Of a DNA stretch of 64,000 nt, positions 1 through 64,000 are shown piece after piece. Positions within the stretch are counted from its first letter, which is position 1; each line of letters opens with the position of its first letter. The position numbers were made by a program, and so were the translations under genes. The stretch is from Chloropicon primus (lineage: Eukaryota), in assembly GCA_023205875.1 (NCBI GenBank), contig CP060755.1:868001-932000 (forward strand). The letters are read 5' to 3'. Under the pieces are notes generated by a model. The model saw nothing but the letters and a program-made list of their open reading frames with translations. It searched no databases and had not been told where the DNA came from.

Positions 1-190
1 ATCGTTGGCATGGATGGGGATAGAGGCGAGGAGAGAAGAATTCTTCTTGCTGATTGGGGTCGCTGCTCGAGGAGAAGGACTAAGCCCTTGAGATCACGAC
101 AGCGCCTTTGGCATTGCAACACAATTTACGATTTTAGTTATATACAGAGATGATGTACAAAGTCGGAGGAACAAAACTGCCCGGCCGGCA

Positions 191-1558
191 CTAGGATGAG
201 ACCAGTTCGAGCTTGGAGATGACCCTTCCTGAGAACAAGTGGTGCGGCATTTCATTCCCGATCAGTCCACCCATCTCCTTCTCGAACTTGAGCTTTTGAA
301 GCTTGAGTGCGCTCTTGTTCTTCTTCGTCAGCGGAATGTTTTCAAGCATCGGTGAGTGCTCCTTCATTTCGCTGTAGCGTTTCAGCAGAGCATCGTGCTT
401 TGCTCTCAAGGTGTTCTTGCTAGCCTTCTCCTCCTCGAAGTCCTTGCGCAGGTTCTTCAGCTCCTCCCTAAGGTTCGCGTTCTCCATCTCCATCTCCGTC
501 AGCCGGAGCTTGTTCCTGTTGTAGTTGTCCATGAGGCAGCCGTAGTTCGTCGTCAACGTCTTCTCGTTTGCCGTCAGCATCTCAAAGTTGTGCCTAAGCT
601 TCTCGAACTCGTCCGTGGTGCTCTCCAGCATGTCGGTGGTGTTTCTCAGGTTCCCGAGCAAGTCGGCCTTCTCTTCCTTGAGGACGTGAATCTCAAGCGT
701 CTTCTCGCTCAGCTCATCCGTCTTGAGCTCGATCTCCTTATCGGCCGAGCGCACGGCCTCCTCCCACCTCCCCGCGTTGTTCTTCTGGCTCTCCACCTCC
801 CTTTTCAGCTCGGACATCTTCTTCACGAGCTTGCTCTTCCTGGACTTGTACAGGCCGTTCTCGTACAAAAGTTCGATGTTCTTCTGCTCCAAAGGCTTGA
901 GCTTCTCCAACGCCGAGACGGCGTCCCTCTCCAGCATGACCCTGGACATCTTGTCCGTCATCCGCAGCCTCTTCATGTCGTTGTCCTTCTTTCTCATCTT
1001 TTGGATCAGGGCGAGGTTCTTGCTCACGATGTTCCAACCCGTCTGACTCTTCTTGAACTCGGCCTGCATCTTGTCCTTGAGGCCCGCGAGCTCGCCACGG
1101 ACTTCGGATATGGTCTGGTCCCTCGCCTTGAGCTGCTTTGTCAAGTTGGCGTTCTTCTCCTTGGCGCCGTTCAGCTTGCGCTGGAGTTGCGTGCTCAAGT
1201 CCTTCACGCGCTCGCTCTCCCGGTTCTTCTCCACCTCCACCCCCTTCCTCCTCTCCTCTTCCCTGTACACCGCACGGAGAAGCTCCCTGTTCCGCGTCCT
1301 CAGTTCGAACAGGAGGGCGCTGTCCGTGCCCATGTCCTCCCCGTCCCCCGTGTACTCCACCGCTGTGTCTTGGCCCATCATCTTGGAGTCCATGTACAAG
1401 TTGGACGCCGACTTCTCGTAGTCCACCCCCCTTCCCGGACCCGAGTCTTCGAACACCGCCCTTCCTCCCTTCTTGTCCGCCCTTGGGCTCTGCAGGTGGT
1501 CCTGGCTGTCCCCTTCCGGTGGCCACACCGCCACCGGGATGTAATTGATGTCCCCCAT
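191..1558 (-). CDS. Long coiled-coil protein of unknown function
   Basis: About 455 aa E/K/L-rich heptad ORF with host-like codon usage; first ATG (MGDINY) at 1558. Confidence 0.7.
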   Translation of the reverse strand: MGDINYIPVAVWPPEGDSQDHLQSPRADKKGGRAVFEDSGPGRGVDYEKSASNLYMDSKMMGQDTAVEYTGDGEDMGTDSALLFELRTRNRELLRAVYREEERRKGVEVEKNRESERVKDLSTQLQRKLNGAKEKNANLTKQLKARDQTISEVRGELAGLKDKMQAEFKKSQTGWNIVSKNLALIQKMRKKDNDMKRLRMTDKMSRVMLERDAVSALEKLKPLEQKNIELLYENGLYKSRKSKLVKKMSELKREVESQKNNAGRWEEAVRSADKEIELKTDELSEKTLEIHVLKEEKADLLGNLRNTTDMLESTTDEFEKLRHNFEMLTANEKTLTTNYGCLMDNYNRNKLRLTEMEMENANLREELKNLRKDFEEEKASKNTLRAKHDALLKRYSEMKEHSPMLENIPLTKKNKSALKLQKLKFEKEMGGLIGNEMPHHLFSGRVISKLELVSS

Positions 1559-2136
1559 CGTACCTTTCCTCTCTGCCTCCCTCTCTCTCTCCGGAGACAA
1601 CAACAACGACGACGACGACGATGACGAAAGGAGCCTGCAGCCTCCAGCTTCTTCAGCTTGACCCCTCTGCTTTGCTCACAACGGCTTTTCGTGAATGAAC
1701 CCAGTTTTCCTTGGCAAGGGAAGCAGACCCCTGGGGGGAGAGACGGGAGACGAGAGACGAACAAGGCAGAGGGAGCAAGACGCTCGCTTGGGGTTCATTC
1801 CCTTATTCAACAACAACAGAACACCTCCTCCCCATCACGAAGAAGAGAAGAAGAGAAGAAGAGAAGAAGAGAAGGACATCAAGGAGAAGAGAAGAAGGAG
1901 AAGAGAAGGAAGAAGAAGGAAGAATCTTGGAGAAGTAGAAGTTCTTCTCTTCACTCGCAGGAAAGGAAAAGGAAACCCTCTTCCTCTTCCTCTTCCTCCC
2001 CTCTCTCTCTTTTCCTTTCTGCCCGATTAATGGTGCCACCGTGTCTGCCAGAGGAGCGGAAGGAGCCGATCGATCGATCGGAGGGTGGGTCGAGTGGTAG
2101 TGTTTGGTTGAGTAGCAGGACGAGTACGAGGAGGAG

Positions 2137-4257
2137 ATGGCGGGAGGGACGTTCACGCACTTCCTGCTGCAGAGGTTGCAGAAGGAGCTCAAGGTGGACA
2201 AACTCAGCCGGAAGCAGAAAGGCCTCGTGTTGAGCGTCTTGGTGCTGGGCGTCGGTTCAGGATCTCTGGCGGTGAAGAGAGTAGTGAAGAGAGTGAGGAA
2301 GGAGCAGAAGGAGATATGGACGGTGGTGACGCAGAGCTCCGGCAAGGGCGGAGGGGCCAAGGAGGGGGCCAAGGGGAGCGGAAAGGGAAAGAAGAGGGTC
2401 GCGGTGGACGGTGTCTTCCTGGAGAGGCTGGGGAAGATCCTCAAGGTGTGCGTCCCTTCGTTCTTTTCCAAGGAGATGCTCCTGGTGCTCACCCAGGGAG
2501 GGCTTCTCGTCACCAGGTCCCTGCTCACGGACCTCATCGCGGAGCAGGAGGGGGCGTGCGGCTCGGCCCTCATCAACGGGAGAACGGACTCCTTTTTGGT
2601 CCACATGATGAAGTTCTCCCTCGTCGCCGTCCCGGCCTCAGTGGTGAACAGCGGCCTGAAGATGTTCCAAAAGTTCATCGAGGTCAGGTTCAGGGAGAGA
2701 CTCGGGGTGTACCTCCACGGCAAGTACCTCAAGGACCGGTGCTACTACCAGGCGTCCACGCAGGTGGACTTGCCGAACATCGATCAGAGGCTCACGGAAG
2801 ACGTGGAGAACTTTGCCAACTCCATCAGCGAGCTCTACAACCACACCCTCAAGCCGTTCTTGGACGTGGTCCTCTTCACCAGGTCCTTGTCGAGGGTGAT
2901 GGGCTACAAGACCCAGGGAATGCTGTACTCGTACTTCTTCGTGGTTGCGCTGACCCTCAAGTCCATCAGTCCTCCGTTGTCCCTGATGCACGCCCAGGAA
3001 TCCGGCTTGTCGGGTAACTTGAGAGGGGCGCACCACAGGCTGGTGAGCAAGACCGAGGAGGTGGCGTACAACGACCCACCCGCTGCGATGACTGAGCAGC
3101 TGCTGTTGAACAAGCACTTGAGGTCCCTGCTGAGGTACTCCTCCATGACTTCTGTCCAGAAGTTTTTGCAGCAGATCGCCGACCAGTACCTCGTCAAGTA
3201 CGGCGCGAGCGTGGTTGCCCTCTCTGTCTATGCCATAGGCACGCTGGGTTGGGCCAAGGAGGTCTCCGGGATTACGGCGGATGGCACCTCGACGAGGGCG
3301 AAGGACTACATCAGGAGCATGAGGCTCCTTCAGAACACCAGCAAGAGTGTCGGTGACTTGATCCTTGTCTACAAGAGGATTGCCAAGCTCGCCGGGCACA
3401 CCAGCAGGGTGGCCGAGCTCCTTGAGGAGATCGACAAGATGCAAGACCCCAAGAGCAGGGAGGTGAACTTCTACGGGGCCAAGGGCATGCCTGAGGTGTG
3501 CCTTGAGCCCAACAGGGTGGCTCAGGTGAAAATTCTGAAGCCAAGGGAGCCTCAGACTATGGTCTTTGATGGGGTGACCATCTGTGCGCCAGACGGTCAG
3601 GTTTTGGTGAAGGACTTGAGCATGCAGCTGGGGGACAAGAAGGACTCCATGCTGATCACGGGACCGAACGGATCCGGGAAGTCCAGTCTTGTCAGGGTTA
3701 TTGCAGGCTTGTGGCCTCTTGCGAAGGGAACTATTGCGAGACCGAGCAACGACAAGATGTTCTTCCTGAGCCAGCGGCCGTACCTGGTCACTGGCTCCCT
3801 CAGAGACCAGCTCCTTTACCCTCACCCATCTCAGAAACTGATTTCGAGCTCGAGCAGGCACGACGCGGCCATTGCGAGGAGCGCGTCCAAGAACAGGCCC
3901 TTCCTGAGGGACAGAGACCTCAAGGACGCCCTCGGCAAGGTAGAGCTCGACTACCTGCTGGAGCGCTATTCGCTCGACACCATAGTGAACTGGGAAGAAA
4001 CTCTTAGTGGGGGAGAGAAGCAAAGGGTTGCGATGGCTCGTTTGTTGTGTCACAAGCCAAAGTTCGCCGTCCTCGATGAGTGCACGAGTGCAGTGAGTGC
4101 CGACGGCGAGGAGAAGCTCTATCAGATTCTCGTGGATTCTGGAATCAGCTTCCTGTCCATTGCCCACAGACCTGGTGTGAGGAAGTACCATGCGAGGAGG
4201 CTTGAGTTCGACGGGAGCTTACAGGGAGCAGGTTGGAAGGTTTCTAACGATCTTTAA
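2137..4257 (+). CDS. Peroxisomal ABC transporter, ABCD family half-transporter
   Basis: NIDQRLTEDV motif in the membrane domain, Walker A GPNGSGKS, signature LSGGEKQR, Walker B VLDECTSAVS. Confidence 0.93.
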   Translation: MAGGTFTHFLLQRLQKELKVDKLSRKQKGLVLSVLVLGVGSGSLAVKRVVKRVRKEQKEIWTVVTQSSGKGGGAKEGAKGSGKGKKRVAVDGVFLERLGKILKVCVPSFFSKEMLLVLTQGGLLVTRSLLTDLIAEQEGACGSALINGRTDSFLVHMMKFSLVAVPASVVNSGLKMFQKFIEVRFRERLGVYLHGKYLKDRCYYQASTQVDLPNIDQRLTEDVENFANSISELYNHTLKPFLDVVLFTRSLSRVMGYKTQGMLYSYFFVVALTLKSISPPLSLMHAQESGLSGNLRGAHHRLVSKTEEVAYNDPPAAMTEQLLLNKHLRSLLRYSSMTSVQKFLQQIADQYLVKYGASVVALSVYAIGTLGWAKEVSGITADGTSTRAKDYIRSMRLLQNTSKSVGDLILVYKRIAKLAGHTSRVAELLEEIDKMQDPKSREVNFYGAKGMPEVCLEPNRVAQVKILKPREPQTMVFDGVTICAPDGQVLVKDLSMQLGDKKDSMLITGPNGSGKSSLVRVIAGLWPLAKGTIARPSNDKMFFLSQRPYLVTGSLRDQLLYPHPSQKLISSSSRHDAAIARSASKNRPFLRDRDLKDALGKVELDYLLERYSLDTIVNWEETLSGGEKQRVAMARLLCHKPKFAVLDECTSAVSADGEEKLYQILVDSGISFLSIAHRPGVRKYHARRLEFDGSLQGAGWKVSNDL

Positions 4258-4528
4258 GTTGTGCTTGGTTGTAAATACTTTTATGAATTGCATACCACTC
4301 CCCCCCCTCCCCGCCCTGGAAAGGAAAAATTCAGACGACAATCAAACATGGCGAGGGGACCACCAAAGCACAGGCTATGCGTCGACGAGTTGCGGACACG
4401 GTCTCACCTGCGATGACCCGCAGTCAGAAAGCAGTAGCCTTGGATCCTTGTCCACGCCTCAAGTAACCAAAGGCGGCAACTTTGTCTCGTTCTTTCGCAG
4501 CCCTCCTTGTCCTTGGACAGAAAGTGAA

Positions 4529-5766
4529 ATGGAGGCCCAGGTGCATCCCATCGGTGCTTCCTTGGACTTGTCTACCAAGTATGAGGCCGTGAGGTCGCGC
4601 TGCAACCATTCGGAAGCGCAGCCTCGATCGAAAGGACAGCACGAGACTGGCAAATCTGGGATAGAAAAGGCGGCAGAGCTCGTGCTGAGCTACAGGCACA
4701 ACCTGGAGAATGGGGTCAAGCAGTTCATGCAGCTCAACAGGTAAGGCCCATGGGGAGGAGCGCGCACGTTAACAACCGTCGATTCAACGTTTTCTGACAC
4801 ACCTCCTCTCTTTCGTGCTCCGAGACCAGTCAGCTGCAGAAGTTGCTTGAAGCGGAAGCAGGATCAGCCAAAAGGTCTGGTGGGAACGCCAGCCGGAAAC
4901 TGGTCTTTCCGGAACAGGGAGGCGAAAGCAACGAGGATCCCGGGGATGAGAAGCACGCAGTCATGAAGGAAACGCTCGCCCATATCGAAAACAACTTCAA
5001 GAAGGACTTGCAACAGCTAAAGAGCCTTGTGTCTTACATCAAGGAGGTCGAAGTCAAGACCCAGATGCGAGCCCACTTGAAGCAAAACATCCAGAGTATG
5101 TGCGTAGTTTACCTCAACCACTACAACTCGATTTGGAGGGAGGTGCTGGATATGCCTGACGAGGGATCCGATGTAGCAAGGCCACCCGCCTCCCAGCCGG
5201 ACTCCGTCGCGGAGGCCATACTGCAGATGTACTTTCACTTGGAAAGGTGTGAGCAATGCGTCGACGGATCGGAGAGGTACATGGAGAAGCTCCCAGATCT
5301 CGTGAACGAGTGTCAGACGGCGAGGTCGTACGTGTTCCAGTGCTTGGACATCGCCTTGAAAAGCAAAGAGGTGGAAGGGGAAGGGGGGCTTGGGCGCTAC
5401 AATCCTACGGCCAAGGACAGGGTCTACGCCAGGAGAAATCATGCCGGGAGCTTCAAGGACGAGTTCATTCTGGAGCACCTCTACCAGGAGAATTTCTTCC
5501 AGTTCGTCACCGAACTGAAGACCCAAATTGTCAAGGACTTCAACGCCATCCAGTCCTTTACGAAGGACCACAAGCACCGCCTGCTGTACAAGCACGACTG
5601 CCTCCAAGTGATCAGCAACACGCTGGAGGAGCTTGTTCCGCCTTTCCTGGACTTTCTCACCGGAAAGCAGCAGTTCCTCTCGGGAAAACGTCGGACAATC
5701 ATGAACCAGGTCGCCAACGCCTTGTACTACTCGCCCTCAAAGCCACAATCTCATCGCTACCAATGA
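4529..5766 (+). CDS. Hypothetical helical protein, 2 exons (intron 4741-4829); start uncertain
   Basis: GTAAGG donor at 4741 and CCAG acceptor at 4829 join ORFs 4190..4744 and 4843..5766 in frame. Confidence 0.6.
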
Positions 5767-6302
5767 TGGCAAGAAGACTGGCACTCGCACCAGAGGAAAG
5801 GGACAAAGAGACCCTCCACTTGAGCCACTGTAAAGTACAATTTAAAGCTCTGCCATTTATAATGAGGCCCCAAGGAAGACGCCACACCCAGGGTCTCTGC
5901 ATCAAACAGGAACCCCCACGCACCCTTGCTCCCAAGGTGAGAGGAGAGACACATCTCTCTCGATGCACACACACTCACACACACACACTAACGATAGAGA
6001 CTCCCCGCCCTCAAAAAAAAAAGAAAAAAAAAGGAGTCACGTCTTTCACCTTGGAGCAGAATAGTGAACAAACCAAACCAAACCAAATCAAGGCAAGGCA
6101 AGACCACATCCGCAGACCAACCTCCTTCGTCGTCGTTCGTCGTCCTCGTCGTCCGTCCATTGTGTTTCCCTCCTGTATCCCTTTTTTGGGTGTATTTTTA
6201 CTTTACACCCCGACAATGGATTCAAATTCGTCGAGCCGTTGAGGCCCTGAGAAGGAGAGCGTTCTCTCGAGGCGAGCGAAGAGAAGGAAGAGGAAGGGCA
6301 CG

Positions 6303-7378
6303 ATGGAGGTGGCTAACGCTGACGGTTTCGTGTTCAAGAGGCGAAGGAAGGAGGAGACGAGCACCTCCACACACCCTGCGAGACAGAAGGCGCCTCGTGT
6401 GGAGGAAACATACCACCAAAACCAAAACAACAAGTATCATGGACCCAGCGTGCAGGAACAGGAACATGTTGTGGAAGACGTCCACCAGGTAAGAGCGAAG
6501 GCGGAGAGGGCAAGAGACGTGGAGGAAAGGGGTATCCCTCTGTCTCTGTCTCTATCCCGACCGCGCGCAAGTTTCTTTATCTCTTCTTTTCTTGCCTTCT
6601 AAACGTGAGCATTGCTTTTTTTGTTCTCTCTCTCTCTTCTTTCTTTCAGGTGAATGTTGGCTACGGCAACAACAACGCGAAGGACAAGAGCAGAAGGAGG
6701 ACGAGTTCTTTCATTCAGGAGGAAACGCGCTTCCCTCCGTACCCTGTGGGTGGAGCGATCATCCTTCCAGCGGACGGAGAGGACGAGTCCCTTGACGAGG
6801 GAGAGAAACTGGTGAAGCTTTGCCACGAAATCACGTCCACGGAATGCAGGAACGTGTCGAGGACTTTCGTGGGCAAGACGGAGGAGGTCTCCCACCTCAT
6901 CTACAACGCCCTAGGGTTGTTCGAGGAGAAGGTCAAAGCCCTCGTGCAAGACGGCAGCATAAAGTTCCTGTCGAAGGAGTCCAGGGAGCTGAGCACGAAG
7001 AAGCAGACTATGCAGAGGCTGGTGGAGTCCTTAGAGTCTGAACTCAAGTCTTGGTCTGAGATCAAGGACAAGGAGGCTGAGGAGGAGGTCGTCGTGGAGC
7101 GCTCCTACGCCGAGGAGGAAGAGGAAGGAAGGAAGAGGGTGAGGGGCGAAAGCGTGGAAGGCAAGCTCGTGAGCGCCTACAGCAACACTCTCAACAAGCT
7201 CGACATCAAGGTCAGCAACCTTTGCGGGCTGGTCAAGTCGGTGGAGTCCCTTTGTGGCCAAACGGAAAAGTACACGAAAGATCTTCAGACAAAGTATCAC
7301 AAGCAGACCTTCAACCCTTTGCCGCACGTGAACTCCCCGGCAAACCTGATCAAGTCTCTTTTGAAGCCTACAGTTTAA
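6303..7378 (+). CDS. Candidate kinetochore MIS12-complex subunit Dsn1/Mis13-like, 2 exons (intron 6489-6649)
   Basis: N-terminal DGFVFKRR motif, basic RRRTSS motif, C-terminal coiled coil; in-frame GT-AG intron. Confidence 0.5.
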
Positions 7379-7450
7379 GAGGAATAACCTTAAGAGAACT
7401 TTTTGATACACTACATTACAAACTTGTGAATCTGTACGTTTGGGCGCGGC

Positions 7451-8605
7451 CTAAGAAGAGACGCGAGCACTGGTGCTGAAGACCTGGAGGGCATTGGCGT
7501 CGATTTCTTCCTCGCTGCTTATGTTTGGCACGTTCGCGGGGGTCTGGATCGCGGCACAAGCGACCGCGATGCCATACGAAACCGCGTACTCCAGTGACCT
7601 CTTGCCGCTGCCTACCAGCGCCTTGAGAACTCCGGCCACCAGGCAGTCCCCTGCACCGTTCACGTTGACTATTGGGACCTTGAGCGACGGGAGGACCCGC
7701 GTCTCGCCGTCCCTCGAGCTCGAGTAGACCCCGGCCTCGCCCCTGGTCACGAGGATGTTCTGGACACCACGGGACTTCAAAAATGCGACATCCGCGGCTA
7801 CTTCGTGGCTCACGAAACTTCGCCGAGATTCGCCAGCCGCCGCCGCGACTGCTTTCAACTCCGCCTCGTTTGGGGAAAAGTAACTTACGTCCGAGAGAAA
7901 GGGCACGACTCTCAGCGACTTGGTCACCGATACAGGTTCAAAGAAGACCGGAACTTTGGCCTCGCGAGCTATTGAGAAGCACGTGTGCAGGGACTCGTGA
8001 GTCAAATTTGCCTCTAGAACGAGGAGGTCCGCGAGCTTGATGTCCTCCCTGAACCTCATTATCCACTCCCCTCTCAGCTCGCTCTCCACGAGTGCAGTGT
8101 CCGCCACGCCTGAAGTAAGGTTTCCGCTCCCATCGAAGCTGCATGCGACCGTTGGGGTTGTGCGGCCTTGGCACACTTTCACGCCCTTCGTTGACACTCC
8201 AAGAGACTCCAGAGCCCCGAGTATTTCCCGCCCTGCGGCGTCACCCCCCACCGCGCTCACGAAAAGCGGCTTCTCCCCCAGCCTCCCCAGGCATTCAACT
8301 ATGTTCCTCCCCACTCCCCCGTGCTGGAACTTCACCTTTCCTGGCACAGTCGATCCCGGTACTACCTTGTCGCATGTCAGGTGCACATCCAGCACACTCC
8401 CTCCCACGACAACAACCGAGCCAACTCGGTCGTGCCGCGGTCTCCCCACCACCCGAACACCGCTTCCAGCTGTGCTACTCGTCGACGTGTCTCCCGAGGA
8501 ACGTTCGTCAGACGCGTCACGCACAACGAGTTTCTTCCCGACAACATGATTCGTTAGCCGAGTCACCCTTAGTCTCGCGTTGTTTTCCCTCGACGACCCG
8601 GCCAT
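7451..8605 (-). CDS. PfkB-family carbohydrate kinase, pseudouridine kinase-like
   Basis: GGVGRNIVECLGRLG, FEPVSVTKS, PNEAEL and VNGAGDC motifs; N-terminal PTS2-like nonapeptide. Confidence 0.85.
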   Translation of the reverse strand: MAGSSRENNARLRVTRLTNHVVGKKLVVRDASDERSSGDTSTSSTAGSGVRVVGRPRHDRVGSVVVVGGSVLDVHLTCDKVVPGSTVPGKVKFQHGGVGRNIVECLGRLGEKPLFVSAVGGDAAGREILGALESLGVSTKGVKVCQGRTTPTVACSFDGSGNLTSGVADTALVESELRGEWIMRFREDIKLADLLVLEANLTHESLHTCFSIAREAKVPVFFEPVSVTKSLRVVPFLSDVSYFSPNEAELKAVAAAAGESRRSFVSHEVAADVAFLKSRGVQNILVTRGEAGVYSSSRDGETRVLPSLKVPIVNVNGAGDCLVAGVLKALVGSGKRSLEYAVSYGIAVACAAIQTPANVPNISSEEEIDANALQVFSTSARVSS

Positions 8606-8882
8606 CTCATCCACACCACCAAGGCGTGGCCCCACCCCACTCCTTATCCCAGATGCCTCCGAACCAGGTGTTCAAACCCGACAAGCGACCCGTCGATGGA
8701 AAGATCGTGAGACGTAGATTCCCTCAGTTCCTCCCTCTCGCCGCCTCCCTCCCTCTCTCGCCCCCAATCGCCTCAATCAAAGCCCTGCCTCCCCCAAGGT
8801 GTCCTCCCCTGGATTGCGCAGATTTTGAGGCGAGGAAGAGGAGAGAAAAAGAAAACCTAGAGAAGGCGGCCATCAGGACAGG

Positions 8883-10845
8883 ATGGTGGTCCTAGCAGCG
8901 TCAGTGGTGACCAAGACGGGCAAGGGTAAGGAAGGGAGGGGACACGGACGGACGGAAAGTTTCTTTCTTCCGAGGTTTTCTTTTTCTTTTTTGTTTGGGG
9001 GGCATGGGGAACTGACTTTTTTTTTCTTTTTTCGGCTCCCTTCCTCGGGTTATTTTGATTTATCTCCCTCCCTTTGTCCTTTGGCTTCGTTAGCCCTGGT
9101 GTCTCGTCAGTTCGTGGACATGACGAGAATACGCATCGAGGGGCTCCTCGCGGCTTTTCCAAAGCTCGTGAACACGGGGAAGCAGCACACTTACGTGGAC
9201 ACCGAGAACGTTAGATATGTGTACCAGCCCATGGAGGTGAGTGACCTTGTCGTTTGTGTCTTGTGTTTTCCTCTTGCTTGAGAGGGAGGTGTGGGGGTGG
9301 CCCTCTGTTCAAGGGGCTTCTTTCTCACCTCCCCTGAAGCCGCCTGTCCTCGCACCCCGCGCTCGGAACGACGACGAGTAGGAGATCCCGCTTTCGTCAG
9401 AACCCACCCCTTCTCTGACACGAGTATTTTGTATGTTTCTTCCTGTTCTTTCTCCTGCGCGGCGCCAGACCTTGTACTTGGTGCTCGTGACCAACAAGCA
9501 GAGTAACATCTTGGAGGACTTGGAGACCATGAAGCTTCTTAGCCGTATCCTGAACGAGTATGAAATGGACGAGGAGTCTATCTCAGAGAACTGCTTTGAA
9601 ATCGTGTTTGCCTTTGACGAGGCCATCTCCTTTGGTCACAGGGAGCACATCAACATGCAGCAGATCAAGACGAACTTGGAGATGGAGTCTCACGAGGAGA
9701 AGCTGCACAAGATGATCATACAGTCCAAGATCAACGATACAAAGGACATCATGAAGAAGAAAGCCATGGAAATTGACAAGATCAAGCTTGAGAAGAAGTT
9801 GGAGAGCTCGAGGAACTCCATCAGTAGCATGGGCAGCGGCATGGGAAGCGGCATGGGCAGTGGCATGGGAAGCGGCATGGGTGGCGGCATGGGAGGTGGA
9901 ATGGGAGGTAGCTCCGCTCCTTCCTTTGGAGCTGAAGTGGGCTTCGGTGGAACTGGAATGTCTCAAACTTCGTCGTACGCTATGAAGAAGTCCTCAGGAG
10001 CTGGAAAGGGAATGAAATTGGGTAAAAAGAAGGCCTCACTCCTTGATTCTTTCAAGCAGGACACGGTCGTTCCTGAGCTTGAATCTCCAAAGGCTTCCGT
10101 TGTGGCACCAAGAGCGCCCGTGGATCCGGTGACCATCGACATCGAGGAGAAGATCAGCTGCACGATGCAGTCTGACGGCACCCTCGAAGGAATGGACATC
10201 CAAGGAAACATGAGTCTGGAGGTTCACACCGAGGAGAGCTCCTGCATCAGGGTCTTGGCGGAGCTCGGAAACAACCAGGGCATCCAGTTCAAGACTCATC
10301 CAAACATCGACAAGGCACTCTTCAACAAGAATTCCACTCTGGGTTTGAAGGATCCAAACAGGCCCTTCCCAACCGGAAGTGCTCTGGGAGTCTTGAAGTG
10401 GAGACTGAGCCCCAAGGATGAGAGCATGATGCCGCTGCAAATCAGCTGCTGGCCATCCGTGTCGGGATCTGACACCTACGTTAACATAGAGTACGAGGCC
10501 TCGGAGGCCTTTGATCTCCAGAACTTGCAGCTGGTGATCCCAATCCCAGGGAACGCGCCGCCCCAGATCAACTCTTGTGATGGCGACTACCAGCTCGACC
10601 CTAGGATTGGCTGCTTGATTTGGAGGAACGAGTTGGTGGACGACTCGAACAGGAGTGGCTCCATGGAGTTTGTTCTCTCAAACGTGGATCCGGAGGGCAT
10701 TTACCCCATCGAGGTCCAGTTCGCGTCCAATACTCTCTTCTGCCAGATCGGCGTGAACGGAGTGGTCAGCTGTGCGGATGAGCAACCCGTCCGGTACTCG
10801 GTATCGAGCAAGCTTCAGTCGGACAGCTACATCGTCGAAGCCTAA
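8883..10845 (+). CDS. ARCN1: Coatomer subunit delta, 3 exons (introns 8926-9093, 9237-9468)
   Basis: MVVLAAS...[34 protein letters not shown] and MESHEEKLH motifs; C-terminal mu-homology domain; both introns splice in frame. Confidence 0.95.
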
Positions 10846-11003
10846 ACCTAGCAAGCTCTTTGTAATGACACATTTCAAAGCCTTTTCTTCGGATCCTGCT
10901 GGCCCTTTCAGTACTGCCAGACCACAACCATTGCAGCAGCACGGCGTGCAGAGTCTTCTTCTTTGTATTACAGTTCGATTCAACTCACTTAAGCCACCTT
11001 GCC

Positions 11004-12098
11004 CTAGCAAATATCCTTCTTGCACACGGGGCAGCTCCTGTTGTTCCGCAACCACTTGTCCACACAGGTGCTGTGAAAGGAGTGCATGCACGGCAAAGTC
11101 CTCATCTCCTGCCCGTCCGAGTAATCGTCGAGGCAGATAGCACACGTGGTCTGGTCACTTGACGCACTGGCTTCGCCCTCGCGCGATCCGCCCGGGCTGC
11201 TGCGGGAGCCTTGTGATTCTCCCTTGAACGCCCGCACCGGCAGACTCCCGATCTGCTCCTCGCTCGCCCCCCTGTCGTGGTAGCCCATCCTCTCCTGGAG
11301 CTCCAGAAGCTCCTCGTAGCTCATCTCCTGGCCGAACTGCAAGTCGTTCAGGAACTGTTGCAGCGGGTGGTTTGCCCTCCTCCCCCTCCCGCCGATGGGC
11401 ATAGGCACCAGGGCGGGAGCACCGCCGCTCCTCGAGGACACGAGCCTCACCCGAATCCCGTTCCCGAACCCCGGAAGGATAATCTCGTTCACCCTCCTCG
11501 TGGTCGTCGTTGCTGCGTTCCCCTGCTGCGCCCGGGCTGGCACGGCGAACCCACCGAGCTGGTGGAGGAGCGCACCCAAAACCTCGTTGCTCGTGGAAGT
11601 TTGGCCGGCCCTTCCCAGCCCTCGCGCCCGAGCCTCCTCCTCCGCTTGGAGACGCCTTGCGAAGGCCTCGTCCCTTTCGATTTGAGATCCACCGAGCAGG
11701 GTCTGGGCCCCGGTCACCAGCGCGTTTACCAAAGCTCCCGCCGTGTTGAAGGCAAGGCGACCGGCAGCGGCCGCCAACGTCTGACCACCGTGCTGCACCT
11801 CCTCTGAAACCTCCTCTGAGTCCTCCGATCCATCGCCATCCACAACAACTAAGTCATCGTCATCGTCAACGTCAACGTCAACGTCAACCTCCTCCTCCCT
11901 GTTGAGCTCCTCGTGCAACCGCCTGGCGAAGGCCTCATCCCCGCTCGTGTCCACCGCGTCGGCGTCGTGTTGCGCGGGACCAGAACCCGGTGCAGACCTC
12001 GGTGATGCGCTTGGAGACCCCTCGCTCTGACCACTCCAGTGCGCATGACGCTGCCTCCTGAGCTCCTCCAGCTGTCTGTCTTGATCATCGACCGCCAT
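11004..12098 (-). CDS. RING-H2 E3 ubiquitin ligase with UIM-like motifs
   Basis: C-terminal CAICLDDY...LPCMHSFHSTCVDKWL...CPVC; MSYEELLELQERMG; two DEAFARRL motifs. Confidence 0.9.
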   Translation of the reverse strand: MAVDDQDRQLEELRRQRHAHWSGQSEGSPSASPRSAPGSGPAQHDADAVDTSGDEAFARRLHEELNREEEVDVDVDVDDDDDLVVVDGDGSEDSEEVSEEVQHGGQTLAAAAGRLAFNTAGALVNALVTGAQTLLGGSQIERDEAFARRLQAEEEARARGLGRAGQTSTSNEVLGALLHQLGGFAVPARAQQGNAATTTTRRVNEIILPGFGNGIRVRLVSSRSGGAPALVPMPIGGRGRRANHPLQQFLNDLQFGQEMSYEELLELQERMGYHDRGASEEQIGSLPVRAFKGESQGSRSSPGGSREGEASASSDQTTCAICLDDYSDGQEMRTLPCMHSFHSTCVDKWLRNNRSCPVCKKDIC

Positions 12099-12451
12099 CC
12101 TCTCCAGAATTCTCCAGAGAGGTCTGCAGGTCTCTCGGAACAGGAGGAGGAGGAGGAGGAGGAACAGGAGGAGGAGTCCTGTCCTGCGATGCCAGGCCAG
12201 GTGTCAAGGATGCATTGTGGCCTTCCTTCCTTCCCCTTTCTTAACGTGGGGAGGAGAGAACCAACACTTTACGAACCACAACAACCAAAGGGAGGGGACG
12301 GGGGAGTAGCGTTTTGTTTTGTGGGGGAGGCGCGTCATCGTCGTCGTCGTCGAGACCGGAGCACAGGAAGTGTTTTCTTTCTCTGTTTTTTTTGGTGTTT
12401 TTACAAAATACTCTTGTTAACACTGTAGAGAATACTTCTCCACTAACAGAT

Positions 12452-13484
12452 TTACTCGATGGAGAACTTCATGTTCTTGACATCGTAAACCTCGGAGTGA
12501 GGGTGGTGGGAACCGCACTCTCCCTGGCAGACGGCCATCTCGGCCATGTAGTCTCCAGCAGGCCACTGCTCTCCTCCCTGCTGCTGGCTAGGCTCAGTCT
12601 TGACCTGGAAGTCAATGCTGTAAACGTTAGGCTGGAGGCTTCCGAAGACCTGTCCGCTTCCGAGAACGTTACCCTCAGGGTCCTGGATGGCGAAGATGAG
12701 CTCTCCATCTCCGCATGGCTTGGTGACCTGGAGGGAAGCGCTGAAGTCGATCTCAGAGTCTCTGTGTCCTGGGTTAGGGCTGGCCTGGAAGTCAGTGATG
12801 TTGGCGGCACCTCCGTCGGTTGGGTGGCAGACGGTCAACAACTCGCAAGCGTAGAAGGGGTCCAAGTCGACCTTGCTGAGGATCTTGACGAACATGTCAA
12901 TTCCAACAATGTCACACAACAAGGCGCAAACCTCGCCCAAGGTCTGGTTTGGCAACATACCGCAAAGGGCGCTGCAGCCTCCGACAATGCCACCGTTGGC
13001 AATAATCTGGATGAGGTTGTTGATGGACTGGGAGACGAAGGAGATGCAGGTTGGGCACAAGTCGAGGCCAGCTGGCTGGTTCTCGGCGACAACGGCCTTG
13101 CCCTGAGGGGTGATGGTGATCCTCAAAGCTGGGACCTCGGTGTTTCCTGAGTATCGAGAGAGAGACGAGACGAGACAAAAAAGGAGAAGAAAAAGTGTGT
13201 GTGAGCACAAGAGCACGTTCGTCTCCAAACCAAGAAGGAGGCCAAGATGCCAGCAAACGAGGAAGCCGAGGCGTTCTTCGTGTCCTCTTCCCCTACAGCC
13301 CCAGGAGGCGCCTGAAAAAGGCCGAGTCTTTGGTGTTTCCTCCTCCTTGTCCCCACTTACCAGAATGGAGCTCCTGGGCCACAGCACCCACATTCTTCAA
13401 CTCGGTGCTAACGGCGGCGACGTTAGAGAGGAAGAGGCCAGCAATGATAGCGGCGGTGAAGACAGTGTATCTACCCTTGATCAT
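12452..13484 (-). CDS. Secreted countin-like saposin-B protein, 2 exons (intron 13147-13360)
   Basis: Signal peptide; CPTC...GGCSALC...VCALLCDIVG...DLDPFYACELLTVC saposin pattern; C-terminal CQGECGSHHPHS. Confidence 0.75.
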
Positions 13485-14207
13485 GGTGTACTACTGTGAC
13501 TGTAACTCTTGTTCGTTCGGTTCTCTCTCTTGTTTGCTAGCAGTCGAAACTGTGCAAGCAGATTCTGAGGCCGCAACAAGAAACAGCAAAATATTTTTTT
13601 TGGCGTCTCGAAACTGAAAACTGGAGCTTCTTGTTTTTTCTCCGCCACCAGCGAAGACGACTTCTTACTAATTCCTTGTTGGGGCGCAAAACGAGACGAA
13701 GACGACGAAGAGAGAGGAGTTCCTCTCTATTGTAATGACGTACGTGGTCTGGGCGTCGACGTACGGCGGCGCAAAGAACAACGGAACGAGAGACGAACGT
13801 GGTCATGCCAGCACAGACTCGAGGAGCAGGCTCCTGCTCCCTCCTCCTTTTGGTAGGAAGGCTATCTTTGTTATGAATTAGGAAGAGGAAGAGGAAGAGA
13901 GAGAACGACCCTGGCTGAAAAAACTGAAATAAAATATAGCCTACGACGCCTTCCGAAAAGTTAGTAGAAAGGATTAGGGAGTACGAGTAGGAGTAGGAGT
14001 AGAGTCCCTCCCAGGGGAAGGACGTCTCCAAGGTCCTCCATATCCTCTCCTCTTGCCTCCTGCTGCTCCTCCTCCTCCTGCTGGTCGGATCCCTCCTGCT
14101 CGGATCTGCTCGTGGATATTATTTTCCCAAGAGAGAGGAGAGAGAAAAAGTGAAGGGAAGGGTTATTTTTTTTTGGGAGGGTGGAGCTTGCCGAAGGAGA
14201 GAACACA

Positions 14208-15649
14208 ATGGCGACGAACGTGAAGTGGTTGGCGCAGCTGGCGACGAGGACGGCCTCGTGCGTCAACGCCTCGTGGAGGACGGGAGGGGCGAAGACGTTT
14301 AACCGACACCTCAACGTGCACGAGTACCAGGGAGCCAAGCATATGGCTGGCTTTGGGGTGAACGTTCCTCCGGGAATACCCGTCTTCACCGTCCAGGAGG
14401 CGGTCGACGCCGCCAAGAAGATGGACGGGGGATCCGGCGAGGTGCGTGATTATCCACCCTTGACTCTCGATGGAACGAACACAGCAGCAGCAACGACTGT
14501 CTTGCTTTGCTTGCTTGTTGGGATGGAGAGACTGACTCGTTCCACTCCATTCTCATTCCATTCAATGCTCATTCAATTCTCTCTCTCTGTCTCTCTCAGG
14601 TCGTGGTGAAGAGTCAGATTCTTGCCGGAGGAAGGGGCCTCGGAACCTTCAAGTCTGGGCTGCAGGGAGGCGTGCACATTTGCAAGACCGAGGAGGTGGA
14701 GAGCTTGGCCTCTCAAATGATTGGGGAGACCCTCGTGACGAAGCAGACCGGACCGGACGGCAAGCCGGTGAACTGCCTCTACATAGCGAAGAAGATGCAG
14801 CTGCAGAACGAAAAGTACTTTGCGATCCTGCTGGACAGGGGCAGCGGGGGTCCTCTCGTCATCGCCTGCAGCGAGGGCGGCACGAGCATCGAGGACCTCG
14901 CGGAGAAGTACCCGGACAAGATTATCAAGGTCCCGGTCGACATCAACACCGGAATCACGGACGACCAGGCGGCCCAGATCGTCGAGGGCCTCCAAGTCAG
15001 CGGATCCCAGTCCGAGGCCGCGAAGCAGGTGAAGGGCCTTTACAACCTCTTCGTCGAGAGCGACTGCACCATGGTCGAGGTCAACCCCCTGGCCGAGGAC
15101 CCTGAGGGAAACCTGATCGCTGCCGATGCCAAGCTCGGCTTCGACGACAACGCCGCCTTCAGGCAGAAGGAGCTCTTTGGCTTGAAGGACGACTCGCAGA
15201 TCGACCCGAGGGAGGTGGCTGCCAGCAAGTGGGACCTCAACTACATCGGATTGGACGGAGAGATAGGCTGCATGGTCAACGGCGCTGGGCTGGCCATGGC
15301 CACCATGGACATCATCAAGCTTCACGGCGGCACCCCCGCCAACTTCTTGGACGTGGGAGGATCCGCCGAGAAGCAGCAGATTGTCGAGGCCTTCAAGATC
15401 TTGACCATGGACAGCCACGTCAAGGCCATCCTGGTCAACATCTTCGGTGGCATCATGAAGTGCGACGTGATTGCCGCCGGAATCGTCGCCGCCGCCCAGG
15501 AGCTCGACCTCAAGGTTCCCCTCATCGTGAGGCTAGAGGGAACCAACGTGGAGACTGGCAAGAAGATCATGGACGAGAGCGACATGAAGATCATCACCGC
15601 CGTTGACCTCGACGACGCCGCGAAGAAGGCTGTCCAAGCCATCAAGTAG
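14208..15649 (+). CDS. sucC: Succinyl-CoA ligase beta subunit, mitochondrial (intron 14442-14599)
   Basis: [34 protein letters not shown] and [10 protein letters not shown] motifs. Confidence 0.96.
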
Positions 15650-15851
15650 GCCCTGACTCTGTGTTGAGAGATGGATTATTGAGATGGAGATGGATCAGTC
15701 AGCCAGGGGTGATTGTTTTTGCTAGGTACACAAAAGTATTTTTTAAAAAAAAGGAATACATATATTTTTTAGATAGATCGACGGAGGGATCGCCTTAGAA
15801 GCAGCAGCGGCGGCAGCGGCAGCGGCGGCGGGTTTGAATACCTATGGATCG

Positions 15852-16216
15852 TCACAGGCACTCCGGCGTGCTGCACATGCCCGCGTCGACGATCTTGGCC
15901 TGAACCTCCGCGCCAGCGGTGTTGTCCTTCTTCCCCTTGGCGTGCGAATTTATCTCCCGCGCGATGTCCATCCCTCGGACCACCTCGCCGAAGACGACGT
16001 AGTGGCCGTCGAGGTGGGGCGCCGGGGCCATCAGAATAGAAAAGTGGCTCGTGTTCGTGTCCGGCCCGTAGTTCGCCATGGACAACAGCCCGGAGCGGGT
16101 GTGCTTCAGCTTGAGGCCGCCCGGGTCGTCCTTGAACTTGCCCCCGTAGATGGACTCCGTGCCTGCCCCCGTCTGATCGATGAACTGGTCGATGATTCTG
16201 AGAGGTGATGACGATG

Positions 16217-16253
<37 letters not shown>

Positions 16254-16803
16254 CAACGTTTCAGACGAGGAAGGAGGAAACAAGGACGTTGGATGAGGAC
16301 GATGGTCATGATGACGTTGAGATGAACGCTAAAACTCACCTGTAGAAGCTCCTCCCCTTGAACCAGTACGTCTGACCCGCGCCCTCCTTGCCCTCCGGCA
16401 CGACTCCCTTCTCCCCCGTGCACAGCGCCCTGAAGTTCTCGGCCGCCAGGTGGGACACGTCGTTGTAGAGCGCGAAGACTATCCTGCCCTTGGGCACCCC
16501 AGCAATCTCAATATCAAAGTAAGTGTGAGGCAGCTGGCTCAGCCTGACCTCCTCCTCGGTCTTGGCCGGCACCACCGGTGCACCCGATGCCCTCCCGGAC
16601 GACAGCCGAACCTCTTCGACCCCCCCCCGAAGAAGAAGAAGACTCTCTCCATCATCATCACCACCACCACCATGCCTCCTCAGTCCTGTTGAAGCTGTTT
16701 TGGTTCTGGTTTCGAGACCGAGGACGCACACGACGAGGACGGCGACGAGGGTCCAGACCCTCCAGGCGTTCCGCGCGCCGCCCTGGCGTCCCCTTGCCCC
16801 CAT
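15852..16803 (-). CDS. Cyclophilin-type PPIase with N-terminal signal/membrane anchor (intron 16198-16339)
   Basis: AENFRALCTGEKG, FYRII, SIYGGKFKDD, LSMANYGPDTNTSHF and HLDGHYVVFGEV motifs. Confidence 0.92.
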
Positions 16804-16913
16804 CGCGAGCGAACGACGACGACGACGACAGCAGAAAAGCGCGCGGGAAGAGGAAGAGGAGGACAGAAAAGCGCGGGAGAGGAGGGCGAGTGACGGGAGG
16901 TTGACGGGAGAGG

Positions 16914-18266
16914 ATGCCAGCTGCGCGTGGGAAGGGGAAGGGGAAGGGGAGGAGCAAGCCGACCGCGACGAGGAAGAAGGCGCAGGTTGCGGAGAGGAAG
17001 AGGAAGGAGAAGAAGAGGAAGAGCAGGGAGGACCTGGATGAGGAGTGGGACGCGGAGGCCGGGAAGGAGCTCGTGGAGAGGCTGGGCTCCGACGACGACA
17101 TCCTGAGGCACGTCAGGGCGATCAAGGAGAGCCTGAGGAGGGAGAACGCCAAGCCCAAGACGCTGAGCTCGCTGAACTTGGCGGGAAAGTTTCGTGAGGT
17201 CGTGGACAAGGACACGAGGTCGGTGCTGACGGAGATCGAGAGGGTGATCCTGGACGCTGCGGAGAGCATCCTGGAGGGACGGGGGCTGGGGTTCCACGTC
17301 CCCTCCAGGGGGTCCGGCAACCAGCACTATGTGCAGGAGCTGGACCGGATCGTCCTCAAGGACTCGAAGACGCAGAGGTCCTTCGGGAACAGGGGGGAGG
17401 TCAGGAAGGTCGCGATCATGTCCAAGCTCATGCAGCTCGTGTACGAGCTGTGCAGCAAGGACATCACCGCGACGAAGAGAGATTTGTTCTACTCGGACGT
17501 CAAGCTTTTCAAGAAGCAGGACGAGTCTGACGCCGCGCTTGAGGACGTGACCTGCATGCTGGGGTGCACGAGGTGCTCCCTGCACGTCGTGGCGAGTGAG
17601 AAGGGCCTGGTCGTGGGGAGGCTGAGGTACCGGGAGGCGGGGGACGTCATCGACTGCACGCGGATGGGGGTGGGGGGGAAGGCCATCCCCTCGAACATCC
17701 AAAAGTGCACCGACTTCGAGTCGGACGCGGAGTTCATCCTGCTGGTGGAGAAGGACGCCGCCTTCCAGAGGCTCGCGGAGGACAGGTTCTACAACAGGTT
17801 CCCGTGCATCATCATCACTGGGAAGGGCCAGCCGGACGTGGCCACCAGGCAGTTCCTGCGCAAGATGCAGCAGGACCTCAAGCTCCAGGTCCTCGCCCTC
17901 GTGGACGCCGATCCTTACGGCCTGAACATCATCTCGGTGTACACCAGGGGTTCCAAGAACATGTCGTTCGACAGCTCGAACCTCACGACGCCTGGGATAA
18001 AGTGGCTCGGGGTGAGGCCCAGCGACTTGGACAGGTTCAAGCTGCCGAACCAGTGCCGCCTGGACATGACGGAGCACGATACGAGGCTGGGGGAGAAGCT
18101 CCTGAAGGAGGACTTCATGAAGGCGAACCCGGAGTGGTCCAAGGAGCTCCAGATCATGCTCGACACGGGGGAGAAGGCCGAGATCCAGGCCCTGAGCTCC
18201 TTTGGGTTCCAGTACCTGACGGAGGTGTACCTGCCGCTGAAGCTGCAGGAGAGGGACTGGATCTGA
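16914..18266 (+). CDS. TOP6A: DNA topoisomerase VI subunit A (SPO11-3 type)
   Basis: [16 protein letters not shown] (catalytic Tyr), [25 protein letters not shown] and [15 protein letters not shown] motifs. Confidence 0.93.
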
Positions 18267-18593
18267 GAGGGACTGATGGAAGGAAGGGAGGAAGGGAGGG
18301 AGGAAGGGAGGAAGGAAGGGAGGAAGGATGAGGATGATGAGGATGATCTGAACAGCAGCAGCAACAACAACAACAACGACGACAACAGGGATGTGGGTGT
18401 GGGTGTGGGTGTGGGTGGGTGGGCGGGTGTATATATATATATATATGAGGTTGGTTTACAGTTGAATTTGTTTTTGCTGGAGATGGACGATAGGACCCCT
18501 TAGCTCCCCTTCTGAGTCGCCATGAACCCGGCGGGCTTCTTCCTCCCCTTGAGGACCCGGCTGATGGACGAATGCCGGCGAAAGGATCCCCCT

Positions 18594-19130
18594 TTAGCTC
18601 CCCTTCTCGTCGTCGCTGGGAACACCATCAACATCATCAGCAGCAGCAGCAGCAGCAGCCTCCAGGGCGGCCTTGGCCTTGCGCCGGGCCCAAGCCTTCC
18701 GCATGCTCTCGGAGATCTTCTTCCTGTGCTCCTCGGCCATAAAGTCCTCCGGCTTCTTCCTGCTCTTCTGAGTCGCCTTGATCTTCGCCTTGTGGACCTC
18801 GGACATGAACCCCGCGGGCTTCTTCCTCCCCTTGAGGGCCCGGCTGATGGCCTCCCGGTGCTCCACGCTCAACCTCCTCGTCGTCGCTGGAGCACCAGCC
18901 GCGTTCGTCGACCGGCGACGCCGGCTCCCGGTGCTCTGGCTGGCGTCCTCCCGCCCGGGGACCGGGTCGCAGGCCGAACCCCCGTCGTAGTCGTCGTACG
19001 ACGAGAACAAGTCGCCCGAGGAGGTGCCATCCCTGGGACGGGCACAGGGCCTGGTGATCCACGAGGGGCGCGGGCGACGAAGCAAGACAGAGGGGCGTGC
19101 CAGCCTCGGGACGGCGAACACGGCGGCCAT
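18594..19130 (-). CDS. Small NUMOD3-repeat protein with probable plastid transit peptide
   Basis: Three motifs (SVEHREAISRALKG, SEVHKAKIKATQKS, AEEHRKKISESMR); A/R/S/P-rich N-terminus. Confidence 0.7.
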   Translation of the reverse strand: MAAVFAVPRLARPSVLLRRPRPSWITRPCARPRDGTSSGDLFSSYDDYDGGSACDPVPGREDASQSTGSRRRRSTNAAGAPATTRRLSVEHREAISRALKGRKKPAGFMSEVHKAKIKATQKSRKKPEDFMAEEHRKKISESMRKAWARRKAKAALEAAAAAAADDVDGVPSDDEKGS

Positions 19131-19253
19131 CAAGGGAACGAACGGGAACGGGAACGGGTGTGCTCGACAGTGCCCCTCGCGTCGTCTCTGTCTCTCAGGG
19201 AAGCGCTGCCCATCAGTACATAGAGTAGAAAAACTCCGAATTGTGAGTGTCCA

Positions 19254-19354
19254 GCCTTAGTAGCTCAGTTGGTAGTCAGCGTTACCTTCGTACAGAATCT
19301 TATTTCTCGTATAGGAAAAGGTAAAGGTCCGGAGTTCGATTCTCCGCTGAGGCA
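19254..19354 (+). tRNA. trnT-CGU: tRNA-Thr(CGU) with 26-nt intron (19293-19318)
   Basis: Acceptor stem GCCTTAG/CTGAGGC, anticodon stem TTACC/GGTAA, anticodon CGT at 19289-91, T-arm CGGAG-TTCGATT-CTCCG, T7 Pol III terminator. Confidence 0.9.
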
Positions 19355-19758
19355 TTTTTTTGGATTCTATGAGCGACGTTAATTGTACAAGGATCACGAC
19401 GAGATCGTTGATCGTAACGGCTGAGGACGGCGACGAGGACGGCGAGGGCGAACGAGGACGAGGCGAGAAGAGAAACGAACGAGTACGGGAGCGCGCGGAG
19501 GAGGAGAAGAGAGAGGCGGAGGACAGGAAGGTCGTCGTCGTCGTCTCTTGCTCTTTCGAAAGAGCCGTCGCGCGAAAGAAACGACCCAGTGTTGAGCATC
19601 TGACGACGACACGAAACACGAAAAAGAGAGAGGCAGAAAGAGATCGAGGAGTAGATCACCGAGGAGGGGAGGCGACGACGAGGGCGGGAGTTTGTGCCGG
19701 AGGTTTCTCTCGAGCGGTAGACTAGCGGGAGGAGCGTCTCTCGTCTCTCGTTCGGACG

Positions 19759-20660
19759 ATGAACATCGAGCCGGACGAGGTTTGGGTGGAGCGCGTCGTG
19801 GCCCTGTTGGCGTCCTCGGAAGGAGAAGGGTTGCAGAGTGCGGAGTTGGAACGGAAGCTCCAGGAGGAGCACTTAGTTACCCCCGAGTTTGTCGTGAACG
19901 TGTTGGCGAGGGTGGTGAACCAGTTGCTGGCGGAGCACAAGATCCAGCTCCTGGAGGGCGGCGCCGCGGATGGTTCCGGGAGGAGGAAAGTGTTTTACAA
20001 GCTGAACAGGCAGGAGGAGCAGAGGAAGCTCGAGGGGTTGGGGAGGGAGGACCTGCTGGTGTACCAGATCATCCAAAGTTCGAGCGATATGGGGATCTGG
20101 ACCAAGGACTTGAAGACGAAGGCCGGGCTGCAGCAGCCGCAGGTCGCGAAGATCCTCAAGTTCCTCGAGCAGAGGAAGCTGATCAAGTCGATCAAGTGGG
20201 TGACGAACAGGAACAGGAAGGTGTACATGGCGTTTGACGTCCAGCCCAGCAAGGAGATCACGGGGGGGGCCTGGTACACGAACAACGAGCTGGACGAGGA
20301 GATGATAGGGGCGGCGATGAAGATATGCCTCAAGAGCGTCCGGGAGAAGGGGGGCAGGGTCAGCTTTCGCGAGGTCGCGGCAGAAGTGAAGAAAAGCGAG
20401 TTGTTCCGCACGGCCCTGGACGAGGACGAGGTCAGGAGCATCCTGAAGCTCCTGGTGTACGACGGCAAGCTGGAGCAATGCGACGAGGGGTGCAGTGACG
20501 GCGGGGTGTACTTCAAGCTCTCCAAGGTGAAGCCCCCCGCGAGCCTGCCGGAGCACCTCGTGCCCCTCCTGCAGATGGGCTGGCACACCAGGAGCGGGGA
20601 AGGGTCCAGGGAAAGCGAGGAGGCCTTGGCGGAGGGCGAGTACTTCTTCTTCAAGGGAGG
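19759..20660 (+). CDS. POLR3F: RNA polymerase III subunit RPC34/RPC6; no stop codon, ORF continues into the ankyrin gene
   Basis: MGIWTKDLK, LEQRKLIKSIK, KVYMAFDVQPSKEITGGAWY and LVYDGKLE motifs. Confidence 0.88.
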
Positions 20661-20703
20661 GGGCACCACACACACACACACACACACACAGAGAGAAGTG
20701 CTC

Positions 20704-22647
20704 ATGGAGGAGACGAGAGAGAGAGAGAGGCAGAGGAGGAAGGCCAAGCATGCCTTCGAAGTGCTGCCCGAGTGGGCGTGGCTCCTGGTCATGAAGAAGC
20801 TCAGCTCCTACGACCGGATCGCTTTCGCCTTGACCTGCAGGGCGTTCCTCGAGGCGGTGACGACGACGACGACGGCAACGGCGAACCCTGAGCTGAAGAA
20901 GAAGGTTGCTCTGAAGACGGACCTAGAGACAGAGAGGTTGTTCAAGGAGATGCCTTGCTTCAGTTTGGGTTGGTTCCAGTGGGTGTCTCGGTCGTTCAAA
21001 AGGAAGAAGAAAACACCGGGCAAGTTGAGAGATAGCAAGCCCTCCAGCCACTTGGGAAAGTACTACGACCACTTGTACGACTCTGACCTGATGTTTCTCG
21101 CCGCTTTCCAGGGCAGCAAGAAGGTGATGCAGTGGTTGGTGAGTCAAGGGATCCCTTTGAATCTCAATCGCGAGTATCATGGAGTGGTAGCAGCTACAGG
21201 AGCTGCTGCAGGAGGTCACATTGAGTTGCTGGAATGGTTGAGGAGCGAGGGGTGCGGATTTCATGAGAGGACTTGTGCTGCTGCAGCTGAAGGAGGCCAC
21301 CTTGATGTTCTGCAGTGGGCTCGAAGCCAGGACCCGCCTTGCCCTTGGGACGCGGGGACTTGTAGGAGGGCAGCTATGGGAGGTCACCTTGATGTTCTGC
21401 AGTGGGCTCGAAGCCAGGACCCGCCTTGCCCTTGGGACGCGGGGACTTGTTTTGGGGCAGCTGGAGGAGGTCACCTTGATATTCTGCAGTGGGCTCGAAG
21501 CCAAGACCCGCCTTGTCCCTGGGGCGCGACTACTTGTGCTTTAGCAGCTGAAGGAGGTCACCTTGATGTTCTGCAGTGGGCTCGAAGCCAGGACCCGCCT
21601 TGCCCTTGGGATGCGGGGACTTGTGGGATGGCAGCTATGGGAGGTCACATTGATGTTCTGCAGTGGGCTCGAAGCCAGGACCCGCCTTGCCCTTGGGACT
21701 TGATGACTTGTGCTGCTGCAGCTAAATATGGTCACCTTGATGTCCTGCAGTGGCTTCGAAGCCAGGACCCGCCTTGTGATTGGGACTGGGTAACTTGTGC
21801 TGCTGCAGCTGAAGGAGGCCACCTTGATGTTCTGCGGTGGGCTCGAAGCCAGCACCCGCCTTGCCCTTGGAACAAGCAGACTTGTTTGGGGGCAGCTTAT
21901 GCGGGTCACCTTGATGTCATGCAGTGGCTTCGAAGCCAGGACCCGCCTTGCCTTTGGGACAAGGAGACTTGTTCTAATGCAGCTGGAGGAGGTCACGTTG
22001 ATGTCCTGCAGTGGCTTCGAAGCCAGGACCCGCCTTGCCCTTGGAACAAGCAGACTTGTTTTGGGGCAGCTATGAAAGGTCACCTTGGTGTTCTGCAGTG
22101 GGCTCGAAGCCAGGACCCGCCTTGTGATTGGACCTGGGAGACTTGTTGGTACGCAGCTCAATTTGGTCACCTCGATGTCCTGCAGTGGCTTCGAAGCCAG
22201 GACCCGCCTTGCCCTTGGAACTCGCAGACTTGTGCTGCTGCAGCTATGAAAGGTCACCTTGATGTTCTGCAGTGGGCTCGAAGCCAGGACCTGCCATGTG
22301 ATTGGAACGAGGTGACTTGTGAATTGGCAGCTGAAGGAGGTCACCTTGATGTTCTGCAGTGGGCTCGAAGCCAGGACCCGCCTTGCCCTTGGAACGAGAA
22401 GACTTGTGAATTGGCAGCTCGAGGAGGTCACCTTCACGTTCTGCAGTGGCTTACAAGCCAGGACCCGCCTTGCTCTTGGGATCCAGTGGCATGCCTTGAT
22501 GCGGCTGTCGCGAACAGTCACCACGAAACGTACAATTGGATCATGAATCAGAGGGACGCCTTTGATGCCAACGACATATTGAGATATATGGGGCGTAAAA
22601 TCCTCAGCGAAGAGTCTGAAGAAGAGTATTACGGATATTACGACTAA
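20704..22647 (+). CDS. F-box-like N-terminus + ankyrin-repeat protein (PCPW-type repeats)
   Basis: LPEWAWLLVMKKLSSYDRIAFALTCRAF F-box-like motif; 14 x 29-aa repeats WxxxTCxxAAxxGHLDVLQWARSQDPPCP. Confidence 0.88.
   Translation: MEETRERERQRRKAKHAFEVLPEWAWLLVMKKLSSYDRIAFALTCRAFLEAVTTTTTATANPELKKKVALKTDLETERLFKEMPCFSLGWFQWVSRSFKRKKKTPGKLRDSKPSSHLGKYYDHLYDSDLMFLAAFQGSKKVMQWLVSQGIPLNLNREYHGVVAATGAAAGGHIELLEWLRSEGCGFHERTCAAAAEGGHLDVLQWARSQDPPCPWDAGTCRRAAMGGHLDVLQWARSQDPPCPWDAGTCFGAAGGGHLDILQWARSQDPPCPWGATTCALAAEGGHLDVLQWARSQDPPCPWDAGTCGMAAMGGHIDVLQWARSQDPPCPWDLMTCAAAAKYGHLDVLQWLRSQDPPCDWDWVTCAAAAEGGHLDVLRWARSQHPPCPWNKQTCLGAAYAGHLDVMQWLRSQDPPCLWDKETCSNAAGGGHVDVLQWLRSQDPPCPWNKQTCFGAAMKGHLGVLQWARSQDPPCDWTWETCWYAAQFGHLDVLQWLRSQDPPCPWNSQTCAAAAMKGHLDVLQWARSQDLPCDWNEVTCELAAEGGHLDVLQWARSQDPPCPWNEKTCELAARGGHLHVLQWLTSQDPPCSWDPVACLDAAVANSHHETYNWIMNQRDAFDANDILRYMGRKILSEESEEEYYGYYD
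21262..22480 (+). repeat. Coding tandem array, 14 x 87 bp
   Basis: 87-nt period (CTTGATGTTC at 21301 and 21388); ACTTGT and GCAGCT invariant in all 14 units. Confidence 0.97.
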
Positions 22648-22831
22648 CGTTGGACCTCTAACCATGGCAATCACTGAGCTTCTATCGAACACCTGATGCA
22701 ATGAAACTTAGCTTTGCTTTGATCTTTCTTTTCGCCATTCCTTGCTTCTTTCATTCGCCATCTCCTCGACGATGTGGACATCATCGCGAGGCATTTCTCT
22801 GCGTAACGGGCGAGCACGAGGGCGAACCAGG

Positions 22832-22834
<3 letters not shown>

Positions 22835-22866
<32 letters not shown>

Positions 22867-22938
22867 AGGAGCGGAGAGCAAGGGAATGCGTTGGATGTGC
22901 TCCCAAAGGAAATGTGGCTTTTGGTGTTGAAGAAGCTG
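22835..22938 (+). pseudogene. 5' half of a second F-box-ankyrin paralogue
   Basis: (GA)n then NALDVLPKEMWLLVLKKL, matching (GA)n then HAFEVLPEWAWLLVMKKL at about 20715-20800. Confidence 0.75.
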
Positions 22939-22943
22939 ATCCT

Positions 22944-25103
22944 ATGGCTGCTGGGTTCGGTCGGCGGCGGCGCGGGGCAGGGGACAACATGGAGGGGGAA
23001 GCGTGTCACAGGAAAAGGCGGGGCGCTGTGCGGTGCCTGAGGGTGACGACGGCGCTGGTCTTCACCTACCTCTGCGCGGGCGAGCTCTTGCCTCTTCCTC
23101 GCTCTAGCGCCAAGGGACTCCTGCGGGACTGGGCTGCTCAGCAGGCCGTAATCGTAGCCACCCTCTCCGTCCTGGCCATTCTGCTCGCCAGCACGGGATG
23201 CTCGCAGCACGCCGGTTTTTTCGTTCGCCTGCGCACAGCCGAGCCGCTGCTTGCCGCGCTGAACGGAGCCCCCCTCGCGGCAGCAGCTGCGGCGTCTCTG
23301 TGGGGCAGCCGCCGCTCGGACAACTGCCAGGACGACGAACCCGGGTGCGGCTCCGTGAGCATGCTTCTTGACGCCGTCGGCCTGATCAGCGCGCGCCTCG
23401 CCCGACTGGACCTTGGCGTCTGCCTTCTCCTCGCCGGGCGGGGCGAATCAGCGTGGGTTTTCGGAGCCTCCGGCGGCGAGCTGGGGTACTCGGAGGCGAT
23501 TCCGCTGCACCGAGCGAGCGGCTGGTGGTGCGCGAGGCAGTCAGCGCTGCACTCCATCGCGTATCTGCTCTTCTACCTCAGCCGAGGCGGGACGAGCTCG
23601 CTGTGGCTCGACTGCTTCCCCTTCGGAAGCACGCCCGGCTCCCTCAACACGCTTGGGTTGGTGAACTTTATCGGGATTGTTGCTGCTCTCGTGTTGCTGC
23701 TGCCGCTGACGCTCTCTGCGCTGCCCCATGTCAGGAAGAAGTGGTACCAGGCATTCCAACGCCTCCACCTGCCAGCCGCCATGGTGTTCGTCTCGTGTTG
23801 CGCGCTGCACGATCTTCCCATCCTACTATTCGCCGTGCCTGGGCTCGCTGGGTGGTACCTCGGGCGGCAGGACGGCTCCGCGCTGCGCAATAAGGTGCTG
23901 CCTGCCAAAGCCCGGCTGCTCCCAGGCACGTCGGGGACGTGGGTCGAGCTGACCATAGACGCTGCGACAGTGCCGAAACCAATAACCAGGGTACCGCGCG
24001 AGGAGTGGGTGTCCGTGAGTGTGGCGCCGCTCGGGACGGAGTCGCACCCGCTCTCCGTGACCGTCTCGGCCACTGGAAGCACGGAGCTCTCGATGATTGT
24101 TTCCTCGAACATCGGCAACTGGACTAGGGCGCTTTGCAGCCTCGCTTCAACGCCAGGAGGTGACAGATTCGATGTCCAGGTGTCTGGACCGTACCCATAT
24201 GGCGGAGGCTGCTGCTGCTGGTTGTCAGGGTCAGAGCAGGACACCCACGGCCGTGAAGAAACCGCGCTGCTGCTCCTGGCCGGTGGCACTGGGATCACCG
24301 GATGGCTGCCTGTGCTGGCTCAGGCTGGCGGTGCCCACCGCGACCCGTGCCACCTGGTGTGGTTTGTCCAGAAAGAAGCGGACTACCTCGCGCTCGCCAA
24401 TCGATTGCCCGCGCCCTCCACCGGGGTCAAGGTGACCGTCTTTGTCACCAAGGCTGACGGCTCCGCTCTGTCTGGCAAGCTCGGCAAGCTTTTTGTTGGG
24501 AGGGCGCGGGGCGGGGCTGCTGTGGTGAGCGGGGTGGGCAATGGAGAGACCGCACAGGCCAGGGCTCACCTACATCAAGGCGGCAATTGGTGGATGAAGG
24601 TGGCATTGTTGGCGTCGACACTCGTGGGCTTGGCGGTGACATCCTGGGGCTGGACCTACCATCATCGAATTTGGGGTTCATCGACGACGCTGGCTAAATT
24701 CTTCGTAGCGCAACGGTGCCTGCCGGTGGTGCTTGTTTTTCTCGCCATCACTGGCGTTTTGCGGGCTGTGTCCTGGGTAGCGGTGAGGCATTATAATGCC
24801 GTTCGCACTGGGGGCCATCAAGAAACCGTTGATGCCTCAGATCTGCAGCCACTTCGGCAGGATAGCCTCATCGAGGGGGCCGAGGGGCTGGCGGAAGCTG
24901 GAGGGCATCACGTGCACGCGGCACGTCCAGACGTGAGCACGCTGGTGCGCACAGCAGTCACAGAATGGGCCACACATCGCTTGGTCGTGGAGGCGCGCGG
25001 GCCACCATCGCTGGTGGAAGCGGCTCGAAAGGCTGTAGAGGTTGAACAGGCGAAGTGTCCCTGCGGAAGGCTCAAGTTTCACGGCAGCGACTGGAGGTGG
25101 TAG
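22944..25103 (+). CDS. Ferric reductase / NOX-family flavocytochrome, intronless
   Basis: Two His pairs (HRASG...ALH; RLHLP...ALH), HPLSV FAD motif, VSGPY, LLLAGGTGITG NAD(P)H motif, multiple TM helices. Confidence 0.85.
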   Translation: MAAGFGRRRRGAGDNMEGEACHRKRRGAVRCLRVTTALVFTYLCAGELLPLPRSSAKGLLRDWAAQQAVIVATLSVLAILLASTGCSQHAGFFVRLRTAEPLLAALNGAPLAAAAAASLWGSRRSDNCQDDEPGCGSVSMLLDAVGLISARLARLDLGVCLLLAGRGESAWVFGASGGELGYSEAIPLHRASGWWCARQSALHSIAYLLFYLSRGGTSSLWLDCFPFGSTPGSLNTLGLVNFIGIVAALVLLLPLTLSALPHVRKKWYQAFQRLHLPAAMVFVSCCALHDLPILLFAVPGLAGWYLGRQDGSALRNKVLPAKARLLPGTSGTWVELTIDAATVPKPITRVPREEWVSVSVAPLGTESHPLSVTVSATGSTELSMIVSSNIGNWTRALCSLASTPGGDRFDVQVSGPYPYGGGCCCWLSGSEQDTHGREETALLLLAGGTGITGWLPVLAQAGGAHRDPCHLVWFVQKEADYLALANRLPAPSTGVKVTVFVTKADGSALSGKLGKLFVGRARGGAAVVSGVGNGETAQARAHLHQGGNWWMKVALLASTLVGLAVTSWGWTYHHRIWGSSTTLAKFFVAQRCLPVVLVFLAITGVLRAVSWVAVRHYNAVRTGGHQETVDASDLQPLRQDSLIEGAEGLAEAGGHHVHAARPDVSTLVRTAVTEWATHRLVVEARGPPSLVEAARKAVEVEQAKCPCGRLKFHGSDWRW

Positions 25104-25106
25104 GCG

Positions 25107-25172
25107 AGCTCCTACCACTGGATCGTTTTTAAGTTGACCTGCAAGGCGTTCCTCGAGGCGGTGAGGACGATG
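25107..25172 (+). pseudogene. 3' half of the interrupted F-box motif
   Basis: SSYHWIVFKLTCKAFLEAVRT matches SSYDRIAFALTCRAFLEAVTT (about 20803-20865) in both DNA and protein. Confidence 0.8.
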
Positions 25173-25177
25173 AAGAT

Positions 25178-25540
25178 CGAGCTGGACGAGGAGATAATAG
25201 AGGTGGCGTGCAGGGTATGCCTCAAATTCGTCCGGCAGAAGCGGTGCAGGGTCAGCGTTCACGATGTCGCGGCAGAACTGGAGAAATGCCAGTTGTTCCA
25301 CACGGGCCTGGACGAGGACGAGGTCAGGAGCCTCCTGATGCTCCTGGTGGAAACGGCAAGCTGGATCAATGCGACGGGGGGATGTACTTCCAGCTCTCCA
25401 GGGTGAAGCCCCCCGCGAGCCTGCCGGAGCACCTCGTGCCCTTCTTGCAGATGGGCTGGCACACCAGGAGCGGGGAAGGGTCCAGGGAAAGCGAGGAGGC
25501 CTTGGCGGAGGGCGAGTACCTCTTCTTCAAGGGAACCTGA
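25178..25540 (+). pseudogene. Frameshifted duplicate of the RPC34 3' end
   Basis: Paralogous to about 20287-20658; 1-nt deletion near 25350; last about 130 bp nearly identical; ends FFKGT-stop. Confidence 0.88.
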
Positions 25541-25545
25541 CGAAA

Positions 25546-25580
<35 letters not shown>

Positions 25581-25773
25581 ATGAAAGAAGGAAAGCTACT
25601 TCTTCCTTGTACGAATAATAGTAATAAACTCCTGTGTGTATCCTAATTACTCCACGATGGGGGTCAGAGAGCTAGGCGCAGGCTCCCCCTTCTCCCGGAG
25701 CAGGGATTTCCATCCTGAGACGTCAGAGGTGAGAAGGGAGGACTTAGGACTCGAAGCCAGAGCGAGCGCGCCG

Positions 25774-26442
25774 ATGGCGACGACGACGAGGGCCATCACC
25801 CCCCTCGCGCACCCCCGCCACGCCAGGGGTCGCCTCCCTCCCCCTCGCGCGCTCAGCGCTGCCATAACAGCTTTAGCATCAGCACCAGCACAAGCAGCAT
25901 CAGCAGCAGCAGCAGCACCAGCGGCTAGCTCCCTGGCCTTCAACCTCGGGACGTCCGCGGTCCTCGTCCCGGCGTACCTGGCCCTCCTGGCGCTGGGGCG
26001 CCGAAGGATCCGGCTCGTCGACCGGATCTGGAGCCCTCCGCCGACCCGTCACGAAACCACCACCACCAGCAGCAGCAACAACAACAACAAGGACCTCCTC
26101 CCCTTCCTCCTCCCCTTCCTCCTGGGCTCGGCGTTCCTCCTGAGCCTCGTCGGGGCCCCTTGCTCGACCTTGCTGGACCTCAGCCGGAGCTGCTGGACGA
26201 ACGGGATCCCGGCCCTCCAGGCCCTGCTGCGGGACCCGGCCGCCACCGCCCTGGTCTGGACGCAAATCACCTTCCTGGACTTTCTGGTGGCAAGGCACGT
26301 GCTGAGGGACAGGGAGGCCGGGGTCCCCTGGAGGCACTCGGTCGCCCTCTGCTTTGTCGTTGGCCCCGCGGGACTCTTGTCCCACCTCCTGACCAAGGCC
26401 CTGTTCCACACGAGCAAGAGGAAGAAGAGCCGGGGGCGGTGA
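25774..26442 (+). CDS. ABA4/DUF4281-like plastid membrane protein
   Basis: WTQITFLDFLVARHV...RHSVALCFVVGPAGLLSHLLTK motif; transit-peptide-like N-terminus. Confidence 0.75.
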   Translation: MATTTRAITPLAHPRHARGRLPPPRALSAAITALASAPAQAASAAAAAPAASSLAFNLGTSAVLVPAYLALLALGRRRIRLVDRIWSPPPTRHETTTTSSSNNNNKDLLPFLLPFLLGSAFLLSLVGAPCSTLLDLSRSCWTNGIPALQALLRDPAATALVWTQITFLDFLVARHVLRDREAGVPWRHSVALCFVVGPAGLLSHLLTKALFHTSKRKKSRGR

Positions 26443-26718
26443 CGATGGTGATGATGGGATGATGGTGTAATACAGCAGGCGGACAGACCCAACAACAATA
26501 ATACCCAACGTGATTGTTGTTTTGGAATGATTGAATGATTGATCATTACAACTATGTTGTTCACGCACACAACATCCATCTCCTTTGTTTGCTCGTTTGC
26601 TCGTTTGTTTGTTTCCTCCTCCTGACGTGTGCTGCTGCTGCTGCGTGCCCCTCACGCAACCCCAACCCCCCCTCTCTCTCTCAACCCCCCAATCCAATCC
26701 AATCCCAAGAACCCATCA

Positions 26719-27657
26719 TCAAACCTTGATCAAGCTCACCCCGCCCTCGTTCTCGGGGAAAAGGACCTTCCTGAGCTCCGGCAGGGCCTGCTTGGCGACG
26801 ATCGCGAGCCTGGCGTCCAGGGTGTTGTCGCACACGATCTTCCCGTCCGCGGTGGACACGATCAGGCCCCCCATGCAGTCCGCGAGGGGGCTGAGGGAGT
26901 CGAGCGCGACCGAGGGGGCCGCGGAGTTCGTGGCCGCGGCGTACTGGCTCCTCGCCGCCTCGATGGACTCCTGGACGACCCCGGCGTCCCTCTGGAGGCA
27001 CTTCACCCTGAGGTCGCTCCCGGGGCCGAACCTCTTGACGGCCTGGACCAGGAGCTCCAGGACGAGCTTCTTGTACTCGGCGGGGTTGGCCGCGACCCGG
27101 GGAAGGAAGGTCCTCGCGCTCTCGATGGCCTCGTCGATGGCGTCCTGCTGGGCCTGCAGGACCTTGAGCCTCGCCGTGTTCAGCTGCGTCGAGCTCTCTA
27201 TCGCCTTCTTCGTGTCAATCTGGCTGCGCTTCCTCTCGTACTCCTTGCGGATCTTCGCCTTCTCGGCCTCTACCACGGTCTGCTTCTGGATGGTGTACTC
27301 CTCCTGGGCCGCCGCCCTGATCTCGTTCGCCTTCTCCTCGGCCTCCTTCCTTATGAACTGGAGTTGTTTTTGTTTGAGTTTGGATGGAGTTTGGATGGAG
27401 GAGGACATTTTGTCAGCGAACGAGCACAACACGCTTTGAAGACAAGACAGAGAGAACCCCGAGAGAGAAGGAGGGGGGCGGGTTGGGGCTGGACGGAGAG
27501 TTGCTGAGTTGTTGAGTTGTAGAGAAAAGCGAGCGAGCGAGGGGAAGCGAGCGAGGGGAAGCGAGCGAGGGGAAACTCTCTCTCTCACACACACACACAC
27601 CACGGCGCTTACCTGGACCATCTGGGAGATTTGCACGGCGACCTCCTGCTCGTTCAT
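26719..27657 (-). CDS. VHA-E: V-type ATPase subunit E (intron 27358-27612)
   Basis: MNEQEVAVQISQMVQ|FIRKEAEEKANEI, NTARLKVLQA and GKIVCDNTLDARL motifs. Confidence 0.94.
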   Translation of the reverse strand: MNEQEVAVQISQMVQVSAVVCVCVRERVSPRSLPLARFPSLARFSLQLNNSATLRPAPTRPPPSLSGFSLSCLQSVLCSFADKMSSSIQTPSKLKQKQLQFIRKEAEEKANEIRAAAQEEYTIQKQTVVEAEKAKIRKEYERKRSQIDTKKAIESSTQLNTARLKVLQAQQDAIDEAIESARTFLPRVAANPAEYKKLVLELLVQAVKRFGPGSDLRVKCLQRDAGVVQESIEAARSQYAAATNSAAPSVALDSLSPLADCMGGLIVSTADGKIVCDNTLDARLAIVAKQALPELRKVLFPENEGGVSLIKV

Positions 27658-27829
27658 CTTCTCGCTGCTCGCTGCTCTCTCTCTCTCCAGTCGTCGTTGT
27701 CGTCGTCGTCGTCGTCGTCGTCTAGTCTAGCCTAGTCTTCCGATTAGGGTTCTTCCTCTCTCCTCCTCCCCCTCCCTCCCTCCTCTATTTATGGTACGAA
27801 ATTTCCACGTTTTGTCGAGTAGAATCCGC

Positions 27830-27939
27830 GCCTTCGTAGCTCAGTTGGGAGAGCGTGGCACTTGTATGCACTTGTACGCGTACTATACCTTGTACGCGAA
27901 GTGATGCCAAGGTCTGTGGTTCGATTCCGCACGGAGGCA
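27830..27939 (+). tRNA. trnT-UGU: tRNA-Thr(UGU) with 37-nt intron (27867-27903)
   Basis: Acceptor stem GCCTTCG/CGGAGGC, D-arm GCTC/GAGC, anticodon stem TGGCA/TGCCA, anticodon TGT at 27863-65, TTCGATT loop, TTTT terminator. Confidence 0.92.
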
Positions 27940-28109
27940 TTTTCATTTTACTCGGTGAGGGACAATATTCGGTGAGAGACGTGAGTGGTCGGCGAGAAGA
28001 GAGAGCCGCCGTAACGCCAGCCCGAGATCGTGATGAGGGTGACGGTGATGGAACAAGCAAGCAAGCAAGCAAGCAAGGAAGGCAAGGACAAAGGCGATAA
28101 AACATCTAT

Positions 28110-28766
28110 TCAAGTCTTCTTGTAGCAGAGGTTGCACAATCCCGTGCCCGAGGTTGTGACCAGCTGTCCGCAGGCGATGTTGCTGCTCGGCGAGGTCATT
28201 TCATCCTCATCCTGGGACATCTGCAAGAAGGGGGATCCAAACTGAGGGAAGGTTCCCGTTCTGCTGCACCCAGTGAACCTTCCTGCATGAGTCATGAAGT
28301 CACTCACGAGGGACAGGTGGCGAGGGTCTACCTCAATGCCGTAGGCCCCGAAAACTTTGATGACTTCGTTCTCAAGAACTCTCCTGGCGGCCTCGATCCC
28401 AAAGTTGTCCTGCATCATGTGGATGTCATTGGACTCTAATCTGGTGAGATCCACCACATGGCAGTTCCTCTGGAGGCAATCCAAGAGATTCCCCGTTTTC
28501 CCCTGGACCAGCAGGCCAGCCTCATTGTCGTCCATGGCAATCTTGTCAGCGCTGTCGACCCCGGCAGTCTCGTTGACAACGCACTGCATGGAAACTTTCT
28601 CGCAAAGCTCGAGCATCGGGATCTTCCTCAGGCTCTCGTGCTTGACATCGATGCAGGCCTCGAAGGGAGAATCCTCGTCTTCACTGAAGAACACGATTGG
28701 CTTTTGGTTTTGTGTTCCGTGTACAAAGAAGCCGGAGTCCAAGAAAACCTTGATCCCAATCAACAA
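28110..28766 (-). pseudogene. RPA1: C-terminal fragment of RNA polymerase I largest subunit
   Basis: SNDIH...FGIEAAR...VFGAYGIEVDPRHLSLVSDFMT, SPFLQMS, SPSS and GTG motifs; 5'-truncated; the conserved FET segment after QMS is missing. Confidence 0.8.
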
Positions 28767-29014
28767 TTCAAGGGGCTTGAAGTGCTTGAGCTGCAGCTAT
28801 GAACATGGCAAAGTCGGCAAGGGGTACGAGGAGAACGCAGGAGGAGGCGACGTGAACGTTGGCTCCGGCCGGCAGAAGTCCGAGAACAGAAAGGCCAAAG
28901 AGGTAGTAGTGACCCCGCATCCAATGCTCGTCGACATGATGCTTGAGAACAATATGGAGGTGGATACGGAGCAAGCGAAACCAGGGGAGGAGTCGGAGGA
29001 GGAGATCTAAAACT

Positions 29015-29128
29015 CAGTGGGCTCGAAGCCAGGACCCGCCTTGCCGTTGGGACCCAATTGAATGCATGGTATGGGCGGAGAGCAGGAAAGACCAGCGCGT
29101 CATCGAATGGATCGATGCCAATTCTTAA
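29015..29128 (+). pseudogene. Ankyrin-array terminal remnant
   Basis: CAGTGGGCTCGAAGCCAGGACCCGCCTTGCC identical to the array scaffold, followed by a C-cap-like WDPIEC...IEWI and a stop. Confidence 0.88.
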
Positions 29129-29545
29129 CCAAGAACAATGTCTCACGACGAACCTGTCATCGACCTTCGCTTTCCTTCCTGGTTCCTCCTCCTCCTCCCC
29201 TCCTCCTCCCCTCCTCCCTTCCTCCTCCTCCTCTCCTCCGCTTTTGCTTTTTGTTTGAAAAATCCCTTCCTTCCTTCATCGCTGGCACTCGACGCTTCGT
29301 CGTCGCTGGCACTCGACGCTTCCACCACCACCACCACCACCACCTGAACAGCAAGCAACGCGCGTGAGTCCATTCATCGAGTCTCGACGACGACGGCGGC
29401 GGCGTTGTTGTCGTTGGCAAACCATTCCACTTCCACTTCCACTTCCACTTCCATTCATTCATTCATTCACCTGACAACAACAACACACAATCTTCTCACA
29501 ACACAACACAACACAAACAAAGATTCTGGCTTGCTGTTCAAAAAG

Positions 29546-32500
29546 ATGACTCCCGGGGGCGGAGGGTCCTCCTCTTTCACCGGGCTTGCTAACCTTTCGT
29601 TCGGGGACGTGCAAACGACCCCGCCTCACGACTCTAACTTGTTCTTCACCCCAATCACCACCACCACCTCCGCCCTGCTGCAGGCGTCCACCACCTCCGC
29701 TGCCCTGCGTCTTCCGTCCGCGGCGTACCGGTGCCAGCAGAGGAGCTTCAACAACAGCCTGAGCACGAAGCTCAGGCTGCTGACGGGGAAGATCTACTCG
29801 CACAGGTCGATCTCCAAGGCGTTCTTCCGCCCGGCGCTGGGGAAGGACGACAAGGTGAATTTCCTCCAAGCCAAGCTGAGCACCATGGAGGCCGAGGTCA
29901 AGTGGCTGTACGACACGTACACGGACCTGGTGGGGGCGAGCAAGACGATGGCGTCCGTGCTGGACGACCTGAACTCCAAGTGGTCCCAGTGCAGGGTGGA
30001 GTCCTCGACGCCTTACCTGGTCTCTCTGGCGACCGTGCTGGCCGAGCTGCACGCCGCGGACGTGGCCAAGGCCACCAAGCTGAGCGTCCAGGCGGACATC
30101 AACGTCTTCCAGGACATGGCGGTCGCCCTGCAGCAGTGGGAGCTCAGCGAGTACTCCGAGGAGCTCAGCGGGTTCTACAGGTCCTCGTTCGCGGGGGTGA
30201 AGCAGCTGCAGTCCAGGCTGGAGAGGTACCAGAAGATGGACGACCTCCTGCACTCGGTGCTGAAGCGACTCCTGGACCTGTACGAGCGGGACGGCGGCGC
30301 GAGAAACGTGGCCCTCAAGAACGTGGTCCTCAAGTCCCTTCCCGTGCTGCTGTACCTGATCCACGCCCAGAACGCCAAGCTCCTGGACAAGAAGTCGGTC
30401 GGCAGGGCGGTCGCCCTGCTGAAGAAGAACCCCGTGCTCCAGGTCGTGGGGGACGCCTGGATGTCCTCCCTGGGGCTCCTGTCCGGCATCGAAGACTTTG
30501 AGGCCAAGTTCAAGATAAGGGCGTACCTCCTGCCCCACCAGCTGGGCCCCAAGCACCTGCAGGGCACCGAGCTCGGGGTGGACATCTGCCCGGCCGCGGA
30601 GAGGGCGAAGGCCGCCTACGACGGGGCCCTCTTCCAGCTCTGCAAGTGCGTCTCCCAGGCCCAGAAGGTCGGGCTGGACGCCAACGTGATCCCCGAGGCC
30701 CTCGCGGAGTCCACGCTCGAGGCGTACAAGGCCGCCCTCGACCTCGTGCACTCCTGCCAGTGGAACCTGCAGACGTTCTTCTGCTGGAAGGTGAGCTCCT
30801 CGGCGGGCCAGGACAGCTCCCGGGGGCTGGACGACAGCCTGAGCAGCAGGATCGTCGGCCTGTTCAGCCCGGAGGAAAAGCTCGCGATCCTCAGCCTGGT
30901 GCAGATTCTCAAGGACCTCAACCAGTACGTGCGCACGAGGGAGCACCTCCTCTTCCCGATCCTCTCGGCGTCGATCCAGAGGAGGCTGGACGCCTTCAGG
31001 GCCGACACGTCGGACAAGATCCTGCTGAGCAAAAAGTGCCCAGAGCACTTTGAGCTGCTGCACCGCATGCTGCGGACGCACCTGGCCAGGGAGGACGCGA
31101 GGGACGGCAGGCTCGCCCTGGGCAGCGGGCCTTCCCTGTCCCAGCTCGTGCTCCTGAACGAGATCGCGGGCGAGATGTGCTACGAGATCGACAACCGGCT
31201 GAGGAAGACCAAGATCTTCAAGAAGGAGGTCTCCGGGTCGGAGGTTCTCAGGCAGCTCCGGGCCTTTGCCCTGGACACGGCCCTGTTCGTCCAAGTCCTG
31301 GACCTGAGCTTCTCGTTCGGCCAGGCCGTGGACACCTCCTACCTCTGGCTCCACGAGCAGCTGTTCGACAGGATGGAGGCCAACAAGTCCGGCATCTCCA
31401 CTTCGCTGCCCTGGAAGCTCTTCGAGGCCCAGATCGACGCCTCGCGCCAGGACTTGGACTTGGAGATGTCCCTCATCCCGATGCACGTGTACAACAAGGC
31501 CGCAGGGAAGAACTTTGCGGAGCTGGGCAAGCAGTACATTTACGACGAGCTCGAGACGGAGGCGGACCTCGCCTTCGAGAGGATGGCGTTCAAGATAGCG
31601 ACCAAGGTGTACGACATCGTCAAGATGACGGTGTCTGGCCAGCACCTCAGCAAGTTCGTGGAGACCCAAGTCCTGCTCAGCGAGGACCTCCTGCCCAAGC
31701 AGAGCATCGCCGGCGTCGTGTCCCCCAAGGTCCACGACCTCCTGGGCAGGAGTGTGAACCTGAGGAAGCTGGTCGCCCAAAGGATCAACAAGCTGTTCAG
31801 GGAGAACTTGGACTACCTCATGGAGAGATTCGAGGCCCTCGACATCTCGCAGGGGATCCTGGAGTTCCACACCGGGTACCACATCCTGGAGTCGGCCCAC
31901 TCGTCCCTCAGGGAGTACCTCGAGATCGACTCGTGGGACACGATCGTCAAGGAGATGAACGAGAACACGTCCACCCTGTCCTTCGGGTCCAGGCTGTGCG
32001 TGTACATCTACAAGGAGCTCTCCTCGGTCGTGCCCTCGTACTACAACTACTACCTGTCCACCTCCAAGTTCATCGAGGACAAGTACGTGACGCGGAGGGA
32101 GCTGAGGAAGAACCCCCTGCCCGTGCTGCCGAGCCCGAGCTTCCTGTTCGGGCACAGGATCTACAACGAGACGATCAGGGAGATCTCCCGCATGCACTCG
32201 GGGACGTTCAGCGCCATGCACTTCCAGTGCCTCGCCCAGCTGCTCAGCGAGGAGGAGATCTTCCTCGTCGTCCAGAAGCTCATCGAAAAGTCGTACAAGA
32301 TCGTCTCCAACACCCTGCTGCCGAGCATCAAGGACTGCATGGAGATGATCGACGAGTCGACCTGCTTCGCGGAGGTGGAGCCTGTCGACGAGACGATCAA
32401 GAGGTTCGACAGAGCCCTCGCGGTGTTCGCCAAGCAGCAGGAGGAGACCGACTTTAGAATCTTCGAGGACATGAAGATGCTCGGCAACGTCATGCTCAGC

Positions 32501-33040
32501 ATCTTTCACCTGAGCAACATCGAGAACACCTCGAGGAACCCCGAGGAGATCTTCTGCAAGAGCATGGCCCACGGCCTGAACATCCTCAAGTCGTGCCACG
32601 CCAAGGGCCTGAACGTCGACGAGGCGACCTTCAGGGAGGTGGAGGAAGGGGAGAAGGGCAGCCGCACGTCCCTGTTCACCTACTCCGTCCAGTCCCTGAA
32701 GAAGCTCTTCGAGGAGGAGCTCTCCGAGATCGGCAGCGCGAGGAAGCTCACCGTGGTCTTCAACGCCATCCACACATCGTTCTGCCAGGACAACAAGGAC
32801 CAGGTGCAGAACATCCAGAAGTTCGGGGACACCGTGCCCTTCGCCTTCGTCCTCCTCTCCCACGTCTTCGAGGTCATCAAGCCCTTCCACCTCTTGGAGT
32901 GCGTCCAGCTGCTGAGCCAGCGGGAGGGAGACCTCCCCATGCACTTGCAGTTCCTGATCGACAACGCGTCGCACTTTTATTTGTGCTCAAAGTCCTTCAA
33001 GGCCATCGTGACCAAGGCCGCCACCACCGCCGCCACCTGA
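29546..33040 (+). CDS. CYFIP/SRA1/PIR121-like SCAR-WAVE complex subunit
   Basis: SLPWKL, YNKAA, KQYIYDELETEADLAF and LLGRSVNLRKLVAQRINKLFRENLD motifs; about 1165 aa. Confidence 0.85.
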   Translation: MTPGGGGSSSFTGLANLSFGDVQTTPPHDSNLFFTPITTTTSALLQASTTSAALRLPSAAYRCQQRSFNNSLSTKLRLLTGKIYSHRSISKAFFRPALGKDDKVNFLQAKLSTMEAEVKWLYDTYTDLVGASKTMASVLDDLNSKWSQCRVESSTPYLVSLATVLAELHAADVAKATKLSVQADINVFQDMAVALQQWELSEYSEELSGFYRSSFAGVKQLQSRLERYQKMDDLLHSVLKRLLDLYERDGGARNVALKNVVLKSLPVLLYLIHAQNAKLLDKKSVGRAVALLKKNPVLQVVGDAWMSSLGLLSGIEDFEAKFKIRAYLLPHQLGPKHLQGTELGVDICPAAERAKAAYDGALFQLCKCVSQAQKVGLDANVIPEALAESTLEAYKAALDLVHSCQWNLQTFFCWKVSSSAGQDSSRGLDDSLSSRIVGLFSPEEKLAILSLVQILKDLNQYVRTREHLLFPILSASIQRRLDAFRADTSDKILLSKKCPEHFELLHRMLRTHLAREDARDGRLALGSGPSLSQLVLLNEIAGEMCYEIDNRLRKTKIFKKEVSGSEVLRQLRAFALDTALFVQVLDLSFSFGQAVDTSYLWLHEQLFDRMEANKSGISTSLPWKLFEAQIDASRQDLDLEMSLIPMHVYNKAAGKNFAELGKQYIYDELETEADLAFERMAFKIATKVYDIVKMTVSGQHLSKFVETQVLLSEDLLPKQSIAGVVSPKVHDLLGRSVNLRKLVAQRINKLFRENLDYLMERFEALDISQGILEFHTGYHILESAHSSLREYLEIDSWDTIVKEMNENTSTLSFGSRLCVYIYKELSSVVPSYYNYYLSTSKFIEDKYVTRRELRKNPLPVLPSPSFLFGHRIYNETIREISRMHSGTFSAMHFQCLAQLLSEEEIFLVVQKLIEKSYKIVSNTLLPSIKDCMEMIDESTCFAEVEPVDETIKRFDRALAVFAKQQEETDFRIFEDMKMLGNVMLSIFHLSNIENTSRNPEEIFCKSMAHGLNILKSCHAKGLNVDEATFREVEEGEKGSRTSLFTYSVQSLKKLFEEELSEIGSARKLTVVFNAIHTSFCQDNKDQVQNIQKFGDTVPFAFVLLSHVFEVIKPFHLLECVQLLSQREGDLPMHLQFLIDNASHFYLCSKSFKAIVTKAATTAAT

Positions 33041-33449
33041 AGCAGGAGAAGCAGGAGGAGAAGGAGGAGGAGGAGGACCTTTGATGAGTCGCAACAACTC
33101 ACGTATGTAATCTTGTACCAATGTATCATCTATATATTTATGTCTCCAAACCAAACACACACACACACACACACACACGGATTGTCAGTCAGATCGACAC
33201 CACCAAACGCCGTCTCACTTTTTGTTTGTGCTCCTCAAAGTCCTTTCAAGAGCAGGAGGACCTTTGATGAGTCGCAACAGCCCACGTATGTACCATCTCT
33301 TTCAAGTCTTACATCCCCACATCATCCACATTGTTTGTTTGTCTGCACCCTCTCCTTCACTTGGTCTGTCCATCCTCTTCCTCATTGCATGAGATCCCAA
33401 AACCACCCAACCTTGGACGACGCCCTTCGGGCGCAAGAGCAGCAGAGGA

Positions 33450-33484
<35 letters not shown>

Positions 33485-33560
33485 AGGGCGGAAGGTTTCG
33501 GGTCCGTTGCTTTGCTTTCGTACCTCGTGGCGTCTTTTTTTCCTGGTCGTGCGCGCGCGG

Positions 33561-33940
33561 ATGGCTGTGAGGGCGGGTCTGGTGGGCAAGACGAAGGCAA
33601 GGGGACTGGCAGCGGGAGGCGTGACGTCCAAGTCGCTGGCGACCAAGGGCGGGAAGGTTTCGAGGCAGGGGACCTCGACCGCCATGAGGGCGAGCGCGCC
33701 AGCGGGCGTGCAGACGAGGAGCAAGGCCAGGCTCTCGAGGGAAGCGGCGGGCGTTGGAATGGGGGGGCGGAGACCGGCGGGCGCCAAGGTCAGGGCGTCG
33801 AGCCAGGCCGACAGCGGGACGGAGAAGATACTCACGGTCCCGACGATTCTCACCCTGGCCCGGGTCGCGGCCATTCCTTTCGTGGTACTGGGTGAGTAGA
33901 AGGAGAAGGAGAAGAAGGAGAAGAAGCACTCTCCTCCTTG

Positions 33941-34008
<68 letters not shown>

Positions 34009-34580
34009 TCACACCCTCTGCTCTCTCTTCTATCTCTGTTGCAGCCTACACGAGGGAGGGGCCGACGAACGTCGCGATCTGCACGACCCTGTACGTCCTC
34101 GCCTGCTTCACGGATTGGCTGGACGGGTACATCGCGAGGAGGACGGGGACTGGGACCAAGTTCGGCGCGTTCCTGGACCCGGTCGGCGACAAGCTCATGG
34201 TGACCGTGATCCTGATTCTGGTGACGTACTCCGCGCCGCCGGAAGGCCTCTGCGCCCAGTTCCCCGCGCTCGTCCCGTTCTCCGCGGGGGTCATAATCTG
34301 CAGGGAGGTCGCGATGTCTGCCCTGAGGGAGTGGGCCGCTTCGTCCGGCCCTGAGGTACGGAGCGCGGTCGCCGTGAACAACCTGGGAAAGTGGAAGACG
34401 GCCCTGCAGATGTCCTCCCTCGGGTTCCTCCTCGCTTGCAAGGAGGGCTGCGGGGGAAACGCGGTACTGACGGCCCTGTCCTACGCCGGGCCGGTCTTCC
34501 TCCTGGTCTCGGCCCTGATGGCCACCTACTCGTTCCTCGTCTACTTCAAGGGCATCTGGAAGTTCATGGTGAACCCTTGA
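33561..34580 (+). CDS. CDP-alcohol phosphatidyltransferase, PgsA/cardiolipin synthase type (intron 33892-34044)
   Basis: TVPTILTLARV, TDWLDGYIARR...FGAFLDPVGDKL, ALREWA and GKWKTALQM motifs. Confidence 0.92.
33942..34008. repeat. (CAT)n microsatellite in intron, about 22 units
   Basis: Direct observation. Confidence 0.9.
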
Positions 34581-35022
34581 GTGGAGTGAGTGGGGGGAGA
34601 GAGGCCACACACCACACGGAGAGAGACTTTATTTCCTTTTTTTCTAAAATATCACACACGCACACACACAAACCAACTAACCATTGTAACTTTTGTAAAT
34701 ACAGAACACAACGAAACGCGCCGCTCACCTTGGAGTGAAGAAGAAGAAGAAAAATATGTTGTTGATACTGATCGATCGATGGATTGGGATTGGGGCTCGG
34801 CCCGAAAACAAATCATAAACCGTCTCCTCACTCTGACTCGCACTCTCCTCCTTGTCATCATCATCATCATCATCATCTCGATCGCTCGATCTCGTCTCCC
34901 CTCGGAAAGCAAAAAACCTTGGACCCGAGCAAATGCAAATTTTGAGAATGAGGGATCTCTGGCGTCAAACGCCCGTAACGGCTGGTCGATCATCATCATC
35001 ATTCGTCGTCGTCGTCGTCACC

Positions 35023-36669
35023 ATGGTGCCCCCCCGCCGCTATGTGCTGCTCGCGCTGTGTTCCCTCACACTGGCCGTCGTCGTCGCCGCCTCGGCCTCC
35101 GCCTCGTCGCTGGACTCGGTCACGATCGACAACAACGTGTTCATGAAGAACGGCAAGGAGTTCCATTTCATCGGGTTCAACCAGTACTACATGCTGGACA
35201 AGGCACGGAGGCACGAAGAGCGGCACATCGTGGACGAGACCCTCAAGGACGCGGCGGACTTGGGGATGACCGTGATGAGGACGTGGGCCTTCGACGACAG
35301 GCCGAACGGGCTGCAGGTCCTCCCCGGGGTCTTCGACGAGGAGACCTTCCGGGCCCTGGACTACGTCCTGGACAGCAGCGCCAGGCATGGGATCCACGTG
35401 ATCCTGGCTCTGGTGAACTACTGGCCGGACTACGGCGGGATGGAGTCGTACGTCAAGTGGTGCACGCACAGCGCGACGATAGCGAACCTCACCGTGTCCG
35501 AGTTTTACACCAACCCGATGTGTAGGCAGATGTACAAGAACACGATGCAGACGATCATGAACCGGAGGAACACGTACAACGGCAGGGTGTACCGCGAGGA
35601 CCCTACCATCTTGGGGTGGGACCTCGCGAACGAGCCCAGGAACCCCGGCGACCCGTCCTCGAACACCCTCGCCACCTGGATCGAGGAGATGTCCCAGTTC
35701 GCCAAGATCGTGAGCCCTGGCCAGCTGATCACGACGGGAGTCGAGGGTTTCTTCGGGCTCACGACACCGAACTTGGCCCTGAACGCCAACCCCGGCGCTG
35801 ACGAGTGGGACAGCTGGATCTGCGAGGGGACCGACTTTGTGAGGTTCCACGACTTGCCCCACATCGACTTCACCGTGGCTCACATGTACCCGGACCTGTG
35901 GGTGGACCGCCCGTGCAACGGGTCGGACTACTGCAAGAAGCTCTTCGCGTCCCGGTGGGTGGACACCCACATCGAGCAGTCCATCAAGCTGCACAAGCCG
36001 TTCGTGCTGGAGGAGTTCGGCGCGTCGACCACGAGGGGCAGGGGGAACGACTCGTACCGGGAGTCCATGAACCACAGGGAAGACATTTTCGAGACCGTGT
36101 TCAGCGAGATGGAGGAGGCGGCCGCCAACAGCGACATCAGCGTCGGGTCCCTGTTTTGGTCGTTCTCCTCGATCAAGTACCCGGACTACGACGGGTTCTC
36201 GGTGTACTTTGGCGGGGAGGGGTACACTGAGCCGGACAAGACTACTCCTCGCGAGGAAGCCGCGGCGGGCGCCGGGTCGGGGGGATTCAGCTGGGACATC
36301 GCCGCCTACGAGGCCACCGGCGGAGGGTCGAGCGATCGCGAGGAGGAGGAATCCAAGGCCACGGTCTTGTACTCTCCCACCCCCATGGAGGACCCGCTGG
36401 ATTACATCTGGCTGCAGCCCGCGACCCCCAAGATGCAAAGCGAATTCAGGAACGCGAAGAAGCACAGGCAGTGCACCAAGTACCTGAGGAAATCCGTGAG
36501 GAACGGCGTGATCTCCTCGTCGTACAGGGAGAAGCCCGATGTCAAGGCCACGAACCTCGTGGCTTTCAAGGAGGTGGAGACCTCCCACGATGACACCATC
36601 AACATCATCTCGAACGCGGCCAGGAAGTTCAGACAACTCAGCGGGGACTCCTTCCTCGGCCTCGGGTAA
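35023..36669 (+). CDS. Secreted GH5 endo-beta-1,4-mannanase-like protein
   Basis: Signal peptide; RTWAF, WDLANEPR (acid/base), HMYPDLW, KPFVLEEFG (nucleophile) and SLFW motifs. Confidence 0.92.
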   Translation: MVPPRRYVLLALCSLTLAVVVAASASASSLDSVTIDNNVFMKNGKEFHFIGFNQYYMLDKARRHEERHIVDETLKDAADLGMTVMRTWAFDDRPNGLQVLPGVFDEETFRALDYVLDSSARHGIHVILALVNYWPDYGGMESYVKWCTHSATIANLTVSEFYTNPMCRQMYKNTMQTIMNRRNTYNGRVYREDPTILGWDLANEPRNPGDPSSNTLATWIEEMSQFAKIVSPGQLITTGVEGFFGLTTPNLALNANPGADEWDSWICEGTDFVRFHDLPHIDFTVAHMYPDLWVDRPCNGSDYCKKLFASRWVDTHIEQSIKLHKPFVLEEFGASTTRGRGNDSYRESMNHREDIFETVFSEMEEAAANSDISVGSLFWSFSSIKYPDYDGFSVYFGGEGYTEPDKTTPREEAAAGAGSGGFSWDIAAYEATGGGSSDREEEESKATVLYSPTPMEDPLDYIWLQPATPKMQSEFRNAKKHRQCTKYLRKSVRNGVISSSYREKPDVKATNLVAFKEVETSHDDTINIISNAARKFRQLSGDSFLGLG

Positions 36670-36812
36670 ACGATATAATTACCAACACACACACCCAACT
36701 ATCTTTATTGCATTCATTCCCATCCATCGCACAAAGCCAAAGCCTCAACCCAAGGCTCCAAAGCTCGACGCTAAAAAAATTCCCAAAAATGACCCAAGGC
36801 TGGTAGGATAAG

Positions 36813-37539
36813 ATGGCGGCCAGGAACGAACTCCAAGACGCGATAGGGGACATAGGGAACGTCTCCGTGCCGTCCCGGGAGCCGAGGAAGCCCTGGCTCG
36901 CGATAGACGCGAAGAATGTGAAACAGAAGATACGGGTCAGGAAGGTGAGGGAGTGGAAGATCAATTTCCTGTGGCATTCTCATTCTCGTTCTCGTTCTCA
37001 TTCTACAGCGTGCTTGCGTGCGTGTGGCCTTCCTTCTTCTTGCTGACCCTGGTTGCTCCTTCCTTCGTTCCTCGACCCAGATGATGTCCTTGAACAAGCA
37101 CGTCGGACTTGCGGCGGGCTTCGACGTGACCTGCGCGACGGGAGAGGTGAAGCCGAGCGGCCAGCTGATCTTCAGGCTGCCCGTGGTGAAGAACGATGTC
37201 GTCGACGCTTTCAACGTGAACGTGTCGGACAAGCGCGTGTCTGTGACGGGGAGGTTTCGAGTCCCCCTGGGCGTCCTAAGCGTGAAAGGACACGGCAGGA
37301 TAGGCGTGAACTACGCGGGGAGGAAGCCTTACGTCGGGGTGGATGTGGTTCCGACGCGGGCCCCCACCGTGGCCCTGGGAGCGACGACCGCGCTTTTCGC
37401 CGGCAAGAAGCTCTCCGCGTCGCCTCACCTGAGCCTCACCAAGAACGTCGGGCTCGATCTTGGAATCCAGGCCTCCAAGGACGCGGGAGGCCCCGTGAAG
37501 GTGTCGCTGGAGGACGCGGCACTCACCATCAAACTGTGA
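36813..37539 (+). CDS. Beta-strand-rich hypothetical protein (intron 36945-37080)
   Basis: AAG|GTGAGG donor and CCCAG acceptor join two ORFs in phase 0; V/G/K-rich alternating pattern. Confidence 0.6.
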
Positions 37540-37708
37540 GGGAGGGGGGGGACGCGGCACTCACTTCCACTCGCTTCCTCTTCCTCGCCTCGTTCGAAAG
37601 AAACGGTTGGGACGCCTTTGTACAATAAACACATAAAACCATTATATCGACAAGGTTCCTCAAGAGACAACCAAACGCACGCGCGACGGTCTCGTCACCA
37701 TCAATCAA

Positions 37709-40343
37709 TCAGGCCCCCCTCTCTCGGAATTGGATGAGGATGTCATCAGACCTCTTCCAAACGCTCTGCCTCACTTTGGCCAGGCTCATCTCGGGCGTGA
37801 GCAGCTTGTCGTTGCACAGCAACTCGAGGTCACTGGCCTTGATGTCCTGCTGGTCCGCCTCAACCTTGGTCGCCACGTAGTGCAGCACCTTGCTCATCGG
37901 CAAGATTTTTGGGGCCAGGAGCTTGCCCTGCTGCAGGGAAGGCAACTCCGAGTCGGGATGGGGCATCAGGTGGAAGGACACTTTGAGGTTCAGGCCCGTG
38001 GGGAGCTTGTCCTCCGAAACGCAGGACACCACCCAGTCGGGGACCTCATCGCTGGTCTCCGTGCCATCCAGGTCCTCAATTCTCTTCGTGAACCATTCGC
38101 CGTCGTACGTGGTAGTGATGATGCAAGGGTTGCTGTCAAACTTGAAAGGCCAATCGGCAAGCTTGCTCGCAGCCTTTCCGCCTCCTTTCTGTGGGGACTG
38201 CCCCTGGTCGCTTGCAGCGACCTTGCCAGCGGACGGGGAGGACGAGTTGGAAGGATCTGCGCCGCCCGCGGCCCCACTCGCGTCGGAGACATCCTTTCTG
38301 CCCCCCGCCCCCGTTTCTCCGTCCCTCCCGCTTTGGTTGGCCTGCTCCCACTTGCTGAAGAGGGAGCACAGGACCTGCTGGCCCATGTTGAACTTCAGGT
38401 CGTCTCCCACCTCTTCCATGCCAAGGTCCACGGCGTAGACCTCCGCAGAGAAGCACTGCTTGGACTCCATGTGAATGCTCAGCTTGCCCAAGCGCTTGTC
38501 CGCACTGAACCAGCTCGAAGCCGTGACCTTTGGATTTATGCAGGCAAAGAACTTCTCGAAGCGCTGGTCGTTCTTTCCCTCCTTGGCCTCGACATCTCCC
38601 CTGCCAGGTCCACATTCTGTGGCCCCGCCCTTCTTGTCCTCGGCCTCCTTTCCTTCGTCAGCCTTCGCAAGAGTCGCAGCAACTTCCTCGGTATTGAAAC
38701 ACTTATCTACGCGCCCCGTCAGCACGTTCCACATGCATATCGTTCCGCTAGCGTCCTCGGTCAGTATCCTCTGGCGATCGTTGAGGATTTCGTGCTTCAC
38801 GATCGGGGGGACGCCGACGAGGGTCAGGCTCGGCGTCCTCTGAAGCGGAATCACTGGCTTGCCCTTGCCCATGCTCTTGCTGAGGCTAGACTGCTTGATC
38901 GAAAACGGCGAGGTGCTGGCTACAAAGGAACTGTGCCTCCTCTCCCTGTAAGAGTTGCTGCCACCGCTTTCTCCCTCTTCACCGTCCCACGTCGATGGCT
39001 GCGTAAGGTCCCAGAAATGAATGGAGGAGCTGTTCGTGGCGCTCCAGATCCTCTCGAGGGACTCGCTCCCGCTGCTCATGTTGCCGCTCCTGCTGCTCGT
39101 GTTGCCGCTCCTGCTTCTGGCAGAGAGGGAGAGCACAGACTTCTCCTCCTCGAAGAGCAGCGTGCTGAGCTTTCCTGAAAGGCTCGTGCAGAAGACTTGC
39201 CCGTCTCTGCCCCCGCTCACAATTTGCCCGTGGGATTCGACAAAGTCAAGGGCCCAAACCGAGTCCTTGTGGATGGAAAAGCTGTGCATGCACCTCTGCT
39301 GCCCCAGGTCCCAAATACGAACAGTCTTGTCGCTGCTCCCCGTGATGCACATGGTCCCCGCTCGGTTTAGCCGGATGCACCTGATGTTTCCGAGGTGTCC
39401 CCTGAGCGCCATCTGGGGCAACAGCGCCCCCTCTTCATTCTTCGTGTTGGACCTCGTGTCCCATATCCTCACGATGCCGTCGGTGGAGCCGCAAGCGAGG
39501 ACGCTTCCGGACGGATTGATGTCGCAGGAATAACATGAGCTCGCATCGGAGACGCTAGCACAATCGAAGTCTCTCAGGACGCTGTTCGGCGAGCCTCCCT
39601 GGGAGTCTGACGACGAGCTAGCGGAGTCCCTCCTCTTGCTCGGACCAATCTTGCTCGTCCTCACCGTCGTCTCGAGGTCCCACAGCTTTATCTCGCTCCT
39701 GAGACCGGCGGAGACAAAGGTCTTTGCCTCCCGCGCCGCGGAGACGCACATGACGTAGTCGCTGTGCTCGTAAAGCGTCGATATCAAGCCGTAGTCGTCA
39801 ACCTCCCCCGCATCGGTGCCGTCCCTCCCCTTGGAAGCGTTCGCCCTCCAAAGCCTCACCGTGCGGTCGTTGGAGCAGCTCACTAGCGTGTTCTCCTTCT
39901 CCAAGACGGCCACGTCGTTGACCCAGTCCACGTGACCCTCGAAGCTCATTTCCAGCTTCGCCCCTGCGCACCCCACCCCAAAAAAAAAAGTCCATCGAGC
40001 AAGACGAGTCAGTACGAGTACGTGGCACAAACGCTTCACGTGGTTCCCAGCCCGTCCAGTTCAGCAAGAATGACTTACCCCCAAGACCATCTCCAGCTCC
40101 GATCTGCCATCGCTTTATCGTGGCGTCCCTGCTCGCCGTGAAGAGGCACTCCTTGCCCCCCCTCCTGCCATCAGACGGGGGAAGCCCCGTCCCCACCGCC
40201 AGCGAGTTCACCGCTCCACAGTGGCTCCCCGCCTCTTTCTGGTCCGTCCCGAGCGCAGCCGCCTCTCCCTCGCTCGATGTCGATGCAGAACCGTTCCGCG
40301 AGTGTTCCAGTACATACGTCAACCGCCGCCTACGCACCTTCAT
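37709..40343 (-). CDS. WDR48: WD-repeat protein WDR48/UAF1-like (intron 39964-40078)
   Basis: HCGAVNSL, FEGHVDWVND, LRGHLGNIR, WDLGQQRCMH and ILNDRQRILT motifs; C-terminal ELLCND...VWKRSDD. Confidence 0.92.
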
Positions 40344-40973
40344 CCTCCTTCCTCACCCCCAAACTTCCCCCAAAAACTCAAACTTCCCCCCCTCCCCCAC
40401 GTTCCCTCTTCAATCCACACTACACTCAAACTCCCCACCACTTCCGCGACCAAACCTCCTCAATGCGGGTCAGTGGAAAGATCTTAAGTTCAGCTTTCGT
40501 CCCAGCACCCTCCTTCCCTCCTCCCCTCCTCTCCCCGTCCCCCAAATAAGCCCCTTCCCTCGCACCTCTCCCGCTCCCCTCCCCGCCCTCTCTGCTCCGA
40601 AACCCTGCCTCGTCCTCCTCGCCTCCTGTGGAAATGTCTCCACTTTTCCTCCGTTGACTTGAGGAAAAATTAACAGCAGAGCATAATGGCATATGTTCCA
40701 AGGCGGAGGGGACCAAGGGAGAGGGAGGATTAGAACGAGACAGAGGGAGAGGGCACAGGGGGGGGGAGGGAGGGTCGACGTGCACGGCGTCCTTTCGCCT
40801 TGTCTTGTGATCGGGTGGCTTGCGGAGTTGGTGGGCACGCTTGGGGAGGAGAGAGAGAGATGGGAGTTCACTGGTGGGGAGGACATCGTGAGAAGTGTTA
40901 TACGACGACGAGGACTGTGGAAGGGTGAAGAGAGTAGTAGGGTGCTAGGCTGCGGAAGGGAGGGGGAAGAGGG

Positions 40974-42233
40974 ATGACTGGGGCGGAGAGGACGGCGAGC
41001 AGTGCCCTGCGGTGGCTGCGCCACCAGCTGCGAAGTTGGGACAAGGGGGACCGAACAACGAGGACGAAAATGTTGGACGAGTTCATCAGCAGACACGCGG
41101 ACGAGACGGGGCCGCAGCTGGAGAAGTACTACGGGAACGGGGCGAGCCTGTTCCTGACGAGAATATCGGCTTGGCTCAAGCTGACGTACCTCGAGGGCAT
41201 TGCCCTCAACAAGCAGCTTGAGGCCGTGAGCATATTTCTCTCGGCTGCGAATGGGACGAGGTACCTCGCGGAGTTCGTTGACTTTGGGGGCCTTCTGAGC
41301 ATCTTGGACCTCCTGTCGATCAAAGACATCAACGAGGAGGACAAGTGCAGCGCGCTGGGGCTTTTGCTCCAGATAGCGCACGCCGGGCGCTTCTACAAGG
41401 AGCTCATATGCTCTTTCAATGGGATGCAAGTGACGGTGGGGCTCCTAGAGGCTGCGAACTTCCCGCACACGAGACTTCTCATTTACGACGTCTTCCTCGT
41501 GCTCGGGAGCGGAAACCCAAAGTACTCGAACAAGGTGCAAGCGGAAATCATTGCCATGATATCAACGCGGAACATCCACGCCCTCCGGCTCGGGATGCAA
41601 GCCATCAGGAGGCTCGTGTGCAGCAGTACCCACATGCACGTGATTCAAGCGAGCTCCAGGGGGCACACCCACAACAACTTGCTCCAGCTGATCGACAAGA
41701 CAATACCGTTGCTGGGGTCCCCCGACTTCGAGGTGCAGTACGAAGCCTTTGAGCTCGTCCAGTCCCTTTGTATGTCAAAGTCTTCGTCGGTGGGGGTCTA
41801 CATCGTGAACTCCCTGTACAAACTACTGATCAAGTCGAGCCAGGAGCTCGACAGAAACGTCCAGCTGCATCTCTTGATGGAGAAAGAGAACGAGGCGTCC
41901 CCGGTGGACATAGCGCAGGCCACCGCTGCGAAAATTCTTTACCAGTCTCTCCACAGACTGTTCGAGAATGAGGAGGTGAAGGAGGAGGTGATGACGGAGA
42001 GGTACTTCAGGGCAATACTGTCGACAATCGCGAACGAGAGGCACTACGAGAGCAGGCAGCACGCCGCCAACTTGTTCGAAACTTTGACCACCCTCGACAT
42101 GGAGAAGTCCTTTGCCCTCACCCAGGAGCTGGCGGGAGACGAGCTCATGTATTTGTTGTGCGAGAATCCTCAGAGGGACCTGGAATCCAAGCACTTGGAC
42201 GCACTCAGGTTGCTTGGGCAAACGGCGCATTAG
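40974..42233 (+). CDS. ARMH1: Armadillo-like helical domain protein, ARMH1-like
   Basis: WDKGDRTTRTKMLDEFI, GASLFLTRISAWLKLTY, AGRFYKELIC, GNPKY and EVQYEA motifs. Confidence 0.75.
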   Translation: MTGAERTASSALRWLRHQLRSWDKGDRTTRTKMLDEFISRHADETGPQLEKYYGNGASLFLTRISAWLKLTYLEGIALNKQLEAVSIFLSAANGTRYLAEFVDFGGLLSILDLLSIKDINEEDKCSALGLLLQIAHAGRFYKELICSFNGMQVTVGLLEAANFPHTRLLIYDVFLVLGSGNPKYSNKVQAEIIAMISTRNIHALRLGMQAIRRLVCSSTHMHVIQASSRGHTHNNLLQLIDKTIPLLGSPDFEVQYEAFELVQSLCMSKSSSVGVYIVNSLYKLLIKSSQELDRNVQLHLLMEKENEASPVDIAQATAAKILYQSLHRLFENEEVKEEVMTERYFRAILSTIANERHYESRQHAANLFETLTTLDMEKSFALTQELAGDELMYLLCENPQRDLESKHLDALRLLGQTAH

Positions 42234-42335
42234 ACATTAGTTCACGAGAACACTGTAATTTAGTCATGTCTTTCTTAATACATTTTGAAAACAAAATTAA
42301 AACAATCAACAAGACTGCCGCGGTCCGTGCTTGCG

Positions 42336-43712
42336 TTACATCTCCCCCCAGTCCTCGTCAATGTCAATGTCGTCGTCCTCCTCCAGCGCCGTTCCTGGGG
42401 CCGGGGAAGGCAGGGGGGACAGCTCCTCCTCGTCGCTGCTGGGCGCCACCTCCTCCCCCTCCTCCGGTCCTTGGGCCGCGGCCTTCTCCTCGTCCCCGTC
42501 CCTCTCTTCTCCAGGCTTCTCCCTCGGGGTCTCAGCTGCGTCTTCGTCCGCCCTCTTCTCTTTCTCTTTCTCTTTCTCGCTCTCTTTGGCCGCCTGCAGC
42601 GCCTCGGGAGAGCTCTGAGGAGGAGAGCCCCGGTGCTTCGTCTTCACGTTGATCCAATCATTCGCACTGGAGTCGCTCGCGGTGGCCACATCCGGTTCGC
42701 TGAGCAGGCCCGAAGGAGTCCTGCTGTGGAAGCCGTTCTTTGGGGTCAAGCCCCGGGGGCTCTCCCCTTGCACGGGAGAGAATCCGCTGGGGCTCGAAGG
42801 CTCGTCCTCCTTTCCAGACAAAGCTGTAGGAGTTTCTACGGCAAGAGCTGGCTCTGGTCCTTCGGCGGCTGTCTGCTGCTCCTCCTCCTGCTCCTCCGGC
42901 AGCTGCTGCTCGTCTTCGACAGCCTTCTTTTCCAAAATCTTTTCCGCCATTCCCTCCCCGACCTGAATCATGTGAAGCCTGAAGAAGTACTGCGTCCAGA
43001 ACGTTTCGTAGTCCACGATGAGGGGCACGATCCTGCTCTGCAGCTCCAGCATGAAAGCATTGCCCTTGAGGGTCTCCTCCACCTGCGCCTTGTAATCCTT
43101 GAGGTCGAAGTGAGACCCCCAAGTCTCGAAGTAAAGGAAGTCCTCAGGCTCGTCGCAGTACGTGCTGCTGTCCCTCTGCATAGCGCTGACCTTCTCGTTG
43201 TACCGCTTCTCCTTCTTCGACTCCTCACTTCCCTTGCCCGCGCCGCTCTTCTTAAGCTTCATCTCCTGCTGAGTCTGCTTGTGCTTGATGCTCGCGGCCT
43301 GCATCTCCTGCTGCACGGTCTCCTTCATCTGGCTCAAGAGCTCGGACGTCCCCCCAATAATACTTTTGCCAAAGCTCTCTATCGTATTGCCGAGAACCTC
43401 TATGGACTCTTGCACCTCCTGCTTGTTCTTCGGAACCTTGATGTTCGGGTTCAGGTCCGCCGAGTTCACCACTTCCTTGGTCTCCTCCACCATCTCCTGG
43501 GTGTCCTGCTGTATCGCCGAACTGAAGTCTCTGAACTCCTTTCCCCAGTCTGTCTTCGAAACACTTTGGACTATCTCGGTGCTCGACTTTTGCACGTTAG
43601 CCGCCACCTCTTTCGCCATCTCGAAGAACGAGAACACCCCGCCACCGGTACCTTCTTCCGACGTCCCTTCCCCATCTTCCTTCTCTTGCGAAGGCAGGAA
43701 CGCGTTGAACAT
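42336..43712 (-). CDS. BSD domain-containing protein
   Basis: STYCDEPED and RIVPLIVDYETFWTQYFFRL motifs; acidic tail ending EDWGEM. Confidence 0.9.
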   Translation of the reverse strand: MFNAFLPSQEKEDGEGTSEEGTGGGVFSFFEMAKEVAANVQKSSTEIVQSVSKTDWGKEFRDFSSAIQQDTQEMVEETKEVVNSADLNPNIKVPKNKQEVQESIEVLGNTIESFGKSIIGGTSELLSQMKETVQQEMQAASIKHKQTQQEMKLKKSGAGKGSEESKKEKRYNEKVSAMQRDSSTYCDEPEDFLYFETWGSHFDLKDYKAQVEETLKGNAFMLELQSRIVPLIVDYETFWTQYFFRLHMIQVGEGMAEKILEKKAVEDEQQLPEEQEEEQQTAAEGPEPALAVETPTALSGKEDEPSSPSGFSPVQGESPRGLTPKNGFHSRTPSGLLSEPDVATASDSSANDWINVKTKHRGSPPQSSPEALQAAKESEKEKEKEKRADEDAAETPREKPGEERDGDEEKAAAQGPEEGEEVAPSSDEEELSPLPSPAPGTALEEDDDIDIDEDWGEM

Positions 43713-44156
43713 GACGACGACGACGACAACGACGACGACGACGTCGTGGGTTCCCTCCCTTCTCCTTGTTCCTTCGACAAAAAAAACACGCTAGAGAGAG
43801 AGAGAGAGCGCTCTCCGTTCGGTCCCTTTCAATACCGACCACGCACGACGCCGACCCCACAACCGAGCGAGGAAAACAAGGTGACACCTCTGCCTCCTCC
43901 TCCCTCCCTCTCTCCCTTCGTCAGAGAAACGGCTTGAGCTCGGAGGAGAGGAGGAGGAGGCGACGTTGTGGCCAACGCGGCGAAGAGGACGACGCGACGG
44001 GGGAAGCGGGGTGAACGACGCTTCGTGGCACGGGGCATCGACTTCTTGTTGCATCGCCTCGCGCATCGCCTCGCGCATCGCGTCAGGAAGAAGGGGGTAG
44101 GACATTATTCAAGCCTTATCTTGTTGGAAGGGAATCAATCCGGAGAGTGGTGCAGG

Positions 44157-45686
44157 ATGGTGAGGTCCGTGATGGTGATGAGGGCGAGGCCGAGGGGAAT
44201 GAGGCGAGGAATGGTTGCGGAGGCGAGAAGGGAGGCGCGTGCCCAGGGGGCGACGACGTCTGGGAGGTACTCCTCGCGCGTCAGGCAAGCGGACTCCGAC
44301 CTCCTGCAATGGGCCAAGGAGAAAGGGGCGCAGCCCATGGACAACTTTACCTTGCGGGAGGACGAGGCCACTGGGGTGCGGGGCGTGTATACGAAGAGGG
44401 CGCTCGAGGCAGAATCGATCGTGTGCGAAGTCCCGAGGAAGCTCGCGCTCGAGGTCACAACGACAAAATCCAAGTGCCCGATCGATGAGATGGATCAGGA
44501 GTTTTGGAACAAGCTGGACTGGTGGGGGAAGCTGGCCTGCTTGCTCCTGGACGAAGTGAAAATGGGGAACGCGTCCACGCGAAAGTTCTACCTCGATGCC
44601 CTCCCGGAGGCCATCCCAACGCCCCTGCATTGGTCCCAGGAGCAGCTGAGCATGCTTCAGTACGAGCCCATCGTGGAGGAGATTGCGAAGCAGCGGGAGC
44701 TGTGGCACGGCCTGTACGACAGGTACTGCTCGGCGTGCGGCTCGGCGTCGCCGCCGTCGAGGGAAGTCTTCGTCCACGCGATCGAGTGCGTGAGGAGCAG
44801 GACCTTCAGTGGCCCGTACGAGGGCAGCAACTGGGAAACTAGGATCAAACAGTACGGGCTCGTTCTGGTCCTGGCTGTCTTGTACGTCTTGGGCGGGTTT
44901 GGTGAGGCCTACCAAGCTTTCAACGGGGTGGTGGCGGTCTTCTTGACGATTCTGTTCAGGGACCTCCTCGTGCAGAGGAACCCCAGGAGCATAAGGTACG
45001 TGCTTTGCCCCGTTCTGGACATGTTCAACCACAGGAGCGACGTGGAGAGCGATCCATCGTATGAATACTTCAGAAACACTTTCACCTTGACCCTAAGCAA
45101 GCGAGTGGAGGAGAACGAGGAGGTCTGCATCAATTACGGCAAAAGGGGCAACGACGAGTTGATGCAGTACTACGGATTCGTCGTCCCAGGCAACAAGTAC
45201 GACTCTTACACGATGTCAAACTTCGTGGACAAGGCCGCGGGTGCCTTGAAGAGCGGAGACTTTGCCGACGGCGCCAGCGAGGCGCTGATGTCCAAGCGCA
45301 GGAACATGCTCGGGGCGAACGACGTGTCGGGCGACAAGGTGGTGATCAGACCGAAAAAGAGGGGCCTGACGGACCGAACGCTGCAGACCCTGAGGGTTCT
45401 TGTGAGCACGGAAGAGGAGCTGAGCGGCAGGGCGGCCCTGCTTGACTTCAACAGCAAAGTCAGCGACGCGAACGAGGAGCGGGCGCTCAAGCTAATGTGC
45501 GAAGTCTGCGAGAACGAGCTGGCCGAGTGCCTGCCGACGACAGTGGGGGAGGACGAGAAGATGCTGGCAAACCTTTCGAACATGAAGAAAGACTTGGGCG
45601 ACGTTGAAGTCAAGATCCAGGCGCTTGAGTTTCGGATCGCCAAGAAGCGTGTTCTCGAGAAGTACATCGGTTTTCAGCAAGGTTGA
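44157..45686 (+). CDS. SET-domain lysine methyltransferase, Rubisco LSMT family, probably plastid
   Basis: VRSRTFSGPY, CPVLDMFNH and INYGKRGNDELMQYYGFV motifs; C-terminal substrate-binding domain. Confidence 0.88.
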   Translation: MVRSVMVMRARPRGMRRGMVAEARREARAQGATTSGRYSSRVRQADSDLLQWAKEKGAQPMDNFTLREDEATGVRGVYTKRALEAESIVCEVPRKLALEVTTTKSKCPIDEMDQEFWNKLDWWGKLACLLLDEVKMGNASTRKFYLDALPEAIPTPLHWSQEQLSMLQYEPIVEEIAKQRELWHGLYDRYCSACGSASPPSREVFVHAIECVRSRTFSGPYEGSNWETRIKQYGLVLVLAVLYVLGGFGEAYQAFNGVVAVFLTILFRDLLVQRNPRSIRYVLCPVLDMFNHRSDVESDPSYEYFRNTFTLTLSKRVEENEEVCINYGKRGNDELMQYYGFVVPGNKYDSYTMSNFVDKAAGALKSGDFADGASEALMSKRRNMLGANDVSGDKVVIRPKKRGLTDRTLQTLRVLVSTEEELSGRAALLDFNSKVSDANEERALKLMCEVCENELAECLPTTVGEDEKMLANLSNMKKDLGDVEVKIQALEFRIAKKRVLEKYIGFQQG

Positions 45687-45827
45687 TTTGCAATCGGGGT
45701 GGGCACCGGTTCCGATCTTTCTCTTGATCGTTGAGTACAATATTACAAGGCTTTGTTTCCGAATTCTTCTTCTGCTCGTTGTTTTTTGGAAGGTCTAAAC
45801 CCTCCCCCACACACATCCCGGCCGCCT

Positions 45828-46886
45828 TCAGATATCCCACAGCTGGTCGATGGTGTACCCCTCCTTGAGAGGCTCCATCGCCAGACCCAGGGCCGAGTTG
45901 TACTCTGGCTTCCTGTTGTTTCCCTTGTAGTCCTCCGCGTAGTAGGCCACGAAGGCGTCCTGGTTGTCTATGGACTGGAGTATCTCCACGTCGTCGTCTC
46001 CCTCAAGCATCGGCAGGCGGATCTGCTCCGGTTGCGTCTCCCTCTCGAGCACGACCCCCAGATTCGGCCGGGAGGAGTAGGCCGTCCACAGCGACCCGAG
46101 CTCGTTGTAAAGCTGCTTCAGCTTCTCCTTGGGGTCCAGGCGGAAGCCCAGGACGAACCCCCCGCCCTGCTTGTACACGTCCAGCACCAAAGCCGTCCCG
46201 AACTTGGAGTTCTTGATCCTGATGTTCTTGATCTGGATGAAAGGAATGCTCACGTTGAAGGTCGGGGCCAGGTTGGCGTACCAGATGACCCTCACGTTCG
46301 TGATCACGAACGTCCCGAGGTTCCCCGTCTCCCCGGACAGGTTCCACACCCCGTTCGTCTTGGAGTGCACCTCCTCCTCCGAGAGGAGCTTGAGCTTCTG
46401 GTCCTCCGCGAAGATGACTCCCCTGAGCTTCACCTCCCTGTACAGCCTCGAGCCCTGGTACGCCTTCACGAGGTCCCCCAGGGTCTGCAAGGCGACCTTG
46501 GTCCTCTCGCCCTCCGTCGTGAACACGAACTCGAACCGGTTGTTGTTGAACCGGGTCATCACCACGATCGAGCTCCCCTCCCCCTTGAGCAGGTAGGACT
46601 TGGTCTTGGTCGTGGACACGCTGACGATGCACCCCAAGCCTATGCTCAAGTTCACCCTGTTCGTCTTCGCGAGGTACCAGGTCACCCTGAGGTTCGTGAA
46701 CGTCAGCCTCCCCGGCGCCCCGTGGTTCCCCTTGTGGTCCTCCACCGGCGCCATTGTCTCGTACACGACCTCCCCGCCCCCCGGGTTGAGGCTCGCCGCG
46801 GCCACGTCGAACCTCACCTCCTTGTCCTGCCAAATGACCCCATCCTCAGATCCCCCCTTCCGAGCCCCGCCCCCCCCGCCCGTCAT
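45828..46886 (-). CDS. BBS5: Bardet-Biedl syndrome 5 protein (BBSome)
   Basis: WQDKEVRFD, VEDHKGNHG, TNLRVTW, GVWNLS...GNLGTFVITNVR, SKFGTALV and GFRLDP motifs. Confidence 0.96.
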   Translation of the reverse strand: MTGGGGGARKGGSEDGVIWQDKEVRFDVAAASLNPGGGEVVYETMAPVEDHKGNHGAPGRLTFTNLRVTWYLAKTNRVNLSIGLGCIVSVSTTKTKSYLLKGEGSSIVVMTRFNNNRFEFVFTTEGERTKVALQTLGDLVKAYQGSRLYREVKLRGVIFAEDQKLKLLSEEEVHSKTNGVWNLSGETGNLGTFVITNVRVIWYANLAPTFNVSIPFIQIKNIRIKNSKFGTALVLDVYKQGGGFVLGFRLDPKEKLKQLYNELGSLWTAYSSRPNLGVVLERETQPEQIRLPMLEGDDDVEILQSIDNQDAFVAYYAEDYKGNNRKPEYNSALGLAMEPLKEGYTIDQLWDI

Positions 46887-47344
46887 GACGAGGATGAAGG
46901 GATCGGCGGGTGGATGGCGCTGCTGCTACAAAGGCAGTGGCTTTCCCCCTCCCCAACCTCCTGCCCCTCACTCACCAGGGCGTCCCTCTGTGAACCTCAC
47001 CTTGGGAGGTGTCTGCCTTTGTCCGTCTGCGCGTCTCTCCCTCAGTCCCGCCTCAAACCTTTGGAGCGCCGGTCCACCGAAAGTGTATGCGGTTCCCTCT
47101 CCCGTCCCGCGTCGCCCGTTCCTCCCTCAGGACGAGAACACACACACAAAGCACCCCCAACCGAGCCCCAAGACCACCCTGGGTTCTCCCTGGCCGAATT
47201 TAAAAAAGAGTCTCCTCTTTTGCTTACACTCGTCACACGACCGAGCCGTTATGAATGAGATGTCAGCGGAGCGGACGGAGGGGCGACTAGAGGAGTCTGA
47301 CTTGAGTACTCTCGGCGCATTCATTGCGAGAAGGGGTGATGAGT

Positions 47345-48043
47345 ATGATGAGAGAGGGAGGGTATCCGACACCACCGTCCACGGCCAAGACAGGGGTGGC
47401 GCCCTGGTTCGCGCCCACGAGTCGGAGCGAGAAGGGTCTCACGCCCACGAGTCGGAGGGGGGAGCGAGGAGGCCAATGGGTGGTGTGGGCCGTGGGGGCC
47501 TGCCTGCTGTGCGTGATCACGGTCCTTCTGGCGGAGATTATCGTGATCCTCGCCCTCGCCGCGGGACCTGCGCTCTCTCTGACGGCCGAGATGAACGGCC
47601 TGGTCAGGAACATGAACGGGTTCCTGGCTGGTTCTTCGCAGGCGGGGTTCGCGACTCAGGCCGCCCCCTCCGCGAACCAGACGTCTTCGTCGCCGTCCAA
47701 CGCCACGGTGGTGGGCGAGGGGGCCGAGGACGCGCTCCTCGAGTGGTGCGAGGGGGCGGCCTGCCTGTCCGGCCAGAACTGCACGGAGGTCCTCACCCAC
47801 CTGGCTGAGGGAGTGGACCCCGCGACGGGCGCCCCGATCATCCCCCTGCCCCAGCCGTTCTGCAACAGCGTCAAGGTGATGAACGAGAACCTGTGCTTCT
47901 GCGGGGACGCCCACGCCGACTTCCCGGAGGAGGCCAGGGTGCTCCTGGACAACCTGGGTTTCGTCTCCATGCTGTGCTCGGGCTTTGGCCAGGAGAACAT
48001 CGGGCAGAGCGGTAGGTGCGCGGCGGGCGGGGGGAGGCCGTAG
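47345..48043 (+). CDS. Single-pass membrane protein with 8-Cys extracellular domain, unknown function
   Basis: Hydrophobic WVVWAVGACLL...LALAA segment; 8 Cys including a CFC motif; host-like codon usage. Confidence 0.6.
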   Translation: MMREGGYPTPPSTAKTGVAPWFAPTSRSEKGLTPTSRRGERGGQWVVWAVGACLLCVITVLLAEIIVILALAAGPALSLTAEMNGLVRNMNGFLAGSSQAGFATQAAPSANQTSSSPSNATVVGEGAEDALLEWCEGAACLSGQNCTEVLTHLAEGVDPATGAPIIPLPQPFCNSVKVMNENLCFCGDAHADFPEEARVLLDNLGFVSMLCSGFGQENIGQSGRCAAGGGRP

Positions 48044-48263
48044 GAGGAAGGGAAGGAAGGACCTGCTGCTTGCGAGCTTGGGGGGCTGGAAGGACTCCTC
48101 CCCCTCCCGCGGGCACTTCTTTCGTCGGTGCTTTTAGAAATGTGCGTGTGCGTGTAATGAATCAAAAAGTAAACCTTTCTTTCCTTTCTTTCTACCATTT
48201 CTAGCGCACGGGCACGGGCACGAGGGCGAGAGGACTCCGATGGGTTCCTCCTCCTCCCGCGGT

Positions 48264-49076
48264 TCAGTCGTCGTAGGTGCAGTCCAGGGTCAAGGCGCCG
48301 TAGGCGCCGGCGAACTCCCTGGCGCTGAACCCGACCTTGAGGTCGACCTCCCCGGCCCCGAGCCAGAAGAAGTCGGGCTCCAAGGCCGCGATCCTGTGGG
48401 ACAGGAGGACGGGGATCCGCGTCCTGGTGGCGATCGGGGTCACCGCGTTGTGGGAGAACCCCGTGATGGCGTCGCTCACCTCCTCGGGCGCGAGCCTGAA
48501 CTTGATCTTCTTCCTCGGGGTCTTCCCCCCCCGGGCCTCGTACACAAAGTCCCTGATCTTCTCCGCTTGGAGCTTGGACACGTACTGCACGATCACCATG
48601 ACGTACTTGGAGGACGCCCAGTCGTCGTCGCCCCCCTCGGGGAGGCCCCCCGGGAAGGTCCTGTCGTCCTTGGTGTTCTCCATCACCATGCTCTTGCACA
48701 GGTGGCTGGTGGACCACGCGCTCAGGCACCGGCGCCTGAACTCCAGGTCCCTGTCGTAGTAGTCCCCCGGGACGCGTTCCAGGCGGAACCCGGAGGGGAA
48801 CGCGGGCCCGAGCGCCGCGAGCTCGGCGTGGATCGTGGCCTCGTTCTCCGTCGCGTCCGGGGAAAGCGCAGGAGGAGGAGTCGCAGGAGGAGGAGTCGCA
48901 GGAGGAGTCGTGGAGGCCTCGCTGGCCTCGATCCGGTGCTCCAGGGCGTCCAGGGCGTCCAGGAGGTCGTCCTGCATGTGCGCAAGGTCCACCGCCCTCT
49001 CCACCCGCCCGACCCGGTCCAGGATCCCCTCCTGCCTCGCCTGGAGAAGAAGAGGAACCGTCATCGTCTCGTGCAA
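48264..49076 (-). CDS. YbaK/aminoacyl-tRNA synthetase-associated domain protein
   Basis: HLCKSMVMENT, KYVMVIVQY, TGFSHNAVTPI and FFWLGAGEVDLK motifs. Confidence 0.88.
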   Translation of the reverse strand: MHETMTVPLLLQARQEGILDRVGRVERAVDLAHMQDDLLDALDALEHRIEASEASTTPPATPPPATPPPALSPDATENEATIHAELAALGPAFPSGFRLERVPGDYYDRDLEFRRRCLSAWSTSHLCKSMVMENTKDDRTFPGGLPEGGDDDWASSKYVMVIVQYVSKLQAEKIRDFVYEARGGKTPRKKIKFRLAPEEVSDAITGFSHNAVTPIATRTRIPVLLSHRIAALEPDFFWLGAGEVDLKVGFSAREFAGAYGALTLDCTYDD

Positions 49077-49283
49077 AGATTACGAAAAGAGTACGAAGGC
49101 GAACGAACTGAGCCGTTGGTGGGCGGCTCGCCTGCTAGATCGAATCTCCTGAGGCACGCCGGGGAAACCGATCGCGATCACGATCACGATCACGATCACG
49201 ATCGATCGATCACTCCCACCTCTCCGCGCTCGCTCTCGTCGTGTCGTCCGTCGTCGCGTGTTGGCGAAGCGAAGCGGCTTGGG

Positions 49284-49318
49284 TTCGGTGCGGAGACGGT
49301 TACGGTCTCCGCACCGAA
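49284..49318. repeat. Perfect 14-bp inverted repeat with 7-nt spacer
   Basis: TTCGGTGCGGAGAC-ggttacg-GTCTCCGCACCGAA. Confidence 0.9.
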
Positions 49319-49413
49319 GATATTTTTGTAGCCGTAGTAAACCTGACTCGGAATTTTGTGTTCGGCGGGAGACGTGTTGCTTGACTGGGGATGTCTACTC
49401 TCGGTCCCAACTC

Positions 49414-49427
49414 TTTTCCCGCCAAAA
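49414..49427. promoter_or_regulatory. Two-sided E2F/DP binding-site match
   Basis: TTTTCCCGCCAAAA matches TTTSSCGS on both strands, upstream of the CDK-inhibitor gene. Confidence 0.5.
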
Positions 49428-49962
49428 CCCGGCAACAGTCGCAAACTCGATGGGGTGGGGCGTTTAGCACGGGGTAAACAACACGGTGCGAGTTTTTTAT
49501 TGCGGGGTTGAGAAATTTTGAGAAATTTTGAGAAAAATTGGGAAAATTACATGCGTTTTCTACTTCCTCGCTTTTTGTAATCCTCGGTCGTAGAAGGGCG
49601 ACCGAGTTACGACGCGGGGGGAAGAACACGAAGGGCTACTGGGCGAGGACGGAAACCCGACGACGGAGACGGAGACGCGAGAGAGAGAGAGGGGGGGGGC
49701 ACGCTTGACGACGAGGGAATACGGAGGCGAAGAGCGCGGTGGCTTTGCTTGGACTTTGCGGCGGAGGTTCCTCTCGGGCGACGAAACCTGCAGTCTGGAG
49801 ACTCATCCACAAAGTCTGTGGGCTTGTTTGGGGACTCAAAAGTTGTCTCGCGGGGGACGGAACCTTCGCATATTTTTTGGGTTTGGGCCACGGAATATTC
49901 TTGAGGTCTCTCTCTTTCGTGACTCTTTGACGAGAGCCTTGGGGGTACCGACAGAACACAGC

Positions 49963-50481
49963 ATGTCGACGACGAGGAGCATGAAGCTCTTCGCTCGGGT
50001 GGCGAAGCCGAAGCGGTCCTCGCCTTGCTCGAAGGCCGCCTCGTACCTCGGGCCCATCACCCGGGCGAAGGCGAAGGCGAGGGAGGTCGTGGACGAGCCG
50101 CCCTCGTGCTCGTACCACCACCAGGAGGCGTCCAGCTCCCAGTCCAGCGAGACGGGGGAGCACGCCAAGTTCCTGTCCCAGGACGAGTCGAGCTACGAGC
50201 TGGTGGAGGTGGAGGACACGACGACGGCGACGGCGGGGGAGCGGGCGACGACGGAGGAGGAGATCAGTGAGATCTACGCGGGGCGGCGGAAGAGGGCCAG
50301 GCGCAGGTCCCTGGCCGAGGAGGAGGACGCGCCCGCCGCGGACCGGATAACGATAACCAACTTTTTGGATAGGCTGAACGACAAGCTCAGCGCCAGGCAG
50401 GAGGAGGCCAGTCGGAGGTACAACTTTGACTTTGAGGCCGGAACTCCCCTGGAGGGGAAGATCAAGTGGTCGAGCGCCTGA
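49963..50481 (+). CDS. KRP/ICK-type cyclin-dependent kinase inhibitor
   Basis: C-terminal CDI domain RYNFDFEAGTPLEGKIKW; GPITRAKA motif. Confidence 0.82.
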   Translation: MSTTRSMKLFARVAKPKRSSPCSKAASYLGPITRAKAKAREVVDEPPSCSYHHQEASSSQSSETGEHAKFLSQDESSYELVEVEDTTTATAGERATTEEEISEIYAGRRKRARRRSLAEEEDAPAADRITITNFLDRLNDKLSARQEEASRRYNFDFEAGTPLEGKIKWSSA

Positions 50482-51192
50482 GAAGGACAGGCCGCGGACG
50501 ACGAGGAGGAGGAGGACGACGGGCGACCGACCGACCCCCCAAAAAACCAAAACCAAAACACAAAAACCTGTACTTGCATTTTTATGACTGTTTCCTTTTC
50601 GACAACGACGACGACGACGACGTGAAACCCAACCAACCACCACGAGGCTGGCGAAAGAAAAGAAGAGCTCGAGCGCAAACAACACCCTCCTTGCTCCCTC
50701 TCCCGCCCCCTCCCTTGGATCCCGAAGAAGCGCTCGTGGGGGGGGTCAACTCCCCCCGCCGTTTGTGGGCGTCGATCCATGCCGATTGTAGAAAACACGT
50801 GTTATTCCCCTTCACGTGCCCCCGGCGCGACCCAGCATCTTTTCTCCCTCTTCCTCTTCCTCTTCCTCCCCCCCCGCCTCTCTCTCTTAGTTTCAGTTAG
50901 CAATTCTCCTCCTCCTCCTCTCTCTGTTCAGCTCCAAAAAACTGACTCAAGACAGAAGGGAGGAAGCGGAGCGATTCGATCGTCGCAATCCCAATCCGTG
51001 CTGTGCTGTGCTGTGACGCTCTCTCCTCGCGCTCTCTCTCTCGGACTTGGTCTCGGTCGCGCACCAACAGAGGAGACACCGCGACCGCGACCGTGCCAAG
51101 GGTGGACTCGACTGACTCCTCAGGTGAGGTCCGCCACCACCACGAGCACGAAAGAAGAAGAAGGAGGGAGGAGGATTAGGATTATAGAGAGC

Positions 51193-52419
51193 ATGAAGGA
51201 GCGGAACGACGATGCGACGGAAAACTACCCACCGGGAGGCTCGGAATCGGGAGACTCGGACTCGGACTCGGACTCCGCGTCCTCCTCCTCCCCCACGCTG
51301 TTGTCCTCGATGATGACGTCCTTCATCTCGGACTTTCTGCAGACGTTCTCGGACCACCGGGGCAGCAGGCAGAAGCGGGGTCGCGGGCCCTCCTCCCCGT
51401 CCGCTCCGCCGGCGCCCGACGGCAACATCCACCACACGTCCTCGCTGGGGAGCTTCGAGCTCCTGGACCGGTACGACTGCTGCATGAGCGCCCACGAGTT
51501 CCGGGGGTTCAAGAACGAGGAGGGGAGGTTCCACAACGTCGTGGAGCTGAAGCAGCGCATCTTCGAGGGGGGGTGCAGGGTGGAGGCGAGGGAGGAGATC
51601 TACCCTTACCTGCTGGGCTACCTGCCCTTCGACTGCACGGCGGAGGAGAGGGAGGAGATCAGGAGGCTCAAGCGCAGGGAGTACAGGGAGCTCGGGAGCC
51701 TCGCCAAGAGGGAAGAGCCCAACAGGAAGGAGCTCTCCGTCCAGATCGACAAGGACATCATTCGGACGGACGCCTCCCACCCCTTCTTCAGGGGCAAGAG
51801 GTCGAACAGGAACGTCCAGAAGATGAGGAGGATCCTCCTGGCTTACGGCGCCCACAACTTCGAGTTGGGGTACTGCCAAGGGATGAGCGACCTCCTCGCG
51901 CCGCTCCTGTACACCGTCAAGGACGAGTCCGAGTGCTTCTGGTGCTTCGTCGGCCTCATGAGCAAGACGGAGAGGAGCTTCGACCAGGACCAGAGCGGGA
52001 TGCACACAATGCTCCTCGCCCTGAGCAAGCTCGTGAAACTCCTCGACCCCCAGCTCCACACCCACTTTGGGAAGCAGGACTGCAGGATACCTTACCTGTT
52101 CTGCTACAGGTGGCTCCTCCTGCACTTCAAGAGGGAGTTCGACTTCAGCGACTGCCTCAGGCTGTGGGAGGCCCTGTGGACCTGCCCGTTCTGCGACAAG
52201 CTGCAGATGTACGTCTGCGTCGCGGTCTTGCAGCAGTTCCGGAGCGAGATCATCGAGAAGTCCATGACTTTTGACGACATGGTCCTCTTCACCAACGACC
52301 TATCCTACAGGATCCCCCTGGAGGAGAGCATCCGGAACGCGGAGATCCTTTGCAAGTTTGCGGGGAAGAGGGGCAAGAGGATCCTCTCCGCCGTTCCGCC
52401 TGTACTCGAGTCGAAGTGA
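51193..52419 (+). CDS. Rab-GAP TBC domain protein, GYP7/TBC1D15-like
   Basis: IDKDIIRTD, GYCQGMSDLLAP and FCYRWLLLHFKREF motifs. Confidence 0.92.
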   Translation: MKERNDDATENYPPGGSESGDSDSDSDSASSSSPTLLSSMMTSFISDFLQTFSDHRGSRQKRGRGPSSPSAPPAPDGNIHHTSSLGSFELLDRYDCCMSAHEFRGFKNEEGRFHNVVELKQRIFEGGCRVEAREEIYPYLLGYLPFDCTAEEREEIRRLKRREYRELGSLAKREEPNRKELSVQIDKDIIRTDASHPFFRGKRSNRNVQKMRRILLAYGAHNFELGYCQGMSDLLAPLLYTVKDESECFWCFVGLMSKTERSFDQDQSGMHTMLLALSKLVKLLDPQLHTHFGKQDCRIPYLFCYRWLLLHFKREFDFSDCLRLWEALWTCPFCDKLQMYVCVAVLQQFRSEIIEKSMTFDDMVLFTNDLSYRIPLEESIRNAEILCKFAGKRGKRILSAVPPVLESK

Positions 52420-52467
52420 GACCAAACTAAACTAAACTAAACTAAACGTTTGTAAGTACTATTACAA

Positions 52468-52785
52468 TTTTGCAAGTGCCTGAGGCTCTTGGGGAATGCC
52501 ATGATTCTGGTCGTCCTCGGTCTGGTCGCACTGTCGTACTATCCCATAGTCGTGACGATCTACGGGCCGGCGATGTTCGACCAGAACATTTCCCCCGTCA
52601 AGGAAGTGGCCGCAATCTTCGTCGTGTCGAGCTTCCACGTCCTGGTGAGTTGCTTCTTCGAATACTGCTTCACGCGAAGGTGCAAAAGCACTGACGGTGC
52701 GTTCCTCGTTCTCTTTCTTTCCTCCGAAACAGGCTGCTCTGATGCTTTGGAGCTACTTCGCGGCGATTCTGACTTGCCCCCCACT
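52468..52785 (+). pseudogene. N-terminal fragment of a DHHC S-acyltransferase retaining its intron (52645-52732)
   Basis: FCKCLRLLGNAMILVVLGLVALSYYPIVV...YGP...FHVL|AALMLWSYFAAILTCP; no DHHC domain follows. Confidence 0.7.
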
Positions 52786-53073
52786 TTTCCTTCTGGACGA
52801 CAGATGCCGATTCCTCCGTTTAACGGTCGACTCCAATGGAAAGGGGAACGAAACGAAACACCGAGGAAGAGGAAAGGACAACACGAGAAGTCGGACCGAA
52901 TTCCCGTACCCAAGTCAACGCCAGCTTCTCGCTGCACGGGAGGAGAACCATAGGATCGCAGAACGACCGACGACGGCAAAGATCCCGATCCTCCAACCCA
53001 ATCCCACCCGCTCTCTCTTACCACCTTTACGATTCGATTGGACCATTGAGGATTGGACCTTGAGGAGAAGGGC

Positions 53074-54441
53074 ATGCCCACGCGAGTCGCGTTGCCGCAG
53101 AGAGATGACAAGTCGGTCTTTCAGGTTCCGCTGTCGGAGCTTTACGCGAGAGGGAACGGGGCGGCACCCCAAGTCTTGGTCGACATCATTAGGAAGCTGG
53201 ACAAATCGAAAGTCCATGCGGACAGAGTCTTCAAGGGCCCAATTAACGAAAACCTCGTGGAAATGTAGGTCAACAACCCGGTCGAAAGCACGGCCTCGAG
53301 TAGTGAACTGACTTCTCTCTCTCTCTCTCTTTCTCTCTTACTTTGTCTCAAACTTAGGTTCAAGGGCCTTTACGACGACGGGCATCGGCGGCCTCTATCG
53401 CGTTGCTTCGAAGTGTACACAGTCGCAGGACTCCTCAAGTCCTTCCTGATGGAACTCCCCAAGCCCCTGTTCACGGAAGAGCTTGTGCGGGCGCTCGTCG
53501 ACAAGGTGGACGCCTCCGACGCGGAGGGATCGATGATAGAGATCCAGAAACTCGTTCCCAAGATATCCATCTGCGAGCGCAGGACTTTGAGGTACATCAT
53601 GTTCTACCTCAACAGGTCGTGTCAGCAAAAGTCGGTGTGCTTGACGAACTCCTCGAGAAGAAGCGTGGCGAGGATCTTCGTCCCGATCTTGTTCAAAGCG
53701 GGCCACGATGGGGACGACATGTCCGCGAACACGAAAAAGTTGGAGAAAAGTTTGGAGCTCATGATCGAGAGGTGCGAGCAAGTGTTCTCCCCCTTCCCGG
53801 CGAGCCTTGACTTGGGCGGGAGCAGCCCGATGGGCAGCAGAAGCGCCCGGGCGGTGGAGCCCACGGCCGCTGGTAACGAGGAAGCGAGTGTGGTTGCCGA
53901 GGAGGCTGGGATTCGTGTGGAATCCATGATAGCAGACACGGTGGACTCCTTGTTCGCTGCCCCGACGACGACGTTGGACACGCTACGCCGCCTCGAAGCG
54001 GCGACGGAGGAAAGGCCCGTGTCCAAGCAGCACCAGAGTAGGCCAAACACGAAGAAGGGCGTGCTGAGAGAGTTCTCGCTGAACGTTGTCGAGCAGAAGA
54101 ACCCCGGCGTTCTGGAGAAGGAGCAGAGGATTGTCAAGCCGGCCACGAAGGCAAATTTCGCCAACCACCACAACCAGACGACGACGAATTTCGACGACAT
54201 GACCTTCCAGCAGCTGTTCAAGGAGAAGAAGAAGATCAAGAAGAAGATCAGGAACGCCGATTACAAGCTTGCCATCGAGCTCGGCCGGAAACCGACGCAG
54301 GTGGAGAAGGAGCCCCTGAGGCCGATGTATTCCAGGTACTGGAGGATCAAAAGGGCTTTGGACGGCAAGAACGAGAAGAGCAACGGAAGCGGAAACGAGG
54401 GGGCTCGATCCAACCAGGTGCTGGAGTTGCTCAAGTTCTAA
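53074..54441 (+). CDS. RhoGAP-domain protein with FAM13-like C-terminal motif (intron 53265-53357)
   Basis: VFQVPLSEL and VAGLLKSFLMELPKPLFT motifs; C-terminal EKKKIK...GRKPTQVEKEPLRPMYSRYWRIKRAL. Confidence 0.8.
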
Positions 54442-54519
54442 AGCGGGCTGAGGAAGCTCAAACTCGAACTGTAATTTATGGTGACAAAACTTATACAAAC
54501 AGTGCTATTATCTTCCTTT

Positions 54520-55629
54520 TCAACTCACCAGCTTCACGCGAGGATTCTTCTTCAACAGGCCCAAGCATTCTTGCTCCAGCTGCCACGGGTGCCGCAGCCT
54601 CCAGTCGGAAAGGCCGTGCGTGTCGGTCTTGTTGTAATAGTGCTGACCTGCCCCGGCTTCGAAGCCGTAGATTGAGATCCGCGAGCACAAGTGCGCGGCC
54701 AGAGCCACGCCAATAAACCCGGTGGACATCTTGACCCTCTTCTCCTTGTGCACCCCGAGGCTTGGTGTGAACCCCGGCTTCGCGTTCCAGGAATTCAGCC
54801 AGTAGTACCTCGAGTAAGCAATGAATTGCGGGGACAAGGGCACGATCTTGCAGCTTTTGCTCGAAAGGTTTGAGAACTGCTTGGTCAAGCACAACTCCTT
54901 GCCTTCGGCGAACCCGGCTCGCTCCGGATTTTGTAGCCGCACTGTCGTTCTCTTGCCAACGAATTTCTCAAAGCCGGCCGTGGGAGCCTCGTTGAATCGT
55001 ATCACGGCGCTGTGGCCGTCGATCTCCTTGCCGCGCTCGTGCCTCAGCACACTTTCCGAGCTCCCGACCACGGCGCAGCTGGACCAGTCCAACCCCAGCT
55101 GGTCCAAGTCCTTGTCGAAAAGGTACTCGAGCTTCTCCTTGAACTTGCCTGTTCGTTCCAACACACGGATCCCGTACCTATTTCCCTTGTGAAGTATGAA
55201 GTGATGCAGATTCGCCGAGGCAAGAGGGCCGTCCCTGCTGCTCATCAGTCTTGCAAACCTAGCAGTGCTGTATCCGTTGCCGAGGAGGCCAACATCCCTT
55301 TCTCCTGCTCTCTTGACGTCCGCATAAGTGAAGAAGCTCATGGGTTGGAGGCACCACGATTTGTCTGCTGGCTTTCTGCACTGCGACGAGAGGAGGATCG
55401 AGCGGCACTGGCGATTCCCGCCCCTGCGCTGCCTGTGGCCTCGGGAACTTCTGGAGCTTCTGGCCTTGCCTCGCCTCAACCTCCTCGTCCCCCTCCTTCC
55501 GCTGGCGTCCACAGACACCAGCGCCGAGGCGACCAGGAGGAAAAGCATGAATGCCACCACCGTCACCGAGGGTGAGCGGCAACAGGACCGCCTTCTTGGA
55601 CCAGCCGTGCTGCACAACCTTTTGCTCAT
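54520..55629 (-). CDS. GT29 sialyltransferase-like type II membrane protein
   Basis: Sialylmotifs L (CAVVGSS...IDGHSAVIRFNEAP...VGKRTT), S (STGF...CSRISIYGF), III (HYY) and VS (HPWQLE). Confidence 0.88.
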   Translation of the reverse strand: MSKRLCSTAGPRRRSCCRSPSVTVVAFMLFLLVASALVSVDASGRRGTRRLRRGKARSSRSSRGHRQRRGGNRQCRSILLSSQCRKPADKSWCLQPMSFFTYADVKRAGERDVGLLGNGYSTARFARLMSSRDGPLASANLHHFILHKGNRYGIRVLERTGKFKEKLEYLFDKDLDQLGLDWSSCAVVGSSESVLRHERGKEIDGHSAVIRFNEAPTAGFEKFVGKRTTVRLQNPERAGFAEGKELCLTKQFSNLSSKSCKIVPLSPQFIAYSRYYWLNSWNAKPGFTPSLGVHKEKRVKMSTGFIGVALAAHLCSRISIYGFEAGAGQHYYNKTDTHGLSDWRLRHPWQLEQECLGLLKKNPRVKLVS

Positions 55630-56127
55630 CCCATCTGAAACTCCACCTGCCCCCTGGCCCCAAGCTGAAAATCCATGCTCATCTCCCCAACAGAGCGTCA
55701 ATCGGGTCGATCTTGGTACCAATCGAAAGCCCGCGAGACGTATTTTCACTCCGTTCCTCCCCCTTCCTCAGGCAGGCGTCGTTTTCGTCCTCAAGCCACG
55801 CAAGGAGTGCGGGTATCCTCGAGAATCTCCATGCTAGGGGAGGTGTTCGCGGTATTTTCGTATTTTTGTATTTTCGCGGGAAAGGACCAAGGTGGACTGA
55901 GCGCAACCAAGACGAGGATCTTGGAGACGAAACGTGCGCGAGGGACGCCCCCCGGACATCAAGGAGGCTTGTCTCGGCCAAGAAAAGCAACACACATATC
56001 TTGCCTCGTGACCGCCGCCGTCCTTGTGCCGACGAAAACAAAAGTCAAGACTTTTGAGAGAGAGACAGAGTTTGTCTGTGTTTTGTCGTCTGTTTGTTTT
56101 GGTCTTCAAGTGGTGGCTGTGTCAGAT

Positions 56128-56849
56128 ATGGCGGAACGGGGTGAAGAGCCGGTGGCTTTCTCCGTTGTGGTGAACGGGCAGATCGAACTAGCGGAGGTGA
56201 GCAACCCAAACCCAAACACCCTTTCCTTTGTTGTCTTGCCAGGAGCAGAGCGTGACGACTGACGAAGTCTCTTGTCTTGTGGTTTCTTTTCCTCGCCGAT
56301 ATCGTCTGTTCGCCGCAGATACAAGGAAGCCGAAGTGGGTACTGCAAGTTCTTGGTGACTCACGGGGAAGACTGGCAGGTTCTTGATGGGCTCGAGGAGG
56401 GCGTGACGCACCTATCGAAGAGGTCGCCGGGGGTTGACACGAGCTTCGTATGGAACTTCCCCATCAATGTGGCGTACAGAAGCACGAATATTTTCGGCTG
56501 GCCACAGATCGTGCTCAGTGTGTACGACGTGGACAACCTTGGAAGGGACGTCGTCTTGGGGTACGGCTCGGTTCACATCCCAACCGCCCCTGGGACCTAC
56601 AACCTCAAGGTCCGATTGTACAAGCCCCTCGCCTCGTCAATGCTGCAACACCTGACCTCGTGGATAAGCAAAGTGCAGCCCGAGTTCGTGGACCCAAAGT
56701 TTCCGACCCAGACCGAGGGGAGGGAGGTGGTCAGAGCGCAGTCCTCCGGGCACGCTATAGTGACCGTCAACGTGATGACGAGGAACATGGAGCACTTTGG
56801 CTACAACCTTGGAAAGTCGCAGGCCTCCGACGGCCTCATCCTTGTATAA
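56128..56849 (+). CDS. B9D1: B9 domain transition-zone protein (intron 56197-56318)
   Basis: VNGQIE, GEDWQVLDGLEEGVT, VWNFPI...STNIFGWPQIVLSVY and EGREVVR motifs. Confidence 0.92.
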
Positions 56850-56980
56850 CAACACTTGCTGCTGAGGTGAAAGCATGAAAGGCTGAGAAGAAGAGTAAAA
56901 TACACCAGCAAATAATACACAGCATTCTTATGTCCCCGCGAACTCCAACTTTGCAGCGCTGAGAATCCCAAGATAATACT

Positions 56981-58390
56981 TCAAATGTCGACCTCTCCCA
57001 GGAAGACCTTCTTGTCCGTCGAGCAGGAGCCTATGATCTTCTCCTTGGGGTGGAACACGGCCTCGTTCACCGACCCTTGGTGCCCGGGCAGCTTGTAGAG
57101 CAAGTTGCCCGTGTTCACGTCCCAGATATTGACCAAAGCATCCGCGCTTCCGCAGCTGACTCTCTGGTCGTCCATTGACCAGGAGCACTTCAGAAGGTTC
57201 ATCTCAAAGTTGTGCGAGTGCCCCGTGAGAACCCTCGTGCACCTCTCTTGGGGGGCGTAAGGCCTCACGTCCCAGACCCTGAGGGTGTTGTCCATCGCGT
57301 TCGTCAGCAAGAAATTCCCGTCGTTGCTCAGGCTCATGCCAGTGATGGTGTCCCCGTGGCCTTTCAGCGTGTACAGGACCTTGGACTTGCGCATGTCCCA
57401 GACCTTGACGACGTTGTCGATCCCCCCCGTGAACACGAGGTCGGCGTGGTCAGAGAAGGCCACCGAAGTCACCTGGAACTTGTCCTGAAGCGTGCGGCTG
57501 GACTTCTTCCACCTCTGGTCCCAAATCTTGCAGGTGCCGTCATCAGATCCGCTGAGGAAAAGCTGAGGGTTTCCCCTCCTCGCAGGGCAGCACGAGTTCA
57601 CGAAACCCTTATGCTCCGCCCACTTCTTCACTTGCACGCCCTGCCAGGCGTCCCAGACCCTGAAAGTCTTGTCCGGGGAAGCAGAGCACAGGTAGTCCCC
57701 ATCGCTGGTCCAGTGCAGATCAAGCACCGCGTTCTTGTGGCCCTTGAGCACAGAGAAGTTCCTGCAATCGTCCTTGGTGCTCCAAAGGAAGATTTGCTTG
57801 TCCATGGAACCGGTGGCGAAGCACGACCCGTCCGGGGAAAACTTCATGGCGAATATCTCCGAGGCGTGGCCCTCGCACAACATGATCGGAGCCGCGAGGC
57901 TGGAGAGGCGCCGAACCCCGTTGGCGTCGACTCTCACCATCGACATCGCCGAGGCCTTGTACTCCTCCGCCAAAGTCTTCTGCCTCTTCACGACAACAAG
58001 CTGCGTGCCGGCGCCGACCTTTGCCGCGGCGTCCCCCATGGTCTGCTCCGCGGCCGCGCCCGTCGCTACCTTTTCCTTCTCGCCCGCTTTCTCCGGCTCC
58101 TCCTCCCGCCCCCTCTTCAGGGTCGGATTCGACTTCCCCTCCGCCGCGGCCGCTTCATCCTTGCCACCCTTGGTTTCCTTGACCGCCCCCGCCGCGGCTG
58201 GCTCCGGCTGAGGCTCCGGATCAGGCACCGGACCCCCCGACGCCTCCTTCTCCCCCTCGACCAAGGCCTCCTTGAGCCTCTTCACCAACGCAGCTTTCAA
58301 GCCTTTCGTGTCCAACCCCCTCCTCTTCAGCTCCTCGCGAAGGTCCACGACTCTCAGCTTCTTCACCTCCTCCACCGTCAGTGACCCCAT
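56981..58390 (-). CDS. SNRNP40: U5 snRNP 40-kDa WD40 protein with N-terminal SAP domain
   Basis: SSLAAPIML, LKGHKNAVLDLHW, WDVRPYAPQERC and LYKLPGHQGSVNE motifs; SAP KLRVVDLREELKRRGLDTKGLKAALVKRL. Confidence 0.93.
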   Translation of the reverse strand: MGSLTVEEVKKLRVVDLREELKRRGLDTKGLKAALVKRLKEALVEGEKEASGGPVPDPEPQPEPAAAGAVKETKGGKDEAAAAEGKSNPTLKRGREEEPEKAGEKEKVATGAAAEQTMGDAAAKVGAGTQLVVVKRQKTLAEEYKASAMSMVRVDANGVRRLSSLAAPIMLCEGHASEIFAMKFSPDGSCFATGSMDKQIFLWSTKDDCRNFSVLKGHKNAVLDLHWTSDGDYLCSASPDKTFRVWDAWQGVQVKKWAEHKGFVNSCCPARRGNPQLFLSGSDDGTCKIWDQRWKKSSRTLQDKFQVTSVAFSDHADLVFTGGIDNVVKVWDMRKSKVLYTLKGHGDTITGMSLSNDGNFLLTNAMDNTLRVWDVRPYAPQERCTRVLTGHSHNFEMNLLKCSWSMDDQRVSCGSADALVNIWDVNTGNLLYKLPGHQGSVNEAVFHPKEKIIGSCSTDKKVFLGEVDI

Positions 58391-58704
58391 TGCTGCCCCT
58401 TCCCGACTCCAGACGCAAGCAAGCCACCCCTCCTCTTGCACCCCCCCCACCCCAAGGCCAGGGACAGGACTCCTCCCTCTCTCCTGGACCCTCCAGGGAT
58501 CCTCACGAAGTTTCCGACGGCACGATCGAAAGCCCTCGAGACAATCTTTCAATCTATCTGCTCTCCCTCTCGCCTTACCTCCTCTACCCTCCTCGTGCCC
58601 TCCCTCCAAGGCCGCTCCCCTCTCAAGCTTCTCCGCCGCCCACTTCTTCGCTTCTCTCTTCTCTTCCCTCCCTCGCCGTACACCCATTTTGAGACGTGTA
58701 CGTT

Positions 58705-58787
58705 GGTCGGAGGACGTTGACTGCTCGAGGGAGATTGTCCTAGGGATCAGATTACCAGGAGTGGGACCGAGGCCAAGGGACTTGGAC

Positions 58788-58818
<31 letters not shown>

Positions 58819-59099
58819 AAAGGTGAAACCTTGCTGGGGTTGTGTTGGGGCGTGTATTTGAAGGAAACGCACGGGGGAGGCTGAGAGGGCACCAAGGGTC
58901 GGAGGACGTTGACTGCTCGAGGGAGATTGTCCTAGGGATCAGAGTACCAGGAGTGGGACCGAGGCCAAGGGACTTGGACCGAGGACGAGGACGGGGACGA
59001 GGACGAGGACGGGGACAAAGGTGAAACCTTACTGGGGTTGTGTTGGGGCGCGTATTTGAAGGAAACGCACGGGGGAGGCTGAGAGGGCACCAAGGGTCG
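58705..59099. repeat. Tandem duplication, units of 192 and 198 bp
   Basis: GGTCG restarts at 58705, 58897 and 59095; units differ by a few SNPs and one extra 6-nt GAGGAC-type unit. Confidence 0.93.
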
Positions 59100-59195
59100 C
59101 ATCAGTCTGCTGTGGGGAGTGAGGTGGTGCTTGGTCGAGGAGACACACACACACAAACACACAAACAGAGGGAGAGAGGGAGGGAGACGGCAGAG

Positions 59196-59558
59196 ATGGA
59201 GAGGGTGTGGGATGAGTGGGTACGGAAGGAGTTTGTGCACACGATGAGGGCGAAGGGGAAGTGGGAGGCCCCGAAAACGCTCGCGAGTGAGGCCAAGCAA
59301 AAGGAGCTGAGCGGAAGTATGCGGATCTTTTGTAGCGAGGAGGACAACCCCGCGATGAAGGCCAAGCCCGAGAAGAAGCAGTCGAGGAAGAGGCACCCCA
59401 AGGAGAGGCACGCGGTAAAGCAGCGCCTCCTCGCGGTGATGAAGGAAATAGACAACGAGAGACAGCTGACCAAGGACCTCACGCACGAGTACCGAGAGTC
59501 CCTCTTGCAGAACATGAAGGACATGAATCAGGAGCTGGAACTCGAAGCTTCCGCCTAG
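59196..59558 (+). CDS. Small charged hypothetical protein, 120 aa
   Basis: ATG-initiated ORF with host-like codon usage. Confidence 0.55.
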   Translation: MERVWDEWVRKEFVHTMRAKGKWEAPKTLASEAKQKELSGSMRIFCSEEDNPAMKAKPEKKQSRKRHPKERHAVKQRLLAVMKEIDNERQLTKDLTHEYRESLLQNMKDMNQELELEASA

Positions 59559-59729
59559 GACGTTGGAATCTCTCTCTCTCTCTCTTGACCGCTCTGAAAC
59601 TTCTGCTGGAGGAATATAGGTGCAAAATGTATACTTGTAGATTACAAAGCTAGCGGAGAAGCGGGTAAAAACGATTGATTGCTTGTACACATGTAACTTC
59701 CAAATAGTGTTTTGTTCTTGTTTTCTCCC

Positions 59730-62700
59730 TCACATGAACGTCTCGTCACACCACTCCCTGGCGTTCTGGAAGAGCTTGAGCCACGGGGAAGGCATGTTGT
59801 GGCTCAAGATCGAGTCGGAGGGGTACCAAGGCAGCTGCCAGTTGAGGAAGCACCTCTCTGGATGGGGCATCAGAGCCAAGTGGCGACCGTCTGGAGAGCA
59901 GATGGAGGCAATGCCCTCGGGGGACCCGTTAGGGTTGCTTGGGTACGACTCTGACACCAGGCCGTCGTCATCGCAGTACCTGATGGGGAAGCAGCCCCCT
60001 TCCTCCAGCTTCTCCTTCAAGGACGCGTCCGGGAAGTGGGCACGGCCCTCGCCGTGAGCCACCCAGATTCCCATGGTGAGCCCTTCCATTCCCTTGAGCA
60101 TGACCGCTGGAGAGTCCTTGATGGTCACGTTCGACCACCTCGACTCGAAGCGACCGGAAACGTTGTGCACGAACCTCGGCTGCTCGTTCTCAGCGAGATG
60201 GTCGCCATAAGTTTCGCCTCCTGGGACCCAGCCCAACAGAGCCATGAGCTGACACCCGTTGCATACTCCCAAGCTGAAAGTGTCTGGCCTCTCGTAGAAC
60301 CTCTTGAACTCGTCTTGCAGAGCCTTGTTGAAACGAATGCCTCCCGCCCATCCCTTGGCAGAGTCCAAAACGTCCGCGTAACTGAAGCCTCCCACAAAAG
60401 CAATGCCTCTGAACGATTCGAGGGAGGCCTTGCCGCTGAGCATGTCAGACATGGAAATGTCCCAGGCTTCAAAGCCAGCCGCGTGGAAAGCCGCTGCCAT
60501 CTCTCGGTCACCGTTGCTTCCTTCTTCCCTTATGATTGCAACCTTGTGCTTTGCCTGAGCTTTCATGACGCTGCCGCGGGTCAATTCAGGGGTGTAAGGA
60601 ATGTTCCAAAGAGGCGCTTTGCGGACAGACAGCGAAGCGGCTTCGTTCTCGACACAGACGTCCGCGCACTGGAGCTTCTCAAGCTCGAACGCACTCTGCT
60701 CCCACACGTCTCTCAGGGACTGGACCGTGGACTTCACCACGTCCTCGCCGTTGACAGAGATATTGATTCCATTGCTTGCCGAGGTTCTTCCGACCACTTC
60801 ACAGCAAATGTCCTTCGAGCCAAAGAGAGACATGATGTCAGCCTGATCAGCTTCGCTTACTTCCAGAACGAAACCTGGCTCCTCTGCGAACAGGGCTTCT
60901 GTGGCGCTGAATTCTGTCAAGAAGTTGGCTTCCATGCCACAATTTCCCGCAAAGGCCATCTCCAGGAGGGTGGTGACCAACCCGCCGTCGCTGATGTCAT
61001 GGCCAGCCGAGATTTTTCCAGCGTAAATCAAGCTCTGGACGATCTCAAACGCAAGCCTCAGCTCCCCCATGTTGTCAACATCAGGGACGGCGTCGCCCAA
61101 AGAATCGTTGACTTGGGCGTAAGCAGATCCTCCCAAACGGCGCTTGCCGTGAGCCAAATCAACGTGAAGGAGAACCCCATCCTTCTGGCGCTTGAGGTCT
61201 GGGGTGACGACCTTTGTGATGTCAGAGCACGTGCAGTACGCGCTGACCACAAGGTTGCCCGGTGCCTTGACGACTTCTCCGCCAGCAGAAGCAGCCATGG
61301 ACAGGCTATCCTTCCCTCCGTCGCACGCAATGCCAAGAGAGATCATTGAATCCCTGAGAGCAACTGCGGCATCATACATCGCTGCGCCTTCGCCGTCCAT
61401 CTTGGCGGCATACATCCAGTTCACGGACGATTTGATGTCCTCGATAGACGTGAGGGGCGCCCACATGATGTTGGTCACGGCTTCGGCAACCGCAAGCCGG
61501 GCCATGGCTGACGGGTTCAACATGCCTTTCAGAGGCTGCTCGCCGATGGAGCACGCACCTCCAGTGACGTCCTCGAACGTTTGTGCCACGACGGCAACGT
61601 CCGCAAGTGGCAACTGCAATGGCCCCACACACTGCTGCTGGGCCACCAGGCCAGAGACAGATCTGTCCACTTTGGTGGTCAAAAACCTTTTGGAGCAAAC
61701 GCTTGGCAACCTCAGCACTCTGTGCAAGGCCTCGGTGAAGGGCATGGCACCTGAGTCAAGAGGAGTGGTCTGGATTTGGTCCCTCACCAGGTCGTACTTC
61801 TTCCTGGGCATCTTTCCAAGAACCTTGTCCAAGTCCAGGTCTTCTGGGATCACATCTCCTGGCGCAGCATTCCTGTCCTTGAGGACAATTTTGCCGTCTC
61901 CCTTGATGACGCCAATGAAGGACACCAGGCACCTCTCCCTCTCTGCGATCTTCTCCAGCAGGGCTCTGCTCTCCGGCTTGATGAGCAGGCAGTCGTTCTC
62001 TTGATACTCGGCCCCCCAGATCTCCAATACAGACATCGTCTCGTCTCCGACCTTGATCTCTCTAATATCGATCTCCGCGCCCAGCGGGTAGATGATCTCC
62101 TTGACGCAGTTGCAGTTTCCGCCAGCGCCTTGGTCGTGGATGCTCACGATGGGGTTCTTCTCTCCCATCTCGACACAGGCTTTCGCAACCCTGTACAGCT
62201 TCTGGGCAAATTCACCGTCGCCCCTTTGGACGGCGTTGAAATCCAGCTCTGCTTTGTTGGAGCCACTTGGCAGACTCGAGGCCGCACCACCGCCCATTCC
62301 GATTCTGTAGGCAGGGCCTCCGATCTTGACCACGAGCATTCCCACCTCAGGATCGCTCTTTTCGAGATGCTGGTGATTGATTTGCCCTATGCCCGCGCTG
62401 AACATGATGGGCTTCAGCCACTCCCTCCTCTCGCCGTTAGGAAGCCTCTGCCCGAAGGTACGGGTATACCCCTGGATCAGCGGCTCTCCAAATTTGTTGC
62501 CGTAGTCCGAGGCCCCGTTGCTGGCATCGATCAGAATCTGCAGCGGGGACGCCAGGCTCTCTGGATACGGCTGCTTGCCATCTTCCCACGGATGGAGGTC
62601 GTTGTCCATGTGCAAGTTGCCCACGCAGTACCCGGCCGTTCCAGCGGTCAACAGAGACCCGATGCCTGTGGCGTGCGTGTCCCTCATCCTGCCGCCGGCA

Positions 62701-63992
62701 CCCGTCTCAGCCCCGGGGTAGGGGGCCACGGCACAGGGGAAGTTGTGCGTCTCCGCAGTGAAGAGAATGTCGTAATCCTTCTCCTGCACCTCCAGCGGGC
62801 TGGGCTCTCCCGGGTTGCTGGGCTCAAGCCTGTTGACCTTGAAGCCCTTGATGGCACTCGAGTTGTCCTTGAAAGCGATCACGCTGTTGCCGGGGTTTTC
62901 CTTCAGGGTGTCCTCGACGATGTCGAAAAGGCACTCGTCCTTTTTTTTTTCGTCGACGGTCAGATCCCCCTTGAAGAACCAGTGCCTGCTATGCTCGCTG
63001 TTGGACTGGCCCAAGTCGAAGAGCTCGACGTTCGTGGGGTTCCTCCCGACCTCGTTGCAGAACAAGTTCATGTAGTAGTCGATGTCCCAGTCGTCAAAGG
63101 CCAAGCCCATCTCCTCGTTGATGTCCTCCAAGGCCTTCCTCCCCTCCTCGATCACAGGGATGGAGAGCACGGGGGCGGGGACCACGTCGCTCTCGAAGCT
63201 CTCCAGGGGCCTCTCGTAGACCTGCTCGGTCATCCTGTCGTGGACGAGCTCCGCGAACTTCTCCCTCTCCTCCGCGGTCAGGCCGGAGGCCCTTCTGTCG
63301 GAGAAGGTGAGCCTGAACCTGCTGGACCTCTCCGTCCTGCCAATGTTCTCCTCCAAGCCGCAGGACTTGAAAATGGACACGGCGTTCGAGCACCACGCCG
63401 TGCTGAAGCTCATGCGAGGCCCGACCTCCACAACGCTCCCCCCGTCGGCGCCGAAGGCGCTCTGGTGGGTCAGCCTGTCCAGCTCAAACGTCTCGCCCAG
63501 CAGCCACAGCACCGTCTCGCTCGCGCCGCGATCCAGGGCCTTCCTCACCTCCAGGTTGAAGCAGGCCTCGGCCTCGATCGACTCGATCGACGGGGAGACC
63601 TCCGCACGCGCCTTGGCGAGGAGCGTCTTGAGCGCCTCCCCCGACAGCAGCGGAGTTCGATACAGCTGGAACACCCTGCCAGCTGGAGCCGAGATCAGAG
63701 CGTCCAAAGTGGCCGGCGCGACGCCCGACCTGCCCTCCGTGCCGAACGACACCGCCCGGGTGGCGACCTCGCGGGGATCGGGAGGACCGGAGGGCCGAGG
63801 GCCCCCTTGACCGCCGCCGTTCACGACAACACTCCTGCTGCTCAACGACGACGACGATGATCTGGCCTCATGGACCCCGTGGGGGTGATTCGACTTCCTC
63901 GCGATGCGCCTCAAAGCCACGCGGCGGGACGACAGGGAAGACAAGCTGCCCTCCCGTCTCAAACCGACCCTTGCTCCTCTTCTCGCCACCAT
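59730..63992 (-). CDS. purL: Phosphoribosylformylglycinamidine synthase with organellar transit peptide
   Basis: QSNSEHSRHWFF, AETHNFP, IHDQGAGGN, DGGKDSLSM, LGVCNGCQ and LMPHPER motifs. Confidence 0.98.
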   Translation of the reverse strand: MVARRGARVGLRREGSLSSLSSRRVALRRIARKSNHPHGVHEARSSSSSLSSRSVVVNGGGQGGPRPSGPPDPREVATRAVSFGTEGRSGVAPATLDALISAPAGRVFQLYRTPLLSGEALKTLLAKARAEVSPSIESIEAEACFNLEVRKALDRGASETVLWLLGETFELDRLTHQSAFGADGGSVVEVGPRMSFSTAWCSNAVSIFKSCGLEENIGRTERSSRFRLTFSDRRASGLTAEEREKFAELVHDRMTEQVYERPLESFESDVVPAPVLSIPVIEEGRKALEDINEEMGLAFDDWDIDYYMNLFCNEVGRNPTNVELFDLGQSNSEHSRHWFFKGDLTVDEKKKDECLFDIVEDTLKENPGNSVIAFKDNSSAIKGFKVNRLEPSNPGEPSPLEVQEKDYDILFTAETHNFPCAVAPYPGAETGAGGRMRDTHATGIGSLLTAGTAGYCVGNLHMDNDLHPWEDGKQPYPESLASPLQILIDASNGASDYGNKFGEPLIQGYTRTFGQRLPNGERREWLKPIMFSAGIGQINHQHLEKSDPEVGMLVVKIGGPAYRIGMGGGAASSLPSGSNKAELDFNAVQRGDGEFAQKLYRVAKACVEMGEKNPIVSIHDQGAGGNCNCVKEIIYPLGAEIDIREIKVGDETMSVLEIWGAEYQENDCLLIKPESRALLEKIAERERCLVSFIGVIKGDGKIVLKDRNAAPGDVIPEDLDLDKVLGKMPRKKYDLVRDQIQTTPLDSGAMPFTEALHRVLRLPSVCSKRFLTTKVDRSVSGLVAQQQCVGPLQLPLADVAVVAQTFEDVTGGACSIGEQPLKGMLNPSAMARLAVAEAVTNIMWAPLTSIEDIKSSVNWMYAAKMDGEGAAMYDAAVALRDSMISLGIACDGGKDSLSMAASAGGEVVKAPGNLVVSAYCTCSDITKVVTPDLKRQKDGVLLHVDLAHGKRRLGGSAYAQVNDSLGDAVPDVDNMGELRLAFEIVQSLIYAGKISAGHDISDGGLVTTLLEMAFAGNCGMEANFLTEFSATEALFAEEPGFVLEVSEADQADIMSLFGSKDICCEVVGRTSASNGINISVNGEDVVKSTVQSLRDVWEQSAFELEKLQCADVCVENEAASLSVRKAPLWNIPYTPELTRGSVMKAQAKHKVAIIREEGSNGDREMAAAFHAAGFEAWDISMSDMLSGKASLESFRGIAFVGGFSYADVLDSAKGWAGGIRFNKALQDEFKRFYERPDTFSLGVCNGCQLMALLGWVPGGETYGDHLAENEQPRFVHNVSGRFESRWSNVTIKDSPAVMLKGMEGLTMGIWVAHGEGRAHFPDASLKEKLEEGGCFPIRYCDDDGLVSESYPSNPNGSPEGIASICSPDGRHLALMPHPERCFLNWQLPWYPSDSILSHNMPSPWLKLFQNAREWCDETFM

Positions 63993-64000
63993 CTCTTGTT

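What the first reader, a model, noticed from the sequence alone, without database searches (positions are those of the whole stretch)
21262..22480. Ankyrin array with invariant DNA scaffold and three combinatorially shuffled hypervariable blocks: candidate diversifying receptor
Seen: each 87-bp unit reads TGG-[V1 9 nt]-ACTTGT-[V2 6 nt]-GCAGCT-[V3 6 nt]-GGYCAC followed by a nearly constant segment. ACTTGT and GCAGCT are identical in 14/14 units, even at synonymous sites, while V blocks are wholly replaced. V blocks recur in new combinations: V1 GAYGCGGGG x3 and AACAAGCAG x2; V2 GCTGCT x4, TTTGGG x2 and GAATTG x2; V3 GAAGGA x4, ATGGGA x2, ATGAAA x2 and GGAGGA x2. For example TTTGGG occurs with two different V1 and two different V3 blocks. 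Units 1 and 7 share V2, V3 and a silent GGC variant. Known: the turn and first-helix positions of ankyrin repeats form the ligand-binding face, and F-box motifs couple targets to SCF ligases. Inference: gene conversion or recombination shuffles specificity cassettes, giving a repertoire of target-degrading receptors, possibly antiviral.
Basis: partly seen in the sequence, partly recalled or inferred. Interest (0 to 1): 0.9.

Follow-up and report, generated by a model that had tools for sequence, protein, structure and literature searches.

The report
Shuffled ankyrin binder in a picoalga
A gene of the tiny green alga Chloropicon primus carries 14 near-identical ankyrin repeats that differ mostly at seven positions predicted to form the binding face and mixed between repeats, likely by ordinary recombination plus selection for new shapes, so it likely works as a fast-evolving target-picker for protein destruction, a pattern known from fungal immune receptors and seen here also in other algae and giant viruses.

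Summary
In detail: 14 units of 87 bp (21259-22476), with every block count as stated. The gene is a Chloropicon primus F-box-like plus short-ankyrin protein, one of about 32 per genome, here fused in frame behind RPC34. The blocks are unlinked: 1 unit pair shares two blocks against 1.13 expected under free shuffling, and a single-tree model is rejected. The variable codons look positively selected (dN/dS 4 to 12). Three corrections. (1) Blocks are not wholly replaced: silent third bases are mostly kept, which points to point mutation plus selection. (2) The 6-nt 'spacers' are no more conserved than the rest of the scaffold (P=0.10); they fall on the other face of helix 1 in the model. (3) A second public record has the same 14 block sets, so fast programmed change is unlikely. 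The same pattern appears in 51 of 52 arrays from algae, metagenomes and giant viruses. It works like the concerted, positively selected ankyrin arrays of fungal NLRs, with an F-box in place of the NTPase. SCF binding and an antiviral role are untested. The scan earlier noted a related but conserved algal F-box/short-ankyrin gene on other DNA.

The parts
21259..22476 (+). Array of 14 x 87-bp (29-aa) short ankyrin repeats, W-xxx-TC-xx-AA-xx-GHLDVLQW(A/L)RSQDPPC(P/D); unit i starts at 21259+87(i-1); V1 = bases 4-12, V2 = 19-24, V3 = 31-36 of each unit
   Evidence: Pfam Ank_4 E 1e-34; two helices per unit in the model
20704..22647 (+). F-box-like + ankyrin coding region (647 aa from the family-type ATG): N-terminal head, lead-in repeats, array, C-terminal cap and acidic tail
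   Evidence: N-terminus aligns from the first residue with C. primus paralogs
20758..20862 (+). F-box-like motif (aa 19-53 of the 647-aa protein)
   Evidence: PF00646 18.8-19.5 bits, E 0.0009-0.0016, just under the 20.5 cut-off; paralog P0008 passes at 22.2; three helices in the model
19759..20658 (+). RNA polymerase III subunit RPC34, without its stop codon and in frame with the ankyrin gene (one 962-aa ORF, 19759-22647)
   Evidence: PF05158 E 2e-46; two relatives end YLFFKGT and LYFFRGT at this point
22830..22939 (+). 5' half of a second family member's N-terminus (first half of an F-box-like motif)
   Evidence: 70% identity over 88 bp to the gene's 5' end; translation
22944..25103 (+). Ferric reductase-like coding sequence lying between the two halves of that second F-box-like motif
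   Evidence: PF01794, PF08030; boundaries
25107..25540 (+). 3' half of the second F-box-like motif, joined to a frameshifted 86% copy of the RPC34 3' end that keeps the stop (YLFFKGT*)
29015..29130 (+). Remnant of a family member's last repeat and C-terminal cap
   Evidence: 38 of 39 bp match to the scaffold; translation

Best explanation
This is a Chloropicon primus gene with an F-box-like head and 14 near-identical short ankyrin repeats whose variable blocks are unlinked; it likely evolves by concerted evolution plus diversifying selection and likely serves as an exchangeable substrate receptor for a ubiquitin ligase. Step 1 (inferred): misaligned pairing between units, through unequal crossover and short gene-conversion tracts, keeps the scaffold uniform. 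Step 2 (shown statistically): amino-acid-changing point substitutions are favoured at seven codons, while silent sites there mostly keep the founder base. Step 3 (pattern shown, cause inferred): the same recombination moves V1, V2 and V3 separately between units of this one gene. Step 4 (predicted): the 9-6-6-6-6 base pattern is helix geometry. V residues sit at i, i+4 and i+8 on helix 1 and its N-cap loop, and the 'spacers' T-C and A-A are the packing face. Step 5 (inferred): stacked V stripes form one long binding groove, and the F-box would recruit SKP1-Cullin1 to ubiquitinate what binds. Step 6 (inferred, about 35%): the selecting partner is a virus or other parasite. No dedicated diversifying enzyme is needed.
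For: Selection: codon model dN/dS 11.9 at V against 0.66 in the scaffold, 2dlnL 76.6 over dN/dS=1; with a free silent rate at V the ratio is still 4.0, 2dlnL 11.2 over a fast-neutral model. Model-free check in a C. roscoffensis-like pool (73 units from 17 of 19 loci): V pS 0.27 is close to scaffold pS 0.30 while V pN is 0.54, and 27 of 33 four-fold codon boxes keep the column's third base. Shuffling: within-block codon association 0.31, between-block 0.01; 0 of 1000 single-tree simulations reach that gap; incompatibility P=0.018; pairs sharing two blocks 1 observed, 1.13 expected under free shuffling; within exceeds between in 22 of 25 arrays of 7 or more units. Structure: helix 217-226 carries V at 217-218, 221-222 and 225-226; V3 aligns with the variable pair before GH in a designed ankyrin protein. 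F-box. Precedent: PMC4986451 section 17. One paralog differs between two named records by 7 changes in a 10-residue patch on the same helix face of its cap.
Against: The F-box score is just under Pfam's cut-off and the N-terminus finds no solved structure by sequence. The second record has the same 14 V sets, so turnover of this array was not seen. The tests rest on 14 units. Recombination inflates tree-based dN/dS, and the simulation omits epistasis between neighbouring residues and multi-base mutation, which could also give within-block association. The silent rate at V is fitted at 3.3 times the scaffold's (P about 0.06), and V pN exceeds V pS in only 25 of 52 arrays. One cross-species pair (P0022/P0023) keeps most V residues, so not all members diversify. 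The gene is fused to RPC34, which may change what the protein does.
Confidence: 0.65

Rival explanations
1. A dedicated or programmed system swaps V cassettes at the 6-nt spacers, or a targeted mutator hits V codons, giving a repertoire within clonal lines, like lamprey VLR assembly or diversity-generating retroelements.
For: Linkage is absent across each spacer at only 9 nt distance, while V3 stays partly linked to markers about 50 nt downstream. ACTTGT uses rare codons (ACT 12% and TGT 15% in ten ordinary window genes) and is also in 69 of 73 C. roscoffensis-like units.
Against: Third bases of V codons are kept, which a mutator or random cassette would not do. Spacer invariance is not significant within the array. 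Other lineages show the same V pattern with other or variable spacers (ACGTGT/GCTGCT, GCCTGC, ACATGT). The array has the same V sets in two records. No template copy lies in the window and none of 26 scanned ORFs is a recombinase or reverse transcriptase (the other ORFs were not scanned).
Confidence: 0.05
2. Relaxed constraint, not selection: a recently amplified repeat of giant-virus type drifts, exposed residues tolerate anything, and recombination mixes them with no receptor function.
For: Family debris is common nearby: a split F-box, a remnant at 29015, a read-through fusion. Closest folds are giant-virus ankyrin proteins. V pN exceeds pS in only 25 of 52 arrays.
Against: The fast-neutral model is rejected (2dlnL 11.2); pooled V pN is twice V pS; all 14 units are in frame with no stop; scaffold pN is below pS in 51 of 52 arrays.
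Confidence: 0.12
3. Same evolution, other job: the array binds an endogenous or selfish partner (host proteins, transposon products, or RNA in the manner of helical-repeat code proteins), or acts in self/non-self recognition, and the F-box-like motif may not recruit SCF.
For: The fungal analogues are known from allorecognition (PMC13449251, passages). The genome has large IS605-like transposase families (PMC6731263, passages). Foldseek also lists RNA-binding PPR proteins, at low TM-scores. F-box score is borderline.
Against: Best structural and sequence matches are ankyrin proteins; relatives pass the F-box cut-offs; V residues are chemically mixed rather than a small code.
Confidence: 0.18

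Closest known systems
Fungal NLRs with high-internal-conservation ankyrin repeats (Podospora Pa_3_8560; het-e/het-d WD40 arrays)
   Same: Near-identical repeats, a few positively selected positions on the inner helix and hairpin/loop, repeat shuffling by concerted evolution (PMC4986451 section 17 and passages; PMC13449251 passages). This array's mean identity to its consensus is 0.79, above the 0.7 threshold used in PMC13449251.
   Different: No NACHT or NB-ARC domain and no death effector; an F-box-like head instead. Repeats are 29 aa, not 33. Mixing is seen here below the repeat level, between helix turns. Repeat-number polymorphism, typical in the fungi, was not seen at this locus.
Giant-virus F-box/ankyrin proteins (Pandoravirus, Cedratvirus, Pithovirus, GVMAG records)
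   Same: Same short CPW-type repeat and closest predicted folds. Viral records L003 and L004 have a weak F-box-like head, recurring V blocks and near-constant ACATGT/GCTGCT spacers.
   Different: This gene sits among ordinary algal genes with no viral hallmark among the 26 ORFs scanned; most viral units are 27 aa; direction of transfer was not tested.
Ectocarpus ROCO-LRR and NB-ARC-TPR candidate receptors (PMC3341825, abstract and outline only)
   Same: Algal repeat receptors with shuffled repeats and diversifying selection, proposed for defence.
   Different: There each repeat is an exon and exons are shuffled; here the array is one intronless frame and parts of repeats are mixed.
Designed ankyrin repeat proteins (DARPins)
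   Same: Constant scaffold with a few variable surface residues; V3 aligns with the variable pair before GH (PMC9611651 passages for the design principle).
   Different: Natural, 4 residues shorter, and predicted to lack the beta-hairpin, with helix 1 starting inside V1.
Bodo saltans virus ankyrin expansion (PMC5871332, passages)
   Same: Many ankyrin genes, some fused behind fragments of essential genes, as with RPC34 here.
   Different: Viral terminal accordion of tandem genes; here a dispersed nuclear family.

Membership tests
Ankyrin repeat proteins | Tandem helix-turn-helix repeats matching ankyrin profiles and folds | tested here: met
   Ank_4 E 1e-34; model and Foldseek hits
Ankyrin repeat proteins | Canonical 33-aa unit with TPLH motif and beta-hairpin | tested here: not met
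   29-aa unit, TC in place of TPLH, no strands in the modelled array; it is the short CPW-type variant
F-box proteins (SCF substrate receptors) | N-terminal F-box motif | tested here: inconclusive
   18.8-19.5 bits against cut-off 20.5; paralog P0008 and relatives pass; no PDB sequence hit
F-box proteins (SCF substrate receptors) | Binds SKP1 and directs ubiquitination | not tested
High-internal-conservation (HIC) repeat receptors | Repeats highly similar to each other | tested here: met
   Identity to consensus 0.79; scaffold nucleotide diversity 0.09. Meets the 0.7 criterion of PMC13449251, not the 0.85 of PMC4986451
High-internal-conservation (HIC) repeat receptors | Positive selection at binding-face positions | tested here: met
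High-internal-conservation (HIC) repeat receptors | Repeat number or content polymorphic between strains | tested here: inconclusive
   Same array in two records of this gene; one paralog differs by a clustered patch; wild C. roscoffensis-like pairs differ in unit number and content but may be paralogs
NLR (STAND) receptors | NACHT or NB-ARC nucleotide-binding domain | tested here: not met
   None in the 962-aa ORF
Programmed diversification (DGR, VLR-like) | Template or donor cassettes plus dedicated enzyme; change within clonal lines | tested here: not met
   No template in the window; third bases kept; same V sets in two records. The rest of the genome could not be searched as DNA

The most novel reading that the evidence does not exclude
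Picoalgae and their giant viruses both run natural DARPin-like libraries: F-box/short-ankyrin genes whose helix-turn-sized specificity blocks recombine independently, giving a heritable repertoire of degradation receptors. In Chloropicon these would tag viral proteins for the proteasome, and captured host pieces such as RPC34 would act as bait for viral effectors.
Probability: 0.15. Interest if true: 0.8.

Novelty: new variant of a known kind. Interest (0 to 1): 0.45.

Why it matters
How unicellular green algae recognise viruses inside the cell is largely open. This family is a concrete candidate: about 32 genes per genome, listed in print only as an orthogroup of mostly hypothetical proteins, with a measurable arms-race signature and viral counterparts built the same way. 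It gives a direct test (SKP1 pull-down, targets during infection, allele surveys) and a natural short-ankyrin binder scaffold. The evolutionary regime itself is already described for fungal NLR repeats, which caps the surprise.

Tried and rejected
No whole genome was held, so paralogs were seen as proteins only. Exact scaffold patterns found 0 matches in metagenome and viral contigs. No listed sequencing run is on record as RNA. Contigs from runs guessed to be RNA cover the unique tail, and one spans the RPC34-ankyrin junction (20539-20859, 2 differences); this is a hint only. A read-level comparison of the array between samples was not obtained, so variation between strains and between the two chromosome copies is open. 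A first pooling of C. roscoffensis-like loci was contaminated by repeat-only hits and was redone with 19 loci chosen by N-terminal score. Genome-wide homogenisation of repeats was considered and not shown: repeat-scaffold pS between genes (0.30) is not below N-terminal pS (0.24). A special spacer signal was rejected. A Skp1 search in viral records gave nothing: 2 of 5 records were held and controls were silent. No complex was modelled. The ESM Atlas returned only ankyrin clusters of Chlorophyta and giant viruses. Searches of earlier findings by words and by place were empty. Literature searches that found no description of this family's diversification; 'ankyrin' occurs 0 times in the main text of PMC6731263 and once in PMC12301720. 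I read 1 of 24 parts of the latter's supplement, so the rest may bear on this. PMC11409870 (passages) ties Bathycoccus ankyrin expansions to cold adaptation and was not used further.

Full report
What is there. The window is from a compact, intron-poor green algal genome: the 962-aa ORF at 19759-22647 differs at one residue from Chloropicon primus QDZ18969.1. Its first 300 residues are RPC34; from the ATG at 20704 it is a 647-aa protein with an F-box-like head and ankyrin repeats. The contrast is strong: scaffold pN 0.073 and pS 0.127 against V pN 0.583 and pS 0.444; units 2, 4 and 13 have identical scaffolds and differ at 9 to 13 of 21 V bases.

How the variable codons change. They are not random cassettes. 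Diversity is 0.63, 0.65 and 0.39 at codon positions 1, 2 and 3; the middle V1 codon ends in G in 14 of 14 units; where two units share an amino acid at a V site they share the codon in 105 of 113 pairs. A codon model on one tree gives dN/dS 11.9 at V and 0.66 elsewhere (2dlnL 76.6). Letting the silent rate at V float gives 13.2/3.3, about 4, still better than a fast-neutral model (2dlnL 11.2); the raised silent rate itself is borderline (P about 0.06). Recombination can inflate these values, so I checked without a tree. In 73 units from 17 of 19 C. roscoffensis-like metagenome loci, V pS (0.27) is close to scaffold pS (0.30) while V pN is 0.54, and 27 of 33 four-fold codon boxes keep the column's third base. 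That is the mark of point mutation under diversifying selection.

Are the blocks shuffled? Yes. Codons within a block travel together (association 0.31) and codons in different blocks do not (0.01); none of 1000 single-tree simulations reaches that gap, and incompatibilities among V codons occur only between blocks (P=0.018). Whole V2 blocks recur in 8 pairs against 1.3 expected (0 of 10000 permutations reach it), V1 in 2 against 0.22 (P=0.013), V3 in 9 against 5.3 (P=0.066); only 1 pair shares two blocks, against 1.13 under free shuffling. Epistasis or multi-base mutation could add to the within-block signal and were not simulated. The mixing looks mostly internal to this gene: among 56 units from 20 C. 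primus paralog proteins, 0 of 11 V1, 2 of 9 V2 and 5 of 8 V3 alleles recur, including the unusual QF pair (protein level, only units matching my pattern).

Why the 9-6-6-6-6 pattern. In the AlphaFold2 model (mean pLDDT 81.7) helix 1 of unit 2 spans 217-226; V residues fall at 216-218, 221-222 and 225-226, and T-C and A-A lie between them. V3 aligns with the variable pair before GH in a designed ankyrin protein. The spacers' silent invariance (4 of 4) is not beyond the scaffold's (8 of 16; P=0.10). Across lineages the spacers differ, and in some arrays their silent sites vary more than the long constant part. A residual oddity is that linkage breaks over 9 nt at each spacer while V3 stays partly linked to markers about 50 nt downstream; with 14 units this is a lead only.

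How general. Of 52 distinct arrays with five or more units (this one plus 51 from 126 fetched loci, some overlapping), 51 have V pN over three times scaffold pN and 51 have scaffold pN below pS; only 25 have V pN above V pS. Within-block association exceeds between-block in 22 of 25 arrays of seven or more units. Giant-virus records carry F-box-like heads with the same repeat and recurring blocks, and the closest predicted folds are Pandoravirus and Cedratvirus ankyrin proteins. In C. primus the family is orthogroup OG0000003 of PMC12301720: by my count 64 rows, 32 per strain, mostly called hypothetical, holding the locus tags of several paralogs found here. At 80% likeness, contig depth over the array in run X1 is 4,458-57,261 against 113-235 just downstream, which fits many related units elsewhere and is not a copy number. 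With 14 units this is the longest array among the C. primus members I saw; the others have at most 7 CPW motifs.

How fast. The second record of this protein has the same 14 V sets and one scaffold change. The two published C. primus genomes are 99.91% identical (PMC12301720, passages), so the test is weak for evolution but argues against rapid programmed change. Three paralogs are identical in both assemblies and three more pairs show no V change; one pair differs by an early end; one (P0153/P0264) differs by 7 changes within 10 residues on the same helix face of the cap. Four paralogs appear as single-record clusters whose counterparts I did not retrieve. A C. roscoffensis protein and a metagenome locus with 98% identical heads over 120 residues have different arrays (5 against 3 units), but they may be paralogs. 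Against uniform diversification, the pair P0022/P0023 keeps most V residues.

The head and the fusion. The F-box match is borderline here (18.8-19.5 bits, cut-off 20.5) and passes in a paralog and in relatives; SKP1 binding was not tested. RPC34 relatives end YLFFKGT or LYFFRGT. The window's copy runs from FFKG straight into the ankyrin gene's leader, and the old ending survives on a frameshifted 86% copy at 25172-25540. I infer that the ankyrin gene landed at the RPC34 stop inside a local rearrangement. That block also holds a second F-box-like start split by a ferric reductase gene. Whether the fusion protein is made is open.

Comparison and verdict. It works like the concerted, positively selected ankyrin arrays of fungal NLRs (PMC4986451, passages and section 17; PMC13449251, passages) but is not an NLR (no NTPase). 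Brown-algal exon shuffling (PMC3341825, abstract and outline) and the Bodo saltans virus ankyrin expansion with fused gene fragments (PMC5871332, passages) are looser parallels. SCF function of F-box proteins, lamprey VLRs and diversity-generating retroelements are cited from general knowledge. My searches found no account of this family's diversification. An earlier scan note on a conserved algal F-box/short-ankyrin gene agrees on the kinship to giant-virus proteins and was not used as support. Verdict: real, statistically supported, a new variant of a known evolutionary regime; function untested; interest 0.45.

Noticed in passing
window:19759-22647: RPC34 lacks its stop and is in frame with the F-box/ankyrin gene in both public records; two relatives end at the junction. 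Higher contig depth and differing letters over RPC34 in run X1 hint at another RPC34 copy elsewhere.
   Followed up: partly
window:22830-25171: A ferric reductase-like coding sequence sits almost exactly from ATG to stop between the two halves of an F-box-like motif, with AGCT on both sides; GC3 0.74 against 0.83 for ordinary genes.
   Followed up: partly
window:25172-25540: Frameshifted 86% copy of the RPC34 3' end; its last 130 bp are nearly identical to the main copy, which may reflect recent conversion.
   Followed up: partly
window:28110-29130: Minus-strand fragment of an RNA polymerase largest subunit (Rpb1_5, E 6e-15) abuts an ankyrin-family C-terminal remnant: a second polymerase-subunit fragment next to family debris.
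   Followed up: no
window:19254-19354 and 27830-27939: Intron-bearing tRNA-Leu(CAA) and tRNA-Thr(TGT) genes flank the rearranged region.
   Followed up: no
window:58705-59099: Two adjacent direct copies of about 200 bp, 95% identical.
   Followed up: no
L001:2791-4422 and L002:2839-4227: Viral records with 29-aa RSQDPPCPW repeats ending in a RING-like Cys/His tail instead of starting with an F-box: possibly another way to link the array to ubiquitination. The RING label is by eye, not from a scan.
   Followed up: no
L043, L030, L076 (match regions): In high-GC arrays the spacer silent sites vary with the V blocks while the long constant part is homogenised, the reverse of Chloropicon: conversion tracts may differ by lineage.
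   Followed up: partly

Follow-up and report, generated by a model that had tools for sequence, protein, structure and literature searches.

A ferric reductase coding sequence within the split F-box of an F-box-ankyrin gene copy in Chloropicon primus

In Chloropicon primus, the coding sequence of a FRE/NOX-family reductase (A3770_02p14880) lies inside the F-box of the second tandem copy (unit 2) of an F-box-ankyrin gene. We propose that the reductase was likely acquired by horizontal transfer from another marine eukaryote, that it was likely pasted as DNA during break repair and that it is likely transcribed from the promoter of the copy it interrupts. To this reading as a whole we assign a probability of about 0.55. 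The window analysed here is a stretch of 64,000 nucleotides (assembly GCA_023205875.1, contig CP060755.1, positions 868,001 to 932,000). Coordinates refer to this window and all features described are on the + strand.

The reductase ORF extends from the ATG at 22944 to the TAG at 25101-25103 and comprises 719 codons without introns. It occupies almost all of an insert of 2168 bases (22939-25106). To the left, a (GA)n tract and the left F-box half of unit 2, which has lost its own start codon, were delineated by sequence comparison at 22835-22938. To the right, the other F-box half, from which the ankyrin repeats are missing, covers 25107-25176 and is 84% identical to 20803-20872. Once joined, the two halves reconstitute, without loss of any target codon, the contiguous motif observed at 20748-20862 in the intact F-box-ankyrin paralogue (unit 1, 20704-22647), used here as the reference for the empty motif. 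The left half is identical to the paralogue at 38 of 54 bases, with 30 at the second-best place in the window, and the right half at 51 of 60, with 33 at the second-best place. Hence the reconstitution of the paralogue's motif announced in the original prediction stands far above chance, and the coordinates, the exact split of the F-box and the intronless reductase all hold when checked against the sequence. The interrupted unit is dead and belongs to a dispersed family of F-box-ankyrin genes.

Spanning contigs show that the reductase is physically joined to host DNA. One contig from each of the DNA runs X1 and X2 crosses 22876-25162 with zero differences. A single contig of the RNA-like run X3 crosses 22876-25431, including both junctions, and the right junction is also spanned by the RNA-like run X5 and by a contig of the marine metagenome X7. 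The reductase protein is recorded on two assembly contigs. Because independent contigs span both junctions, the latter are real and not an assembly artefact. The empty-site joint, 22938 to 25107, was found neither among the 3 joints listed for four runs nor among the 15 listed of 54, which does not prove that such an allele is absent.

A damaged version of a 12-base target word is visible at each end of the insert. At the left junction (22935-22944), the word is 2 bases short and ends on the A of the ATG. At the right junction (25104-25114), it is 1 base short and immediately follows the TAG, with neither poly(A) nor 3' UTR at this junction. With positions inside the insert as a post hoc null, a resemblance this close of both ends to the target has a joint frequency of 0.0013. 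A degenerate duplication had been proposed from five shared letters; the longer word seen here tends to support it. Two indels are found within the 22 junction bases, as opposed to the ungapped F-box halves, and they look more like repair errors than the result of slow decay.

The 719-residue reductase (22944-25103) was characterized using Pfam, alignment, profile and structure model. PF01794 is above cut-off and the heme histidines His189, His203, His275 and His289 are conserved in the alignment. The FAD/NADPH part is defined by PF08030, with HPLS at 368 and GGTG at 447. Profile matches are DUOX1 and NOX2, and the structure model matches DUOX/NOX structures (E 1.5e-14). The C-terminal CGP motif of the NADPH site is not conserved, Arg685 being found where 61 of 66 ungapped rows, in an alignment of 70, have a cysteine. 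As judged from sequence, this replacement leaves the reductase activity uncertain and would bear more on activity than on descent. We take Cys537 of NOX2 to be the same position. PMC9674757 lists Cys537Arg among NOX2 variants in which the amount of protein is normal. A general decay of the reductase was considered and rejected, since its 7 departures at 105 conserved columns are within the range of the 70 rows. Homology to relatives begins near residue 28, so that translation may in fact begin at the second ATG (22989). Three out-of-frame upstream ATGs are present in the left F-box flank (22886, 22895 and 22912). Together with the Cys685Arg replacement, they may have weakened the reductase.

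Across two strains, 64 members of the F-box-ankyrin family are listed, and they form several tandem runs. The high-copy 5' region of the family, recognized by depth, joints and motifs at 19413-19714, has a summed depth of 7733, whereas the reductase has 127. To judge from joints that lead from 19571-19585 to 20807-20830, letters other than RPC34 separate the 5' region from the F-box in other copies. In the window, this place is taken by an RPC34-like duplicate whose reading frame is that of the F-box-ankyrin gene (A3770_02p14870, 19759-20658; Pfam PF05158 and supplement rows), the primary RPC34 being A3770_02p13500 according to the annotation rows. Exact motif search located the head motifs of unit 2, CGTAACG and GAGGGCGAAC, at 22802-22827. 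On the + strand of the window, GAGGGCGAAC occurs only at 19444 and 22818; CGTAACG occurs at 4 places in the window. An intron-containing tRNA-Leu(CAA) gene (19254-19354, aragorn -i) is located 59 bases 5' of the first head motif of the family (19413). ARAGORN identified two tRNA genes in the window with intron search and none without, and both are followed by a family head motif 59-71 bases downstream (2/2). Aligned locally, the three head regions did not exceed the null (fractions 0.06-0.83), and only the exact motifs are in common.

To the right of the insert, alignment revealed an RPC34 pseudogene that the original prediction had missed (25165-25534). Its start region is joined to the C-terminal half, with deletions of 1 and 15 bases, and it is 86% identical to 20280-20658 and 93% identical to 19754-19780. 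The remnant is a mosaic, identical to its neighbour at 147 of 173 then 131 of 135 positions (85% then 97%). A (GA)n/(GACA)n tract (25542-25580) closes the rearranged block. Dispersed units of the family hold pieces of the host genes RPC34 and RPA1; when longer RPC34 fusions were sought, the protein of the split locus itself was the sole match, which is weak evidence. We also considered a circle of 19754-20865 integrating at a (GA)n tract. The order of the pieces fits but the left flank does not. Because this flank has its own head motifs and a lower identity, the idea was rejected and a tandem array fits better. The legumain-F-box "fusion" P0089 was likewise rejected as a case of cargo: the ankyrin repeats that it traverses are out of frame, and the fusion may be an artefact of annotation.

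Pack-MULE and Helitron are gene-capturing repeats, while TRE3 of Dictyostelium and Ty3 are elements targeted to tRNA genes. Like these elements, the F-box-ankyrin units are dispersed, carry pieces of host genes and have head motifs near tRNA genes. In contrast, neither terminal inverted repeats nor a mobilising enzyme were seen around the split locus: its flanks hold no long inverted match, and 10 nearby ORFs hold no transposase or reverse transcriptase Pfam family. The units are at most candidates for mobility.

The head motifs at 22802-22827 form a putative promoter or start region now located 5' of the reductase. The X3 contig starts inside the F-box flank, crosses the gene and ends in the RPC34 pseudogene, which would thereby serve as the 3' UTR of the reductase transcript; X3 is taken as RNA by a guess and from its gene-bounded cover. 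None of the runs that carry the locus is recorded as RNA, and X5 and X6 are likewise RNA by a guess. X5 behaves as RNA because the end of its contig, at 27362, coincides with the exact split of the spliced and unspliced V-ATPase E forms (depth 105 versus 18). Promoter reuse, initially put forward as a possibility, is plausible in view of the family 5' motifs just upstream and of the RNA-like contig that begins in the F-box flank, and the reductase is likely transcribed from the unit 2 promoter.

Regarding the origin of the reductase, a supplement row of the table published in PMC6731263 gives zero matches in 13 other green genomes. Among 87 homologues, the four best are unnamed marine sequences, 45-47% identical. 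Named homologues come from Prymnesium, Emiliania and Triparma (haptophyte, parmalean) and from two COSAG single-cell records. The sister species C. roscoffensis carries a family member that is 37% identical to the C. primus protein. One tree, of all 82 rows, was calculated by FastTree, and two more, of 34 and 24 rows selected by hand, by IQ-TREE. In the three trees, the two Chloropicon reductases stand apart. That of C. roscoffensis, on a long branch, belongs to clades supported at 100/99 and 100/98 that do not include the C. primus protein, which itself has no supported sister and is in no starred small clade. A single Chloropicon clade is not rejected by the AU test (p 0.115 with 34 rows, p 0.053 with 24 rows). 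AGR codons represent 0.27 of the arginine codons of the reductase, the lowest share among 21 window ORFs (Fisher P 7e-9 against pooled host counts of 409:185). The signal is partly a family trait because the share is also low, 0.34, in the C. roscoffensis reductase. In overall codon fit, the reductase is second lowest of the non-ankyrin genes, one host gene (pfkB-like) being lower. In three scans of viral_contigs, neither the reductase nor the F-box region had a relative. Of the two origins originally envisaged, capture of a foreign gene into the F-box-ankyrin locus is favoured, and the retro-copy is disfavoured by the absence of poly(A) and UTR and by the fact that 22 of 28 homologous loci are intron-free. 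The occurrence of the reductase at this site in relatives without F-box flanks had been named as an argument against the insertion, and in part this is what we find, as the sister species has a family member without such flanks, be it at this site or elsewhere.

In metagenomes, 22 loci of the reductase family have at least 1 kb upstream, and in 16 of them the reductase lies head-to-head with an SBP_bac_5/NikA-like gene. The partner is of the SBP_bac_5 class, with NikA as best solved match (E 1e-55); its assignment as a multicopper oxidase was wrong. A CobW/COG0523 gene is also present in two metagenome loci of relatives. C. roscoffensis has the reductase and nikA-like pair (locus L023). The 64-kb window contains no match to the solute-binding-protein gene, so that the C. 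primus locus is without partner, and no reductase is annotated beside the nikA-like gene of C. primus, A3770_11p62790, on chromosome 11. In the annotation table of PMC6731263, the reductase is the only "ferric" row among the rows up to chromosome 11, and the chromosomes beyond may hold another reductase.

In the relatives, the reductase and the NikA-like gene likely form a metal-uptake pair. In Phaeodactylum tricornutum, FRE2 and FBP1 are described as a siderophore-uptake pair (PMC6876252). As in that system, the NOX-type reductase of the relatives is divergently oriented from a solute-binding-protein gene related to bacterial receptors. However, the partner is of the NikA/SBP_bac_5 class instead of FhuD/DesE (PMC6876252), and in C. 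primus the partner is absent from the locus and an F-box flank occupies its place. The diatom proteins ZCRP-A and ZCRP-B are reported as zinc/cobalt-responsive, ZCRP-B being membrane-tethered and NikA/CntA-like and ZCRP-A a COG0523 protein (PMC9010474). Both classes adjoin the reductase family in metagenome loci, a likeness drawn by protein class. No linked reductase for ZCRP-B was found in the literature searched.

Several other explanations were weighed. A possible, though doubtful, one is that the reductase is Chloropicon's own older gene, orthologous to that of C. roscoffensis and relocated from a nikA-like locus into the F-box copy, with fast evolution hiding the orthology. The presence of the pair in C. 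roscoffensis, the C. primus nikA-like gene retained with no annotated reductase alongside and the single "ferric" row up to chromosome 11 are consistent with such a relocation, as are the AU test and the absence of the reductase from the listed C. primus-specific orthogroups. Yet 37% is less than the 45-47% identity to unrelated marine sequences, for two species given at 77.9% ANI in PMC12301720, and the separation of the two proteins in three trees also argues against orthology. It is improbable that target-primed reverse transcription produced the insert as a processed retrocopy, with the 12-base word as a decayed target-site duplication. Processed retrocopies can recruit promoters at their landing sites, and 12 bases is a duplication length typical for non-LTR insertion. 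The insert, restricted to an intronless coding sequence, with a putative short flanking duplication and landing-site promoter, resembles them, and two genes labelled as reverse transcriptase are found in a C. roscoffensis ankyrin orthogroup. On the other hand, the insert has neither poly(A) nor UTR, the annotation rows up to chromosome 11 contain no parent gene, the family is mostly intron-free and the junction indels point to repair.

Equally improbable is a chimeric locus, in which repair of a break would have joined two different F-box-ankyrin paralogues around the reductase, so that no single empty site ever existed; an origin of the halves from different paralogues had been named at the outset as an argument against the insertion. 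A chimera would account for a left half nearer to P0089 (16 of 25 residues) than to the neighbouring paralogue (12 of 25) and a right half nearer to the neighbour (14 of 19) than to P0089 (11 of 19); the mosaic RPC34 remnant and the many family members in tandem runs also fit. But the halves meet without codon loss, the same target word is found on both sides, the difference in base identity between the halves is not significant (P 0.07) and gene conversion inside the family would also yield mosaics. Finally, the region is repeat-rich and the junctions are supported by contigs, not long reads; the probability of an assembly chimera or a chance likeness is nevertheless negligible, given the independent contigs across both junctions and F-box matches far above background.

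In the horizontal transfer and break repair that we favour, a piece carrying the reductase would have entered by end joining, leaving behind the imperfect 12-base duplication. It would have arrived without its own flanking DNA, and because of this the NikA-like partner and the promoter shared in the relatives would have been left behind. The insert would have survived because the landing site provided a promoter and a 3' end. The predicted product is a membrane reductase that would pass electrons from NADPH to heme and act on chelated metal, perhaps together with the nikA-like protein, whose gene is unlinked, on chromosome 11. A wider and unlikely extension is that F-box-ankyrin units, anchored at tRNA genes, capture genes and act as landing pads whose promoter is lent to the cargo (RPC34, RPA1, an exact start-to-stop foreign ORF). 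The cargo would here be half of an undescribed metal-uptake module, made of a NikA-like receptor and the reductase (plus CobW), that moves between unrelated marine picoeukaryotes, and Chloropicon would have acquired the reductase twice.

Neither the reductase/NikA-like pair nor the F-box insertion was found in the literature searched. Pairing in at least 9 marine sequence lineages suggests a reduction-dependent uptake of chelated Ni, Co, Zn or Fe. This putative system parallels diatom FBP1/FRE2 and provides ZCRP-B-like proteins with a candidate partner. At the C. primus locus, a probable eukaryote-to-eukaryote gene transfer can, as is rarely the case, be followed at its landing site to the single base, and both the lost partner and the probably borrowed promoter are visible. 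The locus suggests how a compact, repeat-poor algal genome may take up and express foreign coding sequences, by a route that can be tested.

The original prediction placed a ferric reductase coding sequence inside an F-box motif, and this holds for the second of two tandem F-box-ankyrin units: the left half of the motif ends at 22938 and the right half starts at 25107, three bases past the reductase stop codon, with no codon lost. The reductase is a single open frame of 719 codons, from ATG (22944) to TAG (25103). Aligned to the intact paralogue in unit 1 (20748-20862), the left half matches at 38 of 54 bases and the right half at 51 of 60 (best background in the window, 30 and 33, respectively). 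DNA runs X1 and X2 each contain one contig across 22876-25162, with zero differences and at a depth close to that of adjacent single-copy DNA. Run X3, RNA-like by the tool's guess, has one contig covering 22876-25431. The right junction is also spanned by contigs of X5 (24859-25431, RNA-like by the same guess) and of the marine metagenome X7 (24960-25216). X5 behaves as RNA, because one of its contigs stops at 27362, the very position at which the spliced and unspliced forms of V-ATPase E diverge (depth 105 vs 18); X3 coverage tracks gene limits. At 25217 and 27002, X2, X3 and X5 depart from the window sequence, so they are not simply its own haplotype. A 189-aa metagenome fragment is identical to the reductase C-terminus. 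The split F-box locus is not an assembly error, and we give virtually no credence to an artefact of assembly or chance. Over the region searched, the adjoining RPC34-F-box-ankyrin protein and a named Chloropicon primus record are 100% identical; the next gene, A3770_02p14880, is given as hypothetical in its supplementary row and labelled there as a ferric-chelate reductase (PMC6731263).

The F-box halves predicted on both sides are present, within flanks more complex than first described, with head motifs upstream and an RPC34 pseudogene downstream. The head motifs of unit 2, CGTAACG (22802) and GAGGGCGAAC (22818), also head unit 1 at 19413 and 19444. They are followed by a (GA)n tract and by the left F-box half, which has no start codon of its own. 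The right half lacks the ankyrin repeats and continues into a frameshifted RPC34 pseudogene (25165-25534). The final 135 bases of this pseudogene (25400-25534) are 97% identical to the neighbour and the first part 85%; this step may stem from gene conversion in the recent past or from a piece that is repeated on its own, and extra contigs map at 25400-25534. The F-box-ankyrin family is dispersed; the summed depth of the head region (19451-19701) is about 60 times that of the reductase, and ankyrin orthogroup OG0000003 counts 64 genes in two strains, with several tandem runs (PMC12301720 supplement part 1). Because the head region of other copies joins the F-box without intervening RPC34 (contig joints) and the primary RPC34 is a separate gene, A3770_02p13500 (PMC6731263 supplement), we infer that the RPC34-like gene of unit 1 is a duplicate that was itself captured. 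This duplicate and the F-box-ankyrin part share one open frame (19759-22647, +; 962 aa) via (CA)n/(GA)n tracts, and no cysteine cluster was seen at the C-terminus of the RPC34-like protein. The listing for chromosome 19 has more copies with an Rpc34 label.

The target site reads GCTGAGCCCCTAC in paralogue contigs and GCTCAGCTCCTAC in the neighbour. The left junction (22935-22944, GCTGATCCTA) is a 12-base word minus two bases and the right junction (25104-25114, GCGAGCTCCTA) is the same word minus one base. At positions inside the insert, such likeness occurs with a frequency of 0.006 (left), 0.22 (right) and 0.0013 (jointly), in a post hoc test designed once the junctions had been seen. Read as copies of this word, the junctions delimit a foreign piece of 22945-25103, which takes the A of its ATG from the target and finishes with the stop codon. 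Conservation is lacking over the first 15 codons, and a further ATG occurs at 22989; precision at the 5' end may thus owe something to accident, which is not so at the 3' end. The junctions hold two indels within 22 bases while the adjacent F-box halves are ungapped, which suggests mistakes made during end-joining. Retrocopying, proposed at the outset along with foreign-gene capture, is improbable: no poly(A) is present at the 3' junction of the insert, and intronlessness says little, since 22 of the 28 homologous loci examined (of 39 retrieved, with some redundancy) read as one uninterrupted frame. Quite improbable too is a chimera of two paralogues, even with the left half closer to P0089, another C. 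primus family member, than to the neighbour (16/25 vs 12/25 residues) and the right half closer to the neighbour (14/19 vs 11/19), a pattern that one mosaic paralogue would give as well as two. The P0089 model, an F-box and legumain protein by annotation, crosses ankyrin repeats that are out of frame; it is either an artefact of annotation or a further cargo adjoining an ankyrin unit.

The published table shows no match to the reductase in 13 other green genomes (PMC6731263 supplement), and the gene is absent from the listed C. primus-specific orthogroups. The best of 87 homologues are unnamed marine sequences (45-47% identity); the named ones are from Prymnesium, Emiliania, Triparma and two COSAG single-cell records. 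One homologue cluster holds a C. roscoffensis-named record, 37% identical to the C. primus reductase. Trees (FastTree, 82 rows; IQ-TREE, 34 and 24 chosen rows) place this record in a clade that has good support and excludes the C. primus protein; the latter has no supported sister. Relocation of an ancestral Chloropicon gene is rather unlikely, although AU tests do not reject union of the two species (p 0.115 and 0.053). Arginine codons of the reductase are unlike those of the host (AGR share 0.27, the lowest among 21 ORFs), but the C. roscoffensis copy also has a low share (0.34). Entry of the gene into Chloropicon by transfer, at whatever time, has good support; for C. primus we favour a putative separate transfer at a later date.

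The protein contains Ferric_reduct and NAD_binding_6 Pfam domains and keeps all four heme histidines, plus the FAD and GGTG motifs. Profile searches match DUOX1 and NOX2, and the predicted model (mean pLDDT 69) resembles DUOX/NOX structures. Among 105 conserved columns it differs at 7, a number inside the range of the family. One of these differences, Cys685Arg, affects the CGP motif, where 61 of 66 ungapped rows have Cys, and is presumably at the same position as NOX2 Cys537Arg. The latter is listed as a disease variant in which protein amount is normal (PMC9674757). The F-box-derived leader holds three out-of-frame ATGs, one overlapping the reductase start. The gene may be weak or fading, even though the 2.16-kb frame is intact and common to wild populations.

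Both tRNA genes of the window, the intron-bearing tRNA-Leu(CAA) (19254-19354) and tRNA-Thr(TGT) (27830-27939), have CGTAACG 59 and 71 bases downstream, respectively (four occurrences in the window), followed by part of an RNA polymerase gene and by DNA of the ankyrin family. That part is RPC34-like after tRNA-Leu(CAA). After tRNA-Thr, it is an inverted, degraded C-terminus of RPA1, the RNA polymerase I largest subunit (PF04998; 28113-28796, -), adjoined by an ankyrin-repeat remnant (29015-29053). Four Rpc34-labelled genes are listed within a C. roscoffensis ankyrin orthogroup. Both cases are possibly tRNA-anchored elements, a pattern seen after the fact and a lead only. Elsewhere, 58705-59099 is a tandem duplication of about 195 bases (95% identity).

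In relatives, the reductase lies head-to-head with an SBP_bac_5 gene in 16 of the 22 metagenome loci having at least 1 kb upstream, and in 17 of all 39 (L002-L007, L009, L012-L015, L019-L021, L023, L031, L039). The two matches are 0.2-1.4 kb apart. These loci represent about nine lineages at 90% identity, with 48-77% G+C in the gene, and NikA is the best solved match of the partner (E 1e-55). L023, whose identity of about 99% assigns it to C. roscoffensis, carries the pair and no ankyrin-family match. Its SBP gene (1340-3193) is interrupted by short introns, two of them alike in sequence (introner-like). No SBP match was found in the window; a C. primus nikA-like gene on chromosome 11 has no green-algal matches and no reductase annotated adjacent. 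Near the pair in L006, a D5-type primase-helicase fragment (1-1266) hints at a virus-like or mobile neighbour. In L019, a bHLH gene (6890-7648) 3' of the reductase matches the iron-related IRO3 domain.

Given the anatomy, junctions and family context observed, we favour, with a probability of roughly 55%, capture of a foreign reductase. Its coding sequence would have been ligated into a broken F-box in the second tandem unit, which would have inactivated this unit. The reductase would thereby have lost its partner gene and their shared promoter, and would now be transcribed from the head of unit 2 as far as the RPC34 remnant. The donor, the route of repair, the use of the unit 2 promoter and the metal substrate are all putative here. 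Term searches of the main text of either C. primus genome paper gave no mention of a ferric reductase, and neither the F-box insertion nor the NikA-like pair was found in the literature searched, a set made up largely of open-access papers. Promoter capture and receptor-reductase pairs are already known kinds, of which the present case is a new variant each. The layout of the pair parallels that of diatom FRE2/FBP1 (PMC6876252). The receptor class reported for ZCRP-B is that of the NikA-like partner, and the chaperone class of ZCRP-A is that of a CobW gene also found in L012 and L014 (PMC9010474). The NikA-like SBP_bac_5 gene and the reductase, with CobW in those two loci, make up a candidate module for metal uptake, as yet undescribed, that occurs in about nine marine lineages.
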